This document shows positions 1 through 64,000 of a stretch of 64,000 nt of DNA, in pieces (position 1 is the stretch's first letter; the number at the start of each line of letters is the position of its first letter). The stretch spans positions 64,001-128,000 of the forward strand of contig CAWFAK010000016.1 of NCBI GenBank assembly GCA_963813715.1. Reading direction: 5' to 3'. The notes beneath the pieces are model-generated. The model did not search any database, had not been told where the DNA came from, and was given only the letters and a program-made list of their open reading frames with translations. Source of the stretch: an uncultured Planctomycetaceae bacterium (GTDB taxonomy: Bacteria; Planctomycetota; Planctomycetia; Planctomycetales; Planctomycetaceae). A program made the translations under genes and the position numbers.

Positions 1-310
1 CGTTCCACTCGACCGGGTTGTGGCTGGCCGTGATTTCCACTCCGCCGGCAGCGCCAAAGTGGCGCACGAGGAAGCCGCAAGTGGGCGTGGCGGCGATGTC
101 GACGTCGATCACGCGGCAGCCGACCGATTCCAGTCCGGCGAGCACGGCTCGCTTGAGCATCGGGCCCGTCGCGCGGCCGTCGCGACCGACGACGACCGTG
201 CCGCGGTCGGCGAGAATCCCCAGGGCTTGGGCGAAGTGCACGACGTAATTGGGATCGAGGCCGTCTCCGACGATCCCCCGCAGGCCGGAGATACTCAAAA
301 TTCGCTGCAT
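1..310 (-). CDS. Phosphohexomutase (phosphomannomutase/phosphoglucosamine mutase family), N-terminal part; runs off the window edge
   Basis: Manual translation from ATG 310: MQRILSISGLRGIVG...VVVGRDGR...TPT...ITASHNPVEWN, containing the family phosphoserine motif TASHNP. Not in the ORF track because it lacks a stop codon. Confidence 0.9.
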   Translation of the reverse strand, partial: MQRILSISGLRGIVGDGLDPNYVVHFAQALGILADRGTVVVGRDGRATGPMLKRAVLAGLESVGCRVIDVDIAATPTCGFLVRHFGAAGGVEITASHNPVEWN

Positions 311-361
311 GCCGCTACTCCCGCGTCTTCGCGCTCTGCCGGGGCGATTCTAGGCCAAGCC

Positions 362-1120
362 TCAACGGCTCCGCCATTCGCAGGCCTCCTCGTAGCAGCG
401 GGTCATGGCATCGCGGACCATCTCCAGGAGTGCCTCTTCCGAACCGTGTCCGCTGACTTGCGCCAGCTTTTCAGGCGAGAGGGGCGGTCCGAAGACGAGC
501 CGGCAGGTTTTCGGCTGCACGAACCAGGCTCCGCGGGGGAAGGCTGCGCCCGTTCCGGCCAGAGCGGCGGGGATCACTGGCACCTTCGCCCGGCGCACCA
601 AGGCGATAAAGCCCGGCTTAAGCGGCCCGATGCGTCCGTCCTGACTGCGCGTTCCCTCAGGGAAGACGCCGATCATGTGTCCCTTCCGGAGCTCAGCGGT
701 GGCCTGCCGAATCGAGGCCGTGCTGGCCGCATCGCGATTGAGGGGGATCGTGCACAGCTTGTCGAACACAAACCGGATAATCGGGCCTCGATACAGGGTC
801 GTCCGCGCGAGAAAGCGAACGGGCCGTTTGAGCCAAAGGCCGACCATCACCGGATCGAGAAAGCTCTGGTGATTCGCCACGATCAGGGCGGGTCCCGTTT
901 TGGGGACGTTCTCGATGCCGCGCACGCGGTAACGAAAATAGAGTGGAGCAATCAGAGCGACGCTCGTTTGGAGGAACCAATAAACGCGGTTCCGCGGATC
1001 CGGCTCGTAGGACGGTGATCGGTCGTCTGTCGCGGGTGCGCCGACGGGGGACTGGCGGTTGGCTTCGGCTCCGGCCATCGGCACGCAAAACACACGAAAA
1101 AGAACGGAAGACAGGCCCAT
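362..1120 (-). CDS. plsC: 1-acyl-sn-glycerol-3-phosphate acyltransferase (lysophospholipid acyltransferase)
   Basis: NHQSFLD (HX4D) and FPEGTRS motifs. The start may be ATG 1078. Confidence 0.9.
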   Translation of the reverse strand: MGLSSVLFRVFCVPMAGAEANRQSPVGAPATDDRSPSYEPDPRNRVYWFLQTSVALIAPLYFRYRVRGIENVPKTGPALIVANHQSFLDPVMVGLWLKRPVRFLARTTLYRGPIIRFVFDKLCTIPLNRDAASTASIRQATAELRKGHMIGVFPEGTRSQDGRIGPLKPGFIALVRRAKVPVIPAALAGTGAAFPRGAWFVQPKTCRLVFGPPLSPEKLAQVSGHGSEEALLEMVRDAMTRCYEEACEWRSR

Positions 1121-1176
1121 GCCAAGGGTGCGTCACTCAAGCGGTCGGTACACATGCGCCGAATCCGCCGGACACA

Positions 1177-1686
1177 TTACGCGGACGGCGGATGATGAGT
1201 TTGCGTGTCACCGTCCGCCTCGGCCGCCGTAAAGTCGGGGACCAGCGGCGCCGGCTCCGGCACGGGAGCTTCCGGAGTTGTTTCGGGAGCCGAGCTGGCG
1301 GCCTGCACCGTATCCCCCTCGAAGAACGCGGTCCCATGAAGGGCGGAAGGCATCGCGGCCGGTTCGCCCGGAGCAACCGGCACGTGCTCGGGCGTCAGGT
1401 CAATTTGCCCAATCATCTCGCCGATGGAGATCGTGTCGTCGTGCAGCAGAATCGTTTCGCCCGAACCGACCCGCCGGCCATTCACGAAGGTGCCATTCTT
1501 GCTGCCGAGATCCCGAATGCGAAGCGTGTAGTCGTCCAGGAGCAGCACACAGTGGTGCCGACTGACGAACTCGCTTTCGGGCCGCAGATGGCAATCCTCC
1601 TCGCGGCCGATCAGCAGTTTCCCGCGCCGAATCGGAATCGTTTCACCGGCATGAGGACCGCTGAGTACTCTCAATCTGGCGTCCAT
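1177..1686 (-). CDS. FHA domain protein
   Basis: IGR...SRHH...DLGSKNGTFVNG FHA signature, followed by a Pro/Ala/acidic tail. Confidence 0.92.
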   Translation of the reverse strand: MDARLRVLSGPHAGETIPIRRGKLLIGREEDCHLRPESEFVSRHHCVLLLDDYTLRIRDLGSKNGTFVNGRRVGSGETILLHDDTISIGEMIGQIDLTPEHVPVAPGEPAAMPSALHGTAFFEGDTVQAASSAPETTPEAPVPEPAPLVPDFTAAEADGDTQTHHPPSA

Positions 1687-2106
1687 GAAGCAGCACCCTT
1701 TGGCAAGAACGACACCAGAACCGGGCTCATCGGGTAAATTCGGTCGAAGCAGCGAGGATGTGATGGCCCCTCACGCTGCAAACCGGTCAGGCAGGCGATG
1801 AGCGAACTTCGGTAGCTTACACGTGGATGCAGATCGACCACAATCATCTATTCAGAAAAATTTGGGGAAAATTGATCGACTGCCACAGTTGTTCCCTTTT
1901 CAGGCTGGTGCCCGCATGCGTATGGCGGCGACCTCGGTCCACTGCGATTGCGGTGCCGGCAATGGTGAGACGCCGATGGCGGAATTGCCGTCGCGCCTTA
2001 TGCGGGTTTCTGCTAACGGCGGCACGACTCCCACGCCGCCAGTCCGGCCAATATCTATCCGCTTCCTCACAGGCATAGCGGTTCGCGACAAATCGCGGCC
2101 GAGAAA

Positions 2107-2526
2107 CTATTCGAGCGAGCCGAACAGCTTATTTCGAAGCGCGGCGTAGCGATGGGCTTCGGGGCTGGGGGATGACGACGCCTGTTCCAGGGTCCACGGG
2201 TCGACAAACATCACGCCGGGCTGCGGCATCTCGTAGGTGCTCGACAACTGCAGCAGCAGAGCCCGCTCGAGCCGATTCAGATCGTGGGCGTCACACAGCT
2301 CGGAGAAGACATCTTTCGCCGAGCCACCTGAGCTCTCGCCTCGAGCCTTCCGGAGCGTGTTCCAAAGATAGACGACGGCGATCGTCAGCGCCACGACCGC
2401 GACGCCGCACACGATGAGCACCCATTGCGAGCGTTCGCGGATGGCGGACGCCAAGAGGAGCGATCGAGCAATCGGTGCCTGGCCAACCAGCGCGCTCACG
2501 CGGGACCTTTCGTCATCTCGTGCCAA
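2107..2526 (-). CDS. Hypothetical membrane-anchored protein
   Basis: One hydrophobic helix (WVLIVCGVAVVALTIAVVYLW) followed by a globular-looking C-terminus. Directly downstream of the HEAT-repeat gene. Confidence 0.7.
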   Translation of the reverse strand: MARDDERSRVSALVGQAPIARSLLLASAIRERSQWVLIVCGVAVVALTIAVVYLWNTLRKARGESSGGSAKDVFSELCDAHDLNRLERALLLQLSSTYEMPQPGVMFVDPWTLEQASSSPSPEAHRYAALRNKLFGSLE

Positions 2527-4145
2527 GAAACGCCGGCGCAGGGCGCCGGCTCCAGTCCGTGCTTGTGGATCGCTTCGAGCGACTGCTCGGCGGCTTCCCG
2601 CACGCGCGGGCTCTGGTCGTTCAACAGGGCGCTCAGTCCCGCCACGACTTCGGCGTTCGGCAAGTCGGCCAGCACTTCGGCCGCGGTTCGCCGCACCTGG
2701 GTGTCGGCATCCGACAGCATCATCAGCAAGGACGATTGCACTTCATGCGCCAGGCCCAATTGTCGAGCCGCGCGGGCCGCCCGAATCCGCCGGCGACGAA
2801 TCGGATTATTCAGCTCGGCCACCAGCTTCTGATGACAATCGGGATCGATCTTCTGCACCAGTCTGCCCGCCTGCGGCAGACCTTCGGGTCGAGATGGTCG
2901 AAAATGCTCAAAAGCAAATCCAGGTTGAAGCTGTTGAGTTCGCCCCGCGCCGCTTCGCGTACCGCAGCCAGCGGGCTGTCGAGCCGCTCGATCAAGAGCT
3001 TCAGCGCTTCGGGAACTCCCTGGGCCCGCAGCTGGCTGGTGGCCCACGCCTGGACGTCTTCTTCTTCGGAATCGAGGCTGTCGAACAGGATGCCGCGCAC
3101 GCAGGCCGGCTCGGCCGATTCGAGCACGGCGCCGGCCGCCAACCGTCCCTGCACGCTGCCGTGCAGCAGGATCCATTTGTGGATCGCGATTTTTTCGTCG
3201 TGGGCCAGGCCGGTCGCCTGGACGAATGCCACGAGTTGTTCGTGCAGGCTGGGCGGAACGGCCGTCAGGGGCAACAGCCGGCGCGTAATCCAATCGACGC
3301 GGACGAGCTGCTTGAAATTTTTCTGCTGGTTCTCGTTGAGCCGCTTGGGAAACTCGCGGAGCACAAAGGAGATGAACTCCGCATCCGAACGCTGCTCAAA
3401 GGCTTCAATTGCCTTGGCAATCGGATAGTTGTGCTTCATGAACTCCATCAACAGCCGCATCACGCCCGGGTGCGTGCTCGACATCAGCAGGTAACCGGCC
3501 AGGTCCCGGCAGGACTGCACGTTTTGCAACAGCGCTTTGCGGACGGCAAACGTGTCCGGATCGCCCAGCACCAGGATCGATTCCAGCACTTCGGCCTTGC
3601 ACGAGAGCGACTCGAACTGGTTGCAGGCCCCGTCGAGCGCCGAAAGCACGGTCTGCCGCACCTGCGGCAAGCTGCGTTGGAAGCGATCGCCGCCGACACG
3701 CCGTCCGCCCCCCAAATGCAGGTGCTCGTACAGCCGGTTGACCAGGCTTTGCAGCGTCTGACTCGCCTCGGCATGGTCCGGGTCGTCCGGCTTGAGCAGG
3801 ATTTGAGCGAGCGTGGCCGCCTGGTCGTAGCACTCGGCCGCGATCACGACCTCCATGGCATGAACCCGGAGCTCGGCGTCCCCGTGCAGCAGGCACTGGC
3901 GCAGGGTGCCCGAAAGACGGAGCCCCTGGTCGTGGAGCAGGCGTCGCCCGGTTGCGGTCGAGCGCCGGCAACCGCCGAATGACCTCGGTCTGGCAGCGGG
4001 TGGTCCCCCGTCTGAGCAGGCCGACGACGGCCCGCTCGTGGATGGCCGCATACTTCGAGTCGAGTGCCCCGATCAAGAGCTCGACGGCTGCGGTCGCCTT
4101 GCTCTCGGTCAGCAGCTCAAAGGTTTTGACTAGGGGATCGGCCAT
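2496..4145 (-). CDS. HEAT-repeat protein, split over three frames (probable sequencing indels)
   Basis: HEAT-like helices (DADTQVRRTAAEVL, DQSPRVREAAEQSL, DSPLAAVREAARGEL) are spread over ORFs 3405..4145, 2810..4051 and 2496..3293. Confidence 0.8.
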
Positions 4146-4517
4146 CGAGATGTCTGCCCATCTCTAATAAAGGGGGCCGAACGGCCGAAAACGAGGGCTC
4201 GGCCGAAGCGCCCGATCGCGCCTCTCGGTATCGATCTTTCCGCGGACCGCCTTCACACAGAAGCCCCCCGGGATGCTTGAAGACTCCGAATGACAAACGA
4301 TTTGCGGCGCGCGTCGACCCTGCCGCCACGGCACGAAAGAACTCCTCATTTAGGAACGCGCTCAGGTACGTGAACAATCGATCACTATTTGAGGTTAAGG
4401 CCGCTTGACCGGTCGTTTGGCCGCCGTTAACGTATCAACGAACGCTCATGGTTGAACCGCGCTTGCGACGGACTGCAAGCCGCGACGGAACTCTCCCGAA
4501 ACGGATTTCGCTGCATC

Positions 4518-7196
4518 ATGGCCCGTCGCCCTGCCCCAACCGGCAGTTTCTGCCGGTTTTTCACCCCGCATCGCCGAGCGGCGATCGCGCCCCTCGTGCT
4601 TTCCCTCATTGCCGGGATGGCGACTTCCTTGCCGGCTGATTCCGGCGGGACGCTTCATGAGCGAGTCGACGCCCTGCTAACGGAGGTCGAGGCGGGCGCC
4701 CCGTCTCCCCTTTGCAGCGACGCGGAGTTCCTCCGCCGGCTGTCGATCGATCTGCTCGGCTCTCTGCCGTCAGCCGATGAAACCCGCCGCCTTCTGGCGG
4801 ATCCGTCGCCCCACAAACGGAGCTACCTGGTGGGGCGGCTGCTCGAGCACCCGCGGTACGCGGTTCACATGGCCCGCACCTTCGACGTGATGCTCCTGGA
4901 GCGGCGTAATACCGAGGGAATCAAACAAGAGGACTGGGAGCGGTACCTCTTCGACTCGTTCCTGGCCAACAAACCCTACGATCAGCTGGCCCGGGAGATC
5001 CTCACGGCCGATGGGGCCGATCCGAAGACCCGGCCAGCGGTCAAGTTCTACCTGGAGCGGACCGGCGACCCAAATCTGCTCACCCGTGATGTCGGTCGCA
5101 TCTTCTTCGCCCGTGACCTGCAATGCTGCCAGTGCCACGATCACCCGCTGATCGAGCACTATCGCCAGGCTGACTATTACGGTCTGTTCGCCTTCCTGCA
5201 GCCTGGTTATCTCACGCTCGATCCGACCAATCCCGCGAACAAGAACAAGCCGGTCTATTTCGGCGAAAAGGCCGAAGGGGCAGCTCCCGCCACGTTTCAG
5301 TCAGTCTTCGACCCCAAGAAAGCCAAGCACGGGACTCGTCCCAAACTGCCGGGCGAGACCGAGATTGACGAGCCCTATTACCCGGTCGGCACCGAATACA
5401 AGCCGGCGACGGCGGACGCCGCCTATCCCCTGCCCAAATACAGCCGGCGTGCGCGGCTGGCCGACGAGATTCTGGAAAAGGGCAACCCGGCCTTCCGCCG
5501 GAACATCGTCAATCGGCTGTGGGCCCACATGCTGGGTCAGGGGCTGTTCGAGCCGGTCGATCTCGACCATCCGGACAATCCGCCCGCCTGCCCCGCGTTG
5601 CTCAACTTGCTGGCCGACGAATTTCGCTCGATGGGATACGACGTCAAAGTCTTCCTGCGGGAGATCGCGCTGACCTCCGCCTATCAGCGTTCGGTCGAGC
5701 TTCCGCCCGATCCGGCGCGAGGGACCGAATCGCCGGCCGTCCTGCGCAAGCGATACGAATCCGAGCAGGGGCGACTGGCGGCGTCCGTCAAGAGTCTAGA
5801 AACGCAGATCAAATCGGCCGAGGCGACGTTGGCCCCTTTGCGCAAAGCGGCCGACGCCGTGGGGGAAGAGCTGACCACCGCCGAGACCAAGGCGCAAGAA
5901 ACGAAGAAGGCGTTCGACACCGCCTCCGAAGCGCTCGATAAGACGCGCGCCGATGCCGACGCCCGTCAGTTCGCGGCCCAGGCACTGGCGGACGCCGCGG
6001 CGAAGACTCGAGTCGCACTCAAGGCGCTGCCGGGTGAAACCGCCCTGAGCGACGCGGCCGCAAAATTCGCGGCGCGCTCTGCCGCTCTGGCTGCGGAAGC
6101 GACGAAGCTACGAGCGACGGAGAAGACGCAAGCCGTCGCATCCAAGGCCGCTCAGCGTCGCCTGGAAGGCGATCAACAGAAGCTTGCGGCGATGGCGGCC
6201 CGATTGTCAGCCGCTCAGGATCGTTATGCGCCGGTCGCCCGCCAGCTGACCGAGTCGATCGCGCGGCGCCAGACGGTCCTCACTCGGATCAATTCACTCA
6301 AGCAGGCGGCTACGGCGGCCAAGGCGGTCGAAAGTTACGCCGCGCGGCAAGCGGAAGCGGCAACGGCGGTCCACGTCGCCGAGGAGGCGCGATCGCGACG
6401 GCACCTGATGCGGCAGCTCGTCGACGTCCGCGTCTCGCTCGTCTCAGCCCGCGCGAACGAAGCCACACTCGCCCGGCAGTTCTTACAGGACGATGCGGCC
6501 CACGGCAGCGCGATAACCACTGGTTACACCGACCAAAGATCGAACACCGACCTGGAGACCGCCAAGCAGGCTCTCGCGCAGGCCGATCGCGACTTGGCAG
6601 CCGCGGAGGGCCGGGCGCGGTCGTGCGCGGCCGCTGCCGATTCGGACTTAGCCGTCGTCTCCAAACACTGGTCGACTCGTTTCTCCGCGGCCGGACTCAA
6701 ACCGCTGTCGCCTGAACAACTGGCCTGGAACGTTTTGCAGGTGCTGGGCGTCACCGATCAGCAGCGCGCGGCGGCCGAGGCCGAGCTGCGCAAGAAGAAC
6801 TTGCCGATCACGCCTGCCCTGCTCGAATGGGAAACCGATCAAAAACTCAAAGGGCCGATCGCGCGATTTGTCGGCCTGTTCGGAGCGTCGGCCGGTCAGC
6901 CGCAGCGAGGCTTCTTCGCCACCGTCGATCAGGCCTTGTTCTTCGCCAACGGAGGCGAGTTGCGCAGTTGGCTGGCTCCCGCGTCGGGAAATTTGAGCGA
7001 CCGGCTGCTGAAGTTGCACGAACCGCGCGAGTTGGCTGACCAACTGTACCTCAACGTCGTCGCCCGGCGGCCGTTGCCGGAAGAGTCGGCGGAGATCGAA
7101 CGTTATCTTGCCGAGCGTCCCAAGGACCGGGCCGCGGCGGTGCAGGAAATTGTGTGGGCGCTGCTGGCGTCGAGCGAATTTCGATTTAACCACTAA
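4518..7196 (+). CDS. DUF1549/DUF1553 (PSCyt2/PSD1-like) Planctomycete protein with a long coiled-coil insertion
   Basis: DAEFLRRLSIDLLG, NKPYDQLAREIL, CCQCHDHP, NIVNRLWAHMLGQGL and C-terminal WALLASSEFRFNH. The start may be 4452. Confidence 0.9.
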   Translation: MARRPAPTGSFCRFFTPHRRAAIAPLVLSLIAGMATSLPADSGGTLHERVDALLTEVEAGAPSPLCSDAEFLRRLSIDLLGSLPSADETRRLLADPSPHKRSYLVGRLLEHPRYAVHMARTFDVMLLERRNTEGIKQEDWERYLFDSFLANKPYDQLAREILTADGADPKTRPAVKFYLERTGDPNLLTRDVGRIFFARDLQCCQCHDHPLIEHYRQADYYGLFAFLQPGYLTLDPTNPANKNKPVYFGEKAEGAAPATFQSVFDPKKAKHGTRPKLPGETEIDEPYYPVGTEYKPATADAAYPLPKYSRRARLADEILEKGNPAFRRNIVNRLWAHMLGQGLFEPVDLDHPDNPPACPALLNLLADEFRSMGYDVKVFLREIALTSAYQRSVELPPDPARGTESPAVLRKRYESEQGRLAASVKSLETQIKSAEATLAPLRKAADAVGEELTTAETKAQETKKAFDTASEALDKTRADADARQFAAQALADAAAKTRVALKALPGETALSDAAAKFAARSAALAAEATKLRATEKTQAVASKAAQRRLEGDQQKLAAMAARLSAAQDRYAPVARQLTESIARRQTVLTRINSLKQAATAAKAVESYAARQAEAATAVHVAEEARSRRHLMRQLVDVRVSLVSARANEATLARQFLQDDAAHGSAITTGYTDQRSNTDLETAKQALAQADRDLAAAEGRARSCAAAADSDLAVVSKHWSTRFSAAGLKPLSPEQLAWNVLQVLGVTDQQRAAAEAELRKKNLPITPALLEWETDQKLKGPIARFVGLFGASAGQPQRGFFATVDQALFFANGGELRSWLAPASGNLSDRLLKLHEPRELADQLYLNVVARRPLPEESAEIERYLAERPKDRAAAVQEIVWALLASSEFRFNH

Positions 7197-7214
7197 GACG
7201 CCGATCTGCCGGAC

Positions 7215-8522
7215 ATGGAGAAAGTCATGTTGTGCGATTACGCGTGCCGCTCGGTCGACCATCGGATGGCCCGCCGAGACTTTTTGGGCGGTCTGGCGGG
7301 CGGAATGGCCGCCGGGCTAGGAGCCGCGGGCGGGCTGGGCATCCTGACGCGTCCGGCCGCCGCCGCGCAGTTGAGCAAAGAACAAAAGAGCGTCATCTGC
7401 GTCTACCTCAACGGCGGCGCGAGCCAGCTGGAGACGTGGGATCCGAAGCCCAAGACCGACACCGGTGGCCCGTTCCGCGCCATTCCCACGTCCGTGCCGG
7501 GAATGCACATCTCCGAGCTCTTGCCGCAGACCGCGCGGGTGATGCATCACCTCGCGCTCATCCGCAGCATCAATACCAACGAGTTCGATCACGGCCTGGG
7601 GCTGTACTGCATGCTGCACGGCCGCCGGCAGACGCCCGCCTCCGAATATCCCGAACTGGGCGCCGTCGCCGCCCGGGCACTCGCGCCGGAGGACAGCGGA
7701 CTGCCAGGACACGTGAAGATCTACCCCGGCGGCACGGGCGGCCGCAGCGCCGATTCGGCCTATCTCGGTCCCAAGTACTCGAGCGTCGCACTGGGAGGCG
7801 GGCCGCCGGACAATTCGCGTCGGCCGGACGGGCTGAGTGACGCCGCCGATCTGCAGCGGCAGCGGCTCCGCCGATCGATCGACGCCCGTTTTGCCCAGCG
7901 CCGCCGCACGGCAATGACCGACGCCTACACGCAGAATTACGAGCAGGCCCTCGACCTGATGAAGCGCCGCGACGTGTTCGACGTCACCAAGGAGCCGGCC
8001 GCGCAACTCGAGCGCTACGGCAAACATGACTTTGGTCGTCACTGCCTGCTCGCCCGCCGACTGGTCGAGCATGGCGTGACCTACGTGCAAGTCTTTCACA
8101 CCAACTACGACACCCACAACGAGAACTTCAACTTCCACATGCAGCAGCTCGGCGAGTTCGACGGCCCGTTCGCCACGCTGGTCACCGACCTGGTCGAGCG
8201 GGGAATGTGGCGTAACACGCTCGTCGTTGTGCTGTCGGAGTTCGGCCGCACGCCGACCATCAACCAGTTTTACGGGCGCGACCACTGGGCGACCGCCTGG
8301 TCCATTTGCCTGGGCGGCGCGAAAGTCCATCCGGGCGCCGTTTACGGCAAGACAAACGCCAACGGCACCGCCGTCGCCGACAAGCAGGTTGATCACGCCA
8401 ACCTGTTCCACACGTATCTGGCGGCGGTCGGCCTCGATACGACGACTTCCTTCGACGTCGCCGGCCGCGAGTTGCCGATGGCGGACCCCGCCTCGAAGCC
8501 GATCGAGGAATTGGTGGCGTAA
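7215..8522 (+). CDS. DUF1501 domain protein, Tat-exported
   Basis: RRDFLGG twin-arginine leader; GGASQLETWDPKP, CLLARRLVEHGV, YDTH, SEFGRTP and GRDHW motifs. Confidence 0.93.
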   Translation: MEKVMLCDYACRSVDHRMARRDFLGGLAGGMAAGLGAAGGLGILTRPAAAAQLSKEQKSVICVYLNGGASQLETWDPKPKTDTGGPFRAIPTSVPGMHISELLPQTARVMHHLALIRSINTNEFDHGLGLYCMLHGRRQTPASEYPELGAVAARALAPEDSGLPGHVKIYPGGTGGRSADSAYLGPKYSSVALGGGPPDNSRRPDGLSDAADLQRQRLRRSIDARFAQRRRTAMTDAYTQNYEQALDLMKRRDVFDVTKEPAAQLERYGKHDFGRHCLLARRLVEHGVTYVQVFHTNYDTHNENFNFHMQQLGEFDGPFATLVTDLVERGMWRNTLVVVLSEFGRTPTINQFYGRDHWATAWSICLGGAKVHPGAVYGKTNANGTAVADKQVDHANLFHTYLAAVGLDTTTSFDVAGRELPMADPASKPIEELVA

Positions 8523-8561
8523 GTCGGCAGCGGAATCAAAACCCTCGAACTGGCAGCGAAC

Positions 8562-9554
8562 ATGAAAGCCAATCCTCAGCAGATGCGGGTGACGCAGCAG
8601 TGGGCCTGTGCGGCGCCGCTGATTGCCTGCCGGTTCGACCCGTCCGGCGAGTTCGTCTTCGCCAGCACCGAGGATTACACGGTGCAGCGATGGCGGATGG
8701 CGGATGGCCACAAACTTTCGTATCCGGTCGCTCACGAGAGTTGGGTCGGGGCGCTCGCCTTCGTCGACAAAGGCAAAACGCTCGTGACCGGCGGATACGA
8801 CGGCCGCATCCTCTGGTGGCCGGTTGCCGGCGACAAGCCGCAGCCGCTGCGCGCAATCGACGCTCATGCCGGCTGGGTGAGGACGCTGGCCGTCAGCCCG
8901 GACGGCAAGTGGATCGCCTCGGGCGGCAACGATCACCGCGTAAAAGTGTGGAACGCGGCCGACGGCAAGCTCGTGCACGAGTTGGTCGGGCACGCCAGTC
9001 ACGTCTACTGTGTCTTCTTTCATCCCAGCGGCGCACTCCTCTCGGGCGACCTGCAGGCCGAGCTACGGCAGTGGGACGTGGCGAGCGGAAAAACCGTCCG
9101 CACCTTCGACGCCAAGGCGCTGCACGCGTACGAACCGGGAGAGCGCGTCGATTATGGGGGCGTGCGGACCCTGGCACTCACGAGCGACGGGCAACATCTG
9201 GTGGCCGGCGGCCTTTTCAATGGGTCGAACCCGCTGGGGGCCGTCAACGAAGCGCTCGTGCTCCGCTTTGCCTGGCGCGATCAGAAGAAGGTCCGCCAGC
9301 ACCTCGTTCCGGGCATCCAATCGCTCGTGTGGCGCGTGATTGCGCATCCGGAAGGATTTCTCATCGGCGGCTGTGCCGGCACCAGCGGTGGCTTTATCGC
9401 CTGCTGGAAGGAGGATGCCGAGAAGGATTTCTTCCGCTTTCAGCTGCCGACCGTCGTCCGCGATCTCGACCTGCATCCGGACGGCCTGCGCCTGGCCGCG
9501 GCCCAGTACGACAAGCAGCTGCGGATCGTGACGATGGCGCCCAAGCCGGCTTAA
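8562..9554 (+). CDS. WD40 repeat (beta-propeller) protein
   Basis: Repeated AH/GH...W units (AHESWV...GGYDGRILWW; AHAGWV...GGNDHRVKVW). Confidence 0.92.
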   Translation: MKANPQQMRVTQQWACAAPLIACRFDPSGEFVFASTEDYTVQRWRMADGHKLSYPVAHESWVGALAFVDKGKTLVTGGYDGRILWWPVAGDKPQPLRAIDAHAGWVRTLAVSPDGKWIASGGNDHRVKVWNAADGKLVHELVGHASHVYCVFFHPSGALLSGDLQAELRQWDVASGKTVRTFDAKALHAYEPGERVDYGGVRTLALTSDGQHLVAGGLFNGSNPLGAVNEALVLRFAWRDQKKVRQHLVPGIQSLVWRVIAHPEGFLIGGCAGTSGGFIACWKEDAEKDFFRFQLPTVVRDLDLHPDGLRLAAAQYDKQLRIVTMAPKPA

Positions 9555-9560
9555 GGCGCG

Positions 9561-10106
9561 TTAAGCCGCCTTTTTCAGCAGCGAGCTGACGACGTCGGGG
9601 GCGCGGCCGATGATCTGTGCGATCTCGGCAACGCTGTAGCCGGCCTCGTTCAGGTGGCCCACCATCTCGACCTGGGCAGGCGGAACGCTTTTTTCCGGCG
9701 AGGTCGGCGCTGCGGTGGCGATCCTTGATCGCGGCTCCGAGTAGTGGGTGACGTCGGGTTGCCGCGTCGAGCCGCCGTCGGAGAGCTGCAGCTGGTTCAG
9801 GATTGTCGAGAGCCGCACGATCTCGCGATCGCCGGCCACCACCAGGCTGTCCAACTGCAGGGCGCGGGTTTCCATGCGGGCTTCGACTTCGCGGGCAAAG
9901 TCGTGCAGCCGGACCTCGAGATGGGCGATGCGCCCCTCGGCCCGGGCTTGGGCTCGTTCGTTCTCTTCGGTTTCGGCGCGGGAGGTCAACTTGCCCGCGG
10001 CGCCGCCGCCGAACGTGCGCCACAACACCCCGCCGCCGCAGGCGAGGATCGTGCCCAGGAGGACCCACTCCAACACACTGATGTTCGTGGCCAGCAGCAT
10101 TGGCAA
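9561..10106 (-). CDS. Hypothetical membrane-anchored protein with coiled coil and C-terminal HTH-like segment
   Basis: N-terminal transmembrane helix, helical middle, and C-terminal GYSVAEIAQIIGRAPDVVSSLL. Confidence 0.7.
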   Translation of the reverse strand: MPMLLATNISVLEWVLLGTILACGGGVLWRTFGGGAAGKLTSRAETEENERAQARAEGRIAHLEVRLHDFAREVEARMETRALQLDSLVVAGDREIVRLSTILNQLQLSDGGSTRQPDVTHYSEPRSRIATAAPTSPEKSVPPAQVEMVGHLNEAGYSVAEIAQIIGRAPDVVSSLLKKAA

Positions 10107-10151
10107 TTCCTTTCGCCCGTGCCTGGCGAGGCGGCGCTCGTCGGCGACCGA

Positions 10152-11493
10152 CTAACCGTGTCCGTGGTCGTGTGAATGTTTTTGAGCCGAATCGTGCGAG
10201 TGATCGTGCCCGTGGTCGTGCGGAGTGATCGTGGGAATGGTCGTGCGACTGATCATGTGTGTGGCCGTGATCGTGCGCGGGCTCGGCAGGCGGCGCGTCC
10301 GTCGCATCGGTGGCAGCGGTGACCTGCGAGAGATCGCAGCCGCTCTCGGCCGCCCGGTAGACTTCGCGGAGCGGCACACCGGCCGCTGCGGCTAACCGCG
10401 CGCAGTCCTCGAATTCAGGGGTGAACACGGGCGACTGGCCGCTCCGCCAGCCGAGTTTGCCGCGGACGGGTCCCCACGGCGTAGTGACCGTATGTTCGCG
10501 CCGCGAGCGCTTGGAACGCTCCATCCGCGACCGCCGGATGCCGAAGGTTGCCGTCTCGTCGAACAGAATCGCCTCGAGCTTGTCGGCGTCGGCCGGCCGC
10601 GCGATGACCGTCAGCAACGTTCCGGGCCGGTCTTTTTTCATTTGAATGGCCGCGGAAAAGACGTCGAGCGCGCCGGCTTCGAGCAGGCGTCGCTTCGTGT
10701 AGCCGATGATTTCGGCGGAGACGTCGTCGAGATTGGTTTCCAAGAGCGTCACCGAGTCGCTGTCGGCCGGGGTTTCAGCCGTACCGACGAAGAGTCGCAA
10801 CAGGTTGGCGCGCTCTGGAAAATCCTTGGTCCCCGCGCCGTAGCCGATCGATTGGATGGCCATCTCGGGCAGCGGCCCAAAGCGGTCGACGAGCGTTTTC
10901 AGAATGGCCGCGCCAGTCGGCGTCGTCAGTTCGGCATCGATCGGCACGTCGACGAGCGGCATGCCTTTGAGCAATTCGGCGGTGCCCGGCGTGGGCACGG
11001 TGCAGATGCCATGGGCGATCGACACTTGCCCGCGTCCGGTCGGAATGCGGCTGGCGACGATCTGATCGGCGCCCAACACGTCAAAGCCGACGGCTGCTCC
11101 GATGATATCGACGATCGAATCGATGGCCCCGACTTCGTGAAAGTGAATTTTGTCCACAGTCATGCCGTGCACGCGAGCCTCGGCGGCGGCCACGGCGCCA
11201 AAGATCCGCAGGGCCAGATCGCGCTGGGCCGGCGTCAGACCGCGTGCCTTGTCGATCAGGGCCTGAATGTCGGACAGGTGACGATGCGCGTGCTGCTCGG
11301 GATGTTCGACCCTCACGTACGTCGCTCGAAAGCCGCCCTTGATCACTGTTTGCGTGACGAGTTTGACCCCCTCTAAGCCGAGGGAATCGACGGCCGCCCG
11401 CAGGATGGCCGGGTCGACGCCGGCGTCGATCAGGGCGGCGAGCGTCATGTCGCCGCTGATGCCGGTCGAGCAATCGAGATAGGCGATCCGCAC
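10152..11493 (-). CDS. larC: Nickel pincer nucleotide cofactor nickel-insertion protein LarC with His-rich tail (one frameshift in the tail)
   Basis: YLDCSTGISGDMTLAAL, HFHEVGAIDSIVDI, ELTTPTGAA, ETNLDD, MKKDRPG and PEFEDC motifs. The His tail continues in another frame to TAG at 10152. Confidence 0.92.
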
Positions 11494-11862
11494 GGGACTC
11501 TCTTTCAGAGCGGCGCGGCTTGTGGCCGCGAGGGGCGGGAATTCTAGTCCTGCGGTCAGGCGGGGCCAAGGTCAACCCGACTTGCCGCAGCTTCCGGTTT
11601 TAACCAGCTCCCGCGCGATCCTGCAACGGGGTTGGGGCAGCGCTATGAAAACGTTTGGCGCGCGAAGATGGCGATATCGAACACGTGCCGACGGCGTAAC
11701 GTTCAGCCTCCGCACGGATTCCGATCGGCAGATTTGAGCGTTTGGGCTGCCGGGCGTCGTGTTCGACTTTTTCGTCTGAATCGATTGCAACGATTCTTAC
11801 GATAATAAGGACTGGCGCGCGGCTTGCCCGAAAGGTCCCGCCGCGCCACCAGGGGCCAATGC

Positions 11863-12576
11863 ATGGGGATCTGCGATTCGTGTCATGCGGGGTGCTGCCG
11901 CGCGTTTGCGGTTCCGGTCACTGGGGCCGACATCGTCGCGATCAAACGCCGTCTCGGCCTCCCCTTCGACGACTTTATCCGCCGCTTGCCCGACCATTCG
12001 GGTCGCCTGGCGAACGGGGCCGTGCCGCACTTTGCCTTCGAGGACACGCCGGCAACTCCCTACGTGATTTGCCTGTCGCAAACGCGTAGCGAGTTTCACG
12101 CCAACTCCAACAAGTGCCGGTTCCTGATCGAATGTGCGCCCGACGAGGAATTCCCGATCGGGCGCGCCCGCTGTGGGATTTATGGCGTGCGGCCTTCCGC
12201 CTGCCGGGTGTTTCCCACGAAATTCAACGCGACCAACGACCTGGCGGTCGTCGTCGATATTCCCGAGCGGTTGCGCCAGAATGCCAATCCCGCGTATACT
12301 CTGTGTCCGAGGCCCTGGCAGCCGGAGGATGTCGATCCGATTCAGGCCGTCCAGGACCTGGCGGTGCTCAAGTACGAATTGGCCTTCTTTTGGCAGGTCG
12401 CCGACTTGTGGAACCGGTCGCCCAAATCGTGGAGCGCGTTCCCGCAGTTTTTGGAAATCGTCTACTCCAAACGAGTGACGCGCGAAGAGCCGGCTCCCGC
12501 CGCTCAGAACGACCAACCGGCAACGCTCCCCTTGCGCGAGCCGCTCGATCCGGGCGTCATTCGCACCGCGGCCTGA
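11863..12576 (+). CDS. YkgJ-family cysteine-cluster protein (putative Zn/Fe-chelating)
   Basis: CDSCHAGCC, CRFL and CGIYGVRPSACRVFP motifs. Confidence 0.85.
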   Translation: MGICDSCHAGCCRAFAVPVTGADIVAIKRRLGLPFDDFIRRLPDHSGRLANGAVPHFAFEDTPATPYVICLSQTRSEFHANSNKCRFLIECAPDEEFPIGRARCGIYGVRPSACRVFPTKFNATNDLAVVVDIPERLRQNANPAYTLCPRPWQPEDVDPIQAVQDLAVLKYELAFFWQVADLWNRSPKSWSAFPQFLEIVYSKRVTREEPAPAAQNDQPATLPLREPLDPGVIRTAA

Positions 12577-12607
12577 GCTGTCGGCTGGCAGCGGGATCGG
12601 CCGCGCG

Positions 12608-13714
12608 ATGACGCCGCCCGTCCCCGCAGCGGCGCCCAATCCCGCACCTGACGACCGGGCCTTCGGACCTTCGGCCGAACTGCGACAATTGCGATTGCGC
12701 GCGGAGCTGCTCGAATTCACGCGGGCGTTTTTTCGCTCGCGCGGCCTCTGGGAAGTCGAGACGCCCCTGCTCTCGCGCGACATCGTTGTCGACGCATACC
12801 TCGAACCCTTCGTTACCCGCAGCGATGCCGGCAGCGATTGTCGGCCCGCTCCGCGCGAGCACGAACTCTTTTTGCAAACGTCACCCGAATTCGCGATGAA
12901 GCGACTGCTTGCCGCCGGCGCCTCGGACATTTTTCAGCTCACGCGCTCGTTCCGCCGTGGCGAGGTTGGCCGCCTGCACAACCCCGAGTTCACAATTCTG
13001 GAGTGGTATCACAAAGGTGCGACGTACCACGACGAAATGACGTTCGTCGAAGACTTCGTCGCGGCCTTCTGGGACGAGGCGGCACGCCTGATCGCCGCCG
13101 AACCGTCGGCTGAGGGACACACAGCGTCGACTCGTCCGGCCCCCGTTCCGCTGGCACGCCCCTTCCCGCGACTGACGTACGACGAACTCTTTCAGAGCGT
13201 GCTGGGAACGAGCGTTCTGGATCAGTCCACTGCGCAGCTTGGGGAGTTGGCCCGCGCCTGCGGCATCGCGCCGCCGCCAGGGCTGGCCGACGACGACCAC
13301 GACGGCTGGCTCAACCTGCTGTTGGCGCTCAAAGTGGAACCAGAACTGGCAAAGCAACGGGCCGCGTTCGTCTACGACTACCCGGCCGGCCAGGCGGCCT
13401 TGGCCCGCGTTCGCGAAAGCAAGCCGCCGGTCGCCGAGCGGTTCGAGCTGTATCTCGCGGGCATCGAAATTTGTAACGGCTACCAGGAACTGACGGACGC
13501 AGACGAATTGCGCCGGCGGATTGCCGTCCAGCAGGGGCTGCGGCGGCGGGAGGGGAGCCGGCCGCTACCCGCAGAAAGCCGTCTGCTCGCCGCCATGGAC
13601 TTTGGCTTGCCCGAGTGCTCCGGGGTGGCGCTTGGTTTCGACCGTCTGCTCATGACGGCAGTCGGCGCGACCTCGCTGTCGGAGGTGATCGCCTTTCCCT
13701 TCGACCGGGCCTGA
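12608..13714 (+). CDS. epmA: EF-P lysine aminoacylase EpmA (GenX/PoxA; class II LysRS paralog)
   Basis: EVETPLL, LQTSPEFAMKRLLAAG, HNPEFTILEWY, ERFELY, EICNGYQEL and GVALGFDRL; no anticodon-binding domain. Confidence 0.93.
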   Translation: MTPPVPAAAPNPAPDDRAFGPSAELRQLRLRAELLEFTRAFFRSRGLWEVETPLLSRDIVVDAYLEPFVTRSDAGSDCRPAPREHELFLQTSPEFAMKRLLAAGASDIFQLTRSFRRGEVGRLHNPEFTILEWYHKGATYHDEMTFVEDFVAAFWDEAARLIAAEPSAEGHTASTRPAPVPLARPFPRLTYDELFQSVLGTSVLDQSTAQLGELARACGIAPPPGLADDDHDGWLNLLLALKVEPELAKQRAAFVYDYPAGQAALARVRESKPPVAERFELYLAGIEICNGYQELTDADELRRRIAVQQGLRRREGSRPLPAESRLLAAMDFGLPECSGVALGFDRLLMTAVGATSLSEVIAFPFDRA

Positions 13715-13734
13715 CCACCGGAGTGCTCGCTGCA

Positions 13735-14218
13735 CTAGCGGTGTGGCCCCGTGATTGACGCGATTATCATGAGGATGACGAAACCAAGGGCCAGAAGCAG
13801 CGAGATGGCCAGGCTGATGATTGCCAGCGTCCGCCAGACAGTGCGCCGCTTGAATGTCGCTGCCAGTGCAATGGCTGCCAAAGCGATTCCCAAGAACGGA
13901 AACCAACAGAGCAAAATCGCCAGAACGCTTACGCGCCTTTGCCACGAACGAGATCGAGAACGATAAAAACGGACTGATGTCCGAATTGGCATGTTGTCGC
14001 AAATCATCGAGAGTCAATTGCGACAGAAGATGAGCGTGGCACGTGCCGCAGATCACGTAGGTGTTTCGCACGAAGAACAGCGGAATCAGGTGCAATGCCC
14101 GGAAGGTCTCGTGCCGTTCATACGATTCGCCCGCGGCCGCCGGAGCAAGACACGCGGGACACGCGAACTGAACGCGAGGACCGGGCGTGTCTCGACTGTG
14201 CACGCTCCATAAAACCAT
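13735..14218 (-). CDS. Zinc-ribbon membrane protein (frameshift near 13935)
   Basis: CPAC...CGTC pair in ORF 13565..14218. Two transmembrane helices continue in ORF 13735..14007. Confidence 0.65.
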
Positions 14219-14362
14219 CGAAGTTGTCCTCGGACGGTGCCAAAGCGCGAAGACGCGGCTCAGTCGCGTCGCGGGGTCCCTTCGGGTCTGACTTCGCCGA
14301 ACTCAGTCGATCCGAGCCTGGCGGTCGAAGGCAGTCGAGCCGACCAATCGATCTGAATCGCT

Positions 14363-14875
14363 CTAAAATTCCGAGCTGATCACTTCACTGCCGTTGCGTG
14401 TGGCCAGCTTTCGCAAGATCCGCATCGATGTTCTTGACGATCGCTCGCGCGGAGCCATCAGCAAAGGCAAAGATGCAGGCATTTTCGTGCGTGCTGCCGA
14501 AGCTGAAAAACTGCAGTGGGAGGTTCACGCTGATTTGGATGTTGGGATACTCTCCCGGGTTCCCGTTGTAAACGGCACAGGGGATGTACCAGTAAGAGTC
14601 GAAGTCGAGCCGGTCGTTGCGGAACCGGCGCAACAGCTCGATCCGTCGCCCCATAAGCCGAACCGCGAGTCGCCCATCAGCAGCGTTTCCGACGTTCCAT
14701 CGGTCACATCCTGCATGCGCACGGCACTGTTGGGCTGAACGGCCGGCAGCAACAGCGCTGCCAGCACGGCAATCACGGCGATCACGACCAGCAATTCGAT
14801 GAGCGTGAATGCTCGCTGGCGCCGCGGCCCCATTTGCACGTCCGTCGCCGCCCTGAGCCGTCTCGTCAGACTCAT
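14363..14875 (-). pseudogene. Internally deleted DUF1559 prepilin-like paralog (pseudogene or mini-gene)
   Basis: [26 protein letters not shown] is joined directly to [15 protein letters not shown]...HENACIFAFADGS...LRKLATRNGSEVISSEF*. Two small indels (~14628, ~14421) relative to 15090..16253. Confidence 0.75.
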
Positions 14876-15089
14876 GGTTCTTAACCTCGGGCCAAAAGCG
14901 CCGGGGTTGATCCGAGATTGGCTGGCAGAAGTGCACGCACTTCGACTGACCCGTGCTTGCAACCGGGATGAGCCGCAGGCAGAAGACGCCGAGAACAAAC
15001 TCTGGCCGCTCGGCGCCTTGGCGGGCAAACGGGGGTGCCCCGACCTCCGCCGAACGCTCAAACTCGTACCGAATGGGATACGGTTGGCT

Positions 15090-16253
15090 CTAGTATTCCG
15101 AGCTGACGATGTCGCCGGCGCCGCGGGTGGCCAGCTTGCGGAGGATCGATGCGTCGATGTTTTTGACGATCGGCCGCGACGAGCCGTCCGCGAAGGCGAA
15201 CACGCACGCGTTCTCATGCGTGCTGCCGAAGCTAAAGAACTGCAGGGGATCAACTACGTCCGTGTTGATGAGCGGGTACTCGTTACCTGCGCTGTTGAGC
15301 ACGGCGTTATAGATCTGCCAGTAGGAATCGAAATCGAGGCGATCGTTGCGGAACCGAGCGCAACAGCTCGAGCCGTCGGCCCAGAGCCCGAATCGCGAGT
15401 CACCCATCAAGAGCGTCTGCGAAGTCCCGTCGGTGACGTCCTGCATGCGGACGGCGCTGTTGGGATACAACATGCCGTTCGTCAGCCAGAGGGCGCTGCT
15501 GTAGTTCACGTCGCCTACCGGCTCCGAGCCCATCACGCCGCGGTAGGTGGCGAAGGCCAAACCGGCCGGGCGGGCCTGCGGTAACAGCTCTGAGGGGCAG
15601 ATGAACGTGGGGATCGGCGTTTTGATGAGCTGGAGATTGGTCGGGAGATCCTTGGCCCAGGTGAAATAGGGGCCCGAATAGCTCGTGTTGTCGATGCCGA
15701 AGATCAGCTGGCTGAAAACATTCTGCTGCTCGATCTGCGGGAGGATGAAGGCGTGCCAGCTCCAGGGAGCGGCAATCGACAAGTAGCTGATCGTCACCGG
15801 TGTGGGCGGATTGGTGATCGGAATCAGCAAGCCGGTAACCGGGTCATACTGGTTCATCGTGCCGAGCTGGAACGGGGGAAACGTTCCGGCACTCGGAACG
15901 TTCGTGCCGGCGGCCGGCGGCAGCGTGCCGAACGGGGCCAGTGGCGGATTCTGGTAGGCGGTTGCCGTGTTCTGTCCGTCGAAGAACAGATCCAGATCGC
16001 CGGGCGGGAAGGTCTGATTCACGTCGACATAATTGTGGCACGCCAGCGCGAGGTTTTTCAGGTTGTTGAGGCATTGCGTGCGGCGGGCCGCTTCACGGGC
16101 CCGTTGCACGGCGGGCAGCAGCAGGGCCGCCAGCACCGCGATCACGGCGATGACTACCAGCAGCTCGATGAGCGTGAAACCACGCTTGCTGCGAGTTGTA
16201 TTTGCACCGTGCACCAACCCGTTCGTCCTCCCGTGCCGACTGATCAGACTCAT
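15090..16253 (-). CDS. DUF1559 prepilin-type N-terminal cleavage/methylation protein with H-X9-DG motif
   Basis: [52 protein letters not shown] and [13 protein letters not shown]. Confidence 0.95.
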
Positions 16254-16673
16254 GTTTCTGTCCTTGCGCCAAAGCGCCGGGCTGGTTCGGAAATTCGCAG
16301 CCAGGGAAGCACAGCCTTCATCTGGCCCAGAGATTCGGGCGTCGATCGGGGAATTGGCAAAATCCCCTTTGATTTAACCCCGCACCAAGGTGGGAAGGTT
16401 CGGTGCGAAAACGGGATCTTGAATTATGTTGCGCCAGCGGCGACCGCGACTCATCTCTTTTGGGGATTACCGCGGGCAATTCATTCGGGGCCGGGACTGG
16501 ATTTCGATCCGCTCTCCCTTCATTCTACGACAGGGCCGAACGTTTTGCGACAGACCGCCTTAGGGCGTCCGGATGTCCATTCAGAAACGGGCTGCGACCG
16601 GGGAATTCCCGCCGCCACTCGCCCATTTCCGCCGATTGTCGGGCGGAAGAGGTCGCCAACGGCCAAAAGCCGC

Positions 16674-18311
16674 TCAACCGCGGACCAGCCAGGGGAGCGG
16701 AGCGCCGGCCGGGGGAAGCTGGACAAGTTCTACGGCCTGGACCTCTTGATGCTTGGCCAGCTCGTCCAGGGCCTCGCGCGAGGGGGCATTGTCGAGATTC
16801 AGCACGGCCACGGAGTTGCCTCCCGGCTCGTTCCGTTCGCGACCCAGGGCCATGTGGGCGATGTTGACGCTGTGCTTGCCCAGAATCGTGCCGATGAAAC
16901 CAATGAGCCCGGGCACGTCGCGGTGGCGGTAGATCAGCATCAGGCCGTCGAGATAGGCATCGAGGTGGAAGTTGCCCAGTCGCACGAGCCGCAGGAACTC
17001 GGTGCCGAACGTCGTGCCGGCGGCGTGCAGCTCGCCGCTGTTGGTGACGACCGTCGCTGTGATCAAGGTCGAGAAATTGCCCGCCTCGCTGGTGGACGAC
17101 TCGGTGATCTCGATGCCCCGCTCCTTGGCGAGAAGCTCGGCGTTGACGATGTTCGCCTGCTCTTCGAGCGCCGACTCCAACAGGCCGGCCGCGAAACTGG
17201 CGGTCATCAACTTGGTTTTTTTGGACGCCGCTTCGCCTCGATATTGAATGCGGGCCGAGCGAACCGCGCCGCCGCGGCTCTGCTGCGCGAGCAACAGGCC
17301 CAGTCGACGAGCCAGGTCGAGGTGCTGTTCGACGTCTTCCATTTCCTTCGCGGAGATCGGCGCCATGTTGACGGCGTAGCGGACTTCGTTTCTCAGCAGA
17401 AAGCCGGCAAGAATTTCAGCCGCTTCGATCGCCACCAATTCCTGCGCTTCGTCGGTTGACGCGCCGAGGTGGGGCGTGCACATCGCGTTTGGCAGCGCGG
17501 GCAGCGGGTTGTCGACCGGCGGCTCTTTGGTAAAGACGTCGAGCGCGGCGCCTGCCACGTGGCCCGATTTGAGTGCTTCGGCAAGGTCGGCTTCGTCGAT
17601 GATCCCGCCGCGGGCGCAGTTGATGATGCGGACACCCTTTTTCATCCGCGCCAGCCGGGCCGCATTGATGATGCCGCGGGTCTCCTCGGTCAGCGGCGTA
17701 TGCACGGTAAGATAATCGCACTGCTCGGTCATCGGGTCGACCTCGCGAAATAGCTCGATGCCGTGCTCGCGGGCCCGCTCGGGCGAAAGGAAGGGATCGT
17801 AGCCGAGCACGCGCATCTCGAGGCCGCGGGCCCGCTCGGCTACCGCCAGTCCGATGCGACCCAAGCCCAGCACGGCCAGCGTTTTGCCGGCAAGCTGCGT
17901 CCCCGTGAACTTGCTCCGCTCCCACTTGCCGGCCCGCATGCTGGCGACGGCCTGCGGAATGTTTCGCGACAGCGACATCATCATCGCGATCGTGTGCTCG
18001 GCCGTGCTGGTGGTGTTGCCGGCCGGCGTGTTCATCACCACGATGCCCTCGCGCGTGGCCGCTGCCAGGTCGATGTTGTCGACGCCGACGCCCGCGCGGA
18101 CGATCACCTTGAGCCGCCGCTGGCCCTTGAGCAAAGCCTCGGTCAGCTTGGTCGCGCTGCGGATGATGATCGCGTCGGATTCGCCCAGCGCTTCGCGGAC
18201 TTGTTCCGGCGTCAGTCCCGAGCGAACGTCGACTTCGATCTCCGGCGAAGCGTCGCGAAGGATTTGCAGTCCCGCGGGGGACAAGTTGTCAGTAATCAGA
18301 ATGCGGTACAT
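16674..18311 (-). CDS. serA: D-3-phosphoglycerate dehydrogenase (long form with ASB and ACT domains)
   Basis: RAGVGVDNID, GLGRIG, INCARGG, PHLGAST and C-terminal ACT (DVPGLIG...VNIAHM). Confidence 0.96.
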   Translation of the reverse strand: MYRILITDNLSPAGLQILRDASPEIEVDVRSGLTPEQVREALGESDAIIIRSATKLTEALLKGQRRLKVIVRAGVGVDNIDLAAATREGIVVMNTPAGNTTSTAEHTIAMMMSLSRNIPQAVASMRAGKWERSKFTGTQLAGKTLAVLGLGRIGLAVAERARGLEMRVLGYDPFLSPERAREHGIELFREVDPMTEQCDYLTVHTPLTEETRGIINAARLARMKKGVRIINCARGGIIDEADLAEALKSGHVAGAALDVFTKEPPVDNPLPALPNAMCTPHLGASTDEAQELVAIEAAEILAGFLLRNEVRYAVNMAPISAKEMEDVEQHLDLARRLGLLLAQQSRGGAVRSARIQYRGEAASKKTKLMTASFAAGLLESALEEQANIVNAELLAKERGIEITESSTSEAGNFSTLITATVVTNSGELHAAGTTFGTEFLRLVRLGNFHLDAYLDGLMLIYRHRDVPGLIGFIGTILGKHSVNIAHMALGRERNEPGGNSVAVLNLDNAPSREALDELAKHQEVQAVELVQLPPAGAPLPWLVRG

Positions 18312-18408
18312 GAGCAGGACCCGATGGAGCGGTAGGACTCGAATCTTTGCGGACGGTAGCAAAGATGCGTCCCGTCGACTACCGCGCCCGGGGACTTTGA
18401 ACGGGGGC

Positions 18409-19227
18409 CTAGAAGTGCGCCGGGTCGTCGTTTCGCTCGGCAGTCACGGCCGGCGATCCGAGCGGAGCGATCGCGACGGGCGATGCCGTCGGATAGGCGG
18501 CGATCGGGTACGCGCCCGGAACGGCGGCGAACGCCGTGGCCGGCGGGCCCGGCGGGGCAAATCCGTTGGCGGAGTGCAGCGAGGCGAGCCGCGATTGCAC
18601 CTCAGGCTGCATCCAATTGCCGCGGAGCGAACGCTGGTACATGGCCGCCGCGCGCTCCGTCTGACCCGTCTCCTGATAAAGCTGTCCGAGTTGCGCGGTG
18701 GCGATCGGGTTGCCGGGGTCGAGCGCGAGCGCGTGGTACAAAGCCTGTTCGCTGGCCACGCTGTCGCCGTTCTGCCGTTCGATCCAAGCTAGCTCGATCT
18801 GGGCACCCGGATGGCGCGGCTGGGCGGCCGCCCACGTCGAGATCAGCTGCACGGACTCGGCCTGTCGCCCTTCTTCGTTCATCAGCCGTGCCAGACCGTG
18901 ATAGGCCGGTTGATGGCCCGGATCGAGCTGGATCGCCCGTCGATAATTCTGCTCGGCCCCGCTGGGATCCCCGGTGTGATTGAGCGCGCAGGCCAGGTTG
19001 TAAGTAAACGACGCATTGAGCGGTTCGTCGGCCACGGCTCTCGAGAATTGCACGCGGGCCGCGACGTAATTCCCCTGCCGATAGTCCCACATGCCGACCT
19101 GATTGTTCACGTGGCCGGTCATGGAGTTGCAGCCGCAGCTGGCCAAAGCCGCCACGGCGAGCAACCAACCCAAGGGCTGGAGGCGTTGCCGTCGAGCAGC
19201 GATCGCAAACTCGACTGGTGCCGACAT
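18409..19227 (-). CDS. TPR-repeat protein, probable lipoprotein
   Basis: Hydrophobic leader ending LASCGC, several TPR helical hairpins ([19 protein letters not shown]), Pro/Ala tail. Confidence 0.85.
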
Positions 19228-19468
19228 AAACGCACGAAATCCGCGGCGAGCGATCCGCACCGGACACACGTTCGGACGAGGGAAGTCCAGGCGCAGACGG
19301 CCGTTAGGGAATCCGAAGAGAGAGATCGAAAGGTGCGGCAATTTAGCGATCGGCAAAATCTGCCGCAAGAGCGCTTTCGACCCGCATTCCGGCTGTAAAT
19401 GCCACCGAAATTGACCCGCTGGTTCTTGACGCCGCCCAGCCGCAATCAGAGTCGCGCGGCGGGCGCGA

Positions 19469-20656
19469 TCAGCCGTTGGAATCGGACGGCGTGTCGGTTC
19501 TGTCGCTCTTACGCGGCTTGCGGGTGCTCTTGCTCGGGCGGGTCTTCTTGGGTTTGGACGAGGCGTGCTCGTCACCGATCTTGGAGAGAACCAGTTCATT
19601 CCCGTTGATCGAGAAATTGAACTTCGAGAGAAACGTCATCCCCAAGAGCAGCGGGGCATTTTTCGCGTCCTCCGGCAGGACGCAGCACTCGACGTGTTCC
19701 GCCGTAAACTTGCCGACGCGGACCGAATCGAGCACCGCCAGCTTGCTCTTCACCTTCGAGCCGTCGGCGATCGTCGCGATCATCGTGATCGACGAGTCTT
19801 CCGGCTTCCACCCGCACTCGACGGCCACGTTGTGCGGCAGCACCACCTGGGTGGCGCCTGTATCGACGATCATCTCCTGCGCTTTGCCGTTGACGACGAC
19901 GGTCGCGTAATAGCTGTTCCCTTCGCGACGCAGCGGAATTTTTTCGGAGACGACGGTCTTTTCGAGCTGTTCCAGCTTCTTCATGCTGTTGAGGAAGTAA
20001 CTCGACGGCTTGATCGTGAACGACGTATTGGCGGCCGAATTCCACTCCGAGAGCGCGGCCTGGGCGTCCGCGTCGGACTTGAGCGCGGCGTAGCGCTCGG
20101 ACAGCCGGTCGACGAGCGTCCGGATTTCGGCAACCTGCTGCACATACGCCTCGCGAGCGTCGTTCGACTTCTTGCGGACGGTGTCGAGGCCTTTCTTCGT
20201 TTGTTCCTGCGTCTGCTCGAGCAGCTTGATTTCGCCGTTGTTGGCGTTCACTTCACCCACGAGGCGGTTGTAATCCACCGGATTGTTGCGGACGTTGGCC
20301 AGCGTCGAATTGATCTCGACACTGTTTTGCAGCCGCTGACGAACGTCGGCTTGAATTTGCTCGATGCCCCGTTCGCCGGCTTGCAGCTCCTTGGCCGCCG
20401 TCACCAGTTTTCGCTTGAGCGTGTTGGCCTCGTTGAGGGCATGTGCCAGCTGCTTCTCGTCGACGAGCGACAGGCCGGAATGACTGACGCGGATGCCCTT
20501 CTCCGAGAGCTTCTTCCGGGCCGTGGTTTCGGCACTTGCCGCTTGGGCGTCCTCGCCGCTCTTACCCTCGGGAGGCGCGGTCCGGGCCGTCTGGGCATAC
20601 AGAGTCGTGCCGAAGAGAACTGCGGAAAGGAGGCCGGTGCGAATTGATCCTGCCAT
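19469..20656 (-). CDS. Secreted retropepsin-like (clan AA) aspartic protease with N-terminal coiled coil
   Basis: Signal peptide, long helical region, catalytic [12 protein letters not shown] and LLGMTFL. Confidence 0.9.
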
Positions 20657-20925
20657 GGCACGAATTCCGCGAAAAGAGATGGGTCAGCCCTCACATCACT
20701 ATCAACTCGTCGCTGCGAGGCGGTCAAGCGGGAGCGAGGAAGCGCGGCGACGACTGGCCAGCGTCTTCATCGGTGTCTCCACCTATAGCCTCACCGGTGT
20801 CTCCAGATTTTAATGGCCGCGAAAAAGTGATCCGGTTACGATTTGGTCCGCCATCCTTCGGCCGGTGCCCGTTCTTGGACGAGCCCCGATTCTTGCTCCA
20901 CACAACTTGATGGAAGGATCCGCCG

Positions 20926-21699
20926 ATGCCGACTGCTGTTTTCTCCACGACCGAGGCTGTCCAACTCGGCGAGTTTGTGCTCGAGGCCTATAACCTTTAC
21001 GCCGGCACTGGCTTCGCGCTGCCCACGGGCTACACGCTCGTGACGCCGATTTACGCGGACGACATCACCGACGGCGATCCGGATTACAAAGTCTTTGGGT
21101 TCATCGCCCGCTCGGGTTCCGACGTCGTGGTCGCCATTCGCGGCACCGAAGGATTCTTGGAGTGGATCAGGGATTTTGAACTCATTCTGCTGCCGTTTCC
21201 GTACGCGACCGCCGGCAAGGTCGAGCAGGGCTTCAAGAACTTTTACGCGTCTTTCGTCACCGGCAACACAACCGCGTCGCCGCGGGTGATCAGCGCCCTG
21301 GCCAAACTCGTGGCCGACGGCTCGGTTAAAACACTCCGCATTGCCGGGCACAGCTTGGGCTCGGCATTGGCTACGATGCTCGCGCTCGAGCTGGCCGCCA
21401 CGAGCGTCTACGCAGATCCCGTCGTGTATACCTTCGGCAGCCCGCGCGTCGGCGACAAGGTCTTTGCCGGCACGTATGACAACCTGGTCGCGTCGAGCTG
21501 GCGGGTGGCCAACCTGAACGACCTCGTCCCGCAACTGCCGCCGCAACTGGCCGGTTACGTCCACGTCGATGCCGAAGTCCCCATCAACTCCGACGACCGT
21601 TGCCGACAGACGGTCGCCTGCTGGCACGCCCTCGATACCTACCTCAACACGCTCGATTCTTCGGTTCCCCTCGACCCGACGTGTGTGCCGGTCGCCTGA
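20926..21699 (+). CDS. Class 3 lipase family protein
   Basis: VVAIRGT, GHSLG nucleophile elbow, YTFGSPRVGD, DLVPQLPP and C-terminal His (WHAL). Confidence 0.92.
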   Translation: MPTAVFSTTEAVQLGEFVLEAYNLYAGTGFALPTGYTLVTPIYADDITDGDPDYKVFGFIARSGSDVVVAIRGTEGFLEWIRDFELILLPFPYATAGKVEQGFKNFYASFVTGNTTASPRVISALAKLVADGSVKTLRIAGHSLGSALATMLALELAATSVYADPVVYTFGSPRVGDKVFAGTYDNLVASSWRVANLNDLVPQLPPQLAGYVHVDAEVPINSDDRCRQTVACWHALDTYLNTLDSSVPLDPTCVPVA

Positions 21700-21891
21700 C
21701 CCGCAAACGAACCGGGTGCGGTTGGCGTCAGGTTTTTCCTCACCGGAAACTGGTGATTTCTTAGCCGTCGCAGTTTCCACCGCCAGTGCCCTTCGCTAGC
21801 ATATTCTTACGATCGTAAGAGTAACGTTTCGACCGGCGTGTGGGCCGATGGGGCACCGCGGTCGCGTCGTTGAAATCTGCAACGGCAAGGC

Positions 21892-23199
21892 GTGGCATCG
21901 ATGCGCAAAATCTCTTCCGGGGGCTCGTTCTGCTGTGGCCTGGGTGTGCTGCTCTTGCTCGCCGTCGGCCGGACAAATGCAGCCGATTGGCCCCAGTGGC
22001 TCGGGCCAGGTCGCAACGGCGTGAGCGCCGAGGCCGTGGCACCTTGGAAGGGGGCGCCCAAGGTCGTCTGGCGGCAAAAGGTCTACCAGTCCTTCAGCTC
22101 GCCGATCGTGGCCGACGGCATCGTCTTCATCCACACCTGCGTCAAAGACAAGGACATCGAAGAAGTCATCGCCCTCGACGCCGCGACCGGCAAACGGCGA
22201 TGGCACGACACCTATCCGCGGGCCAAGTATCGCAGCCAGCTCGGGGCGGGCCCGCGGGCCACGCCGAGCGTCGCAGACGGCAAACTGGTCACCTACGGCA
22301 TCACGGGCGCGCTCACGTGTTACGAAGCCCGCACCGGCGCGCGGCTGTGGCAGGTGAACCCGTACGAATCCAACAAGCTCACCCTGCCGCGCTTCGGCGT
22401 CTGCAGCTCCCCGATTCTGACGGGCGGACGGGCCGTGGTCCTGGTCGGCGGAGCGGGGTTTGCCGTCGCCGCCTACAACCTCTCAAACGGCAAGCTGGCG
22501 TGGAAAGCTCTCGACGAACCAGCGGGTTCTGCGTCACCGACGCTGCTGCCGGGCACGTCGCCGGGGTCGGAAGAGCAAATCGTCGCACAAACAACTCTGC
22601 GGCTCGCCGGTCTCAGCCCGAAGGACGGCAAGACCCGCTGGGAACAGCCTTTGGTGTTCGAGCCGTCGGGAGTCTCGCCGACTCCGTTCGTCGCCAGTGA
22701 TCTCTTGTTCTGCACGACGCAAGATAGCGGCACGATCGCCGTGACGCTGCCGGGCAAGGGGCACGCCGAGCCGTCGGTCAAATGGCGGAAGGCCGACTTC
22801 AGCGGCTACTTTTCCACGGGCACCGTCGGTCCGGAGGAAACGGTGCTGATCGTTACCAACGCGCTGGCTCCGCTGCCGCGGGCCGATCTCCGCTGCCTCG
22901 ATCCGGCGACGGGCAATGAGCTGTGGAAGAAGGAGAATCTCGGCTACTTCCACTTCGCGGTCATGTCCGTCGCAGATGGCAAGGTGCTGATCTTGGACGA
23001 CGGCGGCACCCTGCTGCTCGCCGAAGCCACGCGTAAGGGCTATCGGGAACTGGCCAAGTCGAAAGTCTGCCTCGGCACGTTCAACAGTCCGGCGCTGGCC
23101 AATGGTCGGCTGTTCGTTCGCGACAACGCCGAAGTGATCTGCCTCGATCTCTCCGCCCCGGCGACGAAGGCGGCAACGACTGCCGCGAAGACACCCTAA
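21892..23199 (+). CDS. PQQ-like (BamB-type) beta-propeller protein, secreted
   Basis: Signal peptide, DWPQWLGPGRNG, GPRATP, SSP repeats and PALANGRLFVR. Confidence 0.9.
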   Translation: MASMRKISSGGSFCCGLGVLLLLAVGRTNAADWPQWLGPGRNGVSAEAVAPWKGAPKVVWRQKVYQSFSSPIVADGIVFIHTCVKDKDIEEVIALDAATGKRRWHDTYPRAKYRSQLGAGPRATPSVADGKLVTYGITGALTCYEARTGARLWQVNPYESNKLTLPRFGVCSSPILTGGRAVVLVGGAGFAVAAYNLSNGKLAWKALDEPAGSASPTLLPGTSPGSEEQIVAQTTLRLAGLSPKDGKTRWEQPLVFEPSGVSPTPFVASDLLFCTTQDSGTIAVTLPGKGHAEPSVKWRKADFSGYFSTGTVGPEETVLIVTNALAPLPRADLRCLDPATGNELWKKENLGYFHFAVMSVADGKVLILDDGGTLLLAEATRKGYRELAKSKVCLGTFNSPALANGRLFVRDNAEVICLDLSAPATKAATTAAKTP

Positions 23200-23238
23200 A
23201 AAAGAAGCCTGAAGAAGAGCCCTGCAGGAGTCTCGCAA

Positions 23239-24817
23239 ATGCCGTCGTGGTTCTTGGCGATCAGCCTGCTGCGGCCGGCGCGGGCACTTCCGATTCGCCT
23301 TCCGCCGGACTGGCGCGGACCATCGACCACCAAATCGCCGCACGACTTGCCGAGGAACACGTCGAGCCGGCGGCGCGTGCGGACGACGCGGAGCTCTTGC
23401 GCCGCCTGAGCCTCGACCTGATCGGCCGGATTCCGACGACCAAAGAGGTGCAGTCGTTCCTGGCTGATCCGAGCACCGATAAGACGAGTTCCAATAAAAC
23501 GACGCGTCTGATCGACCGCCTGCTCGCCGACCCGCAACACTCGCGGCATTTTGCCCGCGTCTGGCGAGCCCTGCTGCTGCCCGAGGCGGCCACTGATCCG
23601 CGGATCGCCTATTTTCAGCCGGGTTTTGAGGCGTGGCTGGCGGAGCGACGGCGGTCGAATGTCGGCTTCGACACGATCGTCCGCGAGCTGTTGACGGTGC
23701 CGATCAACGGCCCCGACCAAATTCCGAAATACGTGCTGCGCGACATGCACGCGGCGAACCCGGTCGCGTTTCTCGCCTCGAAGCAGGCCGACCCCGCGAA
23801 GATCGCGACGAGCTGCGTGCGGATATTTTTGGGCGTGCGGATGGAGTGCGCGCAATGCCACGATCACCCATTCGACCGTTGGACGCAAAAACAGTTCTGG
23901 AGCCAGGCCGCCTTCTTTGCCGGTCTCGAACGCAAAGGTCGCGGTCCGTTCGCTCCGCTCGTCGAGGCGGCGGATCGCCACACGATCCACGTGAACGAGA
24001 CGGAAAAGACCGTGCCCGCCGCCCTGCTCGACGGCACGTCGCTTCGCTTCGATGCGCACAAGTCGCCCCGGCTGAGCTTTGGCAAGTGGTTGACGGCGCG
24101 GCGGAATCCTTATTTGCGCGGGCCATCGTCAACCGCGTCTGGGGTCAGTTGATGGGCGTCGGGCTTGTCAGTCCCGTCGACGATTTCCGCGAGTCCAATC
24201 CGCCGACGCACCCGGAACTCTTGCAAGCCCTCGCGGACGACTTCGCCGCGTCGGGCTTCGATTTGACGCGCCTCTATCGGGCCATCTGCCTCTCAGCAGC
24301 CTACCAGCGGACGAGCGCGACCGACTCGAGCCAGCAGGCGCATCCCGAGTTGTTTGCCGCGATGGCCATCAAACCCCTCTCGGGGGACCAACTCTTCGAC
24401 AGCCTTTCCTTGGCGATCGGCCGGGAGTGGTCGGAGCAAGCGGGACAGATGGAGACCGGCGAGCTCGACACGATGCGGCAAAAGGTGATCAAGGCGTTCG
24501 GAGCCGACGAAGAGACCGAACATCCGAAGACGTCCGTGTCGCAGGCACTCAACCTGATGAACGGCACCCTGATCAGCGAGGCCGTCGACCCGCAGACCAG
24601 CCCACGAATCAAGCAGACGATCGCAGCCGATCGCGACTCGCCGGAGCGACAGCTCGACGCACTCTATCTCACCACGTTGAGCCGTCATCCGAGCGATGCC
24701 GAGAAACGAATGATGCGGGACCATCTCGCGGGGGCCGCGCCGGCTGAACGTTCGCGGCAACTGGGCGACGTGTTTTGGGTGCTGCTCAATTCGGCCGAGT
24801 TCCGGTGGAATCACTAA
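23239..24817 (+). CDS. DUF1549/DUF1553 Planctomycete protein (frameshifts near 23270 and 24110)
   Basis: AGGAG then ATG 23239 (MPSWFLAISLL); DAELLRRLSLDLIGRIPT, CAQCHDHP, IVNRVWGQLMGVGLV and WVLLNSAEFRWNH. Confidence 0.87.
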
Positions 24818-24854
24818 GCGGAATCACAAATCAGTTGATGATGGGAGCAGCCAA

Positions 24855-26198
24855 GTGATGGCAATGTCACAAGGGAACCGAGCTGCGTCGACTTGGTTGG
24901 CAAACTCCGAGCTGACTCGTCGGAGCTGGCTGGCTGCCACGTCGGGGAGTTTGCTGGGAGGCGGCCTGGCCGGATGGCTCAATCGACTAGCCGCGGCGGC
25001 CGGCCCACAGACACGGCCCACACGCTCGTGCGTCTTGCTGTGGATGAACGGCGGTCCCAGTCAGACCGACACGTTCGACCTCAAGCCGGGGCATGCGCAC
25101 GGCGGTCCGTTTAAGTCCATCGCCACCCGCACGCCGGGCATTTCGATCAGCGAACATCTGCCCGGCCTCGCACAGTGGAGCGATCGCCTGGCGGTGATCC
25201 GTTCCATGTCGACGCGCGAAGGCGATCACACCCGTGCTCGCGACAACCTCCGTACCGGCTACCTGCCCCAAGGTCCGATCGAGTTCCCCGTGCTGGGCTC
25301 GCTCGTCTCGAAGGAATGCAATCGCCCGCCGAGCGACTTGCCAAACTACGTCAGCATTTTGTCGCAGGGGCTGTTTGGCGCCGGCACAGGCCCGGCCGGC
25401 TTCCTCGGTCCCGATTATGCCCCGCTCTTGGTGGGGCACGAGAGCGACGGCATGGACGGCGGCGGCCAACTCAGCGTGGAGAATCTCTCGCTGCCGGAGG
25501 GTGTTTCGTCGCCGCAAGCCCGCGCTCGGCTCGCACTTTTGCATCGTGCCGAAGAGGGATTCTTGAACCGCCGGCGCGGTTCGGCTGTGAGCGAACATCT
25601 CAATGCGTACGCCAAGGCCTCGCGCCTGATGAGTCCGGCCGCGGCCAAGGCGTTCGAACTGGCCGATGAGCCCGCCAAGGTTCAGGACCAATACGGCCGC
25701 TCGCAGTTCGGCCAGGGCTGCCTGATGGCGCGGCGACTGATCGAGAAGAACGTCCCCTTCGTGGAAGTGTCGCTCGGCGGTTGGGACACGCACGATGACA
25801 ACTTCAGCCGCGTGCAGTCGCTCAGCGGCGTGCTCGACAAGGCGTGGTCCGCGCTGTTGCAGGATCTCAAGGATCGCGGCCGGCTCGAGACGACTTTAAT
25901 CGTTTGGATGGGTGAGTTCGGCCGCACGCCGGTGATCAATCCGCGCCAGGGAAGGGACCACTATCCCAAGGCCTGGAGCGTTGTGCTCGGCGGTGGCGGC
26001 ATTCGCGGCGGTCAAGTGGTCGGTCGCACGAGCGCCGACGCGATGACGGTCGGGGATCGCCCGGTCTCGGCTCCCGATTTGCTGGCGACGATTTGTTTGG
26101 CCATGGGGCTCGACCCGCGCAAGCAGAACATGTCGAACGTCGGCCGGCCGATTCGCCTGGTCGATCCGACCGCCAAGCCGATCCGGGAGATCGTCTGA
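24855..26198 (+). CDS. DUF1501 domain protein, Tat-exported
   Basis: LTRRSWL leader; GGPSQTDTFDLKP, CLMARRLIE, GWDTH, GEFGRTP and GRDH. Confidence 0.93.
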   Translation: MMAMSQGNRAASTWLANSELTRRSWLAATSGSLLGGGLAGWLNRLAAAAGPQTRPTRSCVLLWMNGGPSQTDTFDLKPGHAHGGPFKSIATRTPGISISEHLPGLAQWSDRLAVIRSMSTREGDHTRARDNLRTGYLPQGPIEFPVLGSLVSKECNRPPSDLPNYVSILSQGLFGAGTGPAGFLGPDYAPLLVGHESDGMDGGGQLSVENLSLPEGVSSPQARARLALLHRAEEGFLNRRRGSAVSEHLNAYAKASRLMSPAAAKAFELADEPAKVQDQYGRSQFGQGCLMARRLIEKNVPFVEVSLGGWDTHDDNFSRVQSLSGVLDKAWSALLQDLKDRGRLETTLIVWMGEFGRTPVINPRQGRDHYPKAWSVVLGGGGIRGGQVVGRTSADAMTVGDRPVSAPDLLATICLAMGLDPRKQNMSNVGRPIRLVDPTAKPIREIV

Positions 26199-26202
26199 GT
26201 CT

Positions 26203-27515
26203 ATGAGTTCTTCCGCGATGGTCAGCCCAGCTCGCCCCGCTCGGCGGTTTGCCTTCGATTACGGCTGGGTGGTGGTCGTGCTCGCGGCCCTGGCGATGAC
26301 GGCCACGCTTCCCGGGCGGACGCACGGACTGGGACTGATCACCGAGCCGTTGCTGGCCGATCTGGGCATCGAGCGGCACGCTGTTCGGGCGGATCAATCT
26401 CGTCACCTGCTTGCTGGGAACGGCGTTTTGTCTGCCGGCCGGCTGGATGCTCGATCGCTTCGGCATTCGCATCGCCACCTCCTGCACGGTGTTGGTGCTC
26501 GCGATTTCCGTCATCGGCATGGCGACGGCCCACACGGTGGTGGCGCTCACCTTGTGGCTGGTGCTCGTCCGCGGCGTTGGGCAAAGCGCCCTGTCGATCG
26601 TGAGCATGGCGGCCGTCGGCAAATGGTTTCGGGGACGCCGCTTGGGCGTCGCCATGGGGGTCTACGCCGTTCTGCTCACCTTCGGGTTCATTGGCAGCGT
26701 CGTCTGGCTGGGCTCGGCCGTGGAAAAATCCGGCTGGCGGACGGCCTGGAGCCAGCTCGGTTGGATCCTGTTGCTCGGCATGGTGCCTCTCAGTTTGTTG
26801 TGCGCGGAATCCGGCGGCCGGGGCGGACGACGCCGAGCGATTCTTCGTTTCCCATGTCGGCCGATTTGCCGCCCGTCGACTTTTCCTTCGGCCAGGCGAT
26901 TCGCACGCCGGCCTTTTGGGTATTCGCCGTGGGAGCGGGAGCGTTCAACCTCGTCTGGTCGGCGCTCACGCTGTTCAACGAGTCGATACTTAAAGAGCAC
27001 GGGTTCGATGCGCACGCGGCCATCAGCGTGATGGCAATGCTCGTCGGCACCGGCCTGCTCTCGAACCTCGTGGGCGGCGCCTTGGTCCGCCGCCGTCGAA
27101 TCGGCTGGCTGCTGGGCGCCGGGCTGGCGACGCTGGCGATCGCTCTCATTTACTTTCCGCGGGTGACGACCAGCACGGCCTTGATGTCGTATGCCGCGGG
27201 CATCGGCATCGCGGGGGGACTGGTGACGGTCGTCTTCTTTGCGGCCTGGAGCAGCCTGTTCGGCCGGCGCAAGTCGGCCGCATCCAGGGACTGGCTCAGC
27301 TGATCACGGTCGTCGCGTCGGCGATCGGTCCCGATCTGATGGCCGAGGGCCGCGCACTCTCCACCTCCTACTCGCCGATGTTTTACGTGGCAGCAGCGGC
27401 GACGGGCGCGCTCGCGCTCGCGGCCTGTTTCGTCCCGGTTCCGTCGCTTGGGGCGACGACGAGCCCAATCGCCGACGCGCCCCTCGCCTCCGTCGCCGCG
27501 ACGCAAAAGGCCTAA
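26203..27515 (+). CDS. MFS transporter (split by about three frameshifts)
   Basis: Multiple transmembrane helices and MFS motif A (GWMLDRFGIR). Segments lie in ORFs 26203..27303 and 26411..27031, plus a final frame ending at TAA 27515. Confidence 0.82.
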
Positions 27516-27697
27516 GGGACGTGCGCCGGTCGCGCAACGGCCGAACGTTGTTGCGTGCGCCGCCGCGTCGAACTACGATTCGCCTAGACGAACTGGCATT
27601 TCATTCGGCCGCCCGATTCGACTCTTTGCGGCCGCTCAGTTTCTCGCTGGGTTATCTGAGTCTGGATTCTTCTTGGTCGTTTTTTGAGAGACCTCGC

Positions 27698-29516
27698 ATG
27701 TCTGTCGAAACCATTCCCCTTGCCGAAGCTCCGCAGCCGCCCCGATCGAAGAAGTTGCGGCTCTGGCCCGCGATTCCGTTTGTGGTGTTGATGCTGGCCG
27801 CCAAGGCAGCGCAGCCCCTCTTCCTGCAGCAGGCCGCGCCGAACGTTACGGTCTTCATGGTGGTCGTGTTTGGTCCGGTGGTCTGCTGCTTCATCCTGCT
27901 GCTGTGGTGGCTGTTCTTCACCCGTGCGCCGTGGAGCGATCGCCTGATCGGCCTGGCGGGGGCGGTTGTGGGAAGTCTTGATCGCCTGGTTCGTCGCCGA
28001 TCCTTCGATTCACGGCCAGGCGTCCATCTTCTACGTACTTCCGGACGCCGCTCTGGCGTTCACCGTGGCCTTCCTGATTCTCTCGCGATGGGGCGCGCGG
28101 CTGGGGACGGTGACGGCTCTCGTCGCCGGAGCCCTCGCGCTCGGCTACTGGGACACTGTGCGGTTCGACGGCATGTGGGGTAATTTCAAGGCGACCATGC
28201 ACTGGCGCTGGGAAAAGACTCCCGAGCAAGAGTTCCTGGCGGAACGCAATGCCAAGTCGGCCCCCACGGCGGCAAACGCCGAGCCGTTGGGGAAGGTCCT
28301 GTGGTCACAGTTTCGCGGGCCGAAGCGCGACAGCGTGGCGCCGGGCGTCGTGCTCGACGTCGACTGGAAGGCCCACGCTCCGAAGCAAATCTGGAAGCGA
28401 AAGGTCGGCCCGGGTTGGTCGTCGTTCAGCGTGGCGGGCAACCGGCTCTTCACGCAAGAGCAGCGCGGCGAAAACGAAGACGTCGTGTGCTACGACGCCA
28501 AGACTGGCGAGGAGCGCTGGATCAACGAGACCAAGGCCCGCTTCGACGAGGCGATGGGAGGCGCCGGGCCGCGGGCCACACCCACGCTGGCCGGCGGACT
28601 GCTCTACGTGCAGGGGGCCGCGGGGCTCTTGCAGTGTCTCGATCCGCTCACGGGAGCGGTCAAGTGGAAGCGCGATTTGATGCAAGAGGCCAACCGGAAG
28701 AAGACGCCCATCTGGGGCTATTCCTCGTCTCCGTTAATCGTGGGCGACAAAGTCATCGCATACTCATCCGGCGACGAAGGCGAGAAGGGGATGCTCCTGG
28801 CGTTCGACGCCGCGACGGGCGAGCCGCGGTGGACGGCCACGGCCGGCAACAGCAGCTACAGCTCGCCGCAGTTGGCCAAGCTGGCCGGCCGCGAGGTCGT
28901 GCTGTTTTGGGGGCAGACCGGGCTCACCGCGGTCGACGCCCCAACGGGAAAGCCGGCTTGGAACTACGACTGGCTATTCCAGGGCTATCGCGTTGTCCAG
29001 CCGCTGCTCTTGAGCGAGACCTCGGTGTTGTTGGGCACCGGCATGGGTGAAGGCACGCGGCGGGTCGAGCTGGTCCCGGCCAAGGGAGCCGGCGAAGTGA
29101 AATTCGAGGACCGCTGGACCTCGCACGACATGAAGCCCGACTTCAACGACTTCGTGGCCTTCGACGGGGCGCTCTACGGGCTCGATCACAACATCCTCTG
29201 CTGCGTCGACCTGGCGACCGGCACCAAGAAGTGGAAAAACGGCCGCTACGGCAACGGCCAGATTCTGCTGCTGCCCGACGCGGGTCAGCTGCTCGTGCTG
29301 ACGGAACAGGGCGAGCTGGTGCTGATCCAGGCCAACCCGTCCAAGCTCGACGAAGTGGCGCGGGCAAAGGTGCTCGACGGCAAAACTTGGAATCATCCCG
29401 TGCTCGTCGGCAATCGGGTCTACGTCCGCAACGCCGAGGAAGCCGCCTGCTTCGAGGTGCCCCTGGCCAAACAAAGCACGGGCGACCCGGCCAAAGAGAA
29501 GCACCGGGAACTTTAA
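27698..29516 (+). CDS. Membrane-anchored PQQ-like beta-propeller protein (frameshift near 27965)
   Basis: N-terminal transmembrane helices, then WSQFRGPKRD, GPGWSSF, GPRATP and KTWNHPVL. Confidence 0.87.
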
Positions 29517-29537
29517 GCGAGAGTCGCCGACCGTGCG

Positions 29538-29741
29538 CTAGTGCCGTCGCGAGGGTGGGGGTGGTGTATCCCGCCACGGAGCGAGGATCTCATCCTCAGA
29601 CCGGGGAACCGTCGCCGTCAGTGCCGAACGGGGCACCGTCAGCACGGTGCCGCAGTCGTTGCACTTGCCGCTCTTGCCCGCGGCATCATCACTTGTCCGA
29701 ATGGCACGCCCGCACTTTGGGCAGGCAAACCTGATGGTCAT
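29538..29741 (-). CDS. Small zinc-ribbon protein or gene fragment
   Basis: MTIRFACPKCG...AGKSGKCNDCGTVLTVP, an N-terminal zinc-ribbon module usually attached to longer Planctomycete proteins. Confidence 0.6.
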   Translation of the reverse strand: MTIRFACPKCGRAIRTSDDAAGKSGKCNDCGTVLTVPRSALTATVPRSEDEILAPWRDTPPPPSRRH

Positions 29742-30057
29742 GGCCCGTGACCCTCTGGGATTGCGAACTGCGTCAGATTTCGAATTAACTTGCGAAGTCT
29801 AGCAAGACTCAGCATGGAGCTGATACGCCGGATTGGCAAGAGCCGCTGAATGAAACTCGCAAACTTTGCCGCCGATCCGCAGCTTGACGCGCTCGCAAAA
29901 TTTCGCGGGCACCGGAAAGAGGCTGACCGGCCCAGCTTTTGCATCACGACCGAGACCATGACCGAGAGCGAAATGATGCAGGACCAGCGTTGACGAAGTG
30001 TTCTCCGCCCGAAGATGATTCCGAGGCGGGCCAGCAACTCTTGAGCGTCGAACAGGC

Positions 30058-31225
30058 ATGGTCCGATTACGTGCAACGAATGGTGCTTCTGGTCAGTTGG
30101 CTATCGCTCCGACTCGCGCTCGGCTGCGCCATTTCGCGGATGCCGCGGCCACAATGGTGGGCTACAAAGTCCGCCGCGGGCTGGGAGTGTCGGCCCGCCA
30201 GCTAGCGGACGTGGCCGAGAAGACCTGGGAGATCGCCCCGGGCGTCGACGAGCCGCACGTTCCCCTCTACATTCCCGAGTCGCACTTCGGACGCATCGAA
30301 GCGCACGCTCCTCCGTACCAGCACCAGCCGGTTTCCAGCCTGCTGGCCGCCATCCGGCAGGAGCGCCATCGCGGCGGCGCGACGCGGGCTTATTTACTGC
30401 GCGACGCATTTCTGCTCGGCCAACGAATCTACTGTGGCCTTTACCAGGGCGATCTCTATTCAACGCTCGGCTGGCGCGCGTTGTGGCGTGCCAACACGGC
30501 GGAGATCGCCGAAGGCGTGATGGCGAGCACCTATTCCGGTGCGCGCTGGTTCGCCCACCTGCTCTACGACGAGTTCCCGCTGCAGGAATTGGCGTCGACT
30601 CTGGGAAACTCCGTCGGCCACGTGCGTCCGGCCTATCCGCACGAACCCGGCTGGCGCGGTGCTGGGCGTGCCGGCTCCTCCCGCCTACGCGGCCGTGCGA
30701 GCGCGAAAACTAATTTGGGTCGACGACTGCGGCCAGAACCTTGCCAAGCGCAGTCGCTACCAATCGCTGCGTTCGCGCGTCACCGGCTTTGCCAACGGCC
30801 ACGATCGCGTCTTCCTCCGCCGCAATCCGTTTCCCGTGGGGGAAGTCCGCCGGATCGTCAACGGTGCGGAGGTGGAAGACCGTCTCGTGCGCGAGGGATT
30901 TCATATCGTCGACACGGGGCAGGTCACCGTCGACGAAATGCTCACTCGCTGCATGAACGCGTCGATGGTCGTCAGTGTCGAGGGCTCGCACGCCGCCCCC
31001 GCGTACTACTTTGCCCGCCGCGGCGCGTGTCTGTTATCCCTTTATCCGCCGCGCCGCGTCAGCGTGTTGATGCCGCGGTTGGCGAGCTTTTACGGGCAAG
31101 TCGGCGCGATGTTCGTCGGAGAGCCGTCCGCGGAAGGCGACTCGGATTTCTACGTCAATCCCGACGAACTGATCCGCGAGATCGATCGCGCGGCCGAATT
31201 TGCCGGCCGGCAAAGCCTGCTTTAG
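30058..31225 (+). CDS. Glycosyltransferase family 61 (DUF563)-like protein (frameshift near 30655)
   Basis: FAHLLYDE, VFLRR...RRIVNGAEVE...GF...VVSVEGSH pattern resembling GT61. Confidence 0.7.
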
Positions 31226-31234
31226 AGCGGGCGG

Positions 31235-31939
31235 CTACTGGATTGGAATCCGCGACAAGAGCTGCTGCGCCACGCCGGCAATTCGAGTCCCCGGCACGTT
31301 ATTGATCACGCGCTGTAGCAGGGCCGCCGCCTCAGGATAGATGCCGGCCCGAATCAGGTTGCGGGCGTTGGACACGAGGCCACTGTATTGCCGCTGCGCC
31401 GCCGTGTCTGGATTGAGGTATCCGGACGAAAGGGCCAGACCGAGCACCGGATACCCACCCAGGAATTGGAGGTTGCTCGCCGCCGTCTGGTTTGCGGCCT
31501 GGTTTGCGTTCGACGAGTTCGTCGTGTTGGCCGACGGCAGGGACGCCGCGTTCGACTTGGTGTTCGTGGTGGACGACGCGCCCGTGCTTCCGCTGATGCT
31601 CCCATGAGACACCAGCGACGAAGGCGGCGTGAGCACCGGACCAAAGGCCTCGTCGGCCAAACTCTTGGTGCTACCGCTGCTGCTCGAGCGAGTCGACTTG
31701 CTGGAGGCCGTCTTGCCGCTGGCCGTTCCCGGTGCGCTGCGGTTGTAACTGCCGACTTGGGTGCCGTCGCGGCGCGTATAGCTGCGCACGTGAACGCTGC
31801 CACCGGAGTTGCTGCCGTAACTGCCTCCGCCACTGAAGCCACTGCTGCGCCCACCGCGCGAGATGCCGCCGCGGCCGTAAGAACTCGAGGGGGCAAAGAG
31901 AGCAAGCGAGACGATTAGAACCGCTGACCAAGCGCGCAT
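31235..31939 (-). CDS. Secreted Gly/Ser-rich hypothetical protein
   Basis: Signal peptide, VHVRSYTRRDGTQVGSYNRS motif, low-complexity linker and C-terminal TPR-like hairpin. Confidence 0.8.
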   Translation of the reverse strand: MRAWSAVLIVSLALFAPSSSYGRGGISRGGRSSGFSGGGSYGSNSGGSVHVRSYTRRDGTQVGSYNRSAPGTASGKTASSKSTRSSSSGSTKSLADEAFGPVLTPPSSLVSHGSISGSTGASSTTNTKSNAASLPSANTTNSSNANQAANQTAASNLQFLGGYPVLGLALSSGYLNPDTAAQRQYSGLVSNARNLIRAGIYPEAAALLQRVINNVPGTRIAGVAQQLLSRIPIQ

Positions 31940-32244
31940 GGCCTTCTCCTTCAGCGAAACTCCGCGGCTGACTTAAGTGTGCGCCTGGGCGAGCCAGAAC
32001 ACAAGCGAAACCAGCGGCGGGCGTTGCGTTAAGGGCCAACTCGCGCGCGTCGAAGATTAAGACGGCGAAAGGGACAGCAGTCCCACCGCGACCCGAATGC
32101 CCCGTTTCCTCGGGGGTTGAACAAACTGCCGTCGCCGATCAGGGCACGCCAGACCAGCGGCGCGAGCCGGGCCTGCCGTCCGCACCGAACTCGAATTCGA
32201 TCGCGTCCTGCGCGGCTTCCGCTGCCCTCGGCCCGGCCACCTTG

Positions 32245-32730
32245 TTAGGCGGCTTGTTTCGTGCAGGTCGGCGCGCTTTCGCCAGTGCAGGGATCACACG
32301 TGGAGCTGCACCCATGGCTACACGTGTCGTTGTTGCCACACGACTCCGACTTGTCGCCGCACGGGTCACACTTGCTGGTGCAGGAAGGAGCGCATTCATT
32401 GCCGCACGTGTTGTTGCATGGGTCGCACTTGCTGAAGGTCGAGAAGCACGCCGCGATGGCCTGCAATTCGCATTCGGTCGTGTTGCCGCCACAGGGGCTG
32501 CACTTGGTCGAGCACGTTGGCGTGCTACAGTGAGACGTGCTGCAGACAGTGGGCGCGCACTTGCTCGACTGACACGCGGTTGCGGCGCAGGGGACCACGC
32601 AGCTTGCCGAGAGCAGCAACCGATCTTCCAACGACTCGAACGCGGACACCGGACGCAACGGCCATCCCGACTGATGAGAGTGGCGGCGGGAGTTGCGTCG
32701 GCGCAGTGAACCAAAAAGGCGGCGACTCAT
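32245..32730 (-). CDS. Cys-rich small protein with Planctomycete LExRxLL-type leader
   Basis: Arg-rich N-terminus, FESLEDRLLLSA, then 24 Cys in about 119 residues with four x-x-(K/T)-C-(S/D)-P-C repeats. GGAGG lies upstream of ATG 32730. Confidence 0.8.
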   Translation of the reverse strand: MSRRLFGSLRRRNSRRHSHQSGWPLRPVSAFESLEDRLLLSASCVVPCAATACQSSKCAPTVCSTSHCSTPTCSTKCSPCGGNTTECELQAIAACFSTFSKCDPCNNTCGNECAPSCTSKCDPCGDKSESCGNNDTCSHGCSSTCDPCTGESAPTCTKQAA

Positions 32731-32855
32731 GTTGAAGGCCCTCCAATAAAAGTACGCGGCGAACTTGAAGTTGAACGACCTCGTTCGCAAGCGACGAACG
32801 GATTCGGGGAAATCGACGGTAACCGGAACAAGCCCGCGCAATCAACAACTATTCG

Positions 32856-33228
32856 GTCAAATTCAATGCCCAGTCCGGGAACGCTAGGCGGACGGACACG
32901 GTCTCCAGCATCATCGCGGCGATCGGCAAGAAAGCCGGCGTGAAGGTCTCGGAGCGACGCGGCAAGGTGACGTACGCGAGCGCTCACGACCTCCGCCGCT
33001 GTTTCGGCACCCGCTGAGTGCGGCTCGTGATGCCGGCGGTCCTACAGCGGCTGATGCGTCACGAAGACATCCAGACCACGATGACCTACTACGCCGACCT
33101 CGACGCCGAATCGACCGCCGACGCTGTGTGGAGCGCCTTTGCTAACACTTTCGCTAACAGTGGGCAGGCGCAAGAAAAACGCCGTCAGGCGAATCGACAC
33201 AAAGTGCTGTCGCTTAAGGCGTTTCAAA
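32856..33228 (+). pseudogene. Tyrosine recombinase/integrase C-terminal remnant
   Basis: In-frame translation ...IGKKAGVKV...SAHDLRRCFGTR*VRLVMPAVLQRLMRHEDIQTTMTYY has HxLR, His and catalytic Tyr. TGA at 33015-33017; N-terminal two-thirds absent. Confidence 0.88.
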
Positions 33229-33301
<73 letters not shown>

Positions 33302-33701
33302 AATCGGAGCCGAATCGTGGTGCGACTCCGCATTTGGCGCATTTTCATAGCTGACAGCCCGCCGCGTGTCAAAGGAATTGCCCCGACAGCGATTGCGCCG
33401 AGTGCCCGAGGCCGCCTTTGGTGCGATTAGGCAAGCGGAACGGGCCCGCAACCGCGAACTGGGCCGGTCCGTGGATTCCCGCAAAAAGAAATTGGAATTT
33501 CGCCAACTTTTGCCACAAAATCACGCACACTCTCCAAAAAACGGGGCTTCTGTTGGCGGCGAACACTGGCCACGACCGCGACGGTGGAAAACCTGGCTCG
33601 GTGGCTTGCGTTCGCCTGGTCGACGGAACCCTTTAAAAACACTCGAGAATTCGCTCGCTGCGGCGACGCGATTGGACCATTCAGCAGAAGGGGCTTGAGT
33701 C

Positions 33702-34418
33702 ATGCGATATCTGCACCTGGTTGGATTGGCGGTGGTCATCGGTTTGGCAGTGCAAGTCCCGGCATTCGCCCGCGGCGGTCATGGCGGGCACGGCGGTCAC
33801 CGATCGCACGGACACGGCGGGCACGGGCATCACGCGCATGCACATGGCGCGCATTCCCATCACACGGCCGCGCAGGGCGCCCATCACGGGGCGCGGCGAG
33901 GTCGGGCCTTCGCTCATCACCGCGGCATCCACAATCGACACTTTGCCGGGCATCACGCCGCCTGGGCTCATCACTACGCGAATCATTGGCACAACTGGGG
34001 TGCCCACGGTGGTTGGGGATATCACCACGGCTGGGGTTACAACCATGGTTGGGGTTGGGGCGGAGGCGGGTGGAATTGGTACGGAGGTGGCGTAAATGTT
34101 GTCGGTCCCAGTGCTCCGACATACGTCAATCCCGGTTACGTCGGGCCGGCGACCGGTCCCGGCGTGGTCGTCGTGCCTCCAGTCACGACGCAGATGCCGG
34201 CCTTCAGTTCAATCGTCGGCACGATCCGCACGATTAATGGACCAGCCGTCTCGGTCGTGACCGAAGAGGGAGATCCCATCACCGTCGATGCGACACCCAA
34301 CACGACGGTCGTCCTCAACAGTCAACAGGCGACGCTGGCCGATCTGCGACCGTCGGATCGAGTCAAGGTGCGCTACGACCAGAACCTGAAGGCGCTGACG
34401 TTGGTGGCTCTGAGGTAA
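33702..34418 (+). CDS. Secreted His/Gly/Trp-rich protein with C-terminal small beta-barrel (OB-like) domain
   Basis: Signal peptide ending AFA, GGH/HH repeats, GWGY repeats, and C-terminal GTIRTING...TLADLRPSDRVKVRY. Confidence 0.82.
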   Translation: MRYLHLVGLAVVIGLAVQVPAFARGGHGGHGGHRSHGHGGHGHHAHAHGAHSHHTAAQGAHHGARRGRAFAHHRGIHNRHFAGHHAAWAHHYANHWHNWGAHGGWGYHHGWGYNHGWGWGGGGWNWYGGGVNVVGPSAPTYVNPGYVGPATGPGVVVVPPVTTQMPAFSSIVGTIRTINGPAVSVVTEEGDPITVDATPNTTVVLNSQQATLADLRPSDRVKVRYDQNLKALTLVALR

Positions 34419-34548
34419 TCGCGACCGCCGCACACTCGCCAGATTTAAAACACGGGCCCGCTGGCAAACGGGCACAATCAAAACTCGGAATTGATGACTT
34501 TCACCCGCTTGCCTCAAACACGGTCAAGCGGCTTAAGGGGATGAAACG

Positions 34549-35901
34549 ATGCCACACCCACGAGCTTTTTGTGTCCGTTCGGCCGCGTTGCTCGTTCCGC
34601 TCGCGCTCCTCGTCGTGAGCGAAGCGACGATCGGGCCGGCCCTGGCCGACCCGCCCAAGAACAAAACGGGTCAGCCAAGTAACCACGGGCCGCGAGCGCA
34701 AAATGATGCGGCCGCGCCGAACAAGGGTCCCAAGCCGGCGCCGGCCGACCCGAATCTGCTCAGCATGGAGCTCAAAGCGCTGCGCATCTTGCGGGGGCTG
34801 GAGGCGACGCCGCACCAAATCTCCGAGATCGCGCGGGCCGCCAAGAAGGCGGCCGGCAACGCGGGCCAGCGGGAGTCGGCCAAGGTCGCCGGTCCCTATG
34901 TCGAGGCCATGGTGCAAATGCGTCGCGCCCTGGTCGCCAACGATGCCGAAAAGATCGAGCAGCTCCGCACGACGTTCGACCAGTTGGAAGAAAAGAGTCC
35001 GCCCGATCTCGACGACCAGATTGAGATCACCGACGGCGCCGAAATCGAGGCCGTCCGCCTCCTCAACATCTTCACGCCCCAACAGGTCATCGCCTACGCC
35101 CAGACTCTGGAAGACGAATTTCCCGATCCCATCCAATTGATTCGGGAAGGCCTGGAAGAGGGCGGGTCGCTCAAGGGCGGCGAATGGGAGACAGCCCGCA
35201 ACAAGCTCACGGAGGAAGTCGGTTGGCTCGTTTGCGGGAGTCAAGGGGACAAGGCGACGAAGCTCGAGGAACAAGTGTCGGCCTTCCTCGATCAAAAGCA
35301 CGGCCAACCGCCGGCCGGCATTCGCGACGGTGAGATTCGCAAGCTTGTTGGTTCCCCAGGACCGGTCGTGATCCTGAAAAACGTCATGGAGCACACGCTG
35401 GCGGATCTGCTCTCCAATCCGCAGGTCGAACGGGCCGCCAAGGACTGCCTGCGGCACGACAAACCGCCGGAGCCGCCCGCCGCCAAGCAAGTCGCGCAGG
35501 CGCCCGCCGCGCCCAAGAATGCTCCCAAGCGTCCGCCGCACCCGCCGGCCAAGAATGGCGAGATGGCCGCGAAGCGAATCGATCTCGATGAGGTGCTCAA
35601 AGCTCCGGACCAGTTCGACGGCCAGGAAGTGCGATTCGACCACGTGAGCGTGACCGGCACCGCTCCGGCCAAATCGCCCAACAACTTGTGGCTGGCCGTC
35701 AAAACGCAATCCGGAACCGTCGTCGCCGCGTCGCGCGAGCAGAAGCTGACGTTCGTCGTCCCCATCGCCAAAACGCCCGAGGTGATCAAAGAACTAAAAT
35801 CGGGCGGAGGGGCCGAGATTTCGGTGACGCTGACCTGTGCGGTCCATCGTGACGCCCCCAAGCACTGGAACGCGCGGGTGCTGTCGGTCGAAGTTCATTA
35901 G
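34549..35901 (+). CDS. Secreted hypothetical protein (helical domain, Pro/Ala/Lys linker, OB-like C-terminal domain)
   Basis: Signal peptide ending ALA, coherent 450-aa ORF with GC-rich third positions. Confidence 0.8.
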   Translation: MPHPRAFCVRSAALLVPLALLVVSEATIGPALADPPKNKTGQPSNHGPRAQNDAAAPNKGPKPAPADPNLLSMELKALRILRGLEATPHQISEIARAAKKAAGNAGQRESAKVAGPYVEAMVQMRRALVANDAEKIEQLRTTFDQLEEKSPPDLDDQIEITDGAEIEAVRLLNIFTPQQVIAYAQTLEDEFPDPIQLIREGLEEGGSLKGGEWETARNKLTEEVGWLVCGSQGDKATKLEEQVSAFLDQKHGQPPAGIRDGEIRKLVGSPGPVVILKNVMEHTLADLLSNPQVERAAKDCLRHDKPPEPPAAKQVAQAPAAPKNAPKRPPHPPAKNGEMAAKRIDLDEVLKAPDQFDGQEVRFDHVSVTGTAPAKSPNNLWLAVKTQSGTVVAASREQKLTFVVPIAKTPEVIKELKSGGGAEISVTLTCAVHRDAPKHWNARVLSVEVH

Positions 35902-36031
35902 CGCGATCGATCAGCGCAATTCGATGAGCGCAATCGAATTGGCGCGGTGGAGGCGCCTTGACTCGGCATGCCGAGCGGGCAAGCATTCCTAGCGGTCTTC
36001 CCGAAGTGCGGCCGCCGGATAATTTTTCACC

Positions 36032-36598
36032 ATGCGCTCTGCGACGCTGACGATCGTGGTCTCTCTCGTGTTTGCTGCGCCCGCGCTCGGGGACACGCAA
36101 ACGGCTCTCGGCAAGAAGATCGTCGCGTTCTGCGAAGACCACAAAGGCCAGTGCGTCGGGGGCGGCGAGTGCAGCCATCTTGCCGAGCAGGCGCTGCGAG
36201 CCAGCGGAGGTCGGCGCCGTGGTCGCGATGTGCCGAATCCGGGTGACTATACTTGGGGCAAACAGCTGTACTGCGTGGAGCGAGTCGGCAAGAAGCTCAA
36301 GATCACGGGACAGATCAAAGGCGTTCAACCCGGCGACATCATCCAGATGCGCGACGCGAAATGGTGGAGTTCAGAACCGGACGGCCAGCGGCTGTTCAAG
36401 AACGCCGCGCATCACACGGCCGTCGTCGCGGCGGTGGAGTCGAGCGGCAAAGCGATCAAGATCTACGAGCAGAACTCCAACGGCCGCCGCTTCGTGACCA
36501 GCGGGCGTATCTCGTTGAGCAGTCTCAAGGAAGGATGGATCCGCATCTATCGCCCGCACGCTGTCAGCAATGCGGACGAGGACGATCGCTCCAATTGA
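36032..36598 (+). CDS. Secreted CHAP/NlpC-P60-like cysteine amidase-fold protein
   Basis: Signal peptide; GGGECSHLA (Cys), PGDIIQ, HHTAVV (His) and YEQN, in CHAP-like order. Confidence 0.7.
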   Translation: MRSATLTIVVSLVFAAPALGDTQTALGKKIVAFCEDHKGQCVGGGECSHLAEQALRASGGRRRGRDVPNPGDYTWGKQLYCVERVGKKLKITGQIKGVQPGDIIQMRDAKWWSSEPDGQRLFKNAAHHTAVVAAVESSGKAIKIYEQNSNGRRFVTSGRISLSSLKEGWIRIYRPHAVSNADEDDRSN

Positions 36599-36639
36599 GG
36601 AGCGCCGCTGATTCGACCTGTGCGCGGCCTTCGCCCGGT

Positions 36640-36867
36640 TTATCGCCCGGGGGGAATCTCTGAGGGCGGATTCAGCGGCGTCAGATTCTGCCGCGTCGGA
36701 TTTGGCGGCGAGTCAGTCGGCGGCACCGGCTTGGTGGGCACTGCCTTCTCGGACGCTGCGCTGGGCGGTACGGGCTGATGAATGCCCAGGTGCCAGGTCC
36801 GCTCAGAAATGAGCTTTGGCGGCCACTTGAACGGATTGCAGCCCCAAGCGGCGCTGGCACAAATCAC
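36640..36867 (-). CDS. Small hypothetical Pro-rich protein, possible lipoprotein
   Basis: AAWGC lipobox-like segment followed by a Pro-rich tail. The start is uncertain and probably further upstream. Confidence 0.4.
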   Translation of the reverse strand: MICASAAWGCNPFKWPPKLISERTWHLGIHQPVPPSAASEKAVPTKPVPPTDSPPNPTRQNLTPLNPPSEIPPGR

Positions 36868-37028
36868 GGCAACGAACAGCGCGCGGCAACGCGGTGTTTT
36901 TCATTGTTCACTGGGGGGTGTGGAATAGGTGTATGGAAACGGACGTGAACGGATGGAGAGGGGGAAGGGGGACGGACGTTACTTCATGCCTGAACTAAGG
37001 TCAACGGCGAATCCCTGGCCGCGACGTC

Positions 37029-37116
37029 GGGTGGCACTGGCGGCTTGTCCGCCAGTGTCTGTCGTCCCCAGAGCAAGCCGCCTAACACACTGGCGGACAA
37101 GCCGCTAGTGCCACCC
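37029..37116. repeat. REP-like long inverted repeat
   Basis: 30-bp arms GGGTGGCACTGGCGGCTTGTCCGCCAGTGT (37029-37058) and ACACTGGCGGACAAGCCGCTAGTGCCACCC (37087-37116), one G-T mismatch, intergenic. Confidence 0.85.
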
Positions 37117-37143
37117 CGGTCCATCATTTCGATAGACGAACCG

Positions 37144-38274
37144 TCAATTCGGCCATGCCAAGGCCCGGCGGGCGATGTCGAAGGCGGCTTGCGGCTTGCC
37201 GATGCGGCGGGCGTTCTCTTTGAGCCGGGCGAGCCGCGACGGGTCTTCCAAAAGCGGCGTGAGCTTGTGGCCGAGCGTCGCCAGGTTGTTGATCTTCACG
37301 GCGGCCCCGTTTTCGAGCAGAAAATCGCTATTGCGACTCTCCTGTCCGGGAATCGGATTAACCACGGCCATCGCCGCGCCGCGGGCCAGAATTTCCGACG
37401 TCGTCAAACCGCCCGGCTTGGAAACGACGATGTCCGCGACGGCCATCAGCTCGTCGATCTGATCGGTAAAGCCCAGGATCTTCGCGCGATGCCGCTCGGG
37501 CACCTCGACCTGCTCGAGTTGATGTTTGGCCGTTTCGTTGCGGCCGGCGATGACGACGACTTCAATCGGCGTCTCGATCGCCAGGATGCCGCGAAAGATC
37601 TCCTCGATCGGGCCGACGCCGAAACCGCCGGAGATTTGCACGATGATCGGACGATCGCCGGCCAGGCCTTGCCGCGCCAGGCACTCGGCCCGATCCTTCG
37701 GCTGACTGAAGACCGGGTGGATGGGGATGCCCGTCACGCTGATGTCGCCGGCCGGCACGCCCCAGTGCCGCAGGTATGCGGCCCCTTCGCTCGTCGCGGC
37801 GAAATAATGGTCGCACGGCTGATTGACCCAGAGGCGATGCGTCTCGAAGTCGGTGGTGACGGTCAAGTGCGGCGTCGCCAGCTTCCCTTGTTTTTGCAGC
37901 GAGGCGATCAACTCGGCCGGCAAAAAGTGCGTGTTGACGATCACGTCCCACGGCTCGGACTTGAGGAATCGCAAGAACGGTCGCAGGTTGACTTTTTCCG
38001 CCGCGAGCCGCAGGCGATCCGTCGTCCGCCGCGGCGAAACCGGGCGATCCATCAGGTCGTAAAAGTACCCGAGTACGTACGGCGCTTTGTTGACGAGGTC
38101 GAGGTACGCCTTCGCATAGACCCGCCGAAAGGCGGCGTTCGTCAACTCGAGCACGTCGACATTCTTGACGACGGCTTGCGGATCGAGCTGCCGGAGCGCC
38201 AGCTCGACAGCCTGCGCCGCCCTCAAGTGCCCGGCGCCCACGGATGCCGACAATACCAACACGCGTTTGGACAT
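37144..38274 (-). CDS. MGDG synthase/UgtP-like diacylglycerol glycosyltransferase (GT28)
   Basis: SASVGAGHLRAAQA, THF, VTTD, TGIPI, GGFG, KPGGLTTSE and PIPGQESRN. Confidence 0.9.
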   Translation of the reverse strand: MSKRVLVLSASVGAGHLRAAQAVELALRQLDPQAVVKNVDVLELTNAAFRRVYAKAYLDLVNKAPYVLGYFYDLMDRPVSPRRTTDRLRLAAEKVNLRPFLRFLKSEPWDVIVNTHFLPAELIASLQKQGKLATPHLTVTTDFETHRLWVNQPCDHYFAATSEGAAYLRHWGVPAGDISVTGIPIHPVFSQPKDRAECLARQGLAGDRPIIVQISGGFGVGPIEEIFRGILAIETPIEVVVIAGRNETAKHQLEQVEVPERHRAKILGFTDQIDELMAVADIVVSKPGGLTTSEILARGAAMAVVNPIPGQESRNSDFLLENGAAVKINNLATLGHKLTPLLEDPSRLARLKENARRIGKPQAAFDIARRALAWPN

Positions 38275-38387
38275 CGCTTAGCCTCCCGGAGTTTGTCTCA
38301 CCCAGGAATCGAGGCGTTCGCCACGCCAATTTATAACGCGAATCGGGCGCAGCCTGCGCGACAAAGAGCGGCGCTCTCAAAACTCTT

Positions 38388-38428
38388 CCTCCCTCTCCCC
38401 GTGCGGCAGAGGGGTTGGGGGTGAGGGG
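38388..38428. repeat. REP-like element (CCCTCTCCCC...GAGGG...GGGGTGAGGG type)
   Basis: CCTCCCTCTCCCCGTGCGGCAGAGGGGTTGGGGGTGAGGGG, intergenic between the thiolase and glycosyltransferase genes. Confidence 0.6.
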
Positions 38429-38454
38429 CGCCCAGCGTGAATGTCCGGCAGCGA

Positions 38455-39646
38455 TCAGCCGCACAGCTCGAACAAGCCCGCCGCTCCCTGTCCGCCGCCG
38501 ATGCACATCGTCACCACGCCGTAGCGGGCTTTGCGGCGTTGCATTTCGTTGGCGATCACGCCGACCAGGCGGGCGCCGGTCATGCCGAACGGGTGGCCGA
38601 TGGCGATCGAGCCGCCGTTGACGTTGAGCTTTTCCGGATCGATGCCCAGCTTGTCGCGGCAATAGATCACCTGCACGGCGAAGGCCTCGTTCAATTCCCA
38701 GAGGCCAATGTCGGCGACTTTGAGACCGTGCCGCGAGAGCAGCTTGGGGACGGCAAAGACGGGACCGATGCCCATTTCGTCCGGGTCGCAGCCGGCGACG
38801 ACGAAGCCGCGGAAGGCGACTTTCGGCTTGAGGCCGAGCGAACGGGCCTTGTCGGCCGACATCAACAGTGCGACTGAGGCACCGTCGGACAGCTGCGACG
38901 AATTGCCGGCCGTCACGGTTCCTTTGCCGCTCTCCTTGTCGAAGTGCGGCTTGAGGGCCAAAAGTCCTTCGAGCGTCGTGTCGGGGCGGTTGCACTCGTC
39001 CTGCGAAATGTCGCACTCTTCTTCGCTGACGACCTTGCCCGTCGTTTTGTCGAGAATGCCTTTGCGGACGTGCATCGGCGCGATCTCCGCCGCCAGGATG
39101 CCCTCTTTCTGCGCGGGCCGTCCGCAACTGGCTGGAGAGCGAGTACTCGTCCTGCACTTGCCGGCCGATGTTGTAGCGCTTGGCGACGACCTCCGCCGTG
39201 TCCCCCATCACCATGTAGATGCCCGGGCAATGTTCTTTGATCCATGGGTTTTCGTCGCGGTTGCCGCGCGGAATCTGCGTGATGCTTTCGACGCCGCCGC
39301 CGATCGCCACGTCGGCCCCTTCGTGCATGATTTCGTGGGCGGCAATCGCGATCGCCTGCAGTCCGGACGAGCAGAAGCGATTCACGGTCGCACCGGCAAC
39401 CGACGTCGGCAGTCCGGCGCGGATGGCCGCCACGCGGGCGATGTTCATCCCTTGCTGGCCTTCGGGATAGCCGCAGCCGATCACCACGTCTTCGATCTCG
39501 GCCGGATTGAGCTTGGGGGCCCGTTTGAGCACCGCCTGAATGCAGTGGGCGACCATGTCGTCCGGCCGCGTCAGGTTGAACGAGCCGCGGAACGATTTCG
39601 CCAGGGGCGTTCGCAGACTTTCGACAACGACGGCTTCACGTGCCAC
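38455..39646 (-). CDS. Thiolase (acetyl-CoA C-acyltransferase), frameshift near 39105
   Basis: NRFCSSGLQA, NSSQLSDGA, ELNEAFA, GHPFGMTG and MCIGGGQG. GGAG lies before GTG 39646. Confidence 0.92.
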
Positions 39647-39797
39647 GGGGCGTGCTCCCATCTGCCAGAGGTCGATCGTCTGCCAGAGATCGATCGATCG
39701 GAAGTGCTATGCTGGAAGGCGGGCCGCGCTAGCCCGCTCGAGATTCCAGGAAACTGCCGCGAAACGCGACGCCCTAAGCATAACCGAAAAAAAGTTG

Positions 39798-40869
39798 ATG
39801 AGTGAACCGTCGGCAGAACGCGGCACGATCGACGGGGTGTTGCGTGCGTTTCGCAGCGTGCTGGGCTTGGATCTGCTGGGCGAGCACGCCGATTGCCGGC
39901 CGGTCGATCGGCCGGGCTTCAGCGGCGCTTTCGTCGCCCGCGTGGAGACGCCGAGCGGAGCGTTCTGTTTGCGAGGCTGGTCCCAGGGAGCCGTCGGCGA
40001 ACGAATTCTCGCGCTGCACGAGTTTCTGGCGCACGTCCGCTCCCGAGGTGTCGACTATGTGGCGGTGCCGTTCGCCGCCGAGCACGGGGAGACCCTCGTC
40101 GAGGTGGCGTGGCGACTGTGGCAGGTCGAGCCCTGGTTGCCAGGCTCCGCCGATTTCTGGTCACGGCCGAGCGACGCACGGCTGGCGGCCGCGCTCGGGG
40201 CCTTGGCGCAGTTTTCATCAAGCGTCCCGCGGATTCGAGCCGGTCGTTCATAGTCGATCACACCTTGGCCCCGCGGCCGACGGAATCGCGCCGACGGTGC
40301 GCGAACGCATCGAGCGGATCGAACGGTGGAGTCCGCAGCGGCTGACGGAGGTCCGCTCGCACTTGCGCCGACTGCCCGCGAACATTGAACGTCGAACGGC
40401 TGCCGCGGAGCGGATCTTGCGGGTGTTCGAGCGGGCCGCGCCGTCGATCGCCGGCGAGCTGAGCCTCGCCGCGCAAATGCCCGTGCCGCTGCAGCCCTGC
40501 CTGCGCGACGTTTGGCACGATCACGTGCTCTTTAGCGGCGACGAAGTGACGGGCCTCATCGATCCGTCGGCCGCCCGCACGGACACAGTCGCGGCCGATC
40601 TTTCGCGACTCGTCGGCAGCCTGATCGCCGACGATCGCGCCGCCTGGGAGCGGGCGCTGGCCGCTTATCAAGCGGTGCGACCGTTGTCGGCGGCCGAAAG
40701 CGTGCTGGTCAGCGTGCTCGATCGCAGCGGCGTTCTGTTGTCCGGGATGGCCTGGCTCGAGCGGCCGGAATTCTGGCAGGAGCAGCCGCCGGCTCTCGCG
40801 ACGCGACTTTGCGAACGTCTCGAGCGCATCGCCGCGCGGGCCGACGTGCTTGCGCGGTCAATCGCGTGA
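39798..40869 (+). CDS. APH/homoserine-kinase-type-II-like phosphotransferase (frameshift near 40215)
   Basis: GFSGA P-loop-like motif, VEPWLPG, PCLRDVWHDHVLF, GLID and DLSRL. Confidence 0.8.
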
Positions 40870-41745
40870 GGCGAGTACCAGATCCAGCGACGGCTCGAAG
40901 CCGAGCATCGGCGTTTGCAGCACCGACCTGGCGAACGAGTTGCGGAGGGAAACATCGCGCGGCCGCGGCGCCCGACCGGTGATCTGGGCCGGCGGCCGCG
41001 GTTGCACGAGTCCGGGAGAATAGCCAAACCGCTCGGCAATCCGCCGCGTGAGCGTCACTCGGTCGAGCGTGTCGCTGCCGGCGAGGTGAATTGTTCCCGC
41101 GAGCGAACCGGCCGCCAGCTCGAGGAGTGCCTGGCCCAAAGTGACGACATCGATCGGCGTGCGCAGTTCTTCCGGGGGGACCACAATCGTCTGCCCGGCC
41201 CGCAACATGGGGATCGTGCGCTCCAGGAACGAGTTCCCGCCTCCCAGCGGTCCGAAACCCATCACCACCGCGATCCTCACGACGATCGAGCCGGCAACCG
41301 CCGCGACGATTCCTTCGCTCTCCGCCTTCGTTCGCGCGTACTCGTTGATCGGCGAAGGCGGATCGGCCTCGACGTAGTTGCCCCGTTCGCCGTCGAAAAC
41401 ATTGTCGGTGGAGATATAAACCAGCCGCGCCCCGCTCCGCGAGCAGCTGTCGGCCACGGCCTGCGTGAGGCCGACGTTCACGGCCCGCGCGACGTCCGGA
41501 TGGCGTTCGCAGAAGTCGATATCGGCAATCGCCGCCGCGTGAATGACGACGTCCGGCGCAATTTCCGCGAGCGTGCGCCGGACTTCATCCGGTTGCTTCA
41601 GGTCGAGCGTGTGCCAGTGCAGCCCGGTACGCTGCGCCAAGGGCGCTTTTCCGGAGAGCGCATGCAGCTCCCAATGGCCCGGCGCCTGGTGGATGACGCT
41701 GCCGGCCACGAATCCGCCGCCGCCCGTAATCGCGCATGTTTGCAT
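40858..41745 (-). CDS. RmlD-like extended SDR oxidoreductase
   Basis: ITGGGGFVAG, HAAA, YISTDNVFDG, YARTK (YxxxK) and RPRDVSL. This is the C-terminal part of ORF 40858..45234. Confidence 0.88.
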   Translation of the reverse strand: MQTCAITGGGGFVAGSVIHQAPGHWELHALSGKAPLAQRTGLHWHTLDLKQPDEVRRTLAEIAPDVVIHAAAIADIDFCERHPDVARAVNVGLTQAVADSCSRSGARLVYISTDNVFDGERGNYVEADPPSPINEYARTKAESEGIVAAVAGSIVVRIAVVMGFGPLGGGNSFLERTIPMLRAGQTIVVPPEELRTPIDVVTLGQALLELAAGSLAGTIHLAGSDTLDRVTLTRRIAERFGYSPGLVQPRPPAQITGRAPRPRDVSLRNSFARSVLQTPMLGFEPSLDLVLASRD

Positions 41746-41759
41746 CGCGGTCCCGCGGT

Positions 41760-44700
41760 TTACTGCGGCGGAATCAACAGCACCGACGCAACCTTGGCCA
41801 GCGTCCCCTTGAGCGGGTCGGCCGCGCGGAGGGCGAACCGCTGCTTGCCCGCCTTGAGCGGCACCTTGCCGATTTCGACCGGGAAGAAGGTCGTCCAGTT
41901 CTTGCCAGTGCCTTCCACGCGCGAGGTGATCCGCTTGTCGGGCGAGTCGAACTGGAACGAATTGCCCGCCGACTCGTTGTGACAGGAGTACATCACGCTG
42001 ACGGTGTAGAGCCCGGGCTTTTGGATGTCGACCGTCCACGCGGCCGAGTCGTTGGGGCTGTGCCATTCGGCGAGCACCGGCTCGTCGCGCCGCTTCTCCA
42101 GCACGAGCGTGTTGCCATAGATCTCGCAATTCGAGGCGTCGAGCGAGAGCGTGCCGTCGGGTTGCGCCGTGACGAGCGCCGGCTGGTTGCCCGGGAAGAC
42201 TTTGCGGCTGGGCCCGGTCGACCCGATATAGGCCATGATGTCGGCCAGGTCCTGCGGCTTGACGTCCTTTTCGAGTCCTTCGGGCATCAGCGATTTGCCC
42301 GTGCTGGCGAGCATTTCCAATTCGCCGCGGAGCAACGTGGTTTGTTTGCCCTCCTGCTGCAACAGGGTGATACTGCTGCCCGTTTCGGCCGCCAGGATGC
42401 CCGTGTATTGCCGCCCCTGCGTGGTGACGGCCGAGTAGACGTCGTACTTCTGCTCGACGGCCCGGTTGGGATCGAGAATGGCGACGATCAGGGCCTGTGG
42501 CGACTTGTCGGTGAGCGCGACCAGGTCCGGGCCGATCGAGTGGCCCACGCTGTTGAGTCGATGGCAGATCGTGCAGGTCTTCTCGAATCGCTCGCGGCCA
42601 TGCTTCGGATCGGCCGACAGCGTGAGGGCCGATTGATACTTGCGGATGACCGCCAGGCGGTCGGCATCGACCGAGTGCAGAATCTTCTTCGCCCGATCGG
42701 CCAGCGCGTGGTTCTTGAGCGCCATCAGCCGCTGGCTCCGCGGCACGTCGACTTCGCCGCCGCGGATTTCCTTCTTCTCGATTCGATCCAAGAGCGCGGA
42801 CGTCCATTCGTCGCGGACCAGGAGCACGTCGAGAATGCTCGACCGCAGCGCCGGGCTGACGCCCCGCCAGCGTCCGAGCAACGTGTTGGCGACCTGCGGC
42901 TGCGGCAGTTTGCCGAGCGCCGCAACGATTCCCTCCTGCAGCGACGCCGGCGTTTGCGGCGACAGCAGTTCGCCCAACGCGTCGACATCCGCCGAGTCGT
43001 GCGGAGTCAGGCCGCGGCCCAGAATTTGAACGGCGGCCAGTCGCGAGTCGAGCGGTGCCGTGCTCATCGGCCGAAGTCGTCCGTGCGGCATCCGCGACGT
43101 GCTGCAACTGTTGCAGGAGCGCCGGGCCGCGACCCGACAGGCGGGTGGCGAACTGCCCGATGCCCACGTGCTGCCGGTCGAGACCGTCGAGCAGCGCGGC
43201 GACGGCGGACAAGTCGGCCGCACTGTAAGCACCCTGCGCGGACGGGGACATCGAGCCGATGAATTCTTCGACGACCGCGTCGTTGCCATACGCGGTCGCC
43301 ATCGTCATCAGGTTGCGATACAGCTCAGGCGGCGGCGTCGAGCCCTTGGACGAATGCGCCACCGTGGCGGCGACCCGCGCCAGGTTGCCCTTGGTGATCG
43401 AGCTCATCGCGGCGGCAAACAAATACGGTTCCTGCTGATTGGCCAGGGCGAAGCGGCCGATCGCGTCGCCCGACTGCGGATCGTCCCACTCGCCCAGCGT
43501 GCAGGCGACTTGCAGGCGAACCTGCGGATCTTCGTCGCCGATCAGCTCCGCAATCTTCGGGCCCAGCTCGGGGGCCGACTTGAGCAGACCTTCGCACAAC
43601 CGCACGGCGTTACGGCGAACGCCCGGGTGTTTGTCGTGTAGAGCCGTTTCGAGAAGTGCCGGCGTGAGCCCGCCCAAGCCATCGAGCGTGCAGAGAGCCT
43701 GCAAGCGCGTCTCGGGCCGGGAGTTTTCGCTCGCCATCTTCGTCAGCGCGGGGATGACCGATTTGTCGCCGCGTTCGACGAGCATGAACTGCACCAAATC
43801 TCGCTGCCATCCGCCGGGACTGTCGAGCGCGTCGACCAGTTCGCTCGGCGTCATCTTGGCGAGATTTGGCCAGGGCCGGGCCGGCTTATCTTCGGGCACG
43901 ATACGATAGATGCGGCCCATGTTGTCTCCGGCGCGGGGATTGATGCGGGCCAGCCGATCAGCCGTGATCCATTTCGGGTGCTCGATGATCATGCGATACA
44001 TGTCGACGACCCACAGCGCGCCGTCGGGACCATTCTTGACGTCGACCGGCCGCGACCAGTTGTCGGCCGACGCATAAAACTCCGAGTTCAGCTCGCTCGG
44101 CGCGCGGAAGCCGGCGAACGTTGCCCCCAGCGGCTTGAGCACGCGGCGAGTCAGCAGATCGTGGACGGGCTCGCACATGAAGGCGTTGCCCCGATACTCC
44201 TCGCCGAGCAAATCGTCCCGATAAATCACGGGGCTGCACGCCGAAGTGACGCGGTTCGCGCTCTCCGGATGGTTGAAACGCCGCAGCGTGCGGCTGATCG
44301 GGTAGAGGTGGTCCGGATCTTCCTTCGGCACCATCACGACCGGCTCGGGCGGCGCGACGAACGGGTTGCGGCTGACGTAGCGATCCTGCAGCGGCGTGTT
44401 GAGCAACAGCTCGCTGTTCTGATTGGAGAAGTAGTTGCCCCAGTCGTCGCGGGTGCGTCCCTGCTGCGTGCCGCCGCCGCTCTCCAACTCGAACAGGTGC
44501 CGATCGGGATCCATGCGGAAGTCGCGGATGCCCAGCTTGACTTCGAGTCCCGGCTTGTCGGGGCAATGAACCGTGCCGCCGAGCAGCCCGTTGGCGCCGT
44601 GAACCCAGTTGTCGAGACCGTAACTCAGGCTGTTCATGCGGGCCTGCCAGTTGCGGGAATCGAAGCCGGTGAAGACCACTTTGCGGATGTCGGCCTTGCC

Positions 44701-45234
44701 GTCGCCGTCGGTGTCCTCGGCATAAATGATGTCGGGAGCCGCGCAGACCAGCACCCCCTTCTTCCAGACGGTGATGCCGTTGGGAAAGTGGACGTGGTCG
44801 AGAAAGACGGTCGACTTGTCGAACTTGCCGTCGCCGTGCGTGCTCTCGAGCAGACGCACGCGGCCGGCCGGCTGGTAGTCGCCTTTGACGCCGTAGGGGT
44901 AGTCGTACATTTCGGCCACCCAGAGCTTGCCGTCCGGTCCGAAATCGATGGCCACGGGCGAAGAGATCAACGGCTCGGCCGCGACCAGTTCGACCTTCAG
45001 CCCCTTGGGGACGTGAATCGCCTTGAGCGATTGCTCGGGCGTCATCGCCGGCGGGAAATCGTCGCGCGGAGCAGCCTTTGCCCGACCGCCAACGATCGTG
45101 GCGAGCAGGGCCAACCCAAACAGGCTGGCGCGCCAGCGACGTTTCGCGGAGATCGTCACGAGTGAGGGAGCGGTGGGCGAGGCGGGGACCGAGGTCGGGG
45201 AAGTCATGGCGGTTCTTGCGTCTCGAGAAGTCAA
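41760..45234 (-). CDS. PVC-type membrane-bound dehydrogenase / heme-binding CxxCH protein (frameshift near 43065)
   Basis: LVAAEPLISSPVAIDFGPDGKLWVAEM propeller, HEAT repeats, CTICH, GPDL, SLMPEGLE and a C-terminal beta-sandwich. Confidence 0.9.
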
Positions 45235-45450
45235 AGTTGCGCGAAGGACGCGGCACGGCGCGTCCGAGCGGCCGGGGCAGGAGCCGGGAAATTCAGTCTA
45301 AATCGTCGCCGGAAATTGTGCGACAGAGCGGGCCTCCTCACGCCGATTCGAGGGAAATCGCGCCGGCTCGATTTCGGTACAAACTGGCGGCACGTGGAGA
45401 GTCGATCGTTGCCGGCAGTCGTGATAGAGTGCCGATGCAGATTGCCATCG

Positions 45451-45495
45451 CGTAATGTTTGACTGCGTCATGTTTGACTGTGTCATGTTTGACGC
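45451..45495. promoter_or_regulatory. Three tandem 15-bp repeats with internal GTCA/TGAC dyads; candidate operator
   Basis: CGTAATGTTTGACTG-CGTCATGTTTGACTG-TGTCATGTTTGACGC in a divergent intergenic region, about 55 bp upstream of the VOC gene. Confidence 0.5.
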
Positions 45496-45549
45496 GCGTG
45501 CTTCTCGCCTTCGCTTGATCGACCTCGAAACAATCCTGAGAGATCAGCC

Positions 45550-45939
45550 ATGCCGCGACCCGTGCACTTCGAGATTCACGCCGCCGACCCCCAGCGGGCC
45601 ATCGCGTTTTATTCGTCGATGTTCGGCTGGGAGTTTCAGCAGTGGCCGGGACCGATGGAGTATTGGATCGTGAAGACCGGTCCCGACAATCAGCCGGGCA
45701 TCAACGGCGGCCTCATTCGCCGACAAGGGGGCGAGCCGCTCGACATGGCGGCCGTCAACGCCTACGTCTGCACGATCGACGTCGCGAATATCGACGAGTC
45801 GATCAAACAGGCCCAGACCGCCAAGGCGACGCCCGCGGTCCCCAAGATGGCCATCCCCGGCGTCGGCTGGCTCTGCTACTTCAAAGACACCGAAGGCAAC
45901 ATCTTCGGCATGATGCAAAATGATCCAGCGGCGAAGTAG
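45550..45939 (+). CDS. VOC (glyoxalase/bleomycin-resistance) family protein
   Basis: PVHFEIHAADPQRAIAFY...GINGG...IPGVGWLCYFKDTEGNIFG. Confidence 0.93.
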   Translation: MPRPVHFEIHAADPQRAIAFYSSMFGWEFQQWPGPMEYWIVKTGPDNQPGINGGLIRRQGGEPLDMAAVNAYVCTIDVANIDESIKQAQTAKATPAVPKMAIPGVGWLCYFKDTEGNIFGMMQNDPAAK

Positions 45940-46207
45940 CAACGCGGATGCACGCGGGCGTGAAGAGCTGGTGTCCCTTCGGCCGCAATACGGCCTCTTC
46001 ACACCCTACGCCGCCGCACCGCGTGTCTCTTGAAACGCCGAAATCGTCGATAAACCGGACTTCTGACAGCCCTTGCGACTTTCGGTCACAGCCCCCGCTC
46101 CGGGTACAATCGCGGCATGAGCGACAGTGAGTTTTTCGCGTTATACGCGCCGCGAAATGACGCCCTTCTAGGATGACGGCATTCAAAACGAACGCGGAGG
46201 GGTCGCC

Positions 46208-46618
46208 ATGAAACGAGTTCTCCTATCCCCCATCCTTGGCGGTGCGATTGGCGCAGTCGTGGGTTTTGTCGGATTGTTCGTTACCTGTGCGATTCACGAG
46301 ATTTTTTTCTCAATTGACCCGGTGGTGGGGTTTCATCTCGACAGCTTGGGCTGGGAACTCCTGATGTTCTTCGGAGGGGGTGGCGGCGCAGTCATTGGCG
46401 TCATTTCTGGAATGGTGTATTGCCTCTATCACCCCGACCTGCCGTGGGGATTCCCTAAGCGTCACGAGGACTCTCGGTCTCCCAGCCTCGCACAAACCGT
46501 CTCTAGGACTTTTGGTGCCGCCAACCGGCTTTCTGACAACGCTCGGCGCTTGCCCCGGGGCTTCTTTGGAGGCCCAACGGGCCGAATTCCTCTAGCCCAG
46601 GTCGCAAGCGCAGCGTAG
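46208..46618 (+). CDS. Hypothetical two-TM membrane protein, lower GC than its surroundings
   Basis: GGAGG RBS, and two Gly-rich hydrophobic helices (GGAIGAVVG, GGAVIGVISG). Confidence 0.6.
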   Translation: MKRVLLSPILGGAIGAVVGFVGLFVTCAIHEIFFSIDPVVGFHLDSLGWELLMFFGGGGGAVIGVISGMVYCLYHPDLPWGFPKRHEDSRSPSLAQTVSRTFGAANRLSDNARRLPRGFFGGPTGRIPLAQVASAA

Positions 46619-46794
46619 GCCTCGGGATCTTAAGCCACCCATCAATCCGTCTTCTCTTCTCTTCTCTGCTCTTCTCTTCTCTCCCCTTGCGGAGGCTTTG
46701 CACAAAAACGCCCGTTTGCACAATAACTCGCATGCGGCTGGACAGAAAGCCGATTGGCACGGGAGTATTACGCGGCGACTGGCGAACCTCCAGC

Positions 46795-46974
46795 TCATGA
46801 GATCACCTGATCAACGTGCAGGGCCTCTTTGAGTCGGTGCGTTCCGATGAAGATGTGTTCCAGATATGCCACAGCGAGGAGCAGGAATGGTGCGATCAGG
46901 ATGCAACATGCGACCATCAACACCGGTCCAATCACACGGACGAATGAAGTGGATTTTGGGTGTTCGTCGCTCAT
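46795..46974 (-). CDS. Small single-TM protein (59 aa)
   Basis: Manual translation MSDEHPKSTSFVRVIGPVLMVACCILIAPFLLLAVAYLEHIFIGTHRLKEALHVDQVIS*; below the ORF-track length cutoff. Confidence 0.45.
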   Translation of the reverse strand: MSDEHPKSTSFVRVIGPVLMVACCILIAPFLLLAVAYLEHIFIGTHRLKEALHVDQVIS

Positions 46975-47727
46975 GCCGTCATTCTAGCGGACTTCGTAGA
47001 AGACGCAGCGCACGAAGCAGTTTAAACGTCCCGGCGTCCGCCTGAGAATTGGCGACGCTGTGGCGGCGCGGAAGAAAAGAGTGTCGCCCCTGCCGGGGCT
47101 TCTCACAATGCTGTGCGATTTTGCCTCCGTAATTTCTGCCCGTGCGACAAGCGGACACGAGAGCCGCCGCGTAGAAAATCGATCTTGTTCAAAACGAGGT
47201 TTTGTGGCTGAATAAAAATAGCGACGTGTTTCGCGGCCGAATGCGATGCGCGCCGTTCGCGCGACGGCAGAAGCCATGCGCGCGTGGCCCACGGAGATCG
47301 TTGAACGCGAGTGCGTTTCGGTGACGCCGAGCGTGCGCGCGAGCGAACGTGATTGCCGGTCAAGGCGCGACCGGACTGGGACCGAGACACGAATGGACCG
47401 GGACCGGGACACGTTGGTTGCAGGCGCGTCTAGATCACGGTGCCCAGGCGGGACTTCTTTCGACATCTCTCGAATTACAGCGTTCGCGTGCTTGATCGCC
47501 CTGGGTGAGGTGGGCAGTGCAAGAGGCATAGGCTTCACCGCATGTGATTGCGCTTCCGTTAGTGCCATCGGGACGGGACACGTTGTTTTATCGAGCATTT
47601 CCCGGCAATCTCGACATCGCCCACTCGGCTGTCGTCGTCCTGACGCGATGCGATTCCCGTGGGCGGAAATCCGGTCCGGACACATTCTCAACGGGACGGG
47701 ACTGGCGACAAACCCGGGCGGCTCGTT

Positions 47728-47822
47728 CCGTAGGGCGAGCTGCCAGCTTGCCCGCTCCGGTCCCCGATTCCGAAGCCCAATGAAACATGGGACAAGGGGA
47801 CAAGCTGGCAGCTGTCCTACGG
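47728..47822. repeat. REP-like long inverted repeat (GTAG-type)
   Basis: Arms CCGTAGGGCGAGCTGCCAGCTTGCCC and GGACAAGCTGGCAGCTGTCCTACGG. Confidence 0.75.
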
Positions 47823-47922
47823 AGCTGGTTTCCGGCGATCGCGGCATGCGATCCCGCGACTTGCGCAACTCGGTTGCGGTCAAAACTTGCCCGCTGGGGG
47901 TCATGGATCCCCGGCGGGAACG

Positions 47923-47956
47923 AAAAGGCTCCCCGCCGGTGGTGGGGAGCCTTTTT
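47923..47956. terminator. Bidirectional intrinsic terminator-like hairpin
   Basis: AAAAGGCTCCCC-GCCGGTGGT-GGGGAGCCTTTTT, a perfect 12-bp inverted repeat with A/T tails on both sides. Confidence 0.6.
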
Positions 47957-48916
47957 CACATAGGGGGGAAAAGGATCCCCGGCAGCCTTGGGGCGTTATG
48001 CCCGCCCCGTCCACTGGGGCGGGATGGGCCAGGGAACTGGGACGGGACGGAGGTGGCCGATCGCCTGCCGGCGAAGCCGGCGGGCTCATCCGAGGCGACG
48101 GGCACGGTGGGACAAGTGGACCCGCCGGGACAACAAAAAGTGGTCCCGCCGTGACGGTACCATCACATTTAATATAAGGGGGGCGCCCAAAAGTGGTCCC
48201 ACCGCGCAGCGGGGCGTGGGACACCGCGAGGTAGCATGCCCTAGATCGTGTCCGTGAGACCGTTCAGGAATTGTGATTGGAGTTGGGTGCCAAAGCTGAG
48301 CGTGCTCAGCCGTGCTTTCAGCGCCTGGTCTATGGCAAACGTTGCATCGGCGCAAGCGTGTCGCTTGATAGCGACCCTGAAACGCACGGCTGAGACGAAA
48401 CGCCGTGGCACCCGATCGGATTCCCGAGCGGTCTCAGGTCGTCTCCGTGTTTGGATCACGGCTTTCCTGGCTTGGCACGCGAATCAGAGGTCGATCGTGG
48501 TGAATTCGGCGAGCGCCAGGTCGTGTGCACGGCCGGCTGCGGCCGCCTTCGCCGGATCGGAAAAAACGACGCGCCCGCACCCGTCCGAATCGGTCTGAAT
48601 GACCAGATACGGACCGTCACCGTAGCAGTGATACACGGAATACGTGTGGGATCCGCCGAACTCAATCGATTCTGTGGGGAAACTGGGAGTGGCGTGGCAG
48701 GTCATGTGAAGGGTTCCGATTCGAGTCCGAAGCCGCCGTAAATACAGGGCCGCGTGAGCGATTCGCGCATGCCGTCATTGTAGCGTCTTGCTCAAAGGTA
48801 CTCATTCGGGAAAGTGGGGAGAGAGGCTAAACTGCGTGACGGAGCCCCATTACGGAGCGCGAGGTCCTTAATCGGAGCCGTCGCCCTCCTAACCCCGCGC
48901 TCGGGAAAGGCTGCGG

Positions 48917-50012
48917 TCAATCATCCGAGCGGGCGGTGGTAATGACGGGGATGGCGTGCCCTGAGCGGGGCGTCCGGCCGGCGTCGTACACTGCCGCGAC
49001 GTCGGACAGGACCCAGTCGACCACGCGCCAGTCCATCCAACGGTTGTCGGGATCGGGGCCTTTGCGGCCGATGTAGCCGAGGTGTCCGCCGTGCGCCGTC
49101 CGGTGCAGTAGAACCGTTTCCGGGAGCGTGAGCCCCTCGAATGCGGCGACGGGAATCATCGGGTCGTCTTCGGCCACCAGGACCAGCGTCGGCCGACGGA
49201 TCTTGGAGAGGTGCGGCCGCGAGCTGCTGGTGCTGTAATAGTTTTCCGCCGTGCCGAAGCCGCAAACGGGCCCGGTGTAGACATCGTCGAATTCGATCAG
49301 CGTCTTCAAGCGGCGTTTGCTCGCGAGGGGCGGCAGCTCGGGCCGCAGCCGGCGGTTGACGCCGAATCTGCCGGCAGAGCGAAGTGACGAAGTAGCGCTC
49401 ATAACGGCTCCGAACCGGTCCCAAGAACGAGTGGGCGCACAGCCCCAGGTCGACGGCCGGGCAGACGGCGACGGCTTTTTCGACATTGATCGGCACGCGC
49501 TGGGGCGATTCTCCCAGCAATTTGAGGACGATGTTGCCCGACAGCGAGAAGCCGACGACGGTGACCGGCGATCCGGGGCAAAGCGTTTGCAAGAGCTCGA
49601 GGGCGGCCCGTGCGTCGTCCGAGCGGCCGCCGTGATAGAGCTGCGTCGCCAGGCCGGCGCCGGCCCCGCAGCCTCGCAGATCCATGCGAAAGGTCCGCAC
49701 GCCGCGGCGCACGAGCTTGCGGGCCAGCCGCTGCATGTAGTTGCTTTGGTGATTGCCCGCCAGGCCATGCAACAGGAGCGCGGTCCGGTCCCTGGCTCGC
49801 CAGTCGTCGGGAACGTCCTCGTGCAGAACGACGGCGTCGCCGTCCGGCAGCGGCACGTAATGTTGGGCCGCCCGTTCGACGAAACGGCCGCCCGGCAGGT
49901 AGGCGCCGGCCAGAGTCTGGGCGTGCCCGTTGCGAAGCAGCGGATGCGGCCTGAATTCTGGAATGTCGAAGCGGATTGTCATCGGCGGATCCGAGAACGG
50001 GAAATGGGCCAA
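48917..50012 (-). CDS. YheT-like alpha/beta hydrolase (frameshift near 49350)
   Basis: NGHAQT, LHGLAG, DLRGCG, GFSLSG, FDDVYT, EDDP and GGHLGY. Confidence 0.9.
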
Positions 50013-50032
50013 CCCGGATCACGACTTTCGGC

Positions 50033-50944
50033 TCAGAGAATATCGTCGTCGGACGGCGGGACGGTGCGGCGCTTGACCAGCGTCACCTCGTTCCCTTTTT
50101 CGTTGAAATGAACTTCGTCCATGAACGTGCGCATGAGCAGCAACCCTCGGCCGCAAGGGCGCTCGAGATTGGCCGGATCGGTCGCGTCGGGCAGGGTGCT
50201 GGGGTCAAAGCCGGGCCCCTCGTCGCGGATGACGAAGCGGCACTCGTCATCGGTCAGCAGCGATTCGACATAAATCCGACGGTCGGAATACGGCTTTTCG
50301 CGGGCCCGCTGCCGGGAAAGTTCGTAGTAGGCGTTGTGATCGCTCTCGCGGAGCTCGGAGCTGATTTCCAGATTGCCGTGGTAGTACGAGTTGAGTAGCG
50401 CCTCTTCGAGGGCCACGCCGACGCGGAGGCAATCGGTATCGTCGCAAAACCGCATGCGGGTCATCGCCTGCTGCACGTAGTTGACGACCGAGGGGACGAG
50501 CGAGGAATCTGTCTCGAGGACAAAGACGGTTTCGTGCCGGTGGACCCGGTGCATGAGCCGGGATTCGGAGCGGTCGAGGTCGGACGCGCTTAGCACGCGC
50601 TCGACGGTTTCCCGCAGCTCCTGGCTCAAACGCCGCTTGGGAACGTAGCTCGCCGCCCCAGCCCGAAGGGCCTGCACGGCAATTTCTTCGCTGCCCTGCG
50701 CGGTCATCAGCACGACGGGGATGAGCGGGTATTCCTCCTTGACGGCCGTCACCAGCTGCAGGCCGTTCATTTCCGGCATCTGCATATCGGTGAGGACGAG
50801 GTCCGGAATGTGGCTCTCGATTTCGGCCATCGCCTCTTTGCCGTTGACGGCGTAGATCACCGTCCAATCGGGATTCTTATCGAGAATTCCGCCGACGAGA
50901 CGCCGATCCATGGCCGAATCGTCGACTACGAGCAGGGTTGCCAT
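50033..50944 (-). CDS. Response regulator: REC domain fused to an anti-sigma-factor-type (RsbW-like) HATPase domain
   Basis: LVVDD, DLVLTDMQMP, MTA and YVPK; then EALLN, DEGPGFD and GRGLLLM. Confidence 0.92.
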   Translation of the reverse strand: MATLLVVDDSAMDRRLVGGILDKNPDWTVIYAVNGKEAMAEIESHIPDLVLTDMQMPEMNGLQLVTAVKEEYPLIPVVLMTAQGSEEIAVQALRAGAASYVPKRRLSQELRETVERVLSASDLDRSESRLMHRVHRHETVFVLETDSSLVPSVVNYVQQAMTRMRFCDDTDCLRVGVALEEALLNSYYHGNLEISSELRESDHNAYYELSRQRAREKPYSDRRIYVESLLTDDECRFVIRDEGPGFDPSTLPDATDPANLERPCGRGLLLMRTFMDEVHFNEKGNEVTLVKRRTVPPSDDDIL

Positions 50945-51114
50945 TGGGCTGCTTTCGCTGGGTTGCCGCAATCAAGTCGTGTCCGAGCGACCGTCGTTTC
51001 GCGACCGGCGATCCGGGCCGGTCGTGGGAGCTCCGTGAGGTTCAAAGAGTACCAATCGGCCGTGGCAGAACACCCGACATTCGAGTTCCGAAATCCTCCG
51101 AGCGCCTTACAGGT

Positions 51115-54100
51115 TTAGCGTGTCTGGGGCGCGCTGGCAAAGGATTTCGCTTCGGAAAGGATTTGATCGAGTTGCGATTCGAGCCGCGCCACGTGGGCCG
51201 GCGCTCGCGACAGGTCGCCGCTACGGCCGATTTCCTCCAGCTCACCTGCCGATTGAGCGGCCAACTCGATCCCGAGGGTCCGCAGCGCCCCTTTGAGCGT
51301 GTGAGCGCCGCGCCTGAGGCGATTGGCGTCGCCCGCCGCCAGAGCCTGCCGGATCTCTTCCGACAGAGTCGGCCCCTCGATGAGGAAGGCGGCCACCACT
51401 TCACCCAGGAGTTCGCGGTCTCCATCTACGACAGCGATGGCCGAATCCCAGTCGATGGCCGCGGTCCCGATTGCCGGCGATTCGGGCAGCGGAGGCGCCG
51501 CCGCGCGGCGCGGCATTCTGGGCGGGCGCGACGGCACTCGCTGGGGCGATGGGCGCGGTCGGCTGCCGACCGGCGAACAGGGTCTCGATCTTGTCGTAAA
51601 TTTCGCGCGCCGAACCGGCTTCACCAGGTAATCGTCCATGCCGACCGAGAGGCACCGCTCGCGCATGCCCTTCACGGCCTGCGCCGTCATGGCGATGATC
51701 GGCACTCGTCGGCCCGTCTCTTGTTCCGCGCGCGGATCCGTTTGGTCGCCTCGAGCCCGTCCATCTCGGGCATCTGGATATCCATAAAGATCAGGTCGAA
51801 ATCGCGCCCGGCTGCCAGCGCGACCGCTTCGTGCCCGTTGTTGGCCACCGTCAACTCGTGGCCCCGCTTGCCCAGGACGCCGGCCGCCAGCTTCTGATTG
51901 AAGGGGCTGTCTTCCGCCAACAGGATCTTGAGCCCGCTGACTCGGTAGACGGGCCGCGAGTCGTCGCCATCGTCGGCCCGCACGACGGTTCCGTTCTCGT
52001 CCTCGCGGACCAGCAGGGCGAGCAGCGTGTCGAACAGCTCCGAGTGGTCGATGGGCTTGTTGACGTAGGCTGCCGCGCCGATCTCGTCGCAGCGGGCCAC
52101 GTCCGACGCCCGGTCGACCGAGTGCAACAGCATGATCGTCGGACCGACGCGGCCGGCTCCTTCGCGGCGCAGCCAGTCCGCGAACGCGAAGCCGTCCGAT
52201 CCGGGCATGTGCGCGTCGATGAGGGCGACGGCGAAGGGCTGCTCACGCGACGAATGGCGTTCGACCAGTTCCTGCGCGGCGTGGGCGTTGCCGACAATCC
52301 GCGGCTGCATGCCCCACGATTTGAGGCAGTTCTCCAGCGCGACGCGGCTGGCGGGGTTATCGTCGACGACCAGCACGCGGAGGTCCTGCAAATCGCGCCG
52401 TTCGCCCCCGGGCCTGGCCGCCAGCGCCGTCTCCTCGGACGCGACCACTCCAAACCGACCCGTCGCATGAAATGTGGTGCCACCCGCGAGATTGTTCTCG
52501 AACCAGATGCGGCCACCGATCAGTTCGACCAGCCGAGCGCAGATCGCCAGACCCAATCCCGTGCCGCCATATTTGCGGCGCGCGAGCCGTCGGCCTGCTC
52601 GAATGCCAGGAAGACGCTTTCCCGTTTTTCCTGCGGGATGCCGATCCCCGTGTCGGAGACGGCCAGGTGCAGGAGCACGGTGGCCTGCTCGCGGGCGTCG
52701 ACCGAGAGGCGGACGACGACGTCACCCTGCTCCGTGAACTTGATCGCGTTGCCGACGAGGTTGACGAGGATCTGCCGCAGCCGCGTGGGGTCGCCGACCA
52801 CGCGATTGGGAACGGTCGGCTCGACGTTGAGGACCAACTCGATCCCCCGCTTGTGGGCGGCGACGGCCAGCGACTTCAGGATGCCCGCCACGGTGTCTCG
52901 CAGGCCGAACTCGACGTGCTCGATGTCGAGCTTGCCCGCCTCGATTTTGGAGAAGTCCAGGACGTTGTTGATCAGCGACAGGAGCGATTCGGCCGATTCC
53001 TGCACGACCGTCAAATAATCGCGTTGCTCGGTACTCACCGACGTGTCGAGCAAGAGCTCGGTCATGCCCAGGATGGCATTCATCGGTGTGCGAATCTCGT
53101 GGCTGATATTGGCCACGAACGCGCTCTTGGCACGGTTCGCCTGGTCGGCGGCTTCCTTGGCCCGCATCAGCTGGGCCTCCGCTTCTTTCTGCGTCGAGAT
53201 GTCGAGCGCGAAGCACAGGCAGCGGTCGCGGCTGCCCTTGAGCACGGCCAGGCCGTTGAGCACGTGCACGCGGGAGCCGTCCTTGCGGATCAGCTCCTTT
53301 TCCCACGGAGGCGACGCTCCCGTCGTGATGAGCTGTTCGATTCCCTGCCGGTCGAGCCAGGCATACTCCGGCGCGGTGAGCTTGTCCCAGCGGAGCAGGC
53401 CCGCATTAAAGTCGTCCCGCGAATAGCCGACCAGGTCGAGAAACGCATCGTTCGTCTCGGTGATCGATCCGTCCTGGTGCACCATCAGGATGCCCATGAC
53501 GTTCGAGCGGGTCAGGCTGCGAAAGCGGGCGTCGCTGGCTCGCAGCGCTTCCTCGGCCCGCTTGCGCCGAGACGTCCCAGAACATTCCTTGAATGCCGAC
53601 GACGTTGCCGTGCGCGTCGTAGACGGGCGACTTGAGCACCTGCACATAAATGGTTTCGCCGTGGGGCTGGCGGTGCTCTTCCACGTCCTCGAAAACCCGC
53701 CGCGACGAAATGACCCGCGCGTCGTCCCGGCGATATTTCTCCGCGAGGTGCCGCGGAAACAGGTCGTAGTCGGTCTTGCCCTCGAGCTGCTCCCAGGGGA
53801 GGCCGATTTCGTTGAGATAGTTTTGATTCGCGTAGACCAGCCGCCCCTCGAGGTCCTTGCGGAACATGTGCAGCGGCAGGCTCTCGACCAGCGACCGGTA
53901 GCGGGCCTCCGAGTGCCGCAGATCGTCGTCCGCCCGCTTGCGACCCACCGCATAGCGCACGGCATGCTCGAGGACGCTCGGCTTGAGGTCGTTGCGAATC
54001 AGGTAATCCTGGGCCCCTTGCTGGAGCGATTCGATCGCGGCGTCCTCGTGCGCGAGGTCCGACAAGGCCACCACGGCGACGCCAGGAGCCTGCTGCGCGA

Positions 54101-54318
54101 ACTTGGGCCAGCGTGGCCACGCCGCCGTTTCGCGGCGAGACGTCGATCAGCACCGCATCGATCTGTCCGGCCGACAGATAGGGAGCTGCCTGCTCGGCTG
54201 TCTCCGCCCATTCCACGTCGAAATTGACGCGCTCGGCCAGAGCAAGCAGATCGCGGAGCGCCCGGCCAAGGTCGGCATCGCGTTCGATCAGCAGGATCTT
54301 GATCGAAGGCTGACTCAT
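51115..54318 (-). CDS. Hybrid sensor histidine kinase REC-PAS-PAS-HisKA-HATPase-REC-REC-HPt (several frameshifts)
   Basis: [35 protein letters not shown]...IDAHMP, AEDS...MDIQMP and HPt AHTLKG, spread over five ORFs. Confidence 0.9.
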
Positions 54319-54553
54319 GGAATCGGGCCAAAGAGAACGGCTGACCAGCCGCTTCCGAGTGTAATCCTGCCTCGCAGCCGTTTCAACGAGTTGGCTGTTT
54401 CACATCAATGCGCCTGTCATGTTTCGTAGGGTCTGACAAGGCCGCGAGCGGCCGCGGGCACACCATTTTTCGACAGGGAACGTAGGGCTTGGTACGTCAC
54501 GAGATTGTGTGCTGGCGCCCGCCTTTGGCGGGCTGGTCACACCCTGCGCCGCT

Positions 54554-55622
54554 TCAATGTCCCTCGCAGGGCGCACACTCCACGAGATCCCCGTGCGACT
54601 GCGCGGCACGGCCGGGCAAATCTTCGGCATACCAGCGGGTCAGTGCGTCGTGCCATTCCGACGGAGTCTTGACGGCCACGAACGCCCGCGAGACTTCTGC
54701 GTACTGCGGATGGAGCTGGGCATACTTGATCCCGAACTTCCGCATGAGTGCACAGGATCGCTGGTCGCCATACGTCTCGCGCGAGAGTGCAAAATGTTCG
54801 CCCAACACGTCGCGCTGCTCGAACAGGCTCGGCCAGCGCACCGGTCGACCGGCCACGGCGTCGCGCACTTGCTGGAAGATCCACGGATTGCCGATCGCGC
54901 CGCGGGCGATGCTCACTCCGTCGAGACCCGTGTGAGCGATCATCTCGACGCAAGCGGCCGCCGAGAACAGATCGCCGCTGCCCAACACGACGCGATCGCC
55001 CGCTTGCCGCTTGATGTCGGCCAGAATGTCCCAATTGCTCGGCCCAATGTATCGCTGCACCACGGTCCGGCCGTGCACCGTGATCGCGGCGACCCCGAGC
55101 GCGTACGCCCCAAGAAAGATCTCGTCGAAATTGTCGCGGCTTTGGGAACTGTCATCGATGCCGCGGCGCATCTTGACCGTGACGGGAATGTGCGGTGGCA
55201 AGGCTTCCCGCACGCGGGCAATGATCTCGAGTGCCGTGCGCGGCTGGCTGAGCAAGAACCCGCCCCGGCAGCGGCCGAGGACTTTTTTGACCGGGCAGCC
55301 GAAATTGATGTCCACGACGTCGAACCCGGCTTCGACCAGTTTGAGCGCGGCTGGCGCGAACTGCGCCGGGTCGGCCCCCATCAACTGCCCGCCAACGGGG
55401 TGCTCTTCGTCGCTGACTTTCAGTTGGCGGCGGTTGGCCCGATTCAACTTTTGATCGAGCACGAAGCGGTCGAGCAGCACTTCGCACAGCGTATACGGAG
55501 CACCGAGCCGCCGTGCGATCACTCGCATCGGCCAGTCGCTGTAGCCCGACAGGGCCGCCTGCACGGCAGGAAAGCCGATCTCGATCGGCCCGATGCGTCA
55601 GCGGACTCCAGGCGCCGCTCAC
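54554..55622 (-). CDS. tRNA-dihydrouridine synthase (DusB-like), one indel near the N-terminus
   Basis: DINFGCPVKKV, VTVKMRRG, ITVHGRT, GSGD and ARGAIGNPWIF. The GTG start overlaps the TGA of the upstream gene. Confidence 0.9.
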
Positions 55623-56691
55623 GTGGTCGCATCCGCGAGACGGCGGTGGGCGCTCAGGATCAGCGACTCGGTCTCTTCCCAGCCGATGCAGCCGTCGGTA
55701 ATCGACACGCCCTCCTTGAGGTCGGCCCGGTTGCCCGTCAGTTTTTGCGAACCGGGATTGAGATTGCTCTCGAGCATGAGGCCGACGATCGTACGATTAC
55801 CGGCGGCGCGTTGGTCAATCACGTCGTTCCAGGCGACGTGCTGTCGGCGATAATCCTTGTCCGAATTGGCATGGCTGCAGTCGACCACCAGATTCGGCGA
55901 GACGCCCGCTTCCTTGAGCCGGACGGCGGCCGCCTTGAGATGCTCGGCCGAGTAGTTCGGGCCGGATCGTCCGCCGCGGAGGATCAGATGTCCCCACGGA
56001 TTGCCCGTCGTATTGATGATGCACGTGTTCCCGTCGGTATCGATTCCCAAAAAGCTGTGGCAGCCCCGGCCGGCGACCATCGCGTCGATTGCAACCTGCA
56101 GGTTGCCGTCCGTCCCGTTCTTGTAGCCGACCGGCATCGACAACCCGCTGGCCATCTGGCGATGCGTGGGCGATTCGGTGGTCCGCGCCCCGATCGACGC
56201 AAGCGTAATCAGGTCGGCGATGTATTGCGGCGTGATCGGCTCGAGCATCTCGGTGGCCGCCGGCACGCCCAGGTCGGCGATTTCCAGCAGGATCGTTCGC
56301 GCCAGCCGCAAACCGGTGCCGATATCGAACGTATCGTTGAGGTGCGGATCGTTGATCAGGCCTTTCCAGCCCAGCGTTGTGCGGGGCTTCTCGAAGTAGA
56401 CCCGCATCACCGGCACGATCCGGTCGTCAACCTGTTCGGTCAATCGTTTGAGACGGCGGGCATATTCCACGGCCGAGCGGTGATCGTGAATCGAGCAGGG
56501 ACCGACGACCACAAACATCCGCGGATCGTCGCCCTTGAGAATCCGTTTGATGGTCTCCCGCGATTCGACCACCGTGCGGTTCGCGCCGAGCGACATCTCA
56601 GTTTCTTCCCGCAGCGCCGCGGCGCAATCAGCGCGACGGTGCTGCGGACATTCAGGTCTTGAGTCGGCTGAAGCTGATGATCGACAAACAT
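55619..56691 (-). CDS. 3-deoxy-7-phosphoheptulonate (DAHP) synthase, class I (AroF/AroG type); frameshift near 56620
   Basis: VVGPCSIHD, RVYFEKPRTTLGWKGLINDP, IGARTTES, DCSHANS and SITDGCIGW. Confidence 0.95.
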
Positions 56692-56728
56692 GCGGGTGAA
56701 CTCGTCTTCTCGCGGATTAGAGCCGAAA

Positions 56729-57350
56729 TTATAGGGGCCGGCCAGCCGCCCTGCCACGCGACTTGCCGCTTAAGCCCGAGGCTTCCAGCTCGAGCAGCCG
56801 CTGCTTGAGCTCCACGCCCGTCCGGCAAGAGAATCCGCCGATCGCTCCGCCGGCCGCCACGACGCGGTGGCAGGGAATGAGCAGAGCGATGCGATTCGAG
56901 GCCATCGCGCTGCCAACGGCGCGGGCCGCGCGCGGTTTGCCGGCTTTCGCGGCCAGTTCCCCGTAGGACATCGTCTTGCCGTAGGGGATGCGGCGTGCCG
57001 CCTCAAGCACTTGCCTGCGGTAGGGGGTCGTGGGCCCGAGGTCGATCTTGAAGGGGCGCAGATCGACGTAGCGGCCCTGTGCATAGCGTTCGAGGGCGCG
57101 ACGCAGTTCAGGGTACCAATCGCCCACTTCGATGCTCACGCCGCCGGCGAAGCTCGATTCGAGCGCCGCTCGAACCTCCTCTGCGGACGCGTGTCCCATC
57201 GTGAGGGCCGCGACGGTGGTTCCGCTTCCGGCAGCGCCGATCCATCCGATGGAAGTGGGAAAGATCGAGGCTTCGATTGGTTGCTGAGACGGGTTCTCGG
57301 TTTGCGCCGCGAAGCGCGCTGTCCGCGGAAGTTCGGTCTTTGACCCACTC
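56729..57350 (-). CDS. ogt: Methylated-DNA--protein-cysteine methyltransferase
   Basis: IPYGKTMSYGELA, RAARAVG and IPCHRVV. The reading frame extends upstream of ATG 57199 (IFPTSIGWIG), so the start is uncertain. Confidence 0.88.
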
Positions 57351-57487
57351 GTTCACCCCCTATAGAATGGTACGGGCTCGTCGTAGAACGCGCCTGCGGT
57401 TGGAGTTTTGGACTCTTCGAGGATGCGCCCCGTAGTCCGGACGCCGTTAATTACGGGTCCCGCACGCAGAATCGTCGAGGTCGGATC

Positions 57488-58231
57488 ATGAACGTGTACA
57501 GTTCGCTTGCCGACGACTATTACATCAATCTCAACCTCAACACGGAAATGACTCTTCCGCAGGGGCGTGAGACGATTCTGGGTTTCTTCGAGCGGATCCA
57601 GAAGCAGTACCCCAGCATGCGGAACTTCTATACCCGCGAAAACGGCGATTTCGTGCTCGAAGAGGACAAGGACCAGCCCCATCAACGCTGGATCTCGCTC
57701 GAGCCCCGCCGGATCTGCAGCGGCGTGATCGACCCCTTGGATGTCGACTCGGCCGTCGAACAGCACGCGCTAATGCTGCGGCTTGCCCCGTACATGCTCT
57801 CGGTCAGCCCTCTCGAGTGCGAGGCCCTCGACTACATGATGGGCTTCGACTTCAGCTACCGCGGCAACCACGATGAGTTGGTGGCCGAGGCGCTGGGCGC
57901 CGGGCCGGCCCTCGACGGCATGGTCAACGTGCCGGGGATCAAAGTGCTCAACTACGAGCCGTCGATCACGATCAGCCTCGACGAGTCGTGCCGACGCCAG
58001 GCGCGGTTGATGGTCGAGACGCGGACCAACGCTTACCAGGTCCGCCGCGGTGAATTTTCCGAAGACCAGATCAGCGTCTACTTCACCGTGCGGCAATACG
58101 GCGGCCTGGAGGGCGTCGAGTCCTTCGAGCAGAGCCTGTTCAAGCTCCGCGACCAGTGCGACGAGCTGATGCACGGCTACGTGATCGACCACGTGCTCCG
58201 CCCGCTGCAGCAGGCCATTTCGACCAAATAA
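57488..58231 (+). CDS. Hypothetical protein
   Basis: 247-aa ORF with strongly GC-biased third positions and globular composition; no motif recognised. Confidence 0.85.
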   Translation: MNVYSSLADDYYINLNLNTEMTLPQGRETILGFFERIQKQYPSMRNFYTRENGDFVLEEDKDQPHQRWISLEPRRICSGVIDPLDVDSAVEQHALMLRLAPYMLSVSPLECEALDYMMGFDFSYRGNHDELVAEALGAGPALDGMVNVPGIKVLNYEPSITISLDESCRRQARLMVETRTNAYQVRRGEFSEDQISVYFTVRQYGGLEGVESFEQSLFKLRDQCDELMHGYVIDHVLRPLQQAISTK

Positions 58232-58367
58232 CCGCTGCCAATCGGCGAATCCCAGTGCGTACGCGATGCGGACTCGCTGACGCGCTTGCGCTCCTTAGTG
58301 AGTCTGTGAACGCGGAGTCCTGTCGAGTGACGCCGGTGGATTGCGACCATGCATAAGGGGCTGGGCC

Positions 58368-59849
58368 ATGACGCTCTTTCGGAAGCGGCGTTGGTTGTGG
58401 GTCATCATTCCGCTTTTGTGCCTGGTCGTTGTTGGCGTCGCGGCCGCACGCTGGGGTCTGCTCGGCCGGATCGGCTTCGCAGAAGGCGGCGAGCTGGGCG
58501 ATATTAAGAGCGAGTGGGTACGCGCGGTGGACTCGCGGTCCGACGCGCGGAACGCGGCCAAAACGGCGGGCGAACGGCAAGCGGCCGACGACGAGTTCGC
58601 GGCGCGTGAACGTGAGCTTGTCGAGCACTGCCGCGATTACGCTCGAAGTCACGCGGGAAAGCCGGGTGAACTGACGGCGCTCAAGCTGGTGGCTTGCCAC
58701 GTTCCCAAATCGCCCGCAGGCAAGGAGGCTCTCCAGACGCTCGCTTCCGCCTGTGAGACGGCAGACCTCGATCGGCTGACAAGCGGATTGAAATTCCAAC
58801 CCGGCGCTTCCGAGGAGCCCATCCAGTCGTTGGCCGGCATTCTCCTCAAGCGCGTCCGCCAGTCTCCCGACGATCCCGAGGCCCCGGTTCTGCTGGCCTC
58901 CGTGATCTGCCCATTGGCGATCACGAGTCCGCTGAGTTCCACGCCGCCCACGGACTTCCGCGCCGCGGCGGATTTGCTCGTCGAGCGTTACGCCGATCGA
59001 CCGGGCATCCAAAATTTCTGCGAGATTATCGGCCTCAAGGTGGCCCGTGCCCCTTGGGCCGCGCAATTCGAGAGGCATCTGCGAGCGATTCTCGCCAAGA
59101 ATCACGATCGCCAGGTCCTCGTCTCCGGGTCGTTTGCACTAGCGACCTTGGTGCAGGCTGCGGGCGAAAGCCGTCAGCTCGAGGCTCAGCGACTCTATCG
59201 GGACTTCGTCGATCGGTATGACGGCACCGTCCGTTACACCGAGGATGGCAAGTGGTACCCGTACGCGGGGGTTGAGCAGCAACTCAATCAGGCGGCGAGG
59301 AAGCAGCTCACGGAACTCAGCGAGCACGGCTTGGGGAAACCCGCGCCGGAAATCGCGGGCGTCGATTTGGACGGAGCGCCGCTGAAGTTATCGGACTTTC
59401 GCGGTAAGGTCGTCCTGCTGAGCTTCTGGGCCACTTCCTGCGGTCCTTGCCTGAAGTTCGTTCCGGCCGAGCGGGCGTTGCTCGCCGGCTTTGAACCGAA
59501 GTCGTTCACCATCGTCGGGATCAACTGCGACGAAGACCCACAACTTGGACAGAAAACGGCCGGCGAGCACGGCATCACCTGGCGCTGCTTCCGCGATCAA
59601 CTCGGGAAAGGGCGAACGATCAGCGGCGACTGGCAGAACGTGGCGCTGCCCATGCTGTACCTGATCGATCCGCAGGGCCGGATCAAGCGCCGCTGGGTGG
59701 GAGCTGCCTCTGCGGGAAGAACTGCACGACGCCGTTGCTCAGTTGGGCGGCGTCGCCATCCAGGACTCGTTGAGCCGAACAGTACCACACACTTGCCCAG
59801 GACAGGTTTTTCCGGTCGTCCGCTCCGGCTACCATGGCCGCTATGCTGA
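58368..59849 (+). CDS. Membrane-anchored TlpA/redoxin-domain protein (C-terminus probably frameshifted)
   Basis: N-terminal transmembrane helix, helical region, GKPAPEI...LSDFRGKVVLLSFWATSCGPC and LPMLYLIDPQG. Confidence 0.85.
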   Translation: MTLFRKRRWLWVIIPLLCLVVVGVAAARWGLLGRIGFAEGGELGDIKSEWVRAVDSRSDARNAAKTAGERQAADDEFAARERELVEHCRDYARSHAGKPGELTALKLVACHVPKSPAGKEALQTLASACETADLDRLTSGLKFQPGASEEPIQSLAGILLKRVRQSPDDPEAPVLLASVICPLAITSPLSSTPPTDFRAAADLLVERYADRPGIQNFCEIIGLKVARAPWAAQFERHLRAILAKNHDRQVLVSGSFALATLVQAAGESRQLEAQRLYRDFVDRYDGTVRYTEDGKWYPYAGVEQQLNQAARKQLTELSEHGLGKPAPEIAGVDLDGAPLKLSDFRGKVVLLSFWATSCGPCLKFVPAERALLAGFEPKSFTIVGINCDEDPQLGQKTAGEHGITWRCFRDQLGKGRTISGDWQNVALPMLYLIDPQGRIKRRWVGAASAGRTARRRCSVGRRRHPGLVEPNSTTHLPRTGFSGRPLRLPWPLC

Positions 59850-61009
59850 CGTTCTGTGGCCGTCGCTACGAAAACGGTGAGCCGGTGCGAATCACCGTCG
59901 ACGGTGAGCGGATCGCGGCCGTCGAACCGGCGTGGCCGGCGAGTGACGTTCGCGAATGGCCCTTCGTCGCGCCGGCCCTCTTCGACCTGCAGATTAATGG
60001 CCGCGGCGGCACCTGGTTTGGCAAGGTGGGGATCACTCTGTCCGAAATTCTCGGCGTGTTCGCGGAGCAGTTTCGCTTTGGCGTGACCCGAATTTGCCCG
60101 ACGGTGATCACGAACTCGTTCGACGTGCTGCACGGCGCCCTCAGTGCTTTGCGGTCGGCTTGCGAGCAAGAGCGCTGGGCCGCTCAGATGGCGCCCGGCT
60201 TTCATCTGGAAGGGCCGTATATCTCGGGCGAGGATGGTCCCCGTGGTGCGCATCCGCGCGAACACGTCCGGCCCCCCGATTGGAAAGAATTCGAGAAATT
60301 GCAGCAGGCGGCCGGCGGACGGATCCGGCTGGTGACCCTGGCGCCGGAGCTGCCCGGGGCGACCGACTTCATCCGCCGGGCCGTTGCGTCCGGTGTCACG
60401 GTGGCGCTCGGGCACACCGCGGCCTCGGGCACGGAGATCGCCGCGGCCGTCGAGGCCGGCGCGCGGCTGAGCACGCACCTGGGAAACGGTGCGCACCCCA
60501 CGCTCCGCCGGCATCCGAACTACATTTGGGAACAACTCGGCGACCCGCGTTTGTCGGCGAGCGTGATCGCCGACGGTCAGCACATTCCTCCGTCAGTCTT
60601 ACGGTCGATCATTCGCACCAAGGGCGTTCGTGGCGTGATTTTGACCTGCGACGCGTCGGGCCTCGCCGGCTGTGCGCCTGGGGTCTACTCCGAGGGGGAG
60701 ATGCGGATGGAGGTGCTCGACGATGGTCGGATCGTGGTCGCCGGACAGCGTCAGTTGCTAGCCGGCTCGGGTGCCGACACAGGACTCTGCGTGAGCGAAG
60801 CCATGCAACAGGCGGGAGTCAGCGTGGCCGACGCCTGCGATATGGCTGGCCGTAACCCGTCACGGCTGCTCGGCTTTGAGGAGATTCGCTTGCGGCCGGG
60901 CTCGCGAGCCGACCTGATGCTTTTCCGGATTACGGAATTGAATTCGCTCGAAATTCAGGCCACGATTGCGGCGGGAAGCTTGCGGTTTGGCACGACTGCG
61001 TCGCCTTAA
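59834..61009 (+). CDS. nagA: N-acetylglucosamine-6-phosphate deacetylase-like amidohydrolase
   Basis: DLQING, PTVIT, HLEGPYIS, GAH, VTLAPE, GHT, THLGNG, IADGQH and LAGS. Confidence 0.85.
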   Translation: MAAMLTFCGRRYENGEPVRITVDGERIAAVEPAWPASDVREWPFVAPALFDLQINGRGGTWFGKVGITLSEILGVFAEQFRFGVTRICPTVITNSFDVLHGALSALRSACEQERWAAQMAPGFHLEGPYISGEDGPRGAHPREHVRPPDWKEFEKLQQAAGGRIRLVTLAPELPGATDFIRRAVASGVTVALGHTAASGTEIAAAVEAGARLSTHLGNGAHPTLRRHPNYIWEQLGDPRLSASVIADGQHIPPSVLRSIIRTKGVRGVILTCDASGLAGCAPGVYSEGEMRMEVLDDGRIVVAGQRQLLAGSGADTGLCVSEAMQQAGVSVADACDMAGRNPSRLLGFEEIRLRPGSRADLMLFRITELNSLEIQATIAAGSLRFGTTASP

Positions 61010-61230
61010 GGTCTTTCGGCTCGGTCAGTTCCCCCCGATTCTCCTTGAACGCTGTGCAAAGCGTGGTACGATCAAATGACCGGTCCAACGGTTCATTCGC
61101 CGTTAAGACTGTGTCATTTTTTATTCTTTTGTGATTGTTTTTCATTCGTTTCTTGAAACCGCCGTGCCGCCGCTGAAATTCAAGTGGGCCATCCGCGCCT
61201 TGGCACGACGGTGGAACAACAAAGAACTCA

Positions 61231-62688
61231 ATGACTCTCGAGGAGCTAAAGAACCTTCTCGTCCGTCTGCATCTTGTCCAGCCCGATCAGCTTGAACTAG
61301 TTCATTCGCGTTCGTGTCCCAACACGGACGACGCCAATGTGCTGCTTCAGGCGCTCGAGAGCCGCCATCTGCTCACGTCGTATCAAGTGGGAAAACTTGA
61401 ACGGGGTGAAACGGACTCGCTGGTTCTGGGCGACTACAAGCTGCTGTACCGTAACGCCTCGGGGAGCTTCGCCCGCGTCTATCGCGGGGCGTCGCTGTCC
61501 GATGGCCGCATGGTCGGACTGAAGGTGCTGCGACAGCGGTGGGCGGCCGATCCGCGGATCGTGCGCCTGTTCCGCCGGGAAGCCGATCTCGGCAAAAAGC
61601 TCAAGCACGAGAAAATCGTCCCGATTTACGACGTCGCCAACCAGGGCGACAGCCACTACTTCACGATGGAGTTCGTGGAGGGGGGCAACCTGCGGGACTT
61701 TCTCAACATCCGCAAGCGCCTTTCGGTGATCGAGGCGACCCGCTGCCTGATCGACCTGGCTGAAGGGCTCGAGTATGCCGCGCGGATGGGGGTCACCCAT
61801 CGCGATCTCAAGCTTACCAACGTGCTGATGAGCACGCAGGGGATCGCCAAGCTGGTCGACTTCGGCCTGGCGGGCGACGAAGTGATGAACTCGGACGCGG
61901 GCGGCGACAGTCTGCAGCGCGCCCTCGAGTACGCCACTCTCGAACGGGGCACGAATGCTCCCGCCAACGATCCCCGCAGCGACCTCTACTTCCTGGGCGG
62001 GATCTATTACGAACTGTTAACCGGCGTCCCGCCCTATCCGCGGACGCATAGCCGCGAGGAACGGCGGCAGTTCTCCCGTTACGCCAGCCTGCGGCCAATC
62101 CGCTCCGTCGATCCGAACATCCCCAAGAGCGTGGCGGACGTCGTCGAGCGGTTGATGAAGACCAATCCCGACCAGCGGTACCAATCGGCGGGAATGGTTC
62201 GCTCAGACGCTAGCGAGGTGCTGATCGAGCTCGAACGACCGACCAAGCCCGCGGCCCCGACGGAAGAAGGCACCAACGGCCGCAAGAGTTTGCCCACGAT
62301 TCTGTTCATCGAACATCGCCTGAAACAACAGGACATCATTCGGGATTACCTGACCAAACACGGTTTCCGCGTCCTGTTGTTCAACAATGTGCACCGGGCC
62401 ATTTCCCGCCTGCACTCGAACCCGCCCGATTGCGTCGTGCTGATTGGCGACTCGATCGGCGACGAATTGGTGGCGGCGTACGACCAGGTGCGGGAGCTGA
62501 ACCGCGACCGCTTCATCAATATCGCGGTGCTTGCCGAGCGACAGGCGGAATTCGTCGAAAAGCTCGAACAGACGGCACTCTCCCGCGTGATGCAGCAGCC
62601 GATCACGCTCCGCGAGCTGCGGCGGGAGATTCACCTGCTGTTCCAGCGAAAGATGAAGACGAACGGTCGTCCGACGCTGAGTTCGTGA
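61231..62688 (+). CDS. Hanks-type Ser/Thr protein kinase with C-terminal receiver-like domain
   Basis: VGLKVL, MEFVEGG, HRDLKLTN, DFGLA and RSDLY; C-terminal TILFIEH...PPDCVVL. Confidence 0.9.
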   Translation: MTLEELKNLLVRLHLVQPDQLELVHSRSCPNTDDANVLLQALESRHLLTSYQVGKLERGETDSLVLGDYKLLYRNASGSFARVYRGASLSDGRMVGLKVLRQRWAADPRIVRLFRREADLGKKLKHEKIVPIYDVANQGDSHYFTMEFVEGGNLRDFLNIRKRLSVIEATRCLIDLAEGLEYAARMGVTHRDLKLTNVLMSTQGIAKLVDFGLAGDEVMNSDAGGDSLQRALEYATLERGTNAPANDPRSDLYFLGGIYYELLTGVPPYPRTHSREERRQFSRYASLRPIRSVDPNIPKSVADVVERLMKTNPDQRYQSAGMVRSDASEVLIELERPTKPAAPTEEGTNGRKSLPTILFIEHRLKQQDIIRDYLTKHGFRVLLFNNVHRAISRLHSNPPDCVVLIGDSIGDELVAAYDQVRELNRDRFINIAVLAERQAEFVEKLEQTALSRVMQQPITLRELRREIHLLFQRKMKTNGRPTLSS

Positions 62689-62830
62689 CGCTCTCCGGCC
62701 GTCGGGTTGATCTATCGCCGCCGCTGTAAAAGGCGTAGACTGAACCGGGCGGGCGACGGATTTCGATCGATGCGGGCGGCAGTTCCCGATCGATCATGCG
62801 AAGTGGTCGCACTCAAGTGGAGGAGACGGC

Positions 62831-63349
62831 GTGCATACCCGAATTAGCGACAGTCGCGGGGTTTGGTTGGTTGCGGGCCTCATCCTCGGTCTGGGAGTCA
62901 CCTGGTTCTGGCCCCACGAGCCCCTTCGTGCCGACCAGTCCGACCGCGCGGACAAGTTCGGCATCTGTTCGGTGCCGTGCACGCTGGCCATCGCCGGCCT
63001 GCCGAGCACCGAGGCGGTCTTCATTCTCGACTTCGTCACCGGCCGGCTGCAGGGCTTTTATCTCAACCCGCAGCAGGGCGGCTTCACTCAGATGTTCTAT
63101 CGGGACGTGGCGGACGACCTTCGCCTCAACGCAAAAGGGGCCGGCCAGCCCGTCTACGCATTTGTCGGCGGGCAAGGACAATTTTCCGGGCAGGGGACGA
63201 GTTGGGGCGGCAGCCTGATCTACGTCGCCGAGATGACCACCGGCACGCTCGTCGCCTATGCCTATCCGTTCTCGCAGAACAACGCGGGCACGCCGCAACA
63301 GATGGTGCCCGTCGGCAAGGCCCAGTTCCGCAATCCGCAGGCGAACTAA
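62831..63349 (+). CDS. Hypothetical exported/membrane-anchored protein
   Basis: N-terminal hydrophobic helix and beta-rich body (EAVFILDFVTGRLQG), followed by a terminator. Confidence 0.8.
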   Translation: MHTRISDSRGVWLVAGLILGLGVTWFWPHEPLRADQSDRADKFGICSVPCTLAIAGLPSTEAVFILDFVTGRLQGFYLNPQQGGFTQMFYRDVADDLRLNAKGAGQPVYAFVGGQGQFSGQGTSWGGSLIYVAEMTTGTLVAYAYPFSQNNAGTPQQMVPVGKAQFRNPQAN

Positions 63350-63372
63350 AGTTCGCTATCTGAGTACATGAC

Positions 63373-63412
63373 GGGGTCGGCTCGATCTGCTTGCGAGCCG
63401 ACTCCCTTTTTT
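63373..63412 (+). terminator. Rho-independent terminator
   Basis: GGGGTCGGCTCG-ATCTGCTTG-CGAGCCGACTCC followed by CTTTTTT, between convergent genes. Confidence 0.8.
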
Positions 63413-63415
63413 GCG

Positions 63416-64000
63416 CTAGGCCTGCGGAGGACGCCGGCAAACGACGGCCCGCGCCCGCCCTTCGATCCGCGCGAAGATCAGCACAGCCGACTCGCGTCCG
63501 GTCAGCGATAACCGTCGCCGCAGTCCTTCGATATCGATCGGGATCCGCCGGCACATGATTTCGAGTGTTCCCACGTCCGCACCGCGGAAGTAATCGCGGA
63601 TCTCGCGCTCGTTGTTCGGCAACTGGGCCAGCACCTCGAATGCGCGCGACAAATGCGACCGGGGGATGGCGTCGCCGGTGAGATATTCCTCGGCATCGTC
63701 CAGCCGACTCAATTCGTGTTGAACGGTGTAGAGATCGATCAAGCCCGACCGCACGAGCGCGGGATCCGGATTCACCAGATAGCGGCCAAGCGGGGCGAGC
63801 GAGGCCGCCGCGCTGAGCGGATCGCCCGACAGGCTCTCGCCACTCGGCAGCGCGGTCGCCCGCCAGACGCCCGGCTGTGCCAGCTCACCGAACCAGACGG
63901 TGGCTTCCTTACACTCGCCGTCGAGGCTCACCAGCTCGATCTCGGCCTGCGGGAATTTGCCGCCGAAATTGGACGCCGGACTGCACTTGATTGCGCCTCC
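63416..64000 (-). CDS. SAM-dependent methyltransferase with THUMP-like C-terminal region, C-terminal part only
   Basis: IKCSPA...ELVSLDGECKEATVWFG, PDPALVRSGL and YLTGD; runs off the window edge. Confidence 0.7.
   Translation of the reverse strand, partial: GGAIKCSPASNFGGKFPQAEIELVSLDGECKEATVWFGELAQPGVWRATALPSGESLSGDPLSAAASLAPLGRYLVNPDPALVRSGLIDLYTVQHELSRLDDAEEYLTGDAIPRSHLSRAFEVLAQLPNNEREIRDYFRGADVGTLEIMCRRIPIDIEGLRRRLSLTGRESAVLIFARIEGRARAVVCRRPPQA

Follow-up and report, generated by a model that had tools for sequence, protein, structure and literature searches.

Our analysis of the window, the 64,000-nucleotide stretch of an uncultured Planctomycetaceae genome (G000) considered here, identified a small gene next to a tRNA-Thr gene, encoding a protein in which an Arg-rich LExRxLL leader precedes a Cys-rich cargo (Table 1). 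The leader scores above the cut-off of NCBIfam family NF012209 (LEPR-XLL; 19.3 bits, cut-off 17) and below that of Pfam family PF07595 (11.2, cut-off 25.5), the latter being matched by 11 of 16 family members at E-values up to 1. It contains 6-11 Arg and Lys residues in all 11 members counted and, as judged from the 16-member alignment, lacks a hydrophobic Sec core. The 119 amino acids downstream of FESLEDRLLLSA (32640-32605) hold all 24 Cys of the protein (20.2%) together with 29% Ser plus Thr, and the cargo begins with a Cys ladder with spacings of 3, 4, 4, 4, 4, and 4. These values bear out the first-pass annotation, which had described a 161 amino acid ORF with an Arg-rich LExRxLL leader and 24 Cys, a remainder of about 119 residues with about 20% Cys and rich in Ser/Thr, and a regular C-x4-C ladder. 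The four CxPC repeats that it had listed (STKCSPC, FSKCDPC, TSKCDPC, and SSTCDPC) are all present, starting at residues 74, 99, 118, and 142, but they are scattered instead of forming a tandem array and are a feature of one subclade (4-7 CxPC motifs in the three members of the subclade of the window protein, 0-1 in the remaining 13 of the 16), not a hallmark of the family.

Similarity searches recognized little beyond the leader. The window protein had no Pfam match at E-values up to 0.1 and only the sub-threshold PF07595 match at E-values up to 1, and the cargos of the 16 members had no Pfam match at E-values up to 1. A search of the cargo against PDB sequences gave a single match (E-value 0.58), which was disregarded, and the ESM Atlas gave low-score matches or none. 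The AlphaFold model (pLDDT 43.7, low confidence), whose sole helix spans residues 88-97, is unreliable.

Table 1. Features of the locus (window coordinates).
Feature	Position	Strand	Basis
Islet, 1,111 bp: gene, promoter-like motif, integrase remnant	32115..33225	.	Absent from G002
Gene for 161 amino acid LExRxLL-leader Cys-rich protein	32245..32730	-	ORF, run contigs, orthologs, dN/dS
Cargo, 121 amino acids, 24 spaced Cys, Ser/Thr/Gly/Pro-rich, low complexity	32248..32610	-	
Predicted amphipathic helix, residues about 86-102	32425..32475	-	Alignment; AlphaFold helix
Arg-rich leader, residues 1-40, LExRxLL at its end	32611..32730	-	NF012209 match, alignment
Shine-Dalgarno-like GGAGG	32740..32744	-	Supports ATG at 32730
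Predicted promoter-like TTGATT-N18-TACCGT, sigma-70 type	32816..32845	-	Relaxed pattern upstream
Broken 3' tyrosine integrase remnant, internal stop	32871..33107	+	Integrase identity, weak PF00589 match
tRNA-Thr(CGT), integration hotspot in genus	33229..33301	-	G007, G008, G011 comparison

Since many frameshifts occur elsewhere in the assembly, it was a real possibility at the outset that the ORF was a fragment of a longer gene, a doubt that the first-pass annotation had also raised. The ORF is free of indels and substitutions in contigs from all four sequencing runs compared, and the independent orthologs P0002, P0003, and L045 share the C-terminus of the window protein, which rules out a frameshifted fragment of a giant gene. 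The database record P0004 represents this gene read through two frame switches, after residue 60. As weaker evidence, a search with the 16-member alignment returned no longer form among 8000 scored candidates. A chance reading frame is ruled out by the dN/dS estimates, the retention of Cys, and the Shine-Dalgarno-like motif (see below). The gene is real and intact. As for the rest of the assembly, several genes of the window (26203-31305 and 37562-45234) appear to be split by frameshifts, as is typical of unpolished long-read assemblies, and short ORF lengths elsewhere in the genome should be read with care on that account.

Pairwise dN/dS estimates (Nei-Gojobori, own script, small counts) ranged from 0.14 to 0.58 in seven pairs, and from 0.18 to 0.62 in the leader. 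The window gene and L045 gave a value of 0.58; between these two proteins 24 of 24 Cys are kept, compared with 68 of 96 other cargo residues. By these estimates the gene is under purifying selection, with its Cys preferentially kept. A Shine-Dalgarno-like motif precedes the start codon at 11 of 11 loci, and all 11 upstream regions contain the promoter-like pattern TTG(A/C)(T/G)T-N17/18-TANNNT 65-115 bases before the start, which occurs in 0-1.3% of shuffles and, elsewhere in the genome, at 7 of 624 genes (a stricter pattern: 7 of 11 loci, 0 of 624 other genes); the significance of these counts is overstated, because these regions also served to derive the pattern and some of the loci are closely related and nearly identical. 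A standard promoter scan placed the promoter-like motif below threshold, and a promoter-matrix scan detected no enrichment upstream of Cys-rich wall-type genes. Contigs of the RNA run X1 cover 31125-33302 and end at the 5' end of the tRNA, where three DNA runs continue; because X1 comes from one study, is represented by contigs only, and may be DNA, its coverage was not counted as expression. Five further RNA runs contain a fraction of 0.17-0.41 of the words.

The gene is present once per genome in nine of 12 genomes of the genus (G000, the genome analyzed here, G002, G003, G004, G005, G007, G009, G010, and G011). It was not found in G001, G006, and G008 (completeness 65, 87, and 86%); G000 itself is 83% complete. 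Protein searches for metagenomic members returned three matches with a single query and 14 with an alignment, and five were obtained among 1.84 billion representative proteins; the six clusters looked up were labeled as hypothetical protein or carried no name. Sixteen members were aligned, excluding P0002, P0004, P0007, P0008, P0010, P0011, and P0015 (frameshifted, N-terminally extended, or near-duplicate). Eight leader positions (E32, L34, E35, R37, L39, L40, S41, and A42) are invariant in all 16. The cargos comprise 84-146 amino acids with 13-28 Cys and average 18% Ser, 17.0% Cys, 10% Gly, and 1.8% Phe, Trp, and Tyr combined. Each member has one hydrophobic amphipathic stretch, of which there are three versions; in the window protein, the predicted helix carries every large hydrophobic residue of the cargo. 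Cargo identity across subclades is 30-43%, and the tree strongly supports the clade of the window protein and the G004/G005/G011 clade as separate.

Among 300 genomes of the bacterial family searched with alignment A1, with 12 candidates scored per genome, all matches outside the genus were to the leader only, in frames of at least 738 amino acids; this search missed the distant members of G004 and G005. A first DNA pattern was found in none of 400 genomes of the phylum, and a second in 14 genomes outside the genus out of 397; in none of these 14 did a credible gene encode a Cys-rich cargo. In viral contigs, none of 11 pattern matches was confirmed. Within the samples searched, the family was not found outside one uncultured Planctomycetaceae genus of soil, to which it appears to be confined. 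The first-pass annotation had left room for an ORF without homologs or for a member of a characterized family; the relatives from nine of 12 genus genomes match no characterized cargo family. The literature consulted on LEPR-XLL, PF07595, and RRE-M50-HlyD, which covers reports other than the 52 carriers of Supplementary Table 9 in PMC8567305, describes no small Cys-rich carrier. The family is real, undescribed, and restricted to the genus, combining a known leader with a new kind of cargo.

How unusual this cargo is can be seen from a motif scan of the genome, which identified 26 LExRxLL ORFs. The other 25 cargos (open frames of 148-1484 amino acids, some broken by frameshifts) contain 31 Cys in 19,800 amino acids (0.16%), against a background of 1.13% in 1,392 long ORFs, so that Cys is avoided about 7-fold in them, while the window cargo contains 19.8% Cys; a tiny Cys-ladder cargo is indeed atypical for this leader, as had been proposed at first sight. 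The spacing of the Cys is also biased. Among the 295 Cys of the 16 members there is no CxC (47.8 expected), CC occurs 18 times (48.4 expected) and CxxC 29 times (47.4 expected), and Cx6C occurs 77 times (45.8 expected). None of 2000 shuffles gave values as low, and the over-dispersion persists when the set is reduced to 10 less redundant members. Because the number of Cys varies between 13 and 28 and is odd in five of 16 members, the cargos have no fixed intramolecular disulfide framework.

The genome encodes further Cys-rich proteins, including three YTV genes (PF07639, nine matches), a family that the window protein does not match, and roughly a dozen low-complexity ORFs with many Cys, the majority of which seem by eye to encode signal peptides. 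These other proteins contain CC and CxC, and the Cys pattern of the window cargo is therefore not common to them. Low-complexity proteins with 19-82 Cys and repeats of the CCAPAP-, CGCGG-, or CCxxK-type are encoded at G000:C16:498319, C16:159062, C5:1372420, C12:281592, C8:90794, and C12:123357; signal peptides are apparent in most, and the product of C12:123357 (36 Cys in 212 amino acids) is without an evident one. Two DUF1559-type, prepilin-like proteins are Cys-rich as well (G000:C17:764704, plus strand, 38 Cys in 442 amino acids; G000:C16:222588, plus strand, 29 Cys in 436 amino acids), which suggests a general gain of Cys in extracytoplasmic proteins of the genus.

The gene lies within an islet that the sister genome G002 (92-93% identical) lacks: there, 37 bp replace 32115-33225, and the two genomes are collinear on both sides. 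Contigs of X1, X2, and X3 bridge the left junction, and contigs of X1 the right one. The integrase remnant of the islet is 58% identical to residues 306-383 of an intact 416 amino acid integrase at the same tRNA in G007, where a 15-kb element, accompanied by an att duplication of 46 bp, occupies tRNA-Thr; integrase sequence is also found at tRNA-Thr in G008 and G011. A search for att repeats in the window found none longer than 7 bp, with a 7-bp T-loop match at the left junction (32116-32122). The suspicion that the tRNA and integrase were incidental, raised by the missing att repeat, did not survive the finding that the site is empty in G002. The tRNA-Thr gene is a genuine integration site, as the first-pass annotation had read it, and in this strain the gene is what remains of the cargo of an integrative element that has decayed. 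Other members occupy other places: G002 carries a copy only 36-37% identical to that of the window, at a locus that holds transposase-like ORFs in the present genome, the G003 copy is part of a 3.0-kb inserted segment that this genome lacks, and the G011 copy is located about 600 bp behind tRNA-Val. The absence of the islet, together with members at different loci, indicates an accessory, relocating unit. The G007 element (L166-L167; G007:C167:10582-26055) is prophage-like, with its intact integrase at the tRNA-Thr site.

Several observations on these loci are recorded here in their own right. Directly downstream of the gene, 31235-31939 (minus strand) encodes a signal-peptide-like, Gly/Ser-rich protein, with a 12-bp in-frame insertion at 31826 that differs among runs; 33702-34418 (plus strand) encodes a signal-peptide-like N-terminus, a long His/Gly/Ala-rich stretch, Gly-Trp-Tyr repeats, and a weak DUF5666 C-terminus. 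A cluster of 32 tRNA genes on one strand within less than 5 kb (G000:C7:914718-919431) includes a second tRNA-Thr(CGT), and ARAGORN predicted a tRNA with the stop anticodon TTA at G000:C8:182792-182863, possibly a pseudogene or a sequencing error. In G003, G007, and G009, the divergently encoded neighbor of the studied gene is itself Cys-rich; a homologous relationship between the two was rejected (probability 0.09%). This second family (L005:1501-1887, minus strand; L006, L007, and L008-L014) carries no name and has a signal-peptide-like N-terminus and an all-beta domain, modeled by AlphaFold with a pLDDT of 80 and unmatched in the PDB at E-values up to 0.001, with about 5 to 35 Cys across homologs on one alignable scaffold. 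At the loci viewed, its gene lies upstream of one for a DUF1559 pilin-like protein; the family is present in nine of 61 genomes, none having been found in G000. In four genomes of the genus, an MNIO gene (PF05114; G000:C7:527000-529650; L115-L117) is preceded by a precursor gene whose product has a twin-arginine-like leader and a Cys-rich core.

The LEPR-XLL/Planc_extracel leader is reportedly due to Studholme et al. in 2004. Its motif is "thought to represent" an export signal, and in Tuwongella the proteins that carry it are enriched in the SDS-soluble envelope fraction, to which eight of the 20 detected were exclusive (PMC8567305); the relevant part of PMC10952558 lists PF07595 merely as a signal. 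The literature searched on Planctomycetes leaders, on RRE, M50, and HlyD, and on Cys-lacking type I substrates shows no export route for the LExRxLL leader. A type-I-like SecA_DEAD/GAF-HlyD/M50-HlyD module that includes HlyD has been described (Kamneva et al., 2015; PMC4452313), in a part of that paper that names no substrates, and the trio GAF-HlyD, HlyD, and M50-HlyD is encoded in this genome at C16:408221-413842 as a candidate exporter. It is unlinked to the studied gene; a different LExRxLL gene is located about 6 kb away from it, and the second SecA_DEAD gene maps to a separate contig. The N-terminus of the M50-HlyD protein contains a PqqD/RRE-like domain (G000:C16:410105-410443, minus strand; 17.2 bits, below the cut-off of 23.4), which was detected in all 12 genus genomes and in 24 of 121 genomes of the phylum. 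PqqD/RRE domains bind leader peptides. Three tandem TolC-family genes were noted at G000:C7:429695-434983, with like triplets in G003, G005, G009, and G010; by eye, no HlyD or M50 gene adjoins this cluster (C7:430-435 kb).

In comparison with known systems, the family shares with other LEPR-XLL/Planc_extracel proteins (NF012209, PF07595) the Arg-rich N-terminus, the lack of a hydrophobic core, and the E-x-L-E-x-R-x-L-L-S-A end of the leader, but differs in its cargo of 84-146 amino acids with 15-20% Cys and no recognized domain. The Cys-rich YTV proteins (PF07639), likewise predicted to be extracytoplasmic in the same phylum and candidates for a disulfide network, have a YTV repeat, CxC, and another leader, are much larger, and are class-wide rather than accessory and mobile. 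Disulfide-crosslinked structural proteins are known from elsewhere, among them chlamydial OmcA, the keratin-associated proteins, and the Cys-rich domains of minicollagens. Their Cys/Ser/Gly/Pro-rich low complexity and their CxPC and Cx3C spacings are alike to those of the family, a likeness of composition only. YTV proteins dominate planctomycete cell-wall preparations (PMC8567305), and their place in the wall is confirmed in PMC12673574.

Of the three functions offered by the first-pass annotation, a disulfide-crosslinked surface protein fits best, and the metallothionein-like chelator and the RiPP-like precursor have both lost ground. We consider it the leading possibility, at somewhat under an even chance, that the gene encodes a small accessory protein, probably exported to the surface, which oligomerizes and is cross-linked by disulfides into a coat or matrix. 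It would be transcribed from its own sigma-70-type promoter; the PqqD/RRE-like domain of M50-HlyD would read the leader, and the M50 protease would trim it. The chain may then pass unfolded and reduced through a HlyD/TolC-type conduit, a state of passage suggested by the near-absence of Cys from all other cargos. Outside, the helix might nucleate self-association or dock on the surface, and air oxidation would join the Cys of one chain to each other and to those of other chains, and perhaps to Sec-exported Cys-rich wall proteins. The above-cut-off, invariant leader, the retained and spaced Cys with their odd and variable counts, the Cys-rich YTV wall proteins, the HlyD cluster near an LExRxLL gene, and the genus-wide RRE-like domain all speak for such a cross-linking protein. 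Against it, the gene is accessory and found at different loci, unlike that of a core wall protein, its Cys pattern differs from that of the other Cys-rich proteins of the genome, the G002 copy of low identity sits elsewhere, dN/dS of the window's own pair is only 0.58, the AlphaFold model is no guide, the PqqD match is below its cut-off, and the second SecA_DEAD gene lies apart from the HlyD cluster. The Cys-free rule of the other cargos could equally mean that the window protein would be a poor substrate.

An exported thiol sink, in which a reduced cargo binds Cu(I), Ag, Cd, Hg, or Zn or quenches surface oxidants, metallothionein-like without being a metallothionein, ranks next and is, in our estimate, unlikely. 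The average composition of the cargos, rich in Cys and Ser and poor in aromatic residues, would suit it, as would a route that skips the periplasm and might deliver free thiols, and mobile, patchy genes kept after the decay of an element often serve stress tolerance; aerated soil, on the other hand, oxidizes surface thiols. Bacterial SmtA/BmtA (PF02069) and animal metallothioneins are also small and Ser/Gly-rich, with 15-20% Cys and few aromatic residues, but the family lacks their CxC, has few CC, a depletion extending to CxxC, and possesses an export leader and an amphipathic helix. None of the 16 members matched PF02069, which was over its cut-off in none of five genomes, and no metal regulator or efflux gene was recognized by eye as a conserved neighbor in the loci viewed. 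The genome also encodes, at C7:411981, a separate, putative copper-storage-like protein. A high Cys content as such may suffice for chelation, according to the part of PMC8476144 on this point.

We regard as less likely again a secreted defense or competition peptide, in which a disulfide-stabilized amphipathic helix would hit other microbes or mask a phage receptor. Its rapid split into three subclades whose helices differ, the distinct versions that sister genomes carry at separate loci, and its carriage by an integrative element speak for such a peptide, but variable, often odd Cys counts misfit a defined disulfide fold, the window cargo is net acidic (10 Asp plus Glu against 6 Lys plus Arg), the loci viewed show no conserved immunity-like neighbor, and each genome has a single copy. 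Below this in our ranking comes a leader that is vestigial, or a protein that is not exported at all, the product being a Cys-rich protein of the cytoplasm or a passenger of mobile DNA under weak selection. The 7-fold avoidance of Cys in other cargos, the closest-pair dN/dS, and the predicted status of its expression are in keeping with it; the eight invariant leader positions beside such divergent cargos, the leader dN/dS, and the promoter-like and Shine-Dalgarno-like motifs kept at all 11 loci despite differing neighborhoods argue against it. We rank last, as improbable, a RiPP precursor whose Cys and Ser/Thr would be modified in trans (lanthionine, ranthionine, or MNIO chemistry) behind an LExRxLL enzyme-binding leader. 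A conserved leader followed by a core rich in Cys and Ser/Thr, the RRE-like domain present in the genus, and the occurrence of MNIO and of SPASM enzymes in four of five genomes each would agree with this. LanC-like proteins, in contrast, were detected in one of five genomes, which is not the present, 83% complete one, and YcaO in none of five; the MNIO had its own adjacent Cys precursor at four of four loci viewed, one SPASM enzyme lies by eye within a PQQ-like cluster, and the same leader is carried by 25 Cys-poor proteins. No modifying enzyme adjoins the gene at the loci viewed, which for the window agrees with the first-pass annotation.

Returning to the cross-linked surface protein, a broader version of it, which we hold more loosely and consider rather doubtful, is that these mobile genes may encode small surface proteins of a new, self-curing class, in which the LExRxLL route would carry a reduced, unfolded, Cys-rich chain past the periplasm to form a disulfide polymer only outside the cell. 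If so, the near-complete avoidance of Cys in the LExRxLL pathway would be broken here, and a natural substrate of 161 residues would be at hand for dissecting the export machine. Catalogues have included the LExRxLL leader since 2004, and its export role is still described as "thought" in the relevant passage of PMC8567305; many known carriers are hard to clone because they are very large. With a small natural substrate that has its own promoter-like motif, the leader, its cleavage site, and the role of RRE-M50-HlyD become directly testable, and the 24 Cys would report on the route, as free thiols after export would mean that the periplasm was bypassed. If the protein does polymerize, it would be a mobile, lineage-specific addition to the long-noted Cys-rich envelope of planctomycetes.
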